DNA from: Thermoplasmatota archaeon | GTDB lineage: Archaea > Thermoplasmatota > Penumbrarchaeia > Penumbrarchaeales > Penumbrarchaeaceae | Length of the DNA: 43,967 bases | Assembly (NCBI GenBank): GCA_049472235.1 | Contig: JBLIRI010000003.1 | Span: 1 to 43,967, forward strand | Reading direction: 5' to 3' | Shown here: positions 1-43,967 of the stretch, piece after piece | Layout: every line of letters starts with the position of its first letter | Numbering within the stretch: the stretch's first letter is position 1 | The notes under the pieces: model-generated | The model's database searches: none | The model's input: only the letters and a program-made list of their open reading frames with translations | What the model was told of the DNA's origin: nothing | Position numbers and translations under genes: made by a program

Positions 1-165
1 GACGTCCGCAGAGTATCCGAGCTTGTTCATTCCCTTGATGAACTGATCCTCGGAGATCCTCTTCTCCTTGTACAAACCCAATAGCTCCTTCTTCTTCTGA
101 AGCTTCTTCAACCGGAGCTTGTCCTCCTTCGTGAGGCTCCTCTTTCCCGAAGGGTCCTGGGGCAT
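1..165 (-). CDS. Partial hypothetical protein (N-terminus; continues off the left edge)
   Basis: Read manually: ATG at 165 preceded by an AGGT RBS-like element; open to base 1: MPQDPSGKRSLTKEDKLRLKKLQKKKELLGLYKEKRISEDQFIKGMNKLGYSADV. The LYKEKRISEDQF segment loosely resembles a SHOCT helix pair. Confidence 0.7.
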   Translation of the reverse strand, partial: MPQDPSGKRSLTKEDKLRLKKLQKKKELLGLYKEKRISEDQFIKGMNKLGYSADV

Positions 166-222
166 CAACAAAATACCTGTTTCATGGGATAAGAACCTGT
201 CGTCATTATTATCCCCCGGCCC

Positions 223-1767
223 CTATTTCGGCCTGAGCCTGTCCCAGTCGCGCTTCCTCGACCTGACAACGAAGACCTCTTCCTCCTCCTCCCTTCGGAG
301 CTCCTCGTCCCCCTGGTCGAACCTTCTCCTGGAGAGGGCGCTCGCAACGGCAACGACCACCAGCAGGACCAGGGCCAGGACGATCAGCACGACCGGCCAC
401 CGCTCCTCCAGGATCAGTTCCCCCGCTTCCTCCCAGAAGCCTTTGCTTTGCCTGGCTTCCGGCTTCTTCACGCTCCAGCCGCTCACCTGGATCCCCGGAT
501 CATGGTGTATATTGTCTGCGCGGGGGTAGACGAAATGACCCGAAAGGGTCGCTCCGATCCCCGTCCTTGCCTTCAGGAAACTGTTCCTCCACACGGGATC
601 GAGGGGTCCTATCAGGGATATATTGGTGAACTGGGCCCTCGATCTCATTGTCCTGCCCCCTTCATCGTTGACCTCGCCCACCTCATCGTCCCAGAAATAT
701 CTCAGGAGCTCCCTCTGTCCGTTCCGCATCGAGACAGCACCGCTGCCCATCGTGTCCATTCTTTTCACGAGGACATCGTCCGATCCTTCGGTCCACAGGG
801 GCCTCTGCGTGCCCTCCGAATATGACGTCGAGATCGAGGTATCACCATAGAACCTGGAACGGATGAGCTCAAGAAGTTCCCTGCCGAGGGTAGCGTCGAT
901 CGTCCTGCCGACATGCAGGCCGAACTTGAGCATGAGGGAGGCCCTCGTATTGTCAGGGGCATAATCCCATCCGGTGATGATGTGGTCCATCTTCGTTGTC
1001 AGGTTGAGCTTCTCGAGCTCGTAGGCCTTCTCCTTTTCCATTCGTTGAACGGTCGAGGAGACGGCTTCCGTCCTGAGGTCCGCGAGCATCCTTTTTTCCG
1101 CGCTCAAACCTGCCTTGAGATGAAAGACGAACCTGATGCTCTCGACGAAGGTGGAAGGCCTCACTGATTCCGCTGTCATAGAAGCGGCATCCCTGGCCAC
1201 CCTGGTATAGGAGACGTTCCTTGCCTCCAGCGAGAAGGTCCACTCGATACCCTCTCTGGTTATCACGGGCTCCCTCTGCCGGAAAGACCATGCAAGCTCG
1301 AGAGATGCCGCCTTGATGATCCGGTCTCCGGAAGCCTGGTCAACGAAGGAGACCGTGGAGGACGGATCAAATATACCGTTGCGGTTCGCATCCTCGAACT
1401 CCACCAGGGAGTCGATCCGGTAGAGTGTGACGGATTCGCTCGTGATGGGCTTCTTGGTCCCGTTCTCCAGGATCATGTGGCCGAGGATGTCCATGCCCCG
1501 GGTTATCACAGTGATGGGGCCTCGGTCCGCCCTGGTGCCCCAGAGGAAAACAAGCGTCCCTCTCTCCCCGAAATCTATTCTGATGTAGGTTCCCCCGCCG
1601 AGGTCCCTTGTCTCTCCCCTGGTGATCTTGTGGGGTATCGAGGGGCGCTCGGTCAGGTCAATGCTGTCGAGGCGGTCCTGGGCGGAAACGACCGGGGAAA
1701 CGACCATGAAAAATGGAAGTGCAAGAATGAGAAAGGAAGCGGTTGCGGCGAACATCTTCTTCTTCAT
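223..1767 (-). CDS. Secreted, C-terminally membrane-anchored surface protein (514 aa) with a DxNxNG Ca-binding-like loop
   Basis: Signal peptide MKKKMFAATASFLILALPFFMVVSPVVSA; VEFEDANRNGIFD motif; beta-rich body; C-terminal TM helix WPVVLIVLALVLLVVVAVASAL followed by SRRR; GGAGG RBS upstream. Confidence 0.8.
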   Translation of the reverse strand: MKKKMFAATASFLILALPFFMVVSPVVSAQDRLDSIDLTERPSIPHKITRGETRDLGGGTYIRIDFGERGTLVFLWGTRADRGPITVITRGMDILGHMILENGTKKPITSESVTLYRIDSLVEFEDANRNGIFDPSSTVSFVDQASGDRIIKAASLELAWSFRQREPVITREGIEWTFSLEARNVSYTRVARDAASMTAESVRPSTFVESIRFVFHLKAGLSAEKRMLADLRTEAVSSTVQRMEKEKAYELEKLNLTTKMDHIITGWDYAPDNTRASLMLKFGLHVGRTIDATLGRELLELIRSRFYGDTSISTSYSEGTQRPLWTEGSDDVLVKRMDTMGSGAVSMRNGQRELLRYFWDDEVGEVNDEGGRTMRSRAQFTNISLIGPLDPVWRNSFLKARTGIGATLSGHFVYPRADNIHHDPGIQVSGWSVKKPEARQSKGFWEEAGELILEERWPVVLIVLALVLLVVVAVASALSRRRFDQGDEELRREEEEEVFVVRSRKRDWDRLRPK

Positions 1768-1781
1768 CCATTGCCTCCGAT

Positions 1782-1815
1782 AAAGGAAACAGGGGCGGGT
1801 CCGAAAACCCGCCCC
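1782..1815 (-). terminator. GC hairpin followed by a T-rich tract (terminator-like or transcript-processing hairpin)
   Basis: GGGGCGGGT (1792-1800) and ACCCGCCCC (1807-1815) form a perfect 9-bp stem; on the minus strand it is followed by TGTTTCCTTT; it lies between two co-oriented genes. Confidence 0.55.
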
Positions 1816-1829
1816 CCATCATAAGAATA

Positions 1830-3257
1830 TCATGCCCTACTTTTTAGTTGCCTCTCCATCTCTCCATTCTCTCCCTCGGGCACGGGTCTCCGGGGCTCGA
1901 TCCGATCGTTTTCGGTATCCTCTCTCCCGGGCCTTGCCTCTTGTGTTCCGCCGTTCCTTTCGGGATTCCCCTGGTTATCAGGAATCTCCGATCCGGGGCG
2001 CTTCTCCTCCCATATCTCCTTCTTCACTACCCTCTCGGGTATCCCGTCGGAATCCCGGTCTATCCACATGAAGAGCTTCCTGTGGACCTTGACGAGATCG
2101 ACCCTTCCGTCCGAGTCGCGGTCGATCCAGGACGTTTCGTTATGGGAGATCCGGACGAGCTCCGGCCTCATGTCATCATTGCGGTCCTTGAAGAGAAGGG
2201 ATGTCCGCGTGGCATTCCTGTGCTCGGGATGCCCGTCCGAGTCCGCATCCCTGGAACCGGACCTGACCATCGATATCCTTATCAGCTCCGGCCATCCGTT
2301 GCCGTTTCCGTCCCTGTAAATTCCCGACACGGATGCTCTCTCCCTGGTCTCCGGGTACCCGTCGGAATTGCGGTCGATGACCCTGCCGGAGGATGCCCTG
2401 GCACTGATCAGGTCCCACATGGGCCTTCCTCCGAGGTCCGTTCTTCTGTAATCCGCATTGTGGAACTTCACGAGCTCGGGGTTCCTGTCCAGCCTCAGGT
2501 TGACGACAAGGCGGGATCCGGTATGGAACTCCTGGACCTCCCAGCCGCCGTCGGAATCCCTGTCCCTTGCCCTTCCGGTCCACCTGAAGGAGCGTTCGAT
2601 CCTTGGAAGAGGGTCCGTGCTCATTCCGGCCTTGAAGAAATGGACGGCCGTCAGCTTTACCATCTCGGGATCCCCGTCACCGTCCCGGTCGACATATACA
2701 AGGGTGAACCCTTTCATCCATGAGATCCGGATGCTGGACAGGTTTGCCCGGTCCAGATGGTCCCCGATCTCCTCGATGGAAAGGTTGAGGTCCTCAACGG
2801 TCGCATTGCTCCCTCTCGAATAGTGCTTCCATATCACGAGCTCGGGATAGCCGTCCCCGTCGCTGTCCACTATCCTTGCCTCGCCGGTGGCATTGATCCT
2901 GGGAAGTGCGTTGTACATCCACTCCCCCGACGAGTTGGCGGTGAAGATGGTCTTCACACCCGGGAGCTTCTCCCATTCCGAGTGGGACCCGACGAAATCC
3001 CTTGTAAGGAACCCGTATGCCCTCTTGACAAGCGGCCCGAACCTGGGGGCCGTGGAAGAGGTGTTGACCGGACCATCGTCGATCTCTTCATCCACAGACC
3101 CGTCGAGTTCGAGATATCCATCAAAGTCGAGTTCTTCATACCCATCGGTCACTGCCTCCGGACCCTGGCCCTCATCCCCGAACACCATGGCGGTCGAGGT
3201 GACAAGGAGCGCCAGAACGAGCCCCAAGGCGCTTGCCGTCATCATTGCCTTGTTCAT
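1830..3257 (-). CDS. Secreted protein (~475 aa) with tandem 21-aa DxDxDGxPE repeats
   Basis: Likely start ATG 3257 (MNKAMMTASALGLVLALLV..., GGAGGT RBS upstream, TTTATATA box at 3318-3325) rather than 3383; signal peptide; repeat array; no C-terminal TM helix. Confidence 0.8.
   Translation of the reverse strand: MNKAMMTASALGLVLALLVTSTAMVFGDEGQGPEAVTDGYEELDFDGYLELDGSVDEEIDDGPVNTSSTAPRFGPLVKRAYGFLTRDFVGSHSEWEKLPGVKTIFTANSSGEWMYNALPRINATGEARIVDSDGDGYPELVIWKHYSRGSNATVEDLNLSIEEIGDHLDRANLSSIRISWMKGFTLVYVDRDGDGDPEMVKLTAVHFFKAGMSTDPLPRIERSFRWTGRARDRDSDGGWEVQEFHTGSRLVVNLRLDRNPELVKFHNADYRRTDLGGRPMWDLISARASSGRVIDRNSDGYPETRERASVSGIYRDGNGNGWPELIRISMVRSGSRDADSDGHPEHRNATRTSLLFKDRNDDMRPELVRISHNETSWIDRDSDGRVDLVKVHRKLFMWIDRDSDGIPERVVKKEIWEEKRPGSEIPDNQGNPERNGGTQEARPGREDTENDRIEPRRPVPEGENGEMERQLKSRA
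2034..2690 (-). repeat. Coding repeat array: 11 units at an exact 63-nt / 21-aa period
   Basis: Units begin DRDGDGDPE, GMSTDPLPR, DRDSDGGWE, NLRLDRNPE, DLGGRPMWD, DRNSDGYPE, DGNGNGWPE, DADSDGHPE, DRNDDMRPE, DRDSDGRVD, DRDSDGIPE; first codons of units 1 and 11 are 630 nt apart. Confidence 0.85.
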
Positions 3258-3372
3258 GTTTGCAACCTCCACAGGAGGCGTTCTTCCTCCTTGGAGGAGC
3301 ATTTCCACTGGAATCGATATATAAACTCGGAGCATTTTTTCCTTAAATCTATCAAAACCCGGCCTAGAAATA

Positions 3373-6330
3373 TCAGACCCCATCGCCCTCGGTGGCGGAC
3401 CTGTTCTCCTCGAGCACTTCCTTGACCTTCCTCAGGTCAAAGGCCACAAGATGGTCAGGTATGGTCGTGATGGTCCTTTCGTACTCGGAAAGGTCGCTCC
3501 TGCATCTCTTAAAAGCCTCGCGGGCCTTCTTCTTCTTTCCCCTGTCCCTGTAGTGTATTCCGAGCAGCAATTGGGTGTGGAGTGATCCCTCGATGGCGTT
3601 ATCGAACCTGTTGGGGTCCCCCCCCGTCTCCCTGATGCTCCTCAACTGGAGGTCCGCTAGCTCCCGGTAGCTTTCGATCAATCTCTCGAGCATCCCCTCC
3701 CTGGGGTCGTCCATCCTGGGATCGAGAAGGGGCAGACCTGTGGCACGGAACAGGTTCGCCCTCTCGGAGATACCAACGTTCTCCTCCAGAGCCACGGCCT
3801 GCTCTAGAAGGTCCACGAGGTTGAGAAGGTGCTCTTCCCTGTTCACGAAGGAGCCTTCCTTCGAGGTCCTTTCCAGTTCAGAGAGGGTCTCCCAGGCAAG
3901 CTGCAGGCAGGAGCATGCAAGCTCCCGGTCCTCATTCCTCCCGGCGATGTCGTATTCCCTCGCTATCGAAAGGTATCCCTTGACCACCATTCCACGGTCC
4001 TCGGGCGGGACCTGCGTGCATATGGCCCTGACCCTTTCAAGCGAGGTCCTGTCTGGGAGATCGTCGGAGAGCATGATGTCCTCGAGCTCTATCAGCGCAA
4101 GCAATCTTCTGTCTCCGATGGACCGCGAGACCTCCTTCGCCCTGTTCAGGCATTTTTGAGCCCCCTCCTCCCTGCCGATGGCCTTTGCCGACCTGAACGC
4201 CTGCAGGCAGGCATATACCTCGCCCACCCTGTCCAGGGCCTTCTCGTACTCTGACGCACTTCTGATGGCCTCCCTGTAGGCTTTCTGGGTTTCTCCCATC
4301 AGGTGGAGCGTCTTTGAGAGATGCAGTCTTTCCTTTGCGGCCCCTACCATGTCCCCCAGGGCCCCGTAGGTCTCGATGGCCTTGTTGTGAGCGGAGATCG
4401 TCTGTTCGTACCTTTTCTGGGACCTCGAGATCTTGCCCCTGATGTGTTGGAACAATGCAAGGTCCTTTCCCTTGATCCTGTTCTTCGGATATGTCGCCTC
4501 TATCAGATCGAGGGTCCTTGAAGCGGAAACCATCTCTCCCTCGACGGTTTCGATCATCGCCTTCTGCATCCGGAGGGCAAAGAGGTGTTCATCCGACAGC
4601 CGGGAGCGTTCCAGTTTGAGGATCGGACCCAGCAGTACCTTTCCCCTACCCACTCCGGACATCGTGTTCAGAAGCATCACGGTGGAGAGCGCGAGCTCCT
4701 TTTCCCCGGTCTCGATGAACCTCCCGACGGTCATGTCCAGGTAGCTCTTGAACAGGTCCCGCAGAGCGGGCTCGTCCTCGTAGACGATGGCCGAGTAATG
4801 CTCCACGATCAGGGAAGAAACTCTGTCCGATGCCCCTATCTCCCTCAATCTGTCCGGCCCGAGGAGTTCCGGACCGTCGGCCCATATCCTCAATATTACA
4901 GCCAGCTGGTAAGCGGTGATCTCATCCAGGACCCTTCTCCTTTCCTCGGTCGGAATGGTGGTCTTGAGGTGGTCGGAGATGATATCATGGATGAACAGCA
5001 GACCGCCCCTGATCTCTCTGAGCAACCCCTTCCTCTCAAGAATGTCGATGTCTTCCGATGATGTCCTGCCGACGAGGGAGCGGTGGACGGGGACGCCGGC
5101 GAGAGCCGCGAGCTTCAGCACGTTCTTCTGTTGGGGCGGGAGGGGGGCAAGGACCTCCTGGTCCAGGAACTCTCCGAACCGGGTCCTTCCGGCTGCACCC
5201 ATCGCGCTCGTTATCAGCTCGATATGAAGCGGGTGCCCCTTCGTCATGTCCCATACCGCGCCTATGTCTCCGCCCTTCCCCGTCTCCTTGATCATCAGTG
5301 CCACCGACTTCAGGTCCAGACCCTTCAGCTCGAGGGTCCTGACACTTCCCTGAACCTCGTATCGCGGGTCCAGGAAAGAAGGGCGCTCCCTGGTCAGAAT
5401 GATCACCTTCAGCCCCGGGACCTCCATTGAGGTCTTGCAGAGCCCTTCCATGTAAACGTCAAGTCCTCCCCCGGTCTTCTGCAGGTCATCTATTATCAGC
5501 GTCAATCCCTTTGCGGAGGATGCCACCGATCTGATCCTGCGGGCCAGCTGCCCCGGGGAGACATCATCCTTGAGAAGTTCCATTGCATCCTCCTCGAATC
5601 CCATCTGGGACAGGACCCAGGAGATCTCGTTTGCAAGCTCCACCCTGTCCGTCCAGGGTTCGCAGCGAATGTACCCGGTCTTCTGGGTCGATTCCGACAT
5701 TCCCTTGAGCACGAGAGATGTCTTCCCCATGCCTGCGAGCCCCCATATGATGAGGACCCCGGACCTGGACCGGAGATAATCCTCGATGAAGGAGAGCTCT
5801 TCTTCCCTCCCGAAGAAGTGGACGGGCATCTGGTAGTTCCCGAAAAGCGAGGGCCCTTCTCTCAACGGCTCCCAGCCTGGGGTGAGATCGACGGGCTGGT
5901 CCTTCTTGCTCCTGTGAAGGTACAGCTCCGCCAGGGTTAGCCCGATCCCCGCTTCCCTTGCTTTCCTGTATGCGCGCAGAAGGGGGGCCCTGCTCATCTC
6001 CCCGTCCACAACGACCATTATGGACAGCTGCTCGAGTTGCGCCCTCAAGCCTTCGACCACCCGCTCGCCTTTCTGGGTCAGGAAATATGCCTTCTGCCTT
6101 CGTTTCTCTCCCTTCACGTGCTTGAGGGTGGAATCCACGAGTTCGTCCGCGGTCAGCCGCTTGAGGGAGCGCGAAACGTTGTTCTCGAGGATGCCCAGCC
6201 TCTTGGCAAGCCCCTTCTGGGACACTTCCTGGGGGACGTCCCAGAGGTCCCTTTTCCCCGAGAATTCCGAGAGGAAGAGAAGGATCTGCTCGTCCGAGTG
6301 TAGCTTAGTTCGCTTGATGCCTGCCTTCAA
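3373..6330 (-). CDS. wHTH (MarR-like) + STAND/NB-ARC-type NTPase + TPR transcriptional regulator (~985 aa)
   Basis: N-terminal SQKGLAKRLGILENNVSRSLKRL...KAYFLTQKG winged HTH; FFGREEEL, Walker A GLAGMGKT, Walker B LIIDD, sensor ILTRE, GHPL motif; helical TPR-like C-terminal half. TTG at 6330 with an AGGTG RBS is preferred over GTG 6363, which overlaps the upstream gene. Confidence 0.85.
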   Translation of the reverse strand: MKAGIKRTKLHSDEQILLFLSEFSGKRDLWDVPQEVSQKGLAKRLGILENNVSRSLKRLTADELVDSTLKHVKGEKRRQKAYFLTQKGERVVEGLRAQLEQLSIMVVVDGEMSRAPLLRAYRKAREAGIGLTLAELYLHRSKKDQPVDLTPGWEPLREGPSLFGNYQMPVHFFGREEELSFIEDYLRSRSGVLIIWGLAGMGKTSLVLKGMSESTQKTGYIRCEPWTDRVELANEISWVLSQMGFEEDAMELLKDDVSPGQLARRIRSVASSAKGLTLIIDDLQKTGGGLDVYMEGLCKTSMEVPGLKVIILTRERPSFLDPRYEVQGSVRTLELKGLDLKSVALMIKETGKGGDIGAVWDMTKGHPLHIELITSAMGAAGRTRFGEFLDQEVLAPLPPQQKNVLKLAALAGVPVHRSLVGRTSSEDIDILERKGLLREIRGGLLFIHDIISDHLKTTIPTEERRRVLDEITAYQLAVILRIWADGPELLGPDRLREIGASDRVSSLIVEHYSAIVYEDEPALRDLFKSYLDMTVGRFIETGEKELALSTVMLLNTMSGVGRGKVLLGPILKLERSRLSDEHLFALRMQKAMIETVEGEMVSASRTLDLIEATYPKNRIKGKDLALFQHIRGKISRSQKRYEQTISAHNKAIETYGALGDMVGAAKERLHLSKTLHLMGETQKAYREAIRSASEYEKALDRVGEVYACLQAFRSAKAIGREEGAQKCLNRAKEVSRSIGDRRLLALIELEDIMLSDDLPDRTSLERVRAICTQVPPEDRGMVVKGYLSIAREYDIAGRNEDRELACSCLQLAWETLSELERTSKEGSFVNREEHLLNLVDLLEQAVALEENVGISERANLFRATGLPLLDPRMDDPREGMLERLIESYRELADLQLRSIRETGGDPNRFDNAIEGSLHTQLLLGIHYRDRGKKKKAREAFKRCRSDLSEYERTITTIPDHLVAFDLRKVKEVLEENRSATEGDGV

Positions 6331-6341
6331 TGGAACACCTT

Positions 6342-7304
6342 TCAAACCCGTTTTTCCAGCCACCTCGAGGTCTCTCTCAGGCCTTCCCTGAGCTCCGTTG
6401 CATCCTCCTGAAAGAGCTTTTCCCTGAGCGATCCGACGTCGGCAACGGACCTGACGATCTCCCCCTTCCTTTCCGGAAGATACACCTTTTTCAGCTCCTT
6501 TCCCGATATCCTGGCAACCGCATCTGCAAGTTCGTTCACAGTGGTTTCCCTTCCGGTCGCCACGTTCAGCGTCCCGGTGAGGTCCGAGGAAGCGGCCTTG
6601 ATCAGGACCTCGGCCACGTCCTTGACGAATATGAAGTCCCGTGTCTGCTCGCCGTCACCGTAGATCAACAGCGGCTCCCCTTTGACGGAGCGGTGGATGA
6701 ACTTCGATATCACCCCGCAATATGGATTGTCGGGGTCCTGCCTGGGGCCGAAGACATTGAACAGCCTCGCGGCGACGTACTTCAACCCGTACTGCTGGCG
6801 GTATATCTCCATCAGACGCTCCGAGGCCATCTTGTGAAGGCCGTAGGGGGACATCGGCTCAAGCGGGGCCCCTTCATCTGTGGGAAGCCGGTCCGTGTCC
6901 CCGTAGACGGCGGCAGAGGATGTGAAAACGACCTTCCTGGCCCCGGACCTTGCCGCGTGGTCCAGGACGTTCATGGTTCCCAGATAGTTGACCTCGAGAT
7001 CGAGCCTGGGATCCAGGAAGGATGAGGTCACGTCCACCCTTGCCGCGAGGTGGAATATGGTCGAGATCGGTGGCCCGCCCCCGAGTTTTGAGGGGGTAAG
7101 CGCATGGTCGAGAGGGACCCTGATGTCTCCCTGGATGAACCGGAAGTTGTCCTCCGAGAGCCAACCCTGGATGTTTTCCATCTTCCCTGTGGAAAGGTCG
7201 TCCAGGACATAGACGATGTGACCGGTCTCCATGAGCAGATCAACAAGATGCGAACCAATGAAACCGGCGCCGCCAGTTACGAGGACTCCCTGTTCCCTCA
7301 TCAT
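6342..7304 (-). CDS. NAD-dependent epimerase/dehydratase (UDP-glucose 4-epimerase-like extended SDR)
   Basis: VTGGAGFIGSHL Rossmann motif, HLAA, SSAAVYG, catalytic YGLHK (YxxxK), RLFNVFGPRQ, GDGEQTRDF. Confidence 0.92.
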   Translation of the reverse strand: MMREQGVLVTGGAGFIGSHLVDLLMETGHIVYVLDDLSTGKMENIQGWLSEDNFRFIQGDIRVPLDHALTPSKLGGGPPISTIFHLAARVDVTSSFLDPRLDLEVNYLGTMNVLDHAARSGARKVVFTSSAAVYGDTDRLPTDEGAPLEPMSPYGLHKMASERLMEIYRQQYGLKYVAARLFNVFGPRQDPDNPYCGVISKFIHRSVKGEPLLIYGDGEQTRDFIFVKDVAEVLIKAASSDLTGTLNVATGRETTVNELADAVARISGKELKKVYLPERKGEIVRSVADVGSLREKLFQEDATELREGLRETSRWLEKRV

Positions 7305-7328
7305 CTCACCAGGCCCGAGATTATCGTT

Positions 7329-7342
7329 TTACAACGTTGTAA
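7329..7342. promoter_or_regulatory. Perfect 14-bp palindrome TTACAACGTTGTAA in a divergent promoter region
   Basis: Directly visible; 25 nt upstream of the epimerase start; same half-site as the grpE operator. Confidence 0.45.
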
Positions 7343-7460
7343 CCATATCAATGTTCATTAAATGAACCCTCTCAAAAGGTGTAAGTAGTCATTATTACCT
7401 TATTGGTATAGGGTCGAGTTCCTTCCGGGAGAGTTAGCCGGATCATCCGAAGTGGTGATA

Positions 7461-8021
7461 ATGGAGAACAAGGGAGATGGTCTGCTATCGCTCTTCAAGA
7501 GCGACATCAAGGGGTACGTTGTCTATCCTTATACGGGAGCGGTCATGTCCAGGAAGGACGTCCTCGATCTTTACCAGTATCTCGCTGTGAAGCATGTTGA
7601 GGACCCTGAGGACAAGTGGTCCTGTGAGATGCTGCTCCAGTCAAAGTCTCTCCTTTCCATCCCGGACGACCTGCACCATGACCTCCTGCAAGAGCTGAAG
7701 AGCAGTGGTACGGACGAGCTCCATATAGGTTACAAGCGCCCCATACTCGAGGAGGTCGAGACGCTCAGATTTTTCAGGAAGGGCTTCTGCCCGGGGGGCG
7801 CCGAAAGGAGCGATAGGGAAGTTCCGGAAGCGGGTCCCGGTATGGAATTCATCAGCGATATCCTAGAGTTGGAGAGGGGTTCCCTCCTCTTTGAGATGGA
7901 GGACGATCCCATCGACCTTGGGGATGATTCCGCTATGTCCAGCGGGTTCATGGTCGGAAGCGATCACTCTGTAATGGACGATATGCTGTCACCCGACAGA
8001 AAGGGACCTAAGAAGAGATAG
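7461..8021 (+). CDS. Hypothetical acidic protein (~186 aa)
   Basis: ATG 7461 after a GGTG RBS-like element; fills the gap between two clear genes; 3' end overlaps the convergent nfo end by 33 nt; no family recognised. Confidence 0.6.
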   Translation: MENKGDGLLSLFKSDIKGYVVYPYTGAVMSRKDVLDLYQYLAVKHVEDPEDKWSCEMLLQSKSLLSIPDDLHHDLLQELKSSGTDELHIGYKRPILEEVETLRFFRKGFCPGGAERSDREVPEAGPGMEFISDILELERGSLLFEMEDDPIDLGDDSAMSSGFMVGSDHSVMDDMLSPDRKGPKKR

Positions 8022-8846
8022 CTCCCTGGCATAGTTCTCATCCCCGCCAGGGGTCTCAAGGACCATCGGAATGCCGGCGAACCTCCCATCCTTCACCAGC
8101 AGGGAGAAACCCCCGATCCCGATCTCTCCCTCCCCTATCCCTGCATGCCTGTCAACCTTCGACCCGCTCGATCGAAGTGAATCATTTATATGAAATGCCC
8201 TGAGGGCCCCGAGGCCAAGGATATCATCGAAGTTCCGCATCGTTCTCTCATATCCCGCTGGTTCCGAGATGTCATAGCCCGCAGCGAACACGTGGCAGGT
8301 ATCCAGACAGACCCCGATCCTTTCGGGCATGGAAGCCCCGTCCCTGATTTCCGCAAGCTCCTCGAAACTGCCCCCAAGACCGGAGCCCTGCCCCGCCGTG
8401 GTTTCCAGGAGGACGGTCACCCTTTCCCCGCTTTCAACATCATCGAGTCCGGAGAAAGAAAGCTCCAGCCCTTCGATCACCCTTTCGATCCCTTCCTTGA
8501 CCCCCGAGCCGAGATGGGACCCCGGATGGGTCACAAGATAGGGTATCCCGAGCATCGAACAGCGCATCAGCTCAACTTTGAACCCTTCAACGGACCTCTC
8601 GAACGCTTCCTTTCCGGGGGCCGCGAGGTTTATCAGGTAGGGATCGTGGGCCAGGACCGGCCCGATACCGGAAATGGAAAGCTTCTCTTTGAAAAGCCTG
8701 ACCTCTTCATCCTTCAGTGGAGGGGCGCTCCACTGCCTTTGGTTCCTTGTGAAGATCTGGAAGGTATCGCAGCCAAGTTCAAGGGCCCTGGCTACGCTGT
8801 TGTGAATCCCACCGGCGATGCTGACGTGGGCTCCGAGAATGGGCAT
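7989..8846 (-). CDS. nfo: Endonuclease IV (AP endonuclease)
   Basis: MPILGAHVSIAGG start, QIFTRNQRQW, HDPYLINLA, HPGSH, LLETTAGQG, CLDTCHVFAAGYD, HINDS, DRHAGIGEG, LETP metal-ligand motifs. Confidence 0.95.
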   Translation of the reverse strand: MPILGAHVSIAGGIHNSVARALELGCDTFQIFTRNQRQWSAPPLKDEEVRLFKEKLSISGIGPVLAHDPYLINLAAPGKEAFERSVEGFKVELMRCSMLGIPYLVTHPGSHLGSGVKEGIERVIEGLELSFSGLDDVESGERVTVLLETTAGQGSGLGGSFEELAEIRDGASMPERIGVCLDTCHVFAAGYDISEPAGYERTMRNFDDILGLGALRAFHINDSLRSSGSKVDRHAGIGEGEIGIGGFSLLVKDGRFAGIPMVLETPGGDENYARELSLLRSLSVG

Positions 8847-8878
8847 GGATGATCGGACCGGGCATCTATGTTCATGGA

Positions 8879-9037
8879 TCAGATCTGCTCGAACATGTCC
8901 TTTCCGACACCGCAGACGGGGCACTGCCAATCATCTGGCAGGTCTTCGAATGCAGTACCGGGTTCAATGCCGCCGTCATCATCGCCCTTGGCCGGGTCGT
9001 AAATATAACCACACGCGATACATCTCCATTTGTCCAT
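8879..9037 (-). CDS. Rubredoxin (52 aa)
   Basis: [15 protein letters not shown]...[20 protein letters not shown], two CxxC knuckles; GAGGT RBS before ATG 9037. Confidence 0.96.
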
Positions 9038-9109
9038 AGTAAATACCTCATGGAACCAATATGTCCGCTTGGTTATCATTCAATGGATAGATATCATTTT
9101 TCCCCGCCC

Positions 9110-9865
9110 TCAGGAGAACCTTTCCGATATGGACCTCAGAACACCCTTGAGGTTGTCCGCGTTCGAAAAATCTCCGACGGTCCTCTTCAGCTCCTCGGGT
9201 GATGTACTTCCCGCCTTCAGTCCTTCCCTCAGCTCCTTCACCTCCGATATCAGGTTCGGCATCGCCCTGATCAGGTTGTCGACTATTGTGATGTCCGCGG
9301 TACTGGAGGTCCTTGACAGCGGGTTCAGGTCAACTGTGATAACATCCTTTCCCGCTGCCTTGAGAGCCTGGCACCTGTCCCCGTCTTCGAGGGGGACGAG
9401 AACCACATCTGCCATGAAGATCCCCCTGCTCGAGCATAGGGCCCTTGCATGGTCAAGCCCCTCGAGCTTCGCATCAGGCTCTTCCCCGAGGACCTTGTGG
9501 CATCCGTGCTCCCTCAGAACGGCAGCAAGACGGGATACCCTTTCCTCGGTCCTGTGGAAGATGTTGACCTCCACCGGACATTCCAGCAATCCGGATAGCT
9601 CCGAAACCTCCTCGGGAACGAGAGCGCCGACGTTCCCGTTCACGGAAATCACGGGTCTTTGGGCCAGCAGCAAACGGCAGGCCGCGGCCCTTTCCGCTTT
9701 CCTTGCTTCATCGACCGTGACCTCTCCGAGGAGGTAGTCGAAGGCCTCTCCTCTTCCGTGGGCGATCAATCCCTGAGTGACCACGAGTCCTTTCTCCCAG
9801 CCTTCGACAAGGCGGTCCCTTGTGGTCAGTGATAGATACCTCGGATGGCTCTTCGGAACTGTCAT
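9110..9865 (-). CDS. pps: Archaeal phosphopantothenate synthetase (4-phosphopantoate--beta-alanine ligase)
   Basis: VPKSHPRYLSL, GLIAHGRGEAFDYLLGE, VISVNGN, EVNIFHRT, VPLEDGDR, DLNPLSRT, DNLIRA motifs. Confidence 0.93.
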   Translation of the reverse strand: MTVPKSHPRYLSLTTRDRLVEGWEKGLVVTQGLIAHGRGEAFDYLLGEVTVDEARKAERAAACRLLLAQRPVISVNGNVGALVPEEVSELSGLLECPVEVNIFHRTEERVSRLAAVLREHGCHKVLGEEPDAKLEGLDHARALCSSRGIFMADVVLVPLEDGDRCQALKAAGKDVITVDLNPLSRTSSTADITIVDNLIRAMPNLISEVKELREGLKAGSTSPEELKRTVGDFSNADNLKGVLRSISERFS

Positions 9866-9916
9866 TTGCTCCCCTTCCTCCAAAAAGGATTACTCCTATT
9901 ATGACCTTTCACCATC

Positions 9917-10348
9917 GTGCCGAAGATTTATCATTTTCTGAGGATAACCGCCTTCGTTCATGCCACGGAGGACAGTGAGAAGGTCCTGACCGCTGTCAGC
10001 AACATTCTCGGGGGCGGGGTATCGGGCGAGATCACCGAGAACAGGGCCGAGGGGATATTCCACAATCCGATCTCCTATATTGTCGTTGAAATGGGTTCCA
10101 GCAGGAGGATCGAGAGTGTGGTCAGGAAATGGGAGGCCATGAGGTTCTGGAAAGATGCTAAGGAGGATCTCGAGGACCGGCTGGATGAGGATCTGGTTTA
10201 CCATGTCAGGCTTGACAAGCAGAAAGCCTTCTCCGGCGAACTGTCCCTCTGGAGCGGGGGCGAGGCGGTGGAGGTCCAGTTGAAACCCGCCACATTCCCT
10301 TCCTCCAGGGAAAACGCCGCTGCCATCATTCTTCACGGACCTCCTTGA
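9917..10348 (+). CDS. Archaeal RNA-binding protein (COG1325 / PF01877-like)
   Basis: FVHATEDSEKV, GIFHNPI and VRLDKQKAF motifs typical of this family. Confidence 0.85.
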   Translation: MPKIYHFLRITAFVHATEDSEKVLTAVSNILGGGVSGEITENRAEGIFHNPISYIVVEMGSSRRIESVVRKWEAMRFWKDAKEDLEDRLDEDLVYHVRLDKQKAFSGELSLWSGGEAVEVQLKPATFPSSRENAAAIILHGPP

Positions 10349-10461
10349 AAGATCGGCCCCGAGATGAATTTCAAGATATTTACAAAACGATATTATACGA
10401 AAGGTCGTATTTCCTTCCCCTGCCCGCTTGAAAAGAGAGCGGCTTCCCGGGTGGTGTCAAG

Positions 10462-11751
10462 ATGTCCGATGAAATGAAAGCCGATGAGAACAGCCCTGCC
10501 ACTGTCGATGAGCAGGCGAAGAAGGAAGATATGGTATCTTTCCTCAGCTCATCCGGGAAGATATCGGAGGATCTTGCATCATCCCTTTACGATCAGGGTC
10601 TCAACAGCTGGAAAGGTTTGCTGGAAGGGACCGAAGCCTCTTTCAAGAAGTTCAAGGGGATAGGACCCGCCAAGGCAAAGGTCCTTGTGGAACTCGGGGT
10701 TCGGAGGAGGGACGAAATGGAAGCCTCGGTCCCCGGGTTGAAAGAGGTCCTTGGATCGGTCCCCAGGATCAACCAGAAGATCATCTCATCACTTCTCGAG
10801 AACGGATACGATTCCATCGAGAGCTTCAAGGACAAGACGGAGAAGGACCTCCGGGAGATCAGCGGGATCGGTCCCAAGATGTCTGCAGCCATACTGGAAG
10901 CGGTCAGGTGCCATCAGGAGATCTACGGGGATGCCCCCGGAACGGGAACATGCGTGGAGGAAGCGACTGCCGAGGTTGAGGTCGAAGAGGAAGCCCCTCC
11001 CGGAGATGAAAGATCGCTCATCCAGAGGATAATCGATGCCATCGGCGGTTTCTTCGGCGGCAAGAGCAAGGAAGGAGAGGAAAAGGAGGCAGAAGCTCCA
11101 AAAGAGCAGGTAGAGGGCACTGAAGGACCCGGGGTGGAGGAGCCGGAAAAGGAGGAGGCGCCTCCCGGGGAGGAGCCCGTCCCCGAAGAGGTTTCCGGGG
11201 AAGCGCCGGTCGAGGAGGCGCCAGGAGAGGAGGTTCCAGAGGAGGAAGCGGAGGCTGAGGCATCGGAAGAACCATCTGAACCCGAAGAGGAGGCCGCGGG
11301 GGAGGTCGAGAAAGCTCCCGAGCCCGTGGTCGAGGAAGAGCCTCCTGCCAGGACATCGTTCTTCGAGCGGATAAAGCAGATGTTCTTCGGAGGGGCGAAG
11401 AAAGAGGAAGGCGAGAAGAAGCCCGAAGAGGAGGCAGCGGCCAAGGAGGAGGCTCCTCCGGAAGAGGAGGGCTCCCCTGAACCGGTCTCAAAGGAAGCCC
11501 CGGAGCCTGAGGAAGAGAGCGCCCCGGCTAAGGAACCCATGGTCAAAGAGCTCCCTCCGGCAGAAAAGAAGGAGATAAAGGTTTTCGAGGACCTGCCGGG
11601 GGTAAGCAAGAAGATCGCCGAGGCATTGAGGAAGGCGGGATACCTCAACATCAATGAATTGAGGGAGGCGGGTCCCGAGGACCTTGTGATGATCGAGGGG
11701 ATCGGTAAAAAGACCGCCGAGAAGATCTGCGTGGCCCTCAAGGACCAATGA
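10462..11751 (+). CDS. Multi helix-hairpin-helix protein with a long acidic E/P/A-rich linker (429 aa)
   Basis: HhH motifs KGIGPAKA, SGIGPKMS, PGVSKKIA, EGIGKKTA; LLENGYDSIE and LRKAGYLNI (RadA-N/HHH_5-like pairs); low-complexity middle region. Confidence 0.85.
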   Translation: MSDEMKADENSPATVDEQAKKEDMVSFLSSSGKISEDLASSLYDQGLNSWKGLLEGTEASFKKFKGIGPAKAKVLVELGVRRRDEMEASVPGLKEVLGSVPRINQKIISSLLENGYDSIESFKDKTEKDLREISGIGPKMSAAILEAVRCHQEIYGDAPGTGTCVEEATAEVEVEEEAPPGDERSLIQRIIDAIGGFFGGKSKEGEEKEAEAPKEQVEGTEGPGVEEPEKEEAPPGEEPVPEEVSGEAPVEEAPGEEVPEEEAEAEASEEPSEPEEEAAGEVEKAPEPVVEEEPPARTSFFERIKQMFFGGAKKEEGEKKPEEEAAAKEEAPPEEEGSPEPVSKEAPEPEEESAPAKEPMVKELPPAEKKEIKVFEDLPGVSKKIAEALRKAGYLNINELREAGPEDLVMIEGIGKKTAEKICVALKDQ

Positions 11752-12302
11752 TAAGGTGTTCGGGAATGTCCCGGAAGGTCCTTGTCTATCCATTCGAGAC
11801 CGGAGCTGACCTTTCAAGAAAGGACATCCAGAGGATCATAGGCAGGCTCGGAACAGATGGTCTGCCGGTCCTGATGGACCTCGATGCGATCTTCGGCAGT
11901 ATCCATCTTGCTTCGGGTATCATGCATGCCGCAAGGGCGATCTTCAACGATGAAGCGAGAGCGAGGGAGCCCTCCATCGAGGTCCTCAGATGGCTGTCGG
12001 GATCACACCAGGTATTGCAGGGAATATTGTCCGTGGGGCCGGGGTCGGGAACGAGAAGACTGCTTCTATCGGTTCTTCCTTCCGACTGGCCCGCCAAAGA
12101 GGATGCCTCCGTTCTTCCGGATATTGCGGAGATCGAATGGAAGGGGGTGGAGCTTCCCCAACTCCGACCTCTTGGGGTGCCCTTCAATTACGGGGAGGAC
12201 AGCGCTTTGAGGGCGCTGGGATTGGACCCGGAAAGTTTCTCTGGACATGAGGAAAAGGAAAGGGCGGTACTCGAGGTCGTTTGTCTTCCCGGACTGAAGT
12301 GA
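11748..12302 (+). CDS. cgi121: KEOPS complex subunit Cgi121-like protein
   Basis: DAIFGSIHLASGIMHAARA...AREPSIEVLRWLSGSHQV pattern and C-terminal ERAVLEVV; ATGA overlap with the upstream stop. Confidence 0.7.
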   Translation: MIRCSGMSRKVLVYPFETGADLSRKDIQRIIGRLGTDGLPVLMDLDAIFGSIHLASGIMHAARAIFNDEARAREPSIEVLRWLSGSHQVLQGILSVGPGSGTRRLLLSVLPSDWPAKEDASVLPDIAEIEWKGVELPQLRPLGVPFNYGEDSALRALGLDPESFSGHEEKERAVLEVVCLPGLK

Positions 12303-12329
12303 TATCAGCTTCATTCATAGATAACTTCC

Positions 12330-12390
12330 TACAAATTTAAACATCATATTACAAATATGTACAAACATTTACATAATTAAACAGATGTGG
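12330..12390. repeat. AT-rich array of six ACA motifs phased at exactly 10 bp
   Basis: ACAAATTTAA / ACATCATATT / ACAAATATGT / ACAAACATTT / ACATAATTAA / ACAGATGTGG starting at 12331, 12341, 12351, 12361, 12371, 12381. Confidence 0.7.
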
Positions 12391-12517
12391 TCAGAACAAC
12401 CGTTTCTATGTTCATAAAATAGATATATCTTGAGGCCTCGTTATTGATTACTTTCGATACGGGTTCGAGATAGGAGCCATCCAGACATTCAACCCAAATT
12501 CTTTCGGGAAGGTAATC

Positions 12518-15500
12518 ATGATGCCAAGGCCAGCGAAAAGAGCAATTACCAAAGCACTTCCTCCGGGGATCGTTATCCTGATCATTTTGATCTCTGCCAG
12601 CATGGTGCTGACAAGGGACAATGCCCAAGGAGGCCAGGGGGACGCGGAGGACTCTATCGAAAGCCGCCTTGCGGACCAGGAATCCCCCGCTGCCGGGGGG
12701 ACCCTCAACAGCTTCACCACCGGAGTCAGCAAAGGTCTTCCCCAGAATGTCGCCACTATCAGGGATTTCAGCGCGATCGACGCTGCCGATGTGAACGGCG
12801 ACGGCGATCTCGACCTTGCTTTCGGCGGCGGTGCCTGGAGCCCGGCGAACACCAAGGGCCTCTATGTTTATACCGGGGACGGAGCCGGGAACTGGACCAA
12901 GACCTCATCTGGACTCCCGACCGTGGACAGCTGGGGGAGAGTGGCTTTTGGGGACGCTGACAATGATGGCAGGATGGAACTTTATGCTGCGACCGAGGGT
13001 TGGGGATCGGCCGGTGGGTCAATAAAGGGGCTCGGAGCCTGGGAGTATTCATCCGGGTCCTGGTCCACCACCGGGATATCTTCACCCATCACCACGGGGG
13101 CAACGAATGGGGTTTTACTCAAGAATTTCACAAAGGGCCCGGGACTGGACCTTGCGATAACCTACTCTCGCGGGAGCACAAACGGGGTCAAGGTCTATTA
13201 CGGGAACGGCACGTCCCCGATTAACTGGACCGACAATTCCAACGGACTTCCGACCTCGGGCGAATACACGGACGTTGATGTTCTTGACATGAACAAAGAC
13301 GGACTTCCCGACCTCGTAACCGGATCATACAATAACCGGGGGATTAAGTTCTTCACCCAGAACTCCGGCGGGAACGGATGGACGGACAGGACCTCATCAC
13401 TCCCTTCAAGCGTGACGACAGGCGACTCTCTTGGGATCGTCCTCGGAGACGTGAACGGCGACGGACACAACGATATCACATATTCCAACATGGACTACGG
13501 AATGATCACCCTTTTAGGAAACAGCGGGGGGACCGGGGGAACCTCCTTCAGCTGGACCTCGCCGACGAACGGATTTCCGTCAAACTTCGGCACCAGCGGG
13601 AGATTCGGCCAGCTGAGATTGGCGGATATCGACAAGGACGGGGACCTGGACCTCCTCGCACCAAAGGCGGGGACCGGTCTCTACCTCTTCCTGGGGAACG
13701 GATCGACCACACCCGGAACGGCCTTCGGTTGGACCCAGGTCACCGGAAAGAACCTTCCCACGAACATGACCATCTACGGATCGGCCTTCTTCGACATGGA
13801 CGGCGACGGGGACCTGGACCTTGCCGCGGCAACCTGGGGGGACGGTGTGAAGGTATACCGCACGAACCTTGGAGGGATCCAGGTAAATACCCCCCCGGTC
13901 CCTGATGCCGGATCCAATATTTCAACCAGGGTCGGAGCCAACGTAACCCTCGATGGAACAGGGAGCAGTGACCAGGAGGACGCTCCGAGCGGGGATGCCC
14001 AGGGAACGATACTGACCTACGAATGGAACGTGACATCCAAACCAACGGGTTCGACCGTGGCCGACAGCACACTCAGACCTTCGGACAAGGTCGCGAAACC
14101 ATATTTCACTCCCGACAGGGAAGGAACCTATGTCATCAAGCTCTCGGTGAAGGACACCGACGGTGCCTGGTCCAAACCGGCGGATGAGGATTCCGTGACA
14201 GTGACCGTGACCAACAGCCCCCCGGTCCCGGATGCAGGGACCAATATCACCGTCATCCTGGGCACGAACGTCACCCTGAACGGGACCGGGAGCAGGGACC
14301 TTGAAGATGCTCCTGGCGGAGATACCCAGGGATCGATACTGACCTACGAGTGGAACGTGACGTCGAAACCTGCAGGGTCGACGATAACCGACGCCTCCCT
14401 CAGGCCTTCCGACAAGGTCGCCAAACCTTATTTCATCCCAGACAAGGAAGGAGTGTACATAATCAAACTGGCCGTCCGTGATAAGTATCTCAAATGGTCC
14501 AACCTCGGTAAAGAGGACCAGGTCAGGGTCACGGTGACCAACAGCGCTCCAGTACCGAATGCCGGACAGGACCAGGTGGTCTACGTTCTGGAAAAAGTGA
14601 CATTGAACGGAACCGGGAGCACCGATCCCGAGGATGCCCCGGCGGGAGATCCAACCGGTACCATCCTATCATATGATTGGAACATCACGAAGTATCCGAA
14701 GGGCTCCCTCATCAGGGATTCCTCATTGACGGCCTCCGACCAGGTCGGTATGCCCTACTTCCATCCGGATAAGGTGGGAAAATACGAGTTCTCACTGGCC
14801 GTCAAGGACAGGTTCGGAAAATGGTCGAACCGGGTCGCTCAGGACAGTGTCTTGATCGATGTGCTGAAACCGAACGATCCCCCTGTTGCGGATGCCGGCG
14901 TGGACATTTCCCGCTACAACAACACCAACATCAATCTTGATGGGTCCAAAAGCATCGATATCGACGGCTCCATAATACACTGGAACTGGACATGCATCTC
15001 TCACGAGGTGGTATTGACATTCGAGGATACCGACCACCCGTTCTTCTACGCGAACCGGGCCGGGACTTACGTCTTCACCCTGAAGGTCCAGGATGACAAC
15101 ATGACATGGAGCAGGAACGAGGACAGGGTCAATATCACCGTGGTGGATCCCGGTGTGAACCTCCTTCCGAGCTCGGATGCGGGAAAGGACCTCACCATCA
15201 TCCTTGGAGAGAAGGCCGTGCTCAATGGGTCGCTCAGCGAGGATCCCGACGGGTACATAATTTCATGGCTTTGGACCTGCACCTCCCATACGGGTATCAC
15301 CCTCATTGACAGCAACAGTTCCCATCCATACTTCACCCCGGAAACAGCCGGGACCTACGTCTTCTCCCTCGTGGTGATGGACAGCAACTTCACCTTCTCC
15401 CAACCGGACGAGGTGCGAGTCATCGTCGAGGAGCCCTTCGTCAACTCCAAGCCGACCGCGGATGCAGGAAGCGACCTCATCGCCTATGCCGACGACACGG

Positions 15501-16360
15501 TCCAGCTCGACGGCTCGGAGAGCTTTGATATCGACGGTCTCGTCGAGGAGTACAACTGGACCTGTCTGAACCGTTCCGTGGACCTGCTGAATGCAAGTAC
15601 TTCCAAACCCAGCTTCATTCCGTTGGAACCGGGAGAATATGTCTTCTCACTCTCCGTCAGGGACGATCTTGGGGCATGGAGCGACCCGGACACCGTCGTT
15701 GTCCTGGTTTACAAGAGATACCAGCCGCCGCCCCCGATCCAGAACGTGACCCCATACATAGGCCCCTTCCTCTACGATGACGGGAGTTCGGTCTACAATG
15801 CTACCGTGACCCTTGCCCCCCTGGACGATTGGCCGTGGGGCTCCAACTGGACCGTCTCGGACGCGACCTCTTCGGACGGCTATGCGTATTTCGATACGGG
15901 CATTCCGCCGGGCAATTATTCATGCACCATAGTTCTCCGGAACGGGACACTGGTGGGATCCGTGGATATCTTTGTTCTGGAGGATGGGTCATTCATCGTA
16001 ACTGGCGGGGGGCTTCCCGTAGCTCCATCGCCTATCATTCCCGGTGATGATGACGATGACGACGTTGTTGATGATGACGATGTCGTTGATGATGATGTTG
16101 TGGACGACGACGTTGTTGATGATGATGTTGTGGACGACGACATTGTTGATGATGATGTCACTGACGATGATATCGTTGACGATGACAGCGCCCGCGATCC
16201 GGGCGGTGATGCCAGGACCCCCCTCATCATCGGGATCATCCTCGCTTCGATCATCCTTGTTGTCATCCTGATCGTTCTATTTTTCATGTTCAGGAGTCCC
16301 AAAAAGGTGGAACATGTGGAACACGATTGGAAGAAGTACGAGGATGCCCCCGAAGAATAG
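12518..16360 (+). CDS. Large cell-surface adhesin-like protein: FG-GAP/VCBS beta-propeller + six PKD domains + acidic stalk + TM anchor (1280 aa)
   Basis: Signal-like N-terminus; seven FG-GAP-type loops (DVNGDGDLDL, DADNDGRMEL, NFTKGPGLDL, DMNKDGLPDL, DVNGDGHNDI, DIDKDGDLDL, DMDGDGDLDL); six NxxPxx(D/N)AG...L(D/N)GxxSxD modules; (DDDVV)n; TM LIIGIILASIILVVILIVLFFMF. Confidence 0.92.
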   Translation: MMPRPAKRAITKALPPGIVILIILISASMVLTRDNAQGGQGDAEDSIESRLADQESPAAGGTLNSFTTGVSKGLPQNVATIRDFSAIDAADVNGDGDLDLAFGGGAWSPANTKGLYVYTGDGAGNWTKTSSGLPTVDSWGRVAFGDADNDGRMELYAATEGWGSAGGSIKGLGAWEYSSGSWSTTGISSPITTGATNGVLLKNFTKGPGLDLAITYSRGSTNGVKVYYGNGTSPINWTDNSNGLPTSGEYTDVDVLDMNKDGLPDLVTGSYNNRGIKFFTQNSGGNGWTDRTSSLPSSVTTGDSLGIVLGDVNGDGHNDITYSNMDYGMITLLGNSGGTGGTSFSWTSPTNGFPSNFGTSGRFGQLRLADIDKDGDLDLLAPKAGTGLYLFLGNGSTTPGTAFGWTQVTGKNLPTNMTIYGSAFFDMDGDGDLDLAAATWGDGVKVYRTNLGGIQVNTPPVPDAGSNISTRVGANVTLDGTGSSDQEDAPSGDAQGTILTYEWNVTSKPTGSTVADSTLRPSDKVAKPYFTPDREGTYVIKLSVKDTDGAWSKPADEDSVTVTVTNSPPVPDAGTNITVILGTNVTLNGTGSRDLEDAPGGDTQGSILTYEWNVTSKPAGSTITDASLRPSDKVAKPYFIPDKEGVYIIKLAVRDKYLKWSNLGKEDQVRVTVTNSAPVPNAGQDQVVYVLEKVTLNGTGSTDPEDAPAGDPTGTILSYDWNITKYPKGSLIRDSSLTASDQVGMPYFHPDKVGKYEFSLAVKDRFGKWSNRVAQDSVLIDVLKPNDPPVADAGVDISRYNNTNINLDGSKSIDIDGSIIHWNWTCISHEVVLTFEDTDHPFFYANRAGTYVFTLKVQDDNMTWSRNEDRVNITVVDPGVNLLPSSDAGKDLTIILGEKAVLNGSLSEDPDGYIISWLWTCTSHTGITLIDSNSSHPYFTPETAGTYVFSLVVMDSNFTFSQPDEVRVIVEEPFVNSKPTADAGSDLIAYADDTVQLDGSESFDIDGLVEEYNWTCLNRSVDLLNASTSKPSFIPLEPGEYVFSLSVRDDLGAWSDPDTVVVLVYKRYQPPPPIQNVTPYIGPFLYDDGSSVYNATVTLAPLDDWPWGSNWTVSDATSSDGYAYFDTGIPPGNYSCTIVLRNGTLVGSVDIFVLEDGSFIVTGGGLPVAPSPIIPGDDDDDDVVDDDDVVDDDVVDDDVVDDDVVDDDIVDDDVTDDDIVDDDSARDPGGDARTPLIIGIILASIILVVILIVLFFMFRSPKKVEHVEHDWKKYEDAPEE
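16046..16186 (+). repeat. Coding tandem repeat, ~15-nt unit encoding (DDDVV)n acidic stalk
   Basis: GATGATGATGTTGTGGACGACGAC occurs twice at a 30-nt spacing; translation DDDDDDVVDDDDVVDDDVVDDDVVDDDVVDDDIVDDDVTDDDIVDDD. Confidence 0.9.
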
Positions 16361-16460
16361 ACGCCGCCTCCGACCCGCGCCTCCTCGGGGGCCTCTCAGG
16401 ACATTCCGGTGAAAACGATATATCCGATGAGCCGTGTAGAGCATTCGATCGGGGGACTCG

Positions 16461-17441
16461 ATGAGCGTCGATAAGATCCGAGTATCCATAGGGACGGCCA
16501 TAGTTCTGGGCCTGAGAAAAGGGGCGCTTCCTGTACCGCCAACGACAGCCTACCTGATGGTCGGTTCCGAATGCGTCAACAACTGCTCCTTCTGCACTCA
16601 GGCAAGGGACGCGGCGGGGGGCGGTGATATGCTCAGCAGGGTGATATGGCCCTCTTTCGGAGAGGAGGAGGTCCTCGATGCCCTGAAAGGGGCCCGGGGA
16701 GCCGGTCTTTCGAGGATATGCCTTCAGTGCCTGATAGATCCGTCCGCGATGTCCGGACTGCCGGAGATCGTCCGAAAACTGAGGGCCGCATGCGGGCTTG
16801 AGATATCCGTTTCTATCTCGGCTGTGGATGTCGGGATGATGGAAAGGCTGAAAGAGGCCGGGACCGAGAGGATCGGGATCGCGCTTGACGGGGCATCCGA
16901 GCAGGTGTTCGAGAGAATAAAAGGCGAAGGCGCCGGGAATCCGTATACCTGGGAAGGGAACTGGAGATCCCTGATGTCAGCGCTCGGGATATTCGGGAAG
17001 GGGAAGGTCTCCACCCATATCATAGTGGGTCTCGGAGAGAACGACCGGGAGGTCATCGATGTCCTGATCAGGTGCCGGCAGGAAGGGATACTGGCCTCCC
17101 TGTTCGCGTATACCCCTATGAAGGGAACGAAGGAGATCGGCCCCCCTCCAGCACTCAACAGGTACAGAGCGTTGCAGATCGCACGTGCCCTGGTCATGGA
17201 AAAAGGGGTGACTGACGGTTTCGGGTTCGATCCGTCGGGAAAGCTCACGGGGCTGCCCTTCGACCCCGCGGACCATGACCTTGACCTCAGCCGGGTTTTC
17301 ATGACAAGAGGCTGTCCGGACTGCAACCGTCCGTATTACAATGAAAGACCCGGGGGTCCGATGTTCAATTTCCCGAGGCAGCTTGCCCCCGGGGAATGGG
17401 AAAACGCCCTTTCGGAAGCAATGTCGTATGTTGATAACTGA
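16461..17441 (+). CDS. lipS2: Radical SAM protein, biotin-synthase-related; probable archaeal-type lipoyl synthase component LipS2
   Basis: CVNNCSFC (CxxxCxxC) and C-terminal TRGCPDCNRP, matching the TxGCPxC(N/D)RP motif recalled for the Thermococcus LipS2 family. Confidence 0.68.
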   Translation: MSVDKIRVSIGTAIVLGLRKGALPVPPTTAYLMVGSECVNNCSFCTQARDAAGGGDMLSRVIWPSFGEEEVLDALKGARGAGLSRICLQCLIDPSAMSGLPEIVRKLRAACGLEISVSISAVDVGMMERLKEAGTERIGIALDGASEQVFERIKGEGAGNPYTWEGNWRSLMSALGIFGKGKVSTHIIVGLGENDREVIDVLIRCRQEGILASLFAYTPMKGTKEIGPPPALNRYRALQIARALVMEKGVTDGFGFDPSGKLTGLPFDPADHDLDLSRVFMTRGCPDCNRPYYNERPGGPMFNFPRQLAPGEWENALSEAMSYVDN

Positions 17442-17536
17442 AAACGCGAGCCCCGTCGCAACGGCATAAAGCCAAAAACAATTATCAATGAGTAATCTCC
17501 CTCCAGATATCAAAGATCAACGGGGGTCCGTCGAGG

Positions 17537-19021
17537 ATGAGGCTGAAACTTCTGGCTTCAGGTGTGGGAACGGTACTTCTACTGTTCCCCATAAGCCTCG
17601 TTCTTCCGTTCATCACCGGACTCCTCTATTCGGAACCCGTCGTCGACCTGTTGCTGGCCTACCTGCTCCCCGGCCTTCTGACCTTCCTGATAGGGATCCT
17701 TTTCACCACATATGGGGGAAGGGCGGACAAGGTCGCAGGGGACATGCGTCCGGTCGAGGCCCTCGCGGTGGTTTCTGTCGTCTGGGTCCTGATAGCCATC
17801 ATTGGCGCTTTTCCTTTCATGGTGATGAACACCCTTCCGAATTTCGTTGATGCCTTCTTCGAATCCATGTCCGGGTTCACGACCACGGGCTCCTCGGTCA
17901 TAGTTGAGATCGATGGTCTTCCGCCTTCCATACTTCTATGGAGAGCCCTTACGCAGTGGCTGGGGGGATTGGGGGTCATCGTTCTGATGGTCGCCATTTT
18001 CTCCGTTCTCCTGGGAGGCCCGAAGGCAGGCATGCTGCTCATGAAGGGAGAGGTCCCCGGATACTCCAGCGAGAAGATCGTCCCGAGGCTGAAGGACACG
18101 GCAAAGATCCTCTGGGGGATCTACGGCATACTGACCCTGATCCAGATAGTCCTGCTGACATTATTCGGAGTATCGCTGTATGATGCGGTATGCCATACCT
18201 TCACGGCGCTTTCCACAGGCGGTTACGGGACCCATACTGCCTCGATAGCATATTATCAGACCTATACCTGGGCTCCCGTGATCGAGCTGATATTCGTCTT
18301 CTTCATGATGATGGGCAGCATCAATTTCATCCTGCATTACAACTTCATGAGGGGAAACTGGAAGACATATTTCAAGGACGTTGAGTTCCGCGTCTACATA
18401 TTCATACTGATATCGCTCTGGTGCATAGTAGCCCTCGACCTTGCCCTTCATAATGTATACGATCCTGCCGAGGCAGTGAGGGCCTCGGTGTTCAATGTTA
18501 CCTCGATCTACTCGACAACCGGCTACGCCACCGAGGATTACAACCAGTGGCCCGCACTATCGCGTTTCATCATGATCATCGCAATGCTGATGGGAGGCAT
18601 GACAGGATCCACCTCGGGGGCGATCAAGACCGCCAGGTTCATAATTGCGGGCAAGGCCGTCTCCCGCAGCCTGAAGAGGATCGGTCATCCCAGATCGAAC
18701 CCCCCCCTGCGGGTCGGCAATGTGATCTTCTCAGAGGGAATAGTGAAAGGGGTCGGTGTGTTCATCTTCGGTTATCTCGCCATGTTCGTCGTCGCATCCT
18801 TCATAATGACCCTGGTGGGCCTTGATCCCCTATCGGCGATCTCGTCGGTGGCCACAACGATGGGAGGTGTCGGTCCCGGACTGAACCTCATAGGCCCCGC
18901 TGCAAATTTCTCAACCGTGAACGTACCCGGGAAGCTAATCCTCTCCTTCCTCATGTGGTTCGGAAGGCTCGAGCTGATAACGGGTTTGGTGCTCTTCTTC
19001 CCATCCACCTACAGGCAGTGA
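17537..19021 (+). CDS. trkH: Trk-type potassium uptake membrane subunit, copy 1
   Basis: DAFFESMSGFTTTG, QWLGGLG, STGGY, STTGY, GGMTGST, GPG, GRLE motifs; multi-TM. Confidence 0.95.
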   Translation: MRLKLLASGVGTVLLLFPISLVLPFITGLLYSEPVVDLLLAYLLPGLLTFLIGILFTTYGGRADKVAGDMRPVEALAVVSVVWVLIAIIGAFPFMVMNTLPNFVDAFFESMSGFTTTGSSVIVEIDGLPPSILLWRALTQWLGGLGVIVLMVAIFSVLLGGPKAGMLLMKGEVPGYSSEKIVPRLKDTAKILWGIYGILTLIQIVLLTLFGVSLYDAVCHTFTALSTGGYGTHTASIAYYQTYTWAPVIELIFVFFMMMGSINFILHYNFMRGNWKTYFKDVEFRVYIFILISLWCIVALDLALHNVYDPAEAVRASVFNVTSIYSTTGYATEDYNQWPALSRFIMIIAMLMGGMTGSTSGAIKTARFIIAGKAVSRSLKRIGHPRSNPPLRVGNVIFSEGIVKGVGVFIFGYLAMFVVASFIMTLVGLDPLSAISSVATTMGGVGPGLNLIGPAANFSTVNVPGKLILSFLMWFGRLELITGLVLFFPSTYRQ

Positions 19022-19084
19022 GCGCGGGATAAATCCTTAAATCAGCAAGTCTCTCCAAGGCGGAATTGCCAGGTAAGGTCCGGT

Positions 19085-20566
19085 ATGAGGTTCAGAAAGG
19101 CACTGTCAGGCATAGGCGCGGTCCTGTTGATCTATCCGATCGCATTCCTTCTCCCGTTCACAGTCGGACTGCTTTACAGAGAAAATGTCCTCTTCCTGCT
19201 GGAATCCTACATTCTCCCGGCTCTTTTTTCCCTCCTACTGGGATTGGTCCTCATATACTGGGGGAGATGGGACCCCCATCATGAGCTCGAACTGAGGCCT
19301 TCAGAGGCGCTGGTGGTCGTCTCCCTGACATGGTTCTTCATCGCCGGGATCGGCGCTCTCCCGTTCCTTCTGACCGATACGATGACCAACTACGTCGATT
19401 CGTTCTTCGAGTCCATGTCGGGCTTCACCACCACCGGTGCATCCGTCATAGTTGAGATCGACGGCCTGCCCCATTCCATTCTTATCTGGAGGGCCCTGAC
19501 GCAGTGGCTGGGTGGATTGGGTGTCATCGTTCTGATGGTCGCCATTTTTTCGGTGCTGATGGGGGGCCCGAAGGCAGGCATGCTGCTCATGAGAGGCGAG
19601 GTCCCCGGGCATTCAAGCGAGAAGATCGTTCACAGGATCAAGGATACGGCAAAGATCCTCTGGGCGATCTACGTTGTCCTGACATTGGCAGAGATCTTCC
19701 TTCTATCTCTCCTCGGTCTGAGCGTGTATGATGCGGTGTGCCATACGTTCACAACCCTTTCCACGGGAGGTTACGGCACCCATACTGCCAGTATCACATA
19801 CTATCAGGACCTGCCGACGGCGCCGCTCATCGAGCTGGTATTCGTCTTTTTCATGTTCGTCGGGGGCGTCAACTTCGTTCTTCATTACAATTTCATCATG
19901 AAGGGTGTCAGGAGCTACCTCAGGGACAGGGAGTTCAGGGTCTATTCCCTCGTGATGATCGCACTTGTGACGATAGTGACACTTGATCTTGTCCTACAGG
20001 GAGGCCAGAGCATCTTTGGATCGTTGAGGGCATCGGTCTTCACGGTGGTCTCGATCCAGACCACGACGGGATATGTCACTGCGGATTACGAGACCTGGCC
20101 TTCCCTTTCGAAGTTCATCCTCCTGCTTGCCATGTTCATAGGAGGGATGTCCGGGTCCACCGGCGGCGGGATGAAGATAGTAAGGTTCATCATCGGTTAT
20201 CAGGCGGTGAAACGAAACCTCAGAAGAATAGGCCATCACAGGTCCGTCGTTCCACTGAGGGTAGGGGGTCTGATATTCTCCGAGGGAATAGTAAGGTCCG
20301 TCCTGGCCTTCATCTTCGCATACATAGCGATCTTCATTATCGGAAGCTTCCTCATGACCCTCACAGGGCTGGATGCCGTCTCCGCAATATCCTCGGTGGC
20401 GGCCACATTGGGCAATGTGGGTCCCGGTCTCGGTGCCGTCGGCCCGACAAGCAACTATGCATCCGTTCTCCCGGTCGGCAAGGTGATACTCTCGGTCATG
20501 ATGTGGCTGGGAAGGCTTGAGCTTCTTGCCGTGGCCGTCCTTTTCGTCCCGGGGACGTACAGATAA
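19085..20566 (+). CDS. trkH: Trk-type potassium uptake membrane subunit, copy 2
   Basis: DSFFESMSGFTTTG, QWLGGLG, STGGY, TTTGY, GGMSGSTGGGMK, LGNVGPG, GRLE. Confidence 0.95.
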   Translation: MRFRKALSGIGAVLLIYPIAFLLPFTVGLLYRENVLFLLESYILPALFSLLLGLVLIYWGRWDPHHELELRPSEALVVVSLTWFFIAGIGALPFLLTDTMTNYVDSFFESMSGFTTTGASVIVEIDGLPHSILIWRALTQWLGGLGVIVLMVAIFSVLMGGPKAGMLLMRGEVPGHSSEKIVHRIKDTAKILWAIYVVLTLAEIFLLSLLGLSVYDAVCHTFTTLSTGGYGTHTASITYYQDLPTAPLIELVFVFFMFVGGVNFVLHYNFIMKGVRSYLRDREFRVYSLVMIALVTIVTLDLVLQGGQSIFGSLRASVFTVVSIQTTTGYVTADYETWPSLSKFILLLAMFIGGMSGSTGGGMKIVRFIIGYQAVKRNLRRIGHHRSVVPLRVGGLIFSEGIVRSVLAFIFAYIAIFIIGSFLMTLTGLDAVSAISSVAATLGNVGPGLGAVGPTSNYASVLPVGKVILSVMMWLGRLELLAVAVLFVPGTYR

Positions 20567-20683
20567 TGATGAAGGAAAAAAGTATTTCATCATAGGCTGG
20601 CATTGTTCCTCGTGCTCGATCCTTTGAAGTTCCAGCTCGACCACCACATCGCGGACCTCAAGCCAGGGAGGAGGCCGGGTCCC

Positions 20684-21370
20684 ATGAAGGCGAAGGAGAT
20701 CATCTTCGACGAGGGAATGAAGGGCAGGCTCTCTTCATCGAGAAAGCTCGAGAACCTCTACCTCGTTACAGCAGGTGTAAGGACATCGTCCATGTTCCAC
20801 CCCGAAAGCATAGAGGAGATGCTGCTGGTCCACGAGCTTGCCGAAAAGCTCGGTCTCGGCATGGTGATCCGCAAATGCGGGGCCCTTGTTTTCAAGGTCT
20901 TCATTTTCACCAGGGAAAAGTCCGAGCTTGCGTTCAGGATCCCCGACCTCTACGAGGCCATGGGGTTTCAGGAGTTCATCGTGGCACAGATCACCATCGC
21001 GAACCTTACGGGCCGCTTCCTCGAGTTCCCCTCCTGCTGCGTTGACAGCTTCATAAAGCATCTCATGGATGGGACCGACCAGGACATGGAAGCGCATGAG
21101 GAGCTGAGACAGGAGAGGAGTCCGGACCCGAGGGCCTATTTCGTCGAGAAGTTCGTTCCGTGCTCGGTGAAATGCACCCTTGCGATAGCGGAAGGCGGGA
21201 GGATAATGGACAGGTTGAGGGTCCTTGACCCGGAGCTCGCCAACCTCTACATGAAGCTGCAGTTCAGGCACATGGAGGACGTCAGGCTGGGAAGGATCGT
21301 GAGGGAAAAGGCGGAAAGGGACGAGATGATGACACTTCCGACCGGGAAAGGGTCGAAGGGAAAAAAATAG
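20684..21370 (+). CDS. DUF483-like protein (~228 aa)
   Basis: GRFLEFPSCCVDSF and FVPCSVKC motifs; ATG 20684 with GGAGG RBS preferred over TTG 20603. Confidence 0.65.
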   Translation: MKAKEIIFDEGMKGRLSSSRKLENLYLVTAGVRTSSMFHPESIEEMLLVHELAEKLGLGMVIRKCGALVFKVFIFTREKSELAFRIPDLYEAMGFQEFIVAQITIANLTGRFLEFPSCCVDSFIKHLMDGTDQDMEAHEELRQERSPDPRAYFVEKFVPCSVKCTLAIAEGGRIMDRLRVLDPELANLYMKLQFRHMEDVRLGRIVREKAERDEMMTLPTGKGSKGKK

Positions 21371-21416
21371 CTATAGCTGGAACTGATCGCTGGATGTTAG
21401 TTTCTTCCGATCGAAC

Positions 21417-22733
21417 TCACTTGAAGAGCTTCTCGACCTGGGTCTTGAGATCGGGCTGTCCGATCACCTGCAGGTCGTACCTGACCCTGAATATCGGCTT
21501 GTTGACGGTAACCACCCTGCTGATATCGATGGGGGTCCCGGTGACGACCACGTCGCACGGAGTGTTGTTTATGGTCTCCTCCAGGTCCCGGGTCTGTTCG
21601 TCCCCGTAACCCATTGCAGGCAGGATATCCTCGAGATGGTCGTACTTCTCGAAAGTGTCAGCGATCGATCCGACAGCGTGCGGACGTGGGTCAACCACCT
21701 CTCCCGCCCCGAACTTGGCGGCAGCCACATATCCTGCCCCGTACGTCATCCCGCCGTGGGTGACGGTGGGTCCGTCCTCGACGATCAGGACCTTCTTGCC
21801 CTTGATCGCTTCCGGGTCCGATATGCTCAGGGGCGAGGCGGCTTCCACTATCACCGCATCCGGATTGATCTCCCTCACGTTCTGCCTCACTTCCTCGATG
21901 TCGTCGGGATAGGCGGTCACGATCTTGTTGATTATTATCACATCGGCCATCCTGACGTTCACCTCTCCGGGATAGTAGGAGATCTCATCGCCCGGTCTGA
22001 GAGGGTCGACAACGGTTACGAAGAGGTCGGGTTTGATGAAGGGCATGTCGTTGTTGCCGCCGTCCCAGAGGATGACATCGGCCTCCTTCTCGGCCTCTCG
22101 CAGGATGGCTTCATAATCCACACCTGCGTAGACTATCGATCCTCTGTCGATGTGCGGTTCGTACTCCTCCCTCTCCTCGATGGTGCATTCGTGTTTATCG
22201 AGGTCCTCGTATGTGGCGAACCTCTGGACCTTCTGTTTCACCAGGTCCCCGTAGGGCATCGGGTGTCTGATCGCGACACACTGCTTTCCCAGGGCCCTGA
22301 GTATCTCCACGATGTATCTGGTGGTCTGCGATTTCCCGCAGCCAGTCCTCGAGGCGCATACCGCAATGACAGGTTTGGTCGATCTGAGCATTGTCTCTTT
22401 GTGTCCCATGAGCATGAAATCGGCACCCGCGGTGTTCACCCTCGCCGAGAGGTGCATCACTGTATCGTACGACAGGTCCGAATATGAAAGGACGCAGACA
22501 TCCGCATCATGCTCCCTGATCAGCTCTTCGAGGTCTTCCTCCGGCTGTATCGGTATCCCTTTCGGATAGAGCTTTCCCGAAAGTTCCTGCGGGTACATCT
22601 TGTCGTCGATCCCCGGTATCTGGGTTGCCGTGAAAGTTACTACCTCGTACATCTCGTTGTCTCTGAAGAACATGTTGAAATTATGGAAGTCGCGTCCGGC
22701 GGCCCCCAATATAATTACCTTCCTTTTTGCCAT
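21417..22733 (-). CDS. arcE: COG2403 P-loop enzyme, probable arginine synthetase ArcE (often annotated cyclic 2,3-diphosphoglycerate synthase-like or GTPase)
   Basis: ILGAAGRDFHNFN, FTATQIPGI, RTGCGKSQ, RHPMPYG, TIEEREEYE, WDGGNND, EDGPTVTHG motifs, recalled as matching the Thermococcus arginine synthetase family. Confidence 0.78.
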   Translation of the reverse strand: MAKRKVIILGAAGRDFHNFNMFFRDNEMYEVVTFTATQIPGIDDKMYPQELSGKLYPKGIPIQPEEDLEELIREHDADVCVLSYSDLSYDTVMHLSARVNTAGADFMLMGHKETMLRSTKPVIAVCASRTGCGKSQTTRYIVEILRALGKQCVAIRHPMPYGDLVKQKVQRFATYEDLDKHECTIEEREEYEPHIDRGSIVYAGVDYEAILREAEKEADVILWDGGNNDMPFIKPDLFVTVVDPLRPGDEISYYPGEVNVRMADVIIINKIVTAYPDDIEEVRQNVREINPDAVIVEAASPLSISDPEAIKGKKVLIVEDGPTVTHGGMTYGAGYVAAAKFGAGEVVDPRPHAVGSIADTFEKYDHLEDILPAMGYGDEQTRDLEETINNTPCDVVVTGTPIDISRVVTVNKPIFRVRYDLQVIGQPDLKTQVEKLFK

Positions 22734-22846
22734 CTGGGCTCATCTCCCGTCCAGACGTCGTCACGTGCGATACCGCACCCGGGCTTCAGCCCAACAAGGT
22801 GGTGCGAGCACCTCCACGGACCGCCTATGGGCGGTCATGGACTTAC
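22734..22846 (-). promoter_or_regulatory. Candidate structured 5' leader RNA (four hairpins) upstream of the ArcE-like gene
   Basis: Stems at 22813-22841, 22801-22812, 22781-22792 and 22765-22778; TTTAAT TATA-like box (minus) at 22870-22875; GGGAG RBS at 22744-22748. Confidence 0.5.
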
Positions 22847-22975
22847 TGCCCGTAAAAAGGAGGGGGGTCATTAAATTTGCGCAGCCCGGCCCAGGTTTCG
22901 GAAGGTATGAATAGGTTCGATTTGAGATATGAAGGCGAATTCTTTTAATAAAACAAGAGCAGCTGGATACCCAAG

Positions 22976-24802
22976 GTGTTCCGTATGACGCGCGCTATAA
23001 GGTCGACCGCCATTGCAATGGTACTGCTTCTTTCATCAATTTTAATGGCCGGGGTCATCGCCCAGGAGACCGATGTCCCCCGGGAACCCAACGTCCACGG
23101 AATTGTGACGGATGCTTTGACAGAGGAACCGATCCATGCCCTGATCCATATCGTGGGCAGGGAGAAGGACATGGTCCACAAGTTCGAATCGGGGATCGAC
23201 GGCATTTTCAAGATATTCCTGCCGCCTGGTGAGTATGTGTGGGAGGCGGAGGCAGAGGGATATCATTCCGGAAGGGGTGAGTTCAGGGTCGGCGAGGAGC
23301 CGATCAGGCTGCCCATCATGTTGAAGCCGCTCGAGGCGGAGGACCCCGAGGAGCCTCCGGAGTACAACGTAGCAGGAATGCTCTTGGACGCAATGACCGG
23401 AAAAGGCGTTCCCGGTCTGATAGCCTTCTGGAACAATGACGGCAAGGGCACCCAGATCGAGACCGACGAGAACGGTCACTTCACGATACTGATCCCTCCC
23501 GGGCCGTGGATGTGGAGGGCCGAAGCAAGGGGTTACAAGGTTCAGGAAGGGCGGCTCCTCATGGAGCTCGAGCCCATCAGGCTGATGATCAACCTCGAAC
23601 CTCTTCAGAACGAAGAGCCCGAGCCCCCGGAACAGAGGTTCGGCGTGGTCTACGGTCATGTTGCTGCCCCGGAAGGCAAGCCCATTCCCGGGGCGATGGT
23701 ATTCTTACATCCCATGATGAGAGATATGCCGCCAGTTGAACCAGGAGTTCCGGATGACCCAAATGTCCCGCCTCCGGAAAATAATGATCCCACGTCATCC
23801 AGTGGAGATGCTGCCGGGAGGACCCGGGGAGAGAACGATGTACCGACATCGATCACCTGGAGGGAGTTCTTCGCGAAATTCTCGGAGAAGTTCGATGAAG
23901 AGACCCTCAAGAGGATATTCTCCGCGGTGGACATGGACGGGGACGGCATTTTGAACGAGAGGGAGATCCTCAAGGCGCACGCCATCATCAGGGAGATGAC
24001 CGGCGAGGGAAGACCGGAAGAGCCCCGTGTTCCGGAAAGAATGCCGTTGGAAGCAATGACCGATGAGAACGGAATGTTCAAGATAAGGGTCCCCTTCGGC
24101 TTCTATCTCATAGAAGCGAACGCCCGCGGTTTTCATCCCGGAGAGGACAAGGTAAGGGTCTACCCGGAGATGCCGGAACAGAAGGTCAGGATCATCCTCA
24201 AGCCCATGGAGTGTAAGCCGGACATCGACCGGGGAAGGATGAAGGTCGTGTTCTCCATGATCGATGAGAATTCAGACGGCAACCCTGAGAAGGTGGATTT
24301 CATGGCCGACCTCAACGGGGACGGCGTCCACGAGGTCGAGTACCACATGACCGACCGCACATCGGACGGGAACCCCGAATCCGTCGAATGGGTGCTGGAT
24401 ATACCCATGGAGATGTGGGAGAAGGTCATGGCCATGGTCATGATGTTCATCAAGAACCGCCAGGGAGGCTGGGACGGCATGCCCCCGATGCCGGACGATA
24501 TGGGGGACTGGGAGGAAGGGGAATGGAACAGCGATGAGATCCCCTTCGATCCCGCCCTTCTCGAGGAGCTCTTCGGAAAGGACGGGACCGTGAAGGATGA
24601 CCTTGACACGGCCGAGACCGATGCTGATGCCGATGGCGATATTGCCGATGGTGAGAAGGACGGTTCCCTTGTCTCCGACAAGGAATCCGCATCCCCCGCA
24701 GGGGCCCCGGTGTTCGAGATCCTTGCGGCCGCCGGAGTGCTCCTGCTGATTCTGGCAGGGGTCCTAGGAGTGGGACTCTTCATTCGCAGAAAGAGGAACT
24801 AG
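22976..24802 (+). CDS. Membrane-anchored surface protein with three carboxypeptidase-regulatory-like beta-sandwich domains, an EF-hand and DxxxDG loops
   Basis: Signal peptide; repeated VxGxVxD...PI...T/S-D/G-xxG-xF...PPG.Y/W...A.GY pattern; DMDGDGILNERE EF-hand; C-terminal TM ILAAAGVLLLILAGVLGVGLFI + RRKRN. Start may be ATG 22985. Confidence 0.85.
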   Translation: MFRMTRAIRSTAIAMVLLLSSILMAGVIAQETDVPREPNVHGIVTDALTEEPIHALIHIVGREKDMVHKFESGIDGIFKIFLPPGEYVWEAEAEGYHSGRGEFRVGEEPIRLPIMLKPLEAEDPEEPPEYNVAGMLLDAMTGKGVPGLIAFWNNDGKGTQIETDENGHFTILIPPGPWMWRAEARGYKVQEGRLLMELEPIRLMINLEPLQNEEPEPPEQRFGVVYGHVAAPEGKPIPGAMVFLHPMMRDMPPVEPGVPDDPNVPPPENNDPTSSSGDAAGRTRGENDVPTSITWREFFAKFSEKFDEETLKRIFSAVDMDGDGILNEREILKAHAIIREMTGEGRPEEPRVPERMPLEAMTDENGMFKIRVPFGFYLIEANARGFHPGEDKVRVYPEMPEQKVRIILKPMECKPDIDRGRMKVVFSMIDENSDGNPEKVDFMADLNGDGVHEVEYHMTDRTSDGNPESVEWVLDIPMEMWEKVMAMVMMFIKNRQGGWDGMPPMPDDMGDWEEGEWNSDEIPFDPALLEELFGKDGTVKDDLDTAETDADADGDIADGEKDGSLVSDKESASPAGAPVFEILAAAGVLLLILAGVLGVGLFIRRKRN

Positions 24803-24862
24803 GGACCATATCTATAAAAATAGAGGCTCCAATATCTCCAGGCAGGAGGGTCGGAACTGGCA

Positions 24863-25552
24863 TTGATATCCACTGCCATAAACGGGTTTGACAAGGAGAT
24901 CGGGGGAGGCATACCGAAAGGGTCCATAGTGCTCCTTTCCGGCACCCCGGGAACCTACAAATCCTCGATGGCGTTCGGGATCCTCCACAAGGCCGCCATG
25001 AAGGAGGGGTCGGTGGGTCTTTATCTTCTGCTCGAGCAGAGCATGGGATCGCTTCTGTCGCAGCAGGAGAAGATGGGCAAGACCCTTGACGAGGTCGGCA
25101 AGAAGAACATCATCGTTTCCGATGTTGGCAGGATAAGGGCCGCTATGGACAAGTTCTCCACCGGCGGGGACTGGATGGAGGCCCTCAGGTCCTATGTCGA
25201 GTACCTTGTGGAGCAGAGGCATGTGGAGCTTCTCGTCATAGACTCTCTTCCCGTTCTTGAGATACTTGCGGGCGAAACGGACCGCAGGAGCTTCCTCTTC
25301 AACCTCTTCGAGTGGATGAGGGATCTGGGGACCACCAACTTCCTCATCCACGAGAAACCGACGCTGGACGGAGAGTACGGGGAGGAGGAATTCCTCTCGG
25401 ACGGGGTCTTCCAGCTCACGCTGAGCCCAGTGGGGGAGGTGGACCTCCAGAGGAGGATCCGCTGCATCAAGATGAGGAGCATGCCTCACAACACATCCAT
25501 GTTCGCCCTCGAGCTCAAGGACGGTTCCTTCAGGATAACCCCCGCCATATGA
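24863..25552 (+). CDS. KaiC/RAD55-family single-domain RecA-superfamily ATPase
   Basis: TAINGFDKEIGGGIPKGSIVLLSGTPGTYKS Walker A, LLVIDSL Walker B, EEFLSDGVFQL, IKMR. Confidence 0.9.
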   Translation: MISTAINGFDKEIGGGIPKGSIVLLSGTPGTYKSSMAFGILHKAAMKEGSVGLYLLLEQSMGSLLSQQEKMGKTLDEVGKKNIIVSDVGRIRAAMDKFSTGGDWMEALRSYVEYLVEQRHVELLVIDSLPVLEILAGETDRRSFLFNLFEWMRDLGTTNFLIHEKPTLDGEYGEEEFLSDGVFQLTLSPVGEVDLQRRIRCIKMRSMPHNTSMFALELKDGSFRITPAI

Positions 25553-25627
25553 AGATAAGCGGATTTGGGGCTCTCCAGCGCAACAAGTTTTATCAATTTC
25601 CTCGGACAATCGGATTGCGGTGTTTGA

Positions 25628-26089
25628 GTGGCCGATTTCGAACCTGGCGAATTCAACATAAGGAGCGATAGGGACTGCCCGCGATGCAACAAGGAGCTAT
25701 TCGTTGTCGAAAGGGCCGGAGAGTACCTGGATGTTTGCAGGGAGTGCCACGGCATTTGGTTCGATCCCACCGAGCTCGAAGACCTCATGGGAAAGGGCAG
25801 TCCGGTCGAGCTCCTGATCAGGATCACTGACCAGCTTAAAGGTGAGGAGCTCCTGTGTCCCGTTTGTGACAAGAAGATGGTGACAAAGGAGGTCTACGAC
25901 GTCTACGTGGACCTCTGCGAGGACTGCAACGGGATCTGGATGGACGCCGGCGAGACCGAGAAGGTCTGGGAGAGGGACGAAAGGTCAAGGCATCCGTTCG
26001 ACATGCAGATCGAGGAGATAGATGCAAAGCATTTCTGGGACCATTTCCGGACCAAGTACAGCGGTTTCGACCAGAAGCCGGAAGAATGA
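25628..26089 (+). CDS. Double zinc-ribbon protein (zf-TFIIB-like)
   Basis: CPRC...DVCRECHGIWFDPTEL and CPVC...DLCEDCNGIWMDAGE. Confidence 0.88.
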   Translation: MADFEPGEFNIRSDRDCPRCNKELFVVERAGEYLDVCRECHGIWFDPTELEDLMGKGSPVELLIRITDQLKGEELLCPVCDKKMVTKEVYDVYVDLCEDCNGIWMDAGETEKVWERDERSRHPFDMQIEEIDAKHFWDHFRTKYSGFDQKPEE

Positions 26090-26111
26090 AAAAAGGGTGA
26101 GAAACGCCGGA

Positions 26112-26525
26112 TCATTTCCTCCGGACCTTCTGGTACGGCCTGTCGGGAAGGTCGCCCTTGAAGAGACATTTCGTGCACCGGTAGGTATTGTATGATTTCG
26201 AGATCGTGGTCGAGCCGCAGAGGGGGCATTTGTACTCGAGAAGCGACCCGTCATTTTCAAGGAACTCGCGCACCTTGGCCATGTTGATCTTCCAAAGGTT
26301 CGCATCCTTGGGGGTCTCCTCATCCCTCCTCGGCTCGATGATCCCGATATTGTAGAGGTACATGGTGATGTCCCTGCCCTTGACGAGACGGGTTGCATAC
26401 TTGTCGAATATCCTCTGGACCGTCACGCTCTTCTCATCGGTGAACTTCTCGGCCAGCATCTCCATGATGGAGCGCACGACCTCGTTGCTGTGTTCATCCA
26501 TGTGAGACTGCATACCCATCACCAA
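26112..26525 (-). CDS. Hypothetical protein with a C-terminal zinc ribbon (possible wHTH N-terminus)
   Basis: CPLCGS...YRCTKC; host-like codon usage; exact start uncertain. Confidence 0.65.
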   Translation of the reverse strand: MVMGMQSHMDEHSNEVVRSIMEMLAEKFTDEKSVTVQRIFDKYATRLVKGRDITMYLYNIGIIEPRRDEETPKDANLWKINMAKVREFLENDGSLLEYKCPLCGSTTISKSYNTYRCTKCLFKGDLPDRPYQKVRRK

Positions 26526-26605
26526 CGTCTTTTGTCGAGCCTCGACTGAACCAAGGGGTATGCATAACCTTCAATAAAAGTTTATTGAAGATACCGTCCC
26601 GCCCC

Positions 26606-27262
26606 TCACCGTCCTAGAAATTTCCCGATCAAACCGGGTAGGAGGCCCAGGTCAGGGGTGGAAATGACGTTGTCGGCAGCCTCGGAAACCTTCAGGACCT
26701 CGGGTCTGAAGGCGATGGAAAGGTCGGAGAGTTCGAACATCGAGATGTCAACGATGGAATCACCCACAACAACCACGGGTCCTAGACCGTCGTTCTCCGA
26801 TATTATGGACCGCAGGACCGATCCCTTGTCCATCAACGGAACCCGCAGTATGCCTTCCCCCGTAAGGTTCCCATCGGGGTCGGTCGCAAGGCCGTTTGCC
26901 GATACGTGGCTGAATCCACCTTTCTTCCCGAGCCTGTGGGCGAGAATGTCCAATCCCCCGCTGACTATTGCGAGGGTTGCCCCCCAATCCCTCAGTTGGT
27001 CCATGCATCCCATGAACCCGTCCATGAGGGTCGCCTTCTCGAGGATGATTTCTATCTCGGAAGACCTCGTGACCCTCTTTCTCATCCAAAGGTCGATGTC
27101 CCGCCTCATGAACTCCAGATCGTCGATCTCGCCCTTCATGTAGGCCGCAAACGAATCCTCGTTGGAGGTTCCCAGTTTTTCGTGAACGAGCCTCCAGGAG
27201 CTCCTTTCATGGATGAGGACGCCATCCATATCGAACACAACGAGAGGTTTGCGATGATCCAT
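26606..27262 (-). CDS. HAD-IB hydrolase, phosphoserine phosphatase-like (~218 aa)
   Basis: VVFDMDGVL motif I, IVSGG motif II, DKG, VGDSIVD motif IV; true start ATG 27262, since the longer ORF runs into the SRP RNA. Confidence 0.88.
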   Translation of the reverse strand: MDHRKPLVVFDMDGVLIHERSSWRLVHEKLGTSNEDSFAAYMKGEIDDLEFMRRDIDLWMRKRVTRSSEIEIILEKATLMDGFMGCMDQLRDWGATLAIVSGGLDILAHRLGKKGGFSHVSANGLATDPDGNLTGEGILRVPLMDKGSVLRSIISENDGLGPVVVVGDSIVDISMFELSDLSIAFRPEVLKVSEAADNVISTPDLGLLPGLIGKFLGR

Positions 27263-27301
27263 GGTCCTACCGGCCAAAACAACGGGAACCAGGCCGGCAC
27301 G

Positions 27302-27615
27302 GGTGGACGCCCTGGTCCGCCGCCGGTAACTCCTCGTGACTCCTCCGTCCCGGCTCCCAACGAGCGTTGGGAGTCTACGGTTAGGCTGCTCCCTTCCGGG
27401 CCTGACCCGGTACCCATAGTCAGGACATCGATACGGCCCTCCGGCCGCACCTGGTGTCTCCTCCAACCCCGAGGGACGTTACTTCATCGTCGTCTCTCGG
27501 ACCGGCGGTGTACTGGTTGCGCCGCCCCATGTCTGTCGTCCCGCTGTAGACCGTATTGCGGCGCGCCGTTAAGCGCGAGGGAGGGCCTAGCTCCCCGACC
27601 TAGCCTGGCGTCCCC
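27302..27615 (-). ncRNA. ffs: Archaeal signal recognition particle (7S) RNA
   Basis: Minus strand contains the helix 8 signature CCGGGUCAGGCCCGGAAGGGAGCAGCCUAACC; terminal helix GGACGCC (5') pairs with GGCGUCC (3'); helix 6 GCGGCC-GGAG-GGCCGU; ~310 nt; TATA box just upstream. Confidence 0.93.
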
Positions 27616-27630
27616 CGTAGGATATCATGA

Positions 27631-27645
27631 TTATATAGCTTTTGG
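27631..27645 (-). promoter_or_regulatory. BRE/TATA promoter of the SRP RNA
   Basis: Minus strand CCAAAAGCTATATAA immediately upstream of the RNA 5' helix. Confidence 0.7.
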
Positions 27646-27819
27646 CCGCTCGCGTTCAAGCGGGCCTGCAGAGCGGGGTCGACAGGTCCCCCGTTCTCAT
27701 CCACTGGCACCTCGTTTTTCAATGTGGAGATAATCCCTGTCACTGATTCTAATTACCGACATTACCCTAGATAAGGTTTTATAATTCCAACAACCTCAAG
27801 AAAAAGAGGAGGAAGGAAA

Positions 27820-28254
27820 ATGGCCGATGACGGGGGCGAGAACGACACTTCCAATTTTGAGAACATGAGCATCCGGGAGTTCGATATCACGGATGAGTTC
27901 ACTGCCGTGGAAAAGACCACACCATGCAGGGACCTGGCTAAGAAGCTCCTGGAGGTCCCAAGGGGGGCGATCTTCCTTCTGGACGACGAAGGGATACCCG
28001 TGGGCGCGGTAACTGCAAGGGAGTTCCTCATAGCAACGGCCAAGGGCATGGAGGTCCAGGACAAGACCGCCGAGGACCTCATGAACACCAATATCATGGA
28101 GATAGGCGTCGAGGACAATATCTCCGAGGTTCTCCTCAAGATATCCAAGTACGCTCCGTATGCCGTGGTGGTCAAGGACAAGGACGGCAAGTTCGTGGGT
28201 TATTTCTCACCCAAGGACTACCACGAGGCCCTCCAGAAGACCGGCGTTATCTGA
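27820..28254 (+). CDS. CBS-domain pair protein
   Basis: LLDDEGIPVGAVTAREF and VVKDKDGKFVGYFSPKD CBS motifs; GGAGG RBS. Confidence 0.88.
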   Translation: MADDGGENDTSNFENMSIREFDITDEFTAVEKTTPCRDLAKKLLEVPRGAIFLLDDEGIPVGAVTAREFLIATAKGMEVQDKTAEDLMNTNIMEIGVEDNISEVLLKISKYAPYAVVVKDKDGKFVGYFSPKDYHEALQKTGVI

Positions 28255-28472
28255 CAAGGCCATATTATTCCGGTCGGATAGGCCTGTTCAGGCTTGATCA
28301 TTACAGGTATATGGCCATTTTCAATTCTCGATGATCGTTTCAGGATATTTCAGCTCAAGGACCGAACGATATGGTGTTCTGCCTCCGAACGGACCGATCT
28401 CGGCATTGACCTTAAAAAACAAATAATGAGAAATTCATCAATATCGATCATGGGGGATCGAAATTGAACGAC

Positions 28473-28961
28473 ATGTCTATGATCAGAAAAGCCGCCAATA
28501 CTTCGATATTGCTTTTCATCCTCTGTTTTGCCGCTCTCATTCCAGGATGCTACAAACCCGATACCCCCGATTATGAGTATTGCGAGTTCATCCTTGTAAT
28601 GGACAAGGTCGATTCCAGAACAACTGCCGGGAATGAGACCGTTTGGGATGCGTATTTCACGATAGATGCGATCGAGCCGGCGGATTATCAACCCGAATGG
28701 ACGAAAATAGAGATCCAGGTGTTCCGCGGCGGTGAATGGGGGGGACATATCGGCATAAAGGAAGTGAAGAAGTTCAATTTCACTCCGGGGGACGAACCCG
28801 AGGTATGGTATGAGGACCTCACAGGTCAGCCTGCGATAGCTGAAGTACTTGATTCCTTTATAATAACCGGAATGAGTGAGAGCTTTGAGGGGGGAAGGTT
28901 CATCGTCTACTACGATGAGAGCAAGGCCTGCGAGTTCGGGCTCCCTGTCGATCTCACATAG
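28473..28961 (+). CDS. Putative lipoprotein (~162 aa), beta-rich
   Basis: Basic N-terminus, hydrophobic stretch, then LIPGC lipobox-like motif; visibly AT-richer codons than neighbours. Confidence 0.7.
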   Translation: MSMIRKAANTSILLFILCFAALIPGCYKPDTPDYEYCEFILVMDKVDSRTTAGNETVWDAYFTIDAIEPADYQPEWTKIEIQVFRGGEWGGHIGIKEVKKFNFTPGDEPEVWYEDLTGQPAIAEVLDSFIITGMSESFEGGRFIVYYDESKACEFGLPVDLT

Positions 28962-29027
28962 TTCGACCAGATCTCCACGCTGTACGATATACAATGAAAC
29001 ATTTTGAAAGCGATCCGGATCGTACCT

Positions 29028-29069
29028 TCATGAGAAGATCAGGAAAAGCGCTGCCACCAGGTTTCCGAT
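29028..29069 (-). pseudogene. Displaced duplicate of the last 14 codons of the prepilin peptidase gene (att-like direct repeat)
   Basis: 35/42 identity to 30011-30052 with a perfect 17-bp core AGGAAAAGCGCTGCCAC; encodes IGNLVAALFLIFS* versus IGNIVAALFLLFS*. Confidence 0.85.
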
Positions 29070-29232
29070 GAGCTGTACGGACCTCCCTGAAAAAAAATCG
29101 GGGACGGGGGTCGATATAGTTATGAGAACTATGGCTCAGATCCGCTTATTGGATATACTCTTGGGGATAATGGCCATAAGACCATCGGACCTTCCCTAAT
29201 TTGCCAGCGATCGGTATCGATCAGAAATAATA

Positions 29233-29376
29233 TCAAGAGTTCTTTTTAAAAAGATCATGATGCTTTTTTCTCACTCTTGCAAGTTCTTTCTTCTCCAGAG
29301 AGATATCATCTTGATACCTTTTGGACAGTTCGGCTCTGACCTTCCTCTGGAACGCAACGCAGTCAAAATTGGTCAT
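29233..29376 (-). CDS. Small basic protein (47 aa), putative antitoxin or partner of the PIN protein
   Basis: Read manually: MTNFDCVAFQRKVRAELSKRYQDDISLEKKELARVRKKHHDLFKKNS; GGAGGT RBS; overlaps the PIN stop; FDxVxxxRxxRxxLS pattern recalled from small genes downstream of this PIN subfamily. Confidence 0.72.
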   Translation of the reverse strand: MTNFDCVAFQRKVRAELSKRYQDDISLEKKELARVRKKHHDLFKKNS

Positions 29377-29824
29377 CCAATACCTCCATAGGGGTCCGTA
29401 TTTCGATCATCTGATATCCCATCTTGAGATTGATAGCGTTGTAATACCTGATCCTTTTATAATTGACTACATGTTTGAAGTTCCATGATACCAATAGATC
29501 AACCCTGTTGATAGTACCAATGGCGATATGCTGTGCATCCGCAAGGGATCCCTTGCCCAGAACACCTTCTGCCATATATTCCCCGGCGAGGCCAATGGCG
29601 TCATCGCTCAATGTCACGAATTCGATCCACTTATCAGCGATTTCCTTGTAGCTATTCTTGATCTTGGGAGGTGCTTCTTCGAGTTCTTTGATGGTCAGAT
29701 CGGAAATCACCGCGATCTTCTTTCCTTTTTTAAATTCTTCGAACAATCTCAATGAAGGTTCGGAGAATTCCTTATCGAAGCATCCTCCGATCACCGAAGT
29801 ATCCACGTAGGTTCTGTATTTCAC
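29363..29824 (-). CDS. PIN-domain (VapC-like) nuclease toxin (~153 aa)
   Basis: YVDTSVIGGCFD, ISDLTIKEL, DAQHIAIG, LVSWNFKH acidic PIN motifs; likely start GTG 29824. Confidence 0.9.
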   Translation of the reverse strand: MKYRTYVDTSVIGGCFDKEFSEPSLRLFEEFKKGKKIAVISDLTIKELEEAPPKIKNSYKEIADKWIEFVTLSDDAIGLAGEYMAEGVLGKGSLADAQHIAIGTINRVDLLVSWNFKHVVNYKRIRYYNAINLKMGYQMIEIRTPMEVLDDQF

Positions 29825-30010
29825 GAAGAAGAATACGGCTATGACCATAATAACATTTTGATGACCCATTTGATACCATCGATTTGAGAATTCTTCTCTT
29901 GAAGTGAACACATCCTTTGCAAACGTGAGAAGAGGTAGGGCATAAAGGTATTGAGATAACAAATGGGGCCGGGGATCCCCTTCGAATGGGTATCGATCAG
30001 CTGGAAGAGT

Positions 30011-30937
30011 TCACGAGAACAAGAGGAAAAGCGCTGCCACAATGTTCCCGATCACCATGTGGATGACGAAACCAGCAGTAAGCGATAGTATGAAAGGTAT
30101 CTTCGGGCTCACCCTCACCCTTTTCACCCCGTCTTTCCACAGTCTTTTGATCAGTTTCTCCGTGGGATCCTTCTTCTCCTTCTTCCCGTCCTTTTCGATA
30201 ACCACCCACACATGGGCCCCCTTGAGGTCGTCGACGTTCATATTGTAACCTGTGAAGGAATAGAGCGAGAACTCCCCCTTGATGATGTTCCGTACGGGGA
30301 GTATGATGAACATGGCCAGTGCCGTCACAACTGCGGCATTGAAAAGGACCGACAGGGAAACCGGGAATATCCTTGCCATTGCGGGAATGTCCCCCAGTAT
30401 CTCGTAGAACGGTCCTGTCTGGAACGGGATGTCGAGCACATACCACGGGAACAGGGCCGATAACGCTATCAGGCATTTCGCATCCGCCCCTCCGTGGATT
30501 ATCCTCGTTCCCCCTATCGGTACGGAATAGAGGGCGAAGTAGATCAGCATGAACACGAAGGATACCCCTATCTCCACGAAAAGCTCCCTGTCCCCAAGGA
30601 AGAATGCGAGGAGCCCACCGGCAGCTGCTGCCAGATAGAACAGGAAGAAGAATATGTCAACGAGCTTTCCCTTCAACGCTTCCTTCAGCTCCGGGTATCC
30701 GTAGAGGACGAAGAGTATGCCCGCAAGCGGGAGCAGGAGAGAAAGGAAGCTGATCGGGCTCTCGTCCGCCCCCCTAAGGTACATCTCCCATACTGTAAGG
30801 GGCCCCGCCCCGAGCACCATGAGCAGCCAGAACCTGTCCGGAATCCGCCGGTATTTCAGGTCCATGATGGAGCTGCCCGCAAGGGTGATGAGAACCGCGG
30901 CCATCTTTGCCGCCGAGATCATCTGGAGGGTCTCCAT
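30011..30937 (-). CDS. flaK: Prepilin/preflagellin peptidase (A24, FlaK/PibD type)
   Basis: SIMDLKYRRIPD and GGADAKCL catalytic aspartates, multi-TM, C-terminal VRVSPKIPFI; ATG 30937 with GAGGTG RBS. Confidence 0.9.
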   Translation of the reverse strand: METLQMISAAKMAAVLITLAGSSIMDLKYRRIPDRFWLLMVLGAGPLTVWEMYLRGADESPISFLSLLLPLAGILFVLYGYPELKEALKGKLVDIFFFLFYLAAAAGGLLAFFLGDRELFVEIGVSFVFMLIYFALYSVPIGGTRIIHGGADAKCLIALSALFPWYVLDIPFQTGPFYEILGDIPAMARIFPVSLSVLFNAAVVTALAMFIILPVRNIIKGEFSLYSFTGYNMNVDDLKGAHVWVVIEKDGKKEKKDPTEKLIKRLWKDGVKRVRVSPKIPFILSLTAGFVIHMVIGNIVAALFLLFS

Positions 30938-30948
30938 CAACCGCCACC

Positions 30949-31647
30949 TCATTCTCCTTCGAGCATCTCAATGGCTTTTTTCCGTATTATCCTGGCCTGT
31001 GTCGGATTGATCCCATCTATGGAGGAAATGTCCCCGACACCTGCTCTTGCAATCTTTTCAACGGTATCATAACCGCCATCTATCAGCAGCCTCGCCCTCT
31101 CCTGGGGGATGCCGACCTCCTTTGTCAGCAGGAGTATCCTTCTGGTATCGTCCCTGTAATCGCTGACATCCTTCACGCCCCTTTCACGGATCTTCTTGAG
31201 GACGTCCATGGTGGGGGTCGTCGCCTGGGGCGAGCTCCAGTCGGTATTCTCTCCATCGAACTTCACGGAAACGGCTCCGGCTGCTTGACCTTCCTTGGCC
31301 TTCTCCCCCTCGATCATCTCCAGCTCGGCCCCCTCCTCGGAGAGCTTGACCGCCGTGCCCATAAGGAGCATTTCAGGGTTTCCCGCCGCGTCCCTGGAGA
31401 GCTTTCCTTCGACCTTGACGACGGCATCCCCTCCAAGTTTCTCCCCGGAAGACCTCAAACCGCTCTCGGCCGCCCTAAAGAGCGCCTCGAAATCCTCGGA
31501 AGCATCCTTCCACGGGGTCTCCTCCCCATTCAGATCAAGTACTGGCTTGCCCCTTTTCCCCTTCTTCACTGAGGCATATCCGTAGGCTATGCCAAGGGTG
31601 CTCTCGATCCTTCGGCCCGGGATGATGTTCAGGTTGGTCAGTATCAA
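30949..31647 (-). CDS. YbjQ/UPF0145-like domain fused to a C-terminal helix-hairpin-helix domain
   Basis: MILTNLNIIPGRRIESTLGIAYG...GEKLGGDAVVKV...MGTAVK (YbjQ-like); LIDGGYDTVEKIARA...IDGINPTQARII (HHH_5-like). Confidence 0.78.
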   Translation of the reverse strand: MILTNLNIIPGRRIESTLGIAYGYASVKKGKRGKPVLDLNGEETPWKDASEDFEALFRAAESGLRSSGEKLGGDAVVKVEGKLSRDAAGNPEMLLMGTAVKLSEEGAELEMIEGEKAKEGQAAGAVSVKFDGENTDWSSPQATTPTMDVLKKIRERGVKDVSDYRDDTRRILLLTKEVGIPQERARLLIDGGYDTVEKIARAGVGDISSIDGINPTQARIIRKKAIEMLEGE

Positions 31648-31742
31648 GGATCCCCCTCCGGAACCTGTCCCCTACACCGATTATGAAGATAAATCACTTT
31701 TCCAGGTGAACTCCTGTCATGCGGGGCTGGGCGGGGAAGGGA

Positions 31743-34700
31743 TCAAGCCTTCGTCTTGCCCATGACCTTGTTAAGTATGGGGATCTCCTGCCCTTTTCTC
31801 TGTTTGTAGAAGACATAGGCGCCGGCTCCGATGATCCCCGCCACCGCCAGGAAGACCAGTATGTCCCAGAACAGTCCGGTGTTGGTCGCGTGGGGATGGT
31901 CCTTCGCCCCGAACGGGGCATGCCCCCCTATCACGGTCCCCTTCTCCAGGGACGCCGGCTCCGGCCAGTCGTTCTTGGGCGAGTAGACCTTGAGGTCGGG
32001 ATCGCCGTAGTAAACAAGGTTCTCGAATATATCCCACCACCATCCGTCCACGAGATATTGGATGCCCACGTGAGAGATCCCCCTCTCGAAGGCGTCCCCG
32101 ATGGTCCTTCCGTAGTAGATGTCCCTCACGAACATGTTCATGGCGAACGCGGAGTACCAGGAGGTAAGCCATGGGTCAATGACCTGGAAAATGGAGCCGT
32201 GCCTCACGAGCATCAGATGAAGATAGGTGTTCGCGATGAGGCAGCTGCCCGCGGAGAATCCCATGGAATGCAGGTTCTCGAGAGCCTTGTCCATTTCCAG
32301 ACCGTTCTCGCTGTATTCCGTCTGACCCTGCTGGGCGATGGCGATGATGACGCCGTCGTGCCTTTCGGGAATGATCCCGATATCCGTCGGAGGTCCGAAT
32401 CCCGGGGTGATATCAAGACCCACGTGCTTGGACATTGTGACCACGTCCGGATCGTCGGTGGCGCCCCTCAGAAGCATGGTGGAGGTCCCGGTGGGTATCC
32501 CCGCTTCCTCGTAGCGTCTCCAGGGATTCGCCTCCTGCGCCCCCCTCTCGTCCCACCATCCGATCACCCCTGAATAGGTGTGCCCACCGTGCATGACCTC
32601 GAGCCACATTATCGTCCCTCTATTGAGGTTCTCCATGGTGGCTTCGAAGGTGGTGGAATAGACGCTGTCATATCCGCACGCTTCCACGTAGGCAGGAATG
32701 ATCTCGGAGGAATCGAGGTCGGGGTACCTGCCTTCGGGATCTATCCCGTCGGGATCTGTGCTGGCATCGGACATGTCGAAGTACGGGGTGATCCCCGTCC
32801 TCGTCGTATAGGGGCATCCCCAGTATTCGGATGCCTGTTCATTGAACTTGTACTGGTAGGAGACCCACGACATCGTGACAGGGAAATCGACCTCCTCCTC
32901 CCTCTCTTCCGTCTCGATGATCAGTCTGCCCGATAGCCCCCTGGTGGATTCCGATCCCTGTATCCTCATGCCTCCGGTCTCGTCGAGGGATTTGTCAACG
33001 GCGGGGTTCGCATAGATCAGTTTAGGATAGAGTCCGTTGCGGGAGATCCATACGGAGGTGTCGACCGGGGTCCCCATTATCCTTCCGGAATCCGCCCCGC
33101 CTACGAGGCCCCTGTCCCAGGACGATCCGATGTCGAACTGATCGGCGACCGTTATGATGCTCTCCTTGTGCTTTCCCTCCTCGTTAGTGGGGGTCTTCTT
33201 GTCGAACCCGTACCTGTCGAGGACCTTGTAAGTGTTCTTGGCCGTTAGCACCATGCAGGCCACCGAGGGGGGGGCCCTTCCGTGGTGGTAGGCGTAGACC
33301 CAGAACACGTTATGCCATGCCTGGGCGCAGGAGAGCTCGGAGTGGATGTCGGTGACGAATACCGGTGCCCCGTGATATGCGGCGGCAAGGGCGGCGGGCC
33401 CTACGAAAAGGGCCCCCGGGTACTCCGCTCTGGGGTTCTGGGTCGTGTCCCTTCCCAGATTGACATACCAGGAGGTCCAGGGGTTGATCGTGGTGAAGAC
33501 CACATCGCCGGGCCTGTTGCTGTCGTATTCCACGAGGTCCTTTACCTTTTTGTAGACCGAATCCACGGTGGTCAGCTTCTCGACCTTTATCTCTGACCTG
33601 ATGAAGCCCCTCAAGGACCCGATGTCGCTGTAGACGTCCTTCCTTGCATGGGAGTCGATGTCCACGACGATCACCTTCTTCACTCCAAGGGTGTTGAGCG
33701 CCTTTCCGGTCCTGTCCGACAGCCCCCCGCGCTGGGTGAACATGAGCGGTGCGTTGAGGGAGGATGCGATCACGGCGGCGTTGGCGGCCCCCGCCCAGCT
33801 CGTGCCTTCCCAGAGCTCCTTCTTCTGCTTGAACTCGTACTTCACAGTGAAATCGGTCCCGGATCCCGCGAGGTTGACGACCGATATCTGGTATTCCCCC
33901 TGTCCAAGCTCGGGGACCTCTAGGACCTGTGTGTTCCCCGAGGTCGCGTCTGCGGCAACTGCGATCTCGGCCCCCTCCGGGCCCCTGAGGATAAGCCCCA
34001 GGTCCGCGCTGCCGTCCGACCATTCCAGGGTGAACTTCGCATCCCTGCAGTAGAACGGGGTCTCTATCCTGGTAGGGACATCGATCCCCGGATAGAGCGT
34101 GTAATCTATGGTGTAGGTGACCTCGGAACCGAAGGGCGCTTCGGGTGCCAGACCCTTTTCGGCCCTGTCGGCCATTATCTGCCTGATCCTTGTCTCCTTC
34201 CATTCCTGGCGCTCGCTCGGAGTGACCTCGGACGGCAGCGGAACCGATGACCAGCTGTCGGGCTCGTCCTGATGTACGAGGGAGTTCTCCGTGGGCATGT
34301 AGGTGACCGCGAACTCCCAGTCCCCGGAGTGGTAGATATATGAATCTATCTCCTCCGAAGCACCCTCGAGGACGTTCCACTTCTCGCTGGCCCCGACCAT
34401 TCCGAGCTGCATGTCGTAGAGCTGCAGGTCGGGGTCCTTCCCCCTCTCGGTGATCTCCGAGAGCGGGTTCCAATCCTGGCCCCAGGTAAGCTGGGATGTT
34501 ATGTACTTGTAGTCCGGCTCGATGGTGAAACTGTGTGTATTTGGGTCCACCGGAGAAGGCTCCTTCGTGCCTGAGACGGACCCGGACCTTGGTGCCGAGT
34601 TCGGTGTCGTCCCCGAGAGCTGTCCTTCCGACCTCTCGTCCATCTCCTTGGGATCCTCGTTTATTACGGCTATGACCGCTGTGTCGGACCATTCCCAGTT

Positions 34701-35201
34701 CATTAGTGCGATATCGGCTGCGGCGGCGGTAGGATCGTTGTATTCGATCATCTCCACGTCGGAGGACCTCCAGGCATTCCCGAGGTCCCCCGGGGGGTTC
34801 CCCTTGAAGCCGATGAGCTCCATCCGGTCAAGCTCCCCGTCGGCCACGGTCATGAGGTCCTCCATCAGGTAGGAGATACCCGGATAGGTGTTGAGGACCT
34901 TCTCCTCGTCGGAGGTCTCTCTAGGGGGTTCATAGAAGATGACCGGGTTCATGAAGACCCTGTTGTCGGCCTCTGACCTGAACACGGATGCAGGCACAGC
35001 GGCCAGGAAGGCGAGATCATCCTCGATGCCTTCCCTGTCGTGGTTGACTATCGTGACCTTGTCTATCGAGGTCATATCCTCATAGGAGACGGATTCATAA
35101 CCGGCAGGCAGCCTGGGCTCTGCAGCCTCTCCCGAGTAGGCATAAAGCGGGGACAGCACTATCAGGGCGGCCATTGCAAAGAGAAGCAGCCTCCAGTTCA
35201 T
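31743..35201 (-). CDS. Large secreted, membrane-anchored protein with a C25 (gingipain-like, clan CD) peptidase-type C-terminal domain and CWB2-like motifs
   Basis: Signal peptide MNWRLLLFAMAALIVLSPLYA; EVMHGG and FSAGSCLIA candidate His/Cys dyad; YYGDPDL end motif; AAVIASSLNAPLMFT and AALAAAYHGAPVFVT motifs; C-terminal TM. Start 35201 or 35216. Confidence 0.72.
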   Translation of the reverse strand: MNWRLLLFAMAALIVLSPLYAYSGEAAEPRLPAGYESVSYEDMTSIDKVTIVNHDREGIEDDLAFLAAVPASVFRSEADNRVFMNPVIFYEPPRETSDEEKVLNTYPGISYLMEDLMTVADGELDRMELIGFKGNPPGDLGNAWRSSDVEMIEYNDPTAAAADIALMNWEWSDTAVIAVINEDPKEMDERSEGQLSGTTPNSAPRSGSVSGTKEPSPVDPNTHSFTIEPDYKYITSQLTWGQDWNPLSEITERGKDPDLQLYDMQLGMVGASEKWNVLEGASEEIDSYIYHSGDWEFAVTYMPTENSLVHQDEPDSWSSVPLPSEVTPSERQEWKETRIRQIMADRAEKGLAPEAPFGSEVTYTIDYTLYPGIDVPTRIETPFYCRDAKFTLEWSDGSADLGLILRGPEGAEIAVAADATSGNTQVLEVPELGQGEYQISVVNLAGSGTDFTVKYEFKQKKELWEGTSWAGAANAAVIASSLNAPLMFTQRGGLSDRTGKALNTLGVKKVIVVDIDSHARKDVYSDIGSLRGFIRSEIKVEKLTTVDSVYKKVKDLVEYDSNRPGDVVFTTINPWTSWYVNLGRDTTQNPRAEYPGALFVGPAALAAAYHGAPVFVTDIHSELSCAQAWHNVFWVYAYHHGRAPPSVACMVLTAKNTYKVLDRYGFDKKTPTNEEGKHKESIITVADQFDIGSSWDRGLVGGADSGRIMGTPVDTSVWISRNGLYPKLIYANPAVDKSLDETGGMRIQGSESTRGLSGRLIIETEEREEEVDFPVTMSWVSYQYKFNEQASEYWGCPYTTRTGITPYFDMSDASTDPDGIDPEGRYPDLDSSEIIPAYVEACGYDSVYSTTFEATMENLNRGTIMWLEVMHGGHTYSGVIGWWDERGAQEANPWRRYEEAGIPTGTSTMLLRGATDDPDVVTMSKHVGLDITPGFGPPTDIGIIPERHDGVIIAIAQQGQTEYSENGLEMDKALENLHSMGFSAGSCLIANTYLHLMLVRHGSIFQVIDPWLTSWYSAFAMNMFVRDIYYGRTIGDAFERGISHVGIQYLVDGWWWDIFENLVYYGDPDLKVYSPKNDWPEPASLEKGTVIGGHAPFGAKDHPHATNTGLFWDILVFLAVAGIIGAGAYVFYKQRKGQEIPILNKVMGKTKA

Positions 35202-35293
35202 TGTGTTCGATCGCATTGATACCACCGATGCCGAACAGAAGACCCCGATCGGGTCCAAGGGCCTATATTGACCTGGCCATTATATATACTGTG

Positions 35294-35326
35294 AATAAAA
35301 ACATTGTCGTCGGATACTGACAACAA
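35294..35326 (-). terminator. Hairpin plus U-tract after the PqqD-like gene
   Basis: Minus strand UUGUUGUC-AGUAUCC-GACGACAA then UGUUUUUAUU; followed by a TATATATA box for the downstream peptidase gene. Confidence 0.5.
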
Positions 35327-35342
35327 CGTACCTTCCTGTCGT

Positions 35343-35783
35343 CTATGGGTCTTTGGGCCTGATCACGACCTTCTTTGCTTTTTTCCTGTATCCCTTCTCC
35401 CCATCCTTCCGGTATTCCAGCCTCAGAAGCCCCAGTTTGAGCATGGTTTCAAGAAGCCCTCCCACCACCTTGTCAACGGGCTCGACCCTCTCATGAAAAC
35501 TCTGCTGCTGCTCAAGGTAGATCTCCGCTAGACAGTGTTCTCCGTCGCTCAGCTCCCAGAGGAGCGTTCCCACCTCGTCCAGGGGGCGCCTTATGTTCTC
35601 CGGCCCCTTCAGCAGTTTGTGGAGGCGCCTCTCGAACCTGTTGAAGTTCTTCGGGTACTCTAGGACAACCTTACCGTCCCTGTAGAACCATTCTATCTCC
35701 GAGCGCACCGGGAAGATATACCCCGGATCCGGACCCCTGTATGAGGGGCTGTCCATCAATTTCTTCTTCCCTTCCAATGACAT
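35343..35783 (-). CDS. PqqD-family (RiPP recognition element-like) protein
   Basis: LDEVGTLLWELSDGEHCLAEI...F...VGGLLETMLKLGLL wHTH-like PqqD pattern. Confidence 0.8.
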   Translation of the reverse strand: MSLEGKKKLMDSPSYRGPDPGYIFPVRSEIEWFYRDGKVVLEYPKNFNRFERRLHKLLKGPENIRRPLDEVGTLLWELSDGEHCLAEIYLEQQQSFHERVEPVDKVVGGLLETMLKLGLLRLEYRKDGEKGYRKKAKKVVIRPKDP

Positions 35784-35786
35784 CCC

Positions 35787-35960
35787 TCACAAGGCCGGGT
35801 AGACGATGAACAGGAGAGCGAGCATCGAGATGACCCCTGCCACCGCAAAGAACCATGTCCACTTCCTGCTCTTCCATCCATACTTGGCGATGTTGACCAT
35901 GACCCCGGATACTATAACGGCCAGGATCAGTCCGATATAGACGAGGGGGTGAACCTCCAT
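35787..35960 (-). CDS. Small two-TM membrane protein (57 aa)
   Basis: Read manually: MEVHPLVYIGLILAVIVSGVMVNIAKYGWKSRKWTWFFAVAGVISMLALLFIVYPAL; GGTGG RBS; stop 3 nt before the PqqD start. Confidence 0.75.
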   Translation of the reverse strand: MEVHPLVYIGLILAVIVSGVMVNIAKYGWKSRKWTWFFAVAGVISMLALLFIVYPAL

Positions 35961-36025
35961 GACCACCGGAGGAGCAAGGGATTACAAATCGATTTCCATG
36001 GGCCCAGGGGCATATTCGGAAACAA

Positions 36026-36080
36026 TTATATACCACCATGCATGTAAGGGTTACAACAAGATTACAACTTAAGGTTGTAA
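36026..36080 (+). promoter_or_regulatory. Heat-shock operon promoter: TATA box plus TTACAAC-N5-GTTGTAA operator
   Basis: TTATATA at 36026-36032; TTACAAC at 36051-36057 and 36062-36068; GTTGTAA at 36074-36080. Confidence 0.72.
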
Positions 36081-36097
36081 AGAGGAAGGTAGTAATC

Positions 36098-36940
36098 ATG
36101 GCCGGCAAGGACCAGACGGTACGGGAACCCAACACCGAGATACAGGAGACCCCCGAGGGGGCAAAGCTAACGGCCGAGCTCCCGGGGGTGGCCCAGGACG
36201 CCATAAGGATCGCGGTGTCAAAGGACATCCTGAAGCTTGAGGCCGAGGGCACCAGGGGCAAGTTCAGTACCATCCAGGCCCTGCCGTTCGAACCTGATCC
36301 GGACGGGATATCCGTATCATTCTCACAGGGGGTCCTCGAGGTCCTCCTGGGAAGGAAGCATGATGACACCGAACATGTCGGCGAGAAGCAGGTACCCGTA
36401 CTATCGACCGTCGATGCCTCCATCGATCTGCTAGAAAAAGAGCTGGACCAGCTCCGCAACGAGCTTCTCAAGGTCTCGGGGGAGAGGGCCTCCCTGGAGG
36501 AGAGGGCGGCTTTTCTGCAGAGGGATTTCCAGAATCTGAAACGCAGGCACGAGGCCGAGAAGGATTCCATTGCCGACAGGAAGATCGAGGAGATATCGAC
36601 CGGACTGATCGAAGTACTGGACAGCTTCAAGCTCGCCAAGGCCTCCATCAAGGGCCCCGGTAAGACCGAGAACTCCATCGAGCAGACCCTCAAGGGGATC
36701 GAGATGATAGAGAACCAGGTCCAGAGCCTCTTTCGGAAGATCGGCATCACGAGCATGTCGGTGGAAGGCCAGCACTTCGATCATAACTTCCACGAGGCTG
36801 TTGGCAACGTGGAAAGGAAGGACCTCGAAGACGATGTGGTCGCCAGCGAGGTCAAGACGGGTTACATTTACAAGGGCAGAACGCTCCGGCCTGCCCAGGT
36901 CATCGTCAACAGGAAGCCCCCGGTGGGCAAGGAGAAATAA
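36098..36940 (+). CDS. grpE: GrpE nucleotide exchange factor with an N-terminal Hsp20/alpha-crystallin-like domain (280 aa)
   Basis: C-terminal LQRDFQNLKRR, LIEVLDSF, FDHNFHEAV, GYIYKGRTLRPAQVIV (GrpE); N-terminal EPNTEIQE...AELPGV...LPFEPDP...SFSQGVLEV (archaeal Hsp20 pattern). Confidence 0.9.
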   Translation: MAGKDQTVREPNTEIQETPEGAKLTAELPGVAQDAIRIAVSKDILKLEAEGTRGKFSTIQALPFEPDPDGISVSFSQGVLEVLLGRKHDDTEHVGEKQVPVLSTVDASIDLLEKELDQLRNELLKVSGERASLEERAAFLQRDFQNLKRRHEAEKDSIADRKIEEISTGLIEVLDSFKLAKASIKGPGKTENSIEQTLKGIEMIENQVQSLFRKIGITSMSVEGQHFDHNFHEAVGNVERKDLEDDVVASEVKTGYIYKGRTLRPAQVIVNRKPPVGKEK

Positions 36941-36961
36941 CGGTAAACGAGGTGATCACAA

Positions 36962-38800
36962 ATGGGAAAGGTAATAGGAATAGATCTTGGGACCACGAAC
37001 TCTGTCGTGGCCGTGATAGAAGGCGGACAGCCGGTCGTCATCCCCAACAGGGAGGGTGCAAGAACGACCCCGTCCGTTGTCGGAATAACGAAGAAGGGCG
37101 AGAGGCTGGTCGGAGAGCTTGCCAAGAGGCAGGCCGTTGCCAATCCTGACAACACGATCGCCTCCATCAAGAGGAAGATGGGCCAGAAGATCAAGGTCAA
37201 CATGGCGGGAAAGAAGTACACCCCGCAGGAGATATCGGCGATGGTCCTTCAGAAGATGAAGGAGGATGCCGAAGCCTACCTTGGAGAGAAGATCACGGAG
37301 GCCGTGATAACCGTCCCCGCCTACTTCGAGGATGCCCAGAGGCAGGCCACCAAGGACGCCGGGAAGATCGCCGGTCTCGATGTGAAGAGGATCATCAACG
37401 AGCCCACGGCGGCAGCGCTTGCATACGGGCTGGACAAGGAAGGCGACCTCACGATCCTGGTCTACGACCTCGGCGGGGGCACCTTCGACGTTTCCATCCT
37501 GCAGATAGGGGACGGCGTCTTCCAGGTCAAATCGACATCGGGAAACAACCATCTAGGCGGAGATGACTTCGACCAGAGGGTCATCGAATGGATGGCCAAG
37601 GATTTCAAGAATACCCACGGCGTCGACCTTCTGAAGGACAAGCAGGCGGTCCAGAGGCTGAAGGATGCCGCCGAGAAGGCAAAGATCGAGCTTTCGGGGA
37701 CCCCGACGACCCAGATAAGCATACCCTTCATTACACAGGGGGACGACGGACCTCTCCATCTCGAGATGGACCTTTCCAGGTCAAAGTTCGAATCCCTGAT
37801 AGGCGACCTTGTGGAGAAGACCCTCAAACCGCTGAAGCAGGCGCTCAAGGACGCCAAGCTCGAGCCCAAGGACATCGACAAGATCCTTCTTGTCGGCGGC
37901 TCCACGAGGGTCCCCATGGTCCAGTCCAAGATCAACGAGATCATGAAGAAGGAGCCCACGAAGAACATCAACCCGGACGAATGCGTCGCCATCGGAGCGG
38001 CCATCCAGGCGGGTGTCCTCACGGGCGAGGTCGGAAAGGACATGGTCCTTCTTGACGTCACCCCCCTGTCTCTCGGTATCGAGACCCTCGGGGGCGTCCT
38101 GACCAGGATCATCAACCGAAACACCACCATCCCCACGAAGAAGTCCAAGATATTCTCCACGGCCTCGGACAACCAGCCGCAGGTGGAGATCCATGTGCTC
38201 CAGGGCGAGAGGCCCATGGCGGCTGACAACAAGACCCTGGGAGTGTTCACCCTGACCGGGATCCCGCCCGCTCCGAGGGGCATCCCCCAGATCGAGGTGA
38301 CCTTCCAGATCGACGCCAACGGCATAGTCCACGTGACCGCAAAGGACCTGGCGACCGGAAATAGCCAGGATATTGTCGTTTCGGGGACCGGGGCGCTTTC
38401 CGAGACCGAGATAGAGAGAATGATGGATGACGCTGACAGGTTCGCGGAGGATGACAAGAAGAAGCTCGAGATCGCGGAGGCCAAGAACAACGCGACCTCC
38501 CTTGTGTTCGCCACCGAGAGGGCGATCAAGGACCACCGCAGCAAGCTTGACGCCTCCGAGGTCGAGGAGGTAGAATCCCTCATGAAGGAGGTCGAGGAGC
38601 TCGCCAAGGGAGACGACGTGGACGAGCTGAAGTCCAAGACCGAAGAGCTCTCCGAGGCCTCCCAGAAGCTGTTCGCCAAGATGTACCAGCAGGCATCGAA
38701 GTCCGCAGGACCTTCGATGGAGGAGGAGGATGAGGAACCCGCATCCTCTGAGAAGGAAACCGACGACGACTACATAGACGTCGATGCCGAGGATAAGTAA
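36962..38800 (+). CDS. dnaK: Chaperone DnaK (Hsp70)
   Basis: [56 protein letters not shown]. Confidence 0.99.
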
Positions 38801-38811
38801 ATAAGAAGTAA

Positions 38812-38835
38812 GGGAGGGGCCATTCCGCCCCTCCC
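38812..38835 (+). terminator. Intercistronic GC hairpin between dnaK and dnaJ
   Basis: GGGAGGGGC-CATTCC-GCCCCTCCC perfect 9-bp stem; no strong U-tract. Confidence 0.5.
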
Positions 38836-38859
38836 ATCACCTTAAAGGGCAGTGCAAGG

Positions 38860-39978
38860 ATGAAGAAGGACTACTACGAGATCCTGGGTGTCGCAAAGGA
38901 CGCGCAGAAGGCCGAGGTCGAGAAGGCCTACAGGAAGCTTGCCCTGAAGTACCATCCGGACAGGAACCCGGACGATCCTTCGGCCGCGAAGAAGTTCACC
39001 GAGGTGACCGAGGCGTACGAGGTCCTCTCCGACGAGAACAAGCGCTCCCAGTACGACCAGTTCGGCTTTGCGACCGAGGACGGCGAGATGCCAAACTATC
39101 AGTACCAGCATGTGGACCTCGACGAGGCCCTCAGGATGTTCATGAGGTCCTTCGGCGGCGGTTTTGGCTCTTTCTTCGGCGGGGGGGACCCCTTCGAGGA
39201 GAGGTCCTACAGGCGCAGAGGGCCCATTAAAGGGGATGACCGCCTGACATCGGTCCGTATCACCCTCGAGGAAGCGGTGGCGGGTGTCGATAAGGAACTT
39301 GAGGTCGTCCACCTCATCAACTGTCCGGTCTGCGGCGGCTCCGGTTCCGCCCAGGGCGAGGAGGCCATCGAATGCCCGGAATGCAGCGGATCCGGAAGCC
39401 AGAGGCTCGTCAAGAACCTGGGACCGGTGCAGTATGTCACCACGAAGACCTGCTCGCGGTGCAACGGCGAGGGTCAGATAATCAAGGACCCCTGCCAGAA
39501 GTGCAAGGGCAAGAAGAGGGTCAGGGAGAGGATAAACAAGTCGATAACCATACCGCCAGGGGTCGATACCGGGAACAGGCTCAGGGTCGCCGGCCTCGGG
39601 GATTCCGGGGAGCGGGGGGCCCCGCCTGGCGACCTTTTCGTCGCTGTCGAGGTCAGGCCCCATCCATTCTTCGACAGGGTCGGAGATGACGTGAAGTGCG
39701 ATATAAACATCAACTACCCCCAGGCGGTGCTGGGGACCAAGGTCGAGATCAGGACGCTCCACGGCCCGGTGGAAGTGAAGATCCCATCCGGGACACAGCC
39801 CAACAGCACCCTGAGGATAAAGGGCAAGGGTATGCCAAGCCTCCGGGGCGGAAGGCGGATCGGCGATCTCTATGTCAACGTGAGGGTGGATGTTCCCAAG
39901 CACCCTGGTATTTTCGAGAAGAAGGCCATCAAGAAGCTGGCAGAGGTCCAGGGTGAGAACATCAAGTTCAATTACTGA
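38860..39978 (+). CDS. dnaJ: Chaperone DnaJ (class A)
   Basis: J-domain with HPD, G/F-rich region, four zinc motifs [31 protein letters not shown]. Confidence 0.98.
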
Positions 39979-40658
39979 CGCTTTCGGGGAGGAGCGAACT
40001 CCACCAGGACCCCTCCGTCGGGGGTGATCTCCGCTTTTTTGATCTCCGCGGGGAACAAGTGCTCTGGAAAACCGCCCCCTCCCATTATGGTGGGCCCGTG
40101 CCCGCCGATCATGAGCGGACCGAAGTAGATCGTGAACCTGTCGAAGAGGCCGGTCCGGACGAACTCCGAAATGATAAGGGAGCCCCCTTCAACCAGGACC
40201 TTCCGGACCCCATTCTCCCACAATAACTTCAGGGCTTCCCCCATGTCGATCCTTCCCTCGACGGCCGGCATCCTCACCATCCGGATGTCCAGGTCCTCAG
40301 CTCCAGCGGTTCGGACCATCGTCTTGTACCAGGAGGGATCGCAGTCGTCCGATGTCAGTATTATCGATCCGCCCCCCGTCCTGAGGAACCTGGAAGAGGG
40401 CGGGACCCTTCCCGCTCCATCCACCACTATCTTCGTGAGGGGAGGGGGGTCCTTGACGAACTCTTCCTTCACGATGAGCTTCGGGTCGTCAGCGATGATG
40501 GTGCCGGCGCCGACCAGAATGGCACCGAGCTCTGCCCGGAGCTTGTGCACACGTTCCTTGTCCCAGGGCCCCGATATCCGGATCCTCGAGCCGTCCGGTC
40601 TCGCGATCTTGCCGTCCAGGGTCGAGGCGCAGTTGATATGGACCCATGGCCTTTCCAT
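39972..40658 (-). CDS. RibD C-terminal-type pyrimidine reductase (archaeal riboflavin biosynthesis, ArfC/Rib7-like)
   Basis: [44 protein letters not shown]. Confidence 0.9.
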
Positions 40659-40765
40659 GATGGCGCATGGCCAACTGCCGATTTATACCCTCCTCCATTC
40701 CATCGGACAGTAATTGTTAAAAGGCCATTATGCGCTAGACCCCCAGCCAGAGGCGGGTAGTCGAT

Positions 40766-41605
40766 ATGGATGACATAGAGATATACGAGTACAGGCGACT
40801 GGACCTCAGGGACTCCTTCATAATAGACGGATTTCCCAGCGTTGGGCTTGTCAGCACCATAACCGCCAGCTATATCGTGGCCGCACTGGATATGGAGCTA
40901 ATCGGAGTCATGGACTCTGTCTATTTCCCCACGGTCTCCGTCATCCGGGACGGAGAGCCCCACCACCCAGTAAGGTTCTACGCGGGGGACCTCGAAGGTC
41001 CCGACGGCGACTGGACAAGGCTCGTCGTTTTCCTTTCCGAGTTCCAGCCCCCATCGAACCTGATCAAGCTCATATGCAATTCGATGCTGGACTGGGCGCA
41101 GGACCAGAAGTGCTCCTGCCTGATCTCCCCGGAAGGTCTGGTCATCGAGGGAGAGAACCAGGGCCAGCAGCAGGGGGGCGAGGACGCCGACGACGAGAGC
41201 ACTCCGGAACCGGTCATGAACGTTCCTCCCGCCCAGTTTAGCGGCGATAAACAAGTCTACGGCCTCTCCTCGACCTCATCCGGCAAGGACAGGCTTCAGA
41301 AGGCCAAGATCCCGATCTTCCCCGAAGGCCTCATTTCCGGCATCCCCGGAGTCCTCCTGAACGAGGGCAAGAAGAGGAACTTCGAGGTAACCTGTCTTCT
41401 GGCAGAGGCCAGGGACAATATACCCGATGCAAGGGCTGCGGCCGGAATAATAGAAGTGCTCCGTGATATCATACCCTACCTCGAGATCGACCTGGCCCCG
41501 CTTTATGCCGAGGCAGATCTCCTGGAAGCCAAGATGAGGGGCTACCAGAGGATCAGCAAGCCAGGCGGAAAGAAGACCATACCCTCTCCTTCGATGTACG
41601 GATAG
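40766..41605 (+). CDS. PAC2-family proteasome assembly chaperone
   Basis: IIDGFPSVGLVSTI, HPVRFY, GLISGIPGVLL, PDARAAA, IDLAPLYAEA, C-terminal MYG. Confidence 0.9.
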   Translation: MDDIEIYEYRRLDLRDSFIIDGFPSVGLVSTITASYIVAALDMELIGVMDSVYFPTVSVIRDGEPHHPVRFYAGDLEGPDGDWTRLVVFLSEFQPPSNLIKLICNSMLDWAQDQKCSCLISPEGLVIEGENQGQQQGGEDADDESTPEPVMNVPPAQFSGDKQVYGLSSTSSGKDRLQKAKIPIFPEGLISGIPGVLLNEGKKRNFEVTCLLAEARDNIPDARAAAGIIEVLRDIIPYLEIDLAPLYAEADLLEAKMRGYQRISKPGGKKTIPSPSMYG

Positions 41606-41631
41606 AATGAGACCGCCTCAGGCTCGGGATC

Positions 41632-42381
41632 CTACTGGAGTTCCTTTGCCACGACCCCTTTGACCGGAGGCAGCGCCCTCTTTGCCTTCTTCCGCGGTCT
41701 CCCCCTCTTCTTCTGCGGTGCGGAAACGACTATTGCCTCGACCACTCTCGACTCCGTCCTCTCGTTGTACTGGTCGTTCATGTCCCCGACTATCTTGGAG
41801 ACGAGATCGCCCTTCGAGTACCACTGGGTGCTGAGGGCCCTGGCCGTGCCCTTGGCATTGGCGCGGTAGAAGAAATGGAGCATCCGGTGGAAGAAAAGCT
41901 CCTGGGCCAGCTGGTAGTTCATGGAATCCAGGCCGCCCCCCATCGACAGGTAGGAATCACCTATGGAATGGCAAAGGACCTTCAGGAACTCGGGATTGAC
42001 GAATCCGGTATCCATGTCGATGTGGACGTCTTCCAGGGCGGCGTTCATCCTCTGGACCGCCTTCGTCGAGACGAGTAGATCGAAGAAATCCCATATGATC
42101 CTCGGGATGAGATTTGGATGTTCGTCGAGGACTGCAGCGGGGAAAATGCTGCCCCCGCCTTTGATGGTTCCCTGAAGGAGATCGATGAAATCCTCGAAAT
42201 GGTCCCTCTTGAAAACGTTGGTGTCTATCCGGAACAGGAGGGCCGCCCCGAGGGAGACCTTGGCGCCCTCCGAGATGAAGGGCATTATGACCTTCGATAT
42301 GGGCATCCCCGACAATCTCGAACTCAGGGCCAGTGCTTCCTTCTCGTTCTCGGCCATTCTGAGAGTCAAAAGCTCCGACAT
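41632..42381 (-). CDS. Hypothetical protein with a C-terminal AT-hook motif
   Basis: 249-aa ORF with GGTGAGG RBS; C-terminal KKRGRPRKK. Confidence 0.75.
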   Translation of the reverse strand: MSELLTLRMAENEKEALALSSRLSGMPISKVIMPFISEGAKVSLGAALLFRIDTNVFKRDHFEDFIDLLQGTIKGGGSIFPAAVLDEHPNLIPRIIWDFFDLLVSTKAVQRMNAALEDVHIDMDTGFVNPEFLKVLCHSIGDSYLSMGGGLDSMNYQLAQELFFHRMLHFFYRANAKGTARALSTQWYSKGDLVSKIVGDMNDQYNERTESRVVEAIVVSAPQKKRGRPRKKAKRALPPVKGVVAKELQ

Positions 42382-42455
42382 CGTTCCCTCACCTGCACTA
42401 TTTACTTATATACTGAGTATGTAATGAAGAGTATTTTAATTTTTTTATATTATGT

Positions 42456-42477
42456 ATGTAATATTTTTTTATTACAT
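42456..42477. promoter_or_regulatory. Inverted repeat ATGTAATA-N6-TATTACAT in a very AT-rich divergent promoter region
   Basis: Directly visible perfect 8-bp arms; further TACA/TGTA copies nearby. Confidence 0.5.
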
Positions 42478-42577
42478 TTATACAAAATATTATTACAAAA
42501 AAATGCGATCATCTAGAGTAATTCGCAACAAGTATTAAATAACATCCTTATGCTCCCTCGCTTCAGAGGGATCGCTC

Positions 42578-43967
42578 ATGAAATCCGTAAATGCGTCCGA
42601 ATGGAAAAGGTTCTTCCAGATTTTCATCATCGTCATGTTGATAACGAGCGGCTTAGGCGTCTTCTTATTCTACATGCCTCCCGGAGAGTCCGTGCAGGCA
42701 TACGATGTCAGCCTGACCGTTACCAAGGCGAGCCAGGAAGTAAGTGCAGGAAGTCAGGTGAACTATGGCTTCACAATAACGAATGAAGGCAACAACGGGG
42801 ACAGGTACACTATCTCCAGCACGGTTTCGGCATCGCCGACCACCGGCTGGCAGGTTACGCTGTCCAAGACCACGACCTCGAATATCCCGAGCAGCGGTAC
42901 CGACACCTTCACTGTTTCTGTGAGAGCGCCGTCAGGGGCAAATATTTCAGCCTACTGTTACGCCACCATCAGGGTCGTCTCGCAGACGGACGCCCCAAAT
43001 TCCTCCCAGTCCGTTCTCATCTCAACCATTATCAAGAGGTCCTACGGTGTATCCATAAGCTCCCCCGGGATAAAGTCCATCAATCCCGGTGGATCCGTCG
43101 TGTATACCTTCGATGTCAAGAACGAGGGTAACGACAGGGATGGATACAGACTCGAGGCCACCAACATACCAACCGGATGGTCAGCTTCCGTGGACTTTGA
43201 TACCGGAAGGATCAACCCCGGCGCGACAAAGGGGGCATCCATGACGGTCCAGGGTCCGTCGGATGCCAAGGCTCAATCCTACCAGATACTGGTAAAGGCA
43301 CAGTCCATTACCGATACCAATACATCGGCTACCAGGACCGTCACCACGAACGTCAACCAAACGTACAAGCTCTCCATCCAGTCCGATGGTGTCAAGCAGG
43401 TGGACGTCACCTCCCAGACCGTCGTCAACTTCAACGTCAAGCTTACAAATCTGGGCAACGGAGAGGACCAGTTCAACCTTGAATATTATATTCCGAAGGT
43501 CTATACCAGTGCCGGATGGGGCGGGGACCTCTCCACAACCACCACTTCCAAGGTAGGTGCGGACAAGAACACGACAGTGACCTTCTTCGCTTATCCTCCG
43601 TCGAAATCACTCAGACCCGCGGTCAACTCCAAGGGAGAGTTCTACATCAACGCGACCTCCGTGGGTAGCCCGGCGATAAAAAGGACCGTGAAGGTTTCCT
43701 GCGTCGTCCTGCCGTTCTACGATGTCAGGATCTTGAACACCGGGGCGTCACTTCAGACGGTCAATCCGGATGGAACCGTCACCTTCAAGTTCAACGTGAC
43801 CAACACCGGTAACGACCAAGACACCTTCGATTTCAATGTTGATTATCCGGATGGTTTCCAGGACACGTCGGTGGAGCCATCATCGATAACAATGGCAAGG
43901 GACGGGTACCAGCAGGTGACCGTCACGGTCACACCCGATTCGGACGTGGTGCTCGCACAGACATACA
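42578..43967 (+). CDS. Partial large secreted protein with tandem NEW3/NPCBM-associated (Ig-like) repeats; runs off the right edge
   Basis: Read manually: MKSVNASEWKRFFQIFIIVMLITSGLGVFLFY signal region; four repeats containing NEGNNGDRY, NEGNDRDGY, NLGNGEDQF, NTGNDQDTF; no stop seen before the window end. Confidence 0.88.
   Translation, partial: MKSVNASEWKRFFQIFIIVMLITSGLGVFLFYMPPGESVQAYDVSLTVTKASQEVSAGSQVNYGFTITNEGNNGDRYTISSTVSASPTTGWQVTLSKTTTSNIPSSGTDTFTVSVRAPSGANISAYCYATIRVVSQTDAPNSSQSVLISTIIKRSYGVSISSPGIKSINPGGSVVYTFDVKNEGNDRDGYRLEATNIPTGWSASVDFDTGRINPGATKGASMTVQGPSDAKAQSYQILVKAQSITDTNTSATRTVTTNVNQTYKLSIQSDGVKQVDVTSQTVVNFNVKLTNLGNGEDQFNLEYYIPKVYTSAGWGGDLSTTTTSKVGADKNTTVTFFAYPPSKSLRPAVNSKGEFYINATSVGSPAIKRTVKVSCVVLPFYDVRILNTGASLQTVNPDGTVTFKFNVTNTGNDQDTFDFNVDYPDGFQDTSVEPSSITMARDGYQQVTVTVTPDSDVVLAQTY

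Follow-up and report, generated by a model that had tools for sequence, protein, structure and literature searches.

How do lone toxin-antitoxin pairs come to lie between core genes? The matter is called unclear in the sections drawn on here of a recent article (2026, PMC13617665). In the window analysed here (the whole stretch of 43,967 nt of archaeal DNA), such a pair follows the 3' end of a peptidase gene and is bracketed by two versions of that gene end. The insertion scar is intact, and its polarity, its boundaries and the gene end that would have been imported can therefore be read directly.

The duplicated gene end and the DNA between its copies

The presumed target gene (30011-30952, minus strand) is a 313-aa ORF encoding an archaeal A24 prepilin/preflagellin peptidase, which matches Pfam Arc_PepC_II with 39.8 bits (cut-off 29.9) and Peptidase_A24 with 20.7 bits, under the cut-off of that family. 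The initial annotation had named it flaK; the product is indeed an archaeal A24 peptidase, yet it reaches 43 bits against NCBIfam FlaK_Arch, where the equivalog cut-off is 330.

A repeat search revealed a direct repeat of 43 nt (29027-29069 and 30010-30052, spacing 983 nt) with 84% identity (36/43), which contains the 17-nt perfect core and confirms the 35/42 match noted initially. Comparison of the 700-nt flanks on either side of the cassette gave a score of 43.0 bits (E 5.5e-8), against 21.8 bits for the reversed control and at most 27.6 bits in 200 shuffles. Exactly two copies of the 17-mer are present in the 1.93-Mb assembly, and the backwards control has 0. Beyond the 43 nt, the next best match between the flanks is 12 nt. 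Because similarity ends this sharply, there is no long decayed peptidase paralog at 29028, which the initial annotation had named as the finding that would speak for an old tandem duplication.

Translation identifies copy A (30010-30052, minus strand; attL-like) as the functional last 13 codons of the peptidase gene plus its stop, which directly continue the body of the gene; its positions 30011-30052 encode IGNIVAALFLLFS-stop, the true end of the 313-aa ORF. Copy B (29027-29069, minus strand; attR-like) is a displaced gene end with its own stop codon, and positions 29028-29069 encode IGNLVAALFLIFS-stop. Five codons account for the seven base differences: three of them change synonymously and two exchange I and L, and the stop is retained, exactly as had been claimed. 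When seven random substitutions were simulated, 4.5e-4 of the sets kept the stop and yielded only I/L/V/M swaps, which supports the earlier proposal that both copies have been under selection at the protein level. The displaced copy is closer to the genus consensus (NLVA-LFLIF) than the functional one.

The copies are separated by 941 nt, in which the ORF list and the domain searches agree with the first reading that the sole genes are a VapC-like PIN gene and an overlapping 47-aa partner. Reading away from copy A, all on the minus strand, the cassette opens with a non-coding leader of 185 nt (29825-30009; 42.5% GC), which holds no conserved ORF and is presumed to be the promoter region; what related modules of different genomes share ahead of the PIN start is limited to 60-140 nt. 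The two genes follow, and a non-coding spacer of 163 nt (29070-29232), unlike the peptidase gene, leads to the displaced gene end. With a GC content of 43.4%, the lowest in the window (mean 56.3%, sd 3.2%), the insert is compositionally foreign. Neither of the two genes contains a recombinase domain, and neither integrase nor transfer genes lie between the repeats. Sixteen inverted-repeat pairs were found, none of them at the insert ends.

Two further repeats were considered and set aside. A 12-nt exact repeat, GGTATCGATCAG (29212-29224 and 29988-30000), is treated as chance, as its order is not colinear with that of the 43-nt repeat and a rough estimate gives about 0.5 chance matches for a 12-mer in 4 kb. 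A third, older peptidase-gene end between the lipoprotein ORF and the CBS gene (28255-28470) was rejected when 440/500 and 91/500 shuffles reached its scores; from it would have followed that the lipoprotein gene is an earlier cassette.

The PIN gene and its partner

The PIN gene (29363-29824, minus strand) starts with GTG at 29824 and encodes 153 aa, which corrects the 199-aa ORF assumed initially; homologs measure 150-157 aa. Its assignment as a VapC-like toxin gene draws on homologs, residues, an AlphaFold2 model and Foldseek. The family comprises 4654 homologs of about 150 aa, some of which are named PIN or VapC by their sources, and its alignment shows D8, E47 and D96 to be invariant and D109 nearly so. 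The AlphaFold2 model (pLDDT 89) shows a PIN fold, with VapC toxins as the top Foldseek matches (TM 0.55-0.66). Pfam PIN scores 13.1 bits on the 153-aa protein (E 0.15), under the cut-off of 23.6 bits, and the family profile has no match among solved structures at E <= 1.

Distribution of the family is patchy, with members in 14 of the 41 genomes searched and 58% identity in the best relative. The closest homologs are proteins with 85% and 69% identity; a metagenome scan, which returned the contigs of neither, gave 56% at best. The family is rare on known vehicles (three loci in viral contigs and four plasmid records).

The partner gene (29233-29376, minus strand) overlaps the end of the PIN gene by 14 nt and is a putative antitoxin gene, as suggested by its conservation as a small ORF and by a model of the complex. 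A small ORF lies downstream of the PIN gene in 150/152 loci. The PIN-partner complex was predicted with an ipSAE of 0.86 in three runs, against 0.05 for the best control, and the partner has a pLDDT of 85. Modelled contacts involve PIN residues 8-14, 42-47, 91-96 and 114-117, so the partner is predicted to cover the active site. It has no match among Pfam, NCBIfam or PADLOC families. A VapBC-type antitoxin would lie upstream and carry a DNA-binding domain (AbrB, RHH, PHD), whereas the partner is downstream and family-less. We infer that the two genes form a working toxin-antitoxin system.

Empty sites in relatives and the same architecture elsewhere

Orthologs of the peptidase occur in 38/41 genomes searched. 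Among 19 relatives' loci, the peptidase gene adjoins a CBS-domain gene with a gap of 2-169 nt in 15, including all five of the same genus, and the PIN gene, the 47-aa ORF and the lipoprotein ORF are absent from the peptidase position in all 19. The empty sites anticipated by the initial annotation thus exist, and the cassette is an insertion. The CBS gene of the window (27820-28254, plus strand; Pfam CBS) is the convergent neighbour conserved in relatives. Between it and the cassette lies a lipoprotein-like ORF of 165 aa (28464-28961, plus strand; 49.4% GC), which belongs to the context and not to the cassette. It is lineage-specific: homologs were found in 5/41 genomes, counting the one analysed here, and the rest of the genus has none.

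The empty allele had been predicted as the peptidase gene directly next to the lipoprotein gene. That arrangement is present in a metagenome contig from a related strain, in which the peptidase gene end is joined to the lipoprotein gene end and 28977-30009 are skipped, although the evidence is a single contig of 234 nt with about 89% identity, and the conserved neighbour in relatives is the CBS gene instead. The contig has about 50 unaligned and 15 aligned letters between the peptidase and lipoprotein stops, compared with 66 nt here. Its record coordinates suggest that 28962-29026 are the ancestral intergenic stretch 3' of the original peptidase gene end.

None of the relatives carries a larger, recombinase-bearing element at this position, which the initial annotation had suggested looking for, nor is there a second element at the peptidase gene end among the 19 loci. 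The gene had been proposed as an attB-like target; in the data examined it is a one-off target and not a recurrent attB. Integrases of relatives lie on other contigs. PF00589 has no match in this assembly, which at 65% completeness makes the absence weak evidence. A 137-aa ORF (26112-26525) has a sub-threshold 'Recombinase' match only. Short Logan contigs showed no circular junction and no excision, and the suggested search of viral contigs for the 17-bp core returned a single match whose unrelated flanks mark it as chance.

Modules of a PIN gene and a small ORF are bracketed by direct repeats elsewhere as well, in 29/94 modules or 28/91 de-replicated clusters from bacteria and archaea, where a module counts as bracketed if its repeat score exceeds the maximum of the reversed control. 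Controls gave 0/94 for reversed sequences and 9/122 for shifted pseudo-modules; with 3.3-kb flanks, 17/44 were bracketed. Often the repeated sequence is the 3' end of a host gene, and these genes are unrelated to one another (histidine kinase, Cas6b, adenine deaminase, M28 peptidase, molybdopterin oxidoreductase, ABC ATPase and SRP54); in family relatives it is the 3' end of tRNA-Met, which recurs 5-6 times in tandem. The cargo of such tandem arrays mostly consists of other toxin-antitoxin pairs, namely classical VapC, TumE, HEPN/MNT, HicAB and AbiE, and no array contained an integrase. No recombinase domain was found in 26 ORFs, host genes included, scanned from nine bracketed loci.

Origin of the cassette and comparison with known systems

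The initial annotation read the locus as an integrase-less satellite or reduced remnant at a gene 3' end with a replacement end, which the empty sites, the GC content and the coding-preserving repeat support. In our view, a 0.98-kb integrase-less mini-element probably recombined into the 3' end of the peptidase gene, brought its own version of the gene end and is now decayed or cis-mobilizable. It would have consisted of the leader, the VapC-like PIN toxin gene, the overlapping 47-aa antitoxin-like gene, the spacer and one peptidase-gene-end sequence, the incoming DNA thus supplying its own last 13 codons and stop. The exchange would fall in the sequence common to both partners, the simplest place for it being the 17-nt identical core, and therefore the peptidase gene would have stayed intact with copy A while the resident end came to lie about 1 kb downstream as copy B. 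The joining may be the work of a site-specific recombinase provided in trans, or a circle may have recombined through short homology. What remains would be attL, the toxin-antitoxin pair and attR, that is, a cis-mobilizable or decayed integrative element, which may be kept because losing the pair would free a stable toxin.

An unlikely alternative is that some unknown mechanism copies 20-350 nt of the target on insertion, in which case the copies are identical at first, the displaced one drifts neutrally and the functional one is selected. Repeat lengths between loci do vary widely, from 16 to 358 nt, with some (200-358 nt) longer than usual att identities; at L032, a repeat of 280 nt covers one gene's end, a spacer and the next gene's start and leaves both genes intact, as such copying would predict; and the repeats at L139/L140 and L090 are 100% identical. 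Neutral drift is hard to reconcile with the five changed codons of our repeat, all synonymous or I/L with the stop kept, which so few simulations reproduced. Pooled over loci, whose host ORFs were picked automatically, 51 changed codons are synonymous and 33 non-synonymous; this 61% (51/84) exceeds the rough 40-47% that we would expect under duplication with one-sided selection, and is not decisive. Such copying also has to do without a transposase or terminal inverted repeats at the insert ends, and the three-copy arrays (L105, L158, tRNA-Met) are consistent with one site having been used repeatedly.

Less probable still, the cassette and both copies may have formed in another lineage and arrived together by homologous recombination in the flanking genes. 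This is a route that has been proposed for toxin-antitoxin islets (in the sections used of PMC13617665), and a cassette-free related strain does coexist in the sampled habitats. Import of the whole islet would account for its presence and not for the origin of the repeat, and no donor with the cassette at the peptidase gene was seen among the 19 relatives' loci.

A homing-like mode of spread is seen in free-standing endonuclease genes that reside in mitochondrial genes of fungi. It seems very improbable that the PIN protein likewise cuts empty alleles, whose repair then brings in the cassette along with a gene end recoded so as to resist cutting, even though a nuclease gene adjoins a recoded duplicate gene end here and the family is enormously widespread, with its 4654 matches. 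Different loci have entirely different targets, the nearest folds belong to VapC toxins, which cut RNA, and the modelled partner sits on the active site in the manner of an antitoxin. Bracketed arrays moreover hold unrelated pairs (HicAB, AbiE, TumE, HEPN/MNT), and because of this the architecture is not tied to the PIN family.

A coincidental repeat or a chimeric contig is scarcely credible: although independent exact contigs leave the left junction (29907-30009) as well as 29505-29651 uncovered, the junction at copy B is bridged with 0 differences by exact contigs from three studies (X1 and X2, 28914-29158; X3, 28909-29201), a 17-nt identity should be too short to mislead an assembler, the repeat lies in frame with its stop aligned and scores above all shuffles, and 28/91 other loci share the architecture.

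The reading as an integrase-less mini-element can be generalised to related modules, as the bracketed loci support. More tentatively, and with some doubt, lone toxin-antitoxin pairs, those of PIN and small ORF foremost, might form a cross-domain class of 0.7-1 kb integrase-less cassettes that carry host gene or tRNA ends and are captured, stacked and exchanged there by trans-acting recombinases or short homology. If so, such cassettes would make up an integron-like economy lacking both attC and a linked integrase, and the route by which lone toxin-antitoxin islets reach chromosomes would be explained. About 30% of related cassettes, from many bacterial and archaeal phyla and often in tandem arrays, show the same scar, which makes the acquisition route testable and offers a simple signature to search for, two genes between copies of one gene end.

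Among known systems, a transposon or insertion sequence was rejected, as there is no transposase, there are no terminal inverted repeats, and the repeat is both 43 nt long and imperfect. Integron cassettes are likewise small, promoter-poor units, often toxin-antitoxin, in tandem between repeated recombination sites. Their repeats are attC hairpins, whereas those described here are host gene or tRNA ends that differ by genome and have no adjacent integron integrase. At this locus the repeat is peptidase coding sequence with a stop and the assembly yielded no tyrosine recombinase, so an integron cassette was rejected as well. The gene pair resembles type II VapBC in its PIN fold and acidic residues, in the small partner predicted over the active site, in its overlapping genes and in its patchy mobile distribution; it differs in that the toxin gene comes first and the partner, of about 45-70 aa, has no known antitoxin or DNA-binding family.

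Cis-mobilizable elements (CIMEs) and the tandem accretion of decayed integrative elements were reportedly described by Pavlovic et al. in 2004. A decay-and-accretion model, in which CIMEs accumulate in tandem where a target gene ends (3'), is set out in the sections used of a later article (Guedon et al. 2017, PMC5704250), and the origin proposed here agrees with it. As in CIMEs, attL- and attR-like direct repeats are kept with no integration or transfer genes inside, and arrays arise by repeated use of a site, here tRNA-Met in relatives, L105 and L158. The cassette is far smaller (0.98 kb), holds a toxin-antitoxin pair only and is archaeal, and no parent element or integrase of matching specificity was found, whereas the CIME cases described in those sections derive from identified ICE or IME families of Firmicutes. 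Lone toxin-antitoxin 'islets' between core genes have been proposed to be acquired through mobile elements and streamlined afterwards (Belot et al. 2026, PMC13617665). Our cassette is similar, being a lone pair between conserved genes with no mobile-element genes; no flanking repeats are reported for the islets in the available text of that article, where 'direct repeat' occurs 0 times, while here the scar is preserved and recurrent.

In archaea, integration into 3'-distal parts of protein genes was found for 14/68 thaumarchaeal elements in the sections used of a 2019 survey (PMC6563490). There too attachment is to the 3' end of a protein gene, which receives a new end and stop from the element. 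Those elements are described as proviruses, casposons, and conjugative or cryptic elements, most of which bring an integrase of their own, unlike the cassette, and prepilin peptidase appears in these sections as cargo of conjugative elements and not as a target. For archaea, the locus would add a protein-gene attachment site, alongside a tRNA-Met accretion array in relatives of the same archaeal family.

Repeat of the peptidase gene end

A 43-nt direct repeat was identified by a repeat finder at 29027-29069 and 30010-30052 (36/43 identical, spacing 983 nt, 17-nt perfect core), confirming the near-repeat described in the initial annotation. One copy (30011-30052, minus strand) forms the end of a 313-aa ORF (30011-30952) and encodes IGNIVAALFLLFS followed by the stop codon, and the displaced copy (29028-29069, minus strand) encodes IGNLVAALFLIFS and a stop. 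The match between the 700-nt flanks on each side of the cassette scored 43.0 bits (E 5.5e-8) versus 21.8 bits for a reversed flank and at most 27.6 bits in 200 shuffles, and two copies of the core 17-mer are present in the 1.93-Mb assembly, with none in the backwards control. A chance origin of the repeat is excluded. Similarity of the flanks stops at 43 nt, the next best match being 12 nt, so the displaced copy is not the tip of a long decayed paralog, an alternative raised at the outset. Another short direct repeat (29210-29224 and 29986-30000, 14/15, 12-nt exact GGTATCGATCAG) lies just past the stops of the 47-aa ORF and the peptidase gene; it is near chance expectation, is not colinear with the 43-nt repeat, and was discarded.

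The seven base differences between the copies fall in five codons, three synonymous and two with I/L swaps, with the stop kept in both translations, as first described. Only a fraction of 4.5e-4 of 200,000 simulations, with 7 random substitutions in 42 nt, retained the stop with nothing but I/L/V/M swaps, and the uninterrupted 17-nt core is by itself unremarkable (p = 0.14). The pattern of the genus at this gene end (LGNLVAALFLIF in G006, ...LFLIFQ in G001 and G004) is matched better by the displaced copy than by the functional one. If exchange took place inside the core, each copy would combine a resident with an incoming arm.

The target had been named flaK; the ORF exceeds the Pfam cut-off for Arc_PepC_II, stays below that for Peptidase_A24 and scores only 43 bits against the NCBIfam FlaK equivalog, which requires 330. 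Judged by these profiles, archaeal A24 prepilin/preflagellin peptidase gene is the safer name.

Elsewhere in the window, a full-length archaeal SRP RNA gene (27287-27610, minus strand; Rfam RF01857, 132 bits) confirms the domain Archaea and explains the alignment of numerous unrelated metagenome contigs to 27371-27417. The 286-aa "HAD" ORF (26606-27466) overlaps this gene, and its true start is therefore probably an internal MDHRK near 27262. A 137-aa ORF (26112-26525, minus strand) has sub-threshold matches to Pfam "Recombinase" (19.6 bits, cut-off 21.1) and zinc-ribbon-like C1_2, and is too small for a serine recombinase.

Empty sites and base composition

The peptidase gene is present in 38 of the 41 genomes searched. 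Of 19 loci fetched from relatives, 15, among them all five from the same genus, have it convergent with a CBS gene across a gap of 2-169 nt without the cassette; in the remaining four, other genes follow it and no repeat of the gene end was found. The PIN gene, the 47-aa ORF and the lipoprotein-like ORF are absent from this place in all 19. The gap in the window is 1756 nt, and the insert (29070-30010) has the lowest GC content there, 43.4%, where the mean of the window is 56.3% and stretches as long as the insert vary with an sd of 3.2%. The cassette is an insertion. The empty loci, the foreign GC content and the bracketing repeat support the initial proposal of an integrase-less satellite or remnant at a gene 3' end.

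The lipoprotein-like ORF (28464-28961, plus strand; 165 aa, 49% GC, no family) has homologs in five of the 41 genomes, its own included and no other of the genus, and no flanking repeat was found around it. It is a second, separate lineage-specific addition to the peptidase-CBS gap. The empty site originally expected, with the peptidase gene adjoining the lipoprotein gene, is thus not the species-level ancestral state, as the ORF is missing at the site in all 19 relatives' loci, but one contig from a related strain does show it. This 234-nt contig (depth 5.35, ~89% identical over 30010-30125) connects 30010 with 28976, leaving out 1033 nt. Its ~50 unaligned letters (marked not known) and the 15 aligned beyond the lipoprotein stop account for the 66 nt between that stop and the stop of the displaced copy. 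We read this single contig as an empty allele, in which case the displaced copy would mark the original gene end. In public runs, exact contigs of three studies bridge the lipoprotein end, displaced copy and spacer.

The PIN gene and its 47-aa partner

The 199-aa PIN ORF between the copies is over-long, and its start was placed at GTG 29824 (153 aa) on account of the ~150-aa length and N-termini of 4654 homologs. The Pfam PIN match of the 153-aa protein is just 13.1 bits, and the family profile found no solved structures by sequence. D8, E47 and D96 are invariant in the family and D109 nearly so. The AlphaFold2 model is confident (pLDDT 89), with VapC toxins of Shigella, M. tuberculosis and Pyrococcus as top structural matches (TM 0.55-0.66). 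The family is patchy among relatives (14/41 genomes, best 58% identity).

The 47-aa ORF overlaps the end of the PIN gene and has no family match. A small ORF in this position follows the PIN gene in 10/10 relatives' loci and in 150/152 loci overall, and these ORFs have a common F-D-x-V...R-x-I-R motif. In the complex model the partner (pLDDT 85) sits over PIN residues 8-14, 42-47, 91-96 and 114-117, and three runs gave an ipSAE of 0.86, where the best of three controls reached 0.05; in the calibration, roughly valid with our own alignments, solved complexes reach the mark in 58 of 80 cases and mismatched pairs in 2 of 110. Together, these findings support, without demonstrating, a putative toxin-first toxin-antitoxin pair.

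Bracketed modules at other loci and their origin

Four related modules in relatives of the same family, G003 (same genus), G010, G014 and G017, share a stretch of only ~650-730 nt, which begins 60-140 nt before the PIN start and ends at the stop of the partner; they lie in differing surroundings, with copies of one motif on both flanks. The motif corresponds to a tRNA-Met gene 3' end in G003 and G010, where it recurs 5-6 times downstream of the tRNA. These arrays after tRNA-Met(CAT) (L207 in G003:C94, 3100-7400; L208 in G010:C31, 8000-15400) are accretion arrays at a tRNA in this archaeal family. They contain repeated ~180-nt units with similar ends; between successive motif copies G010 has such units, an AbiEi/AbiEii pair, a 964-aa secreted-protein ORF, a HicAB pair and the PIN module. 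The integrases of both genomes are on other contigs.

Since a repeat search found the modules in relatives' PIN loci to be likewise bracketed, the survey was widened to 80 genome and 79 metagenome loci. With at least 700 nt required on both sides and a same-strand flank match above 27.6 bits, the maximum of the reversed-flank control, 29 of 94 distinct modules were bracketed (control 0/94), or 28 of 91 clusters after de-replication at 90% nucleotide identity; for pseudo-modules displaced by 1.6-2.2 kb within these loci the count was 9/122. In a Flavobacteriales locus (L070, ~5600-7200) the shifted window is itself flanked by a 94-nt, 90% repeat and may represent a further bracketed cassette, at a distance of 2 kb from the PIN module. 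When the flanks were extended to 3.3 kb, the control maximum of 31.5 bits was exceeded at 17 of 44 single-module loci; the repeats are spaced 666-968 nt apart at eight of these, ~1.7 kb at four and 2.4-4.2 kb at five.

The repeats differ in sequence from locus to locus, and a host ORF reaching into them mostly does so with its 3' end; such genes encode a histidine kinase, Cas6b, adenine deaminase, M28 peptidase, molybdopterin oxidoreductase, ABC ATPase and SRP54. Bacterial loci resemble the tRNA-Met arrays. In L105 the histidine kinase gene end occurs three times, bracketing a classical VapC cassette as well as the PIN module, and in L158 three copies of the Cas6b gene end bracket the module and a TumE pair. 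L053 holds a HEPN/nucleotidyltransferase pair inside the same bracketed insert as the PIN module. The module itself is arrayed in tandem in L092 and L136. In L177 (8131-8406, plus strand), the displaced 3' end of an SRP54 (ffh) gene forms an in-frame fusion with a truncated C39 peptidase ORF, at the distal end of a 4.1-kb insert that contains the PIN module. Automatic assignment of a host ORF (at least 100 codons) succeeded for 17 of 30 entries (the other 13, lacking one, were dropped), and their repeat copies differ by 51 synonymous and 33 non-synonymous codons. The expected synonymous share is 25% at random and, by our rough estimate, 40-47% if the functional copy alone is under selection; at the codon level the excess is suggestive, not decisive.

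The best-supported reading of the cassette's origin is that a small circular or element-borne DNA carrying a homologous gene end recombined at the peptidase gene, site-specifically or by short homology, which would yield attL, the toxin-antitoxin pair and attR. Such cassettes may be mini-cassettes moving with helpers in trans, and the data lean this way, undecisively, because insert sizes cluster tightly near the minimum, the scanned ORFs lack recombinase domains (0/26 in nine bracketed loci, host genes included) and array cargo is mostly toxin-antitoxin pairs. Alternatively, they may be all that is left of eroded elements, the pair being protected by addiction. Nuclease-driven, homing-like spread is disfavored, as the same arrays hold unrelated toxin-antitoxin types.

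In line with the initial annotation, which knew of no such case, searches of the openly readable full-text literature found no description of a prepilin peptidase attachment site in archaea. Nor were lone toxin-antitoxin pairs found described as a recurrent repeat-bracketed class in openly readable full texts, and the words "direct repeat" are absent from the text of PMC13617665. Taken alone, this locus adds a small new case to a known kind, decayed integrative elements at gene 3' ends; the part worth following is the recurrent, cross-domain, mostly toxin-antitoxin, integrase-less architecture around other modules. The eroded-element possibility resembles the streamlining model of PMC13617665, and the peptidase-end cassette agrees with the known insertion of archaeal elements into 3'-distal portions of protein genes, reported for 14 of 68 thaumarchaeal elements (PMC6563490). 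Its structure also agrees with the three steps outlined in PMC5704250, namely integration, decay to a cis-mobilizable element keeping attL and attR, and accretion of additional elements at the gene-end site.
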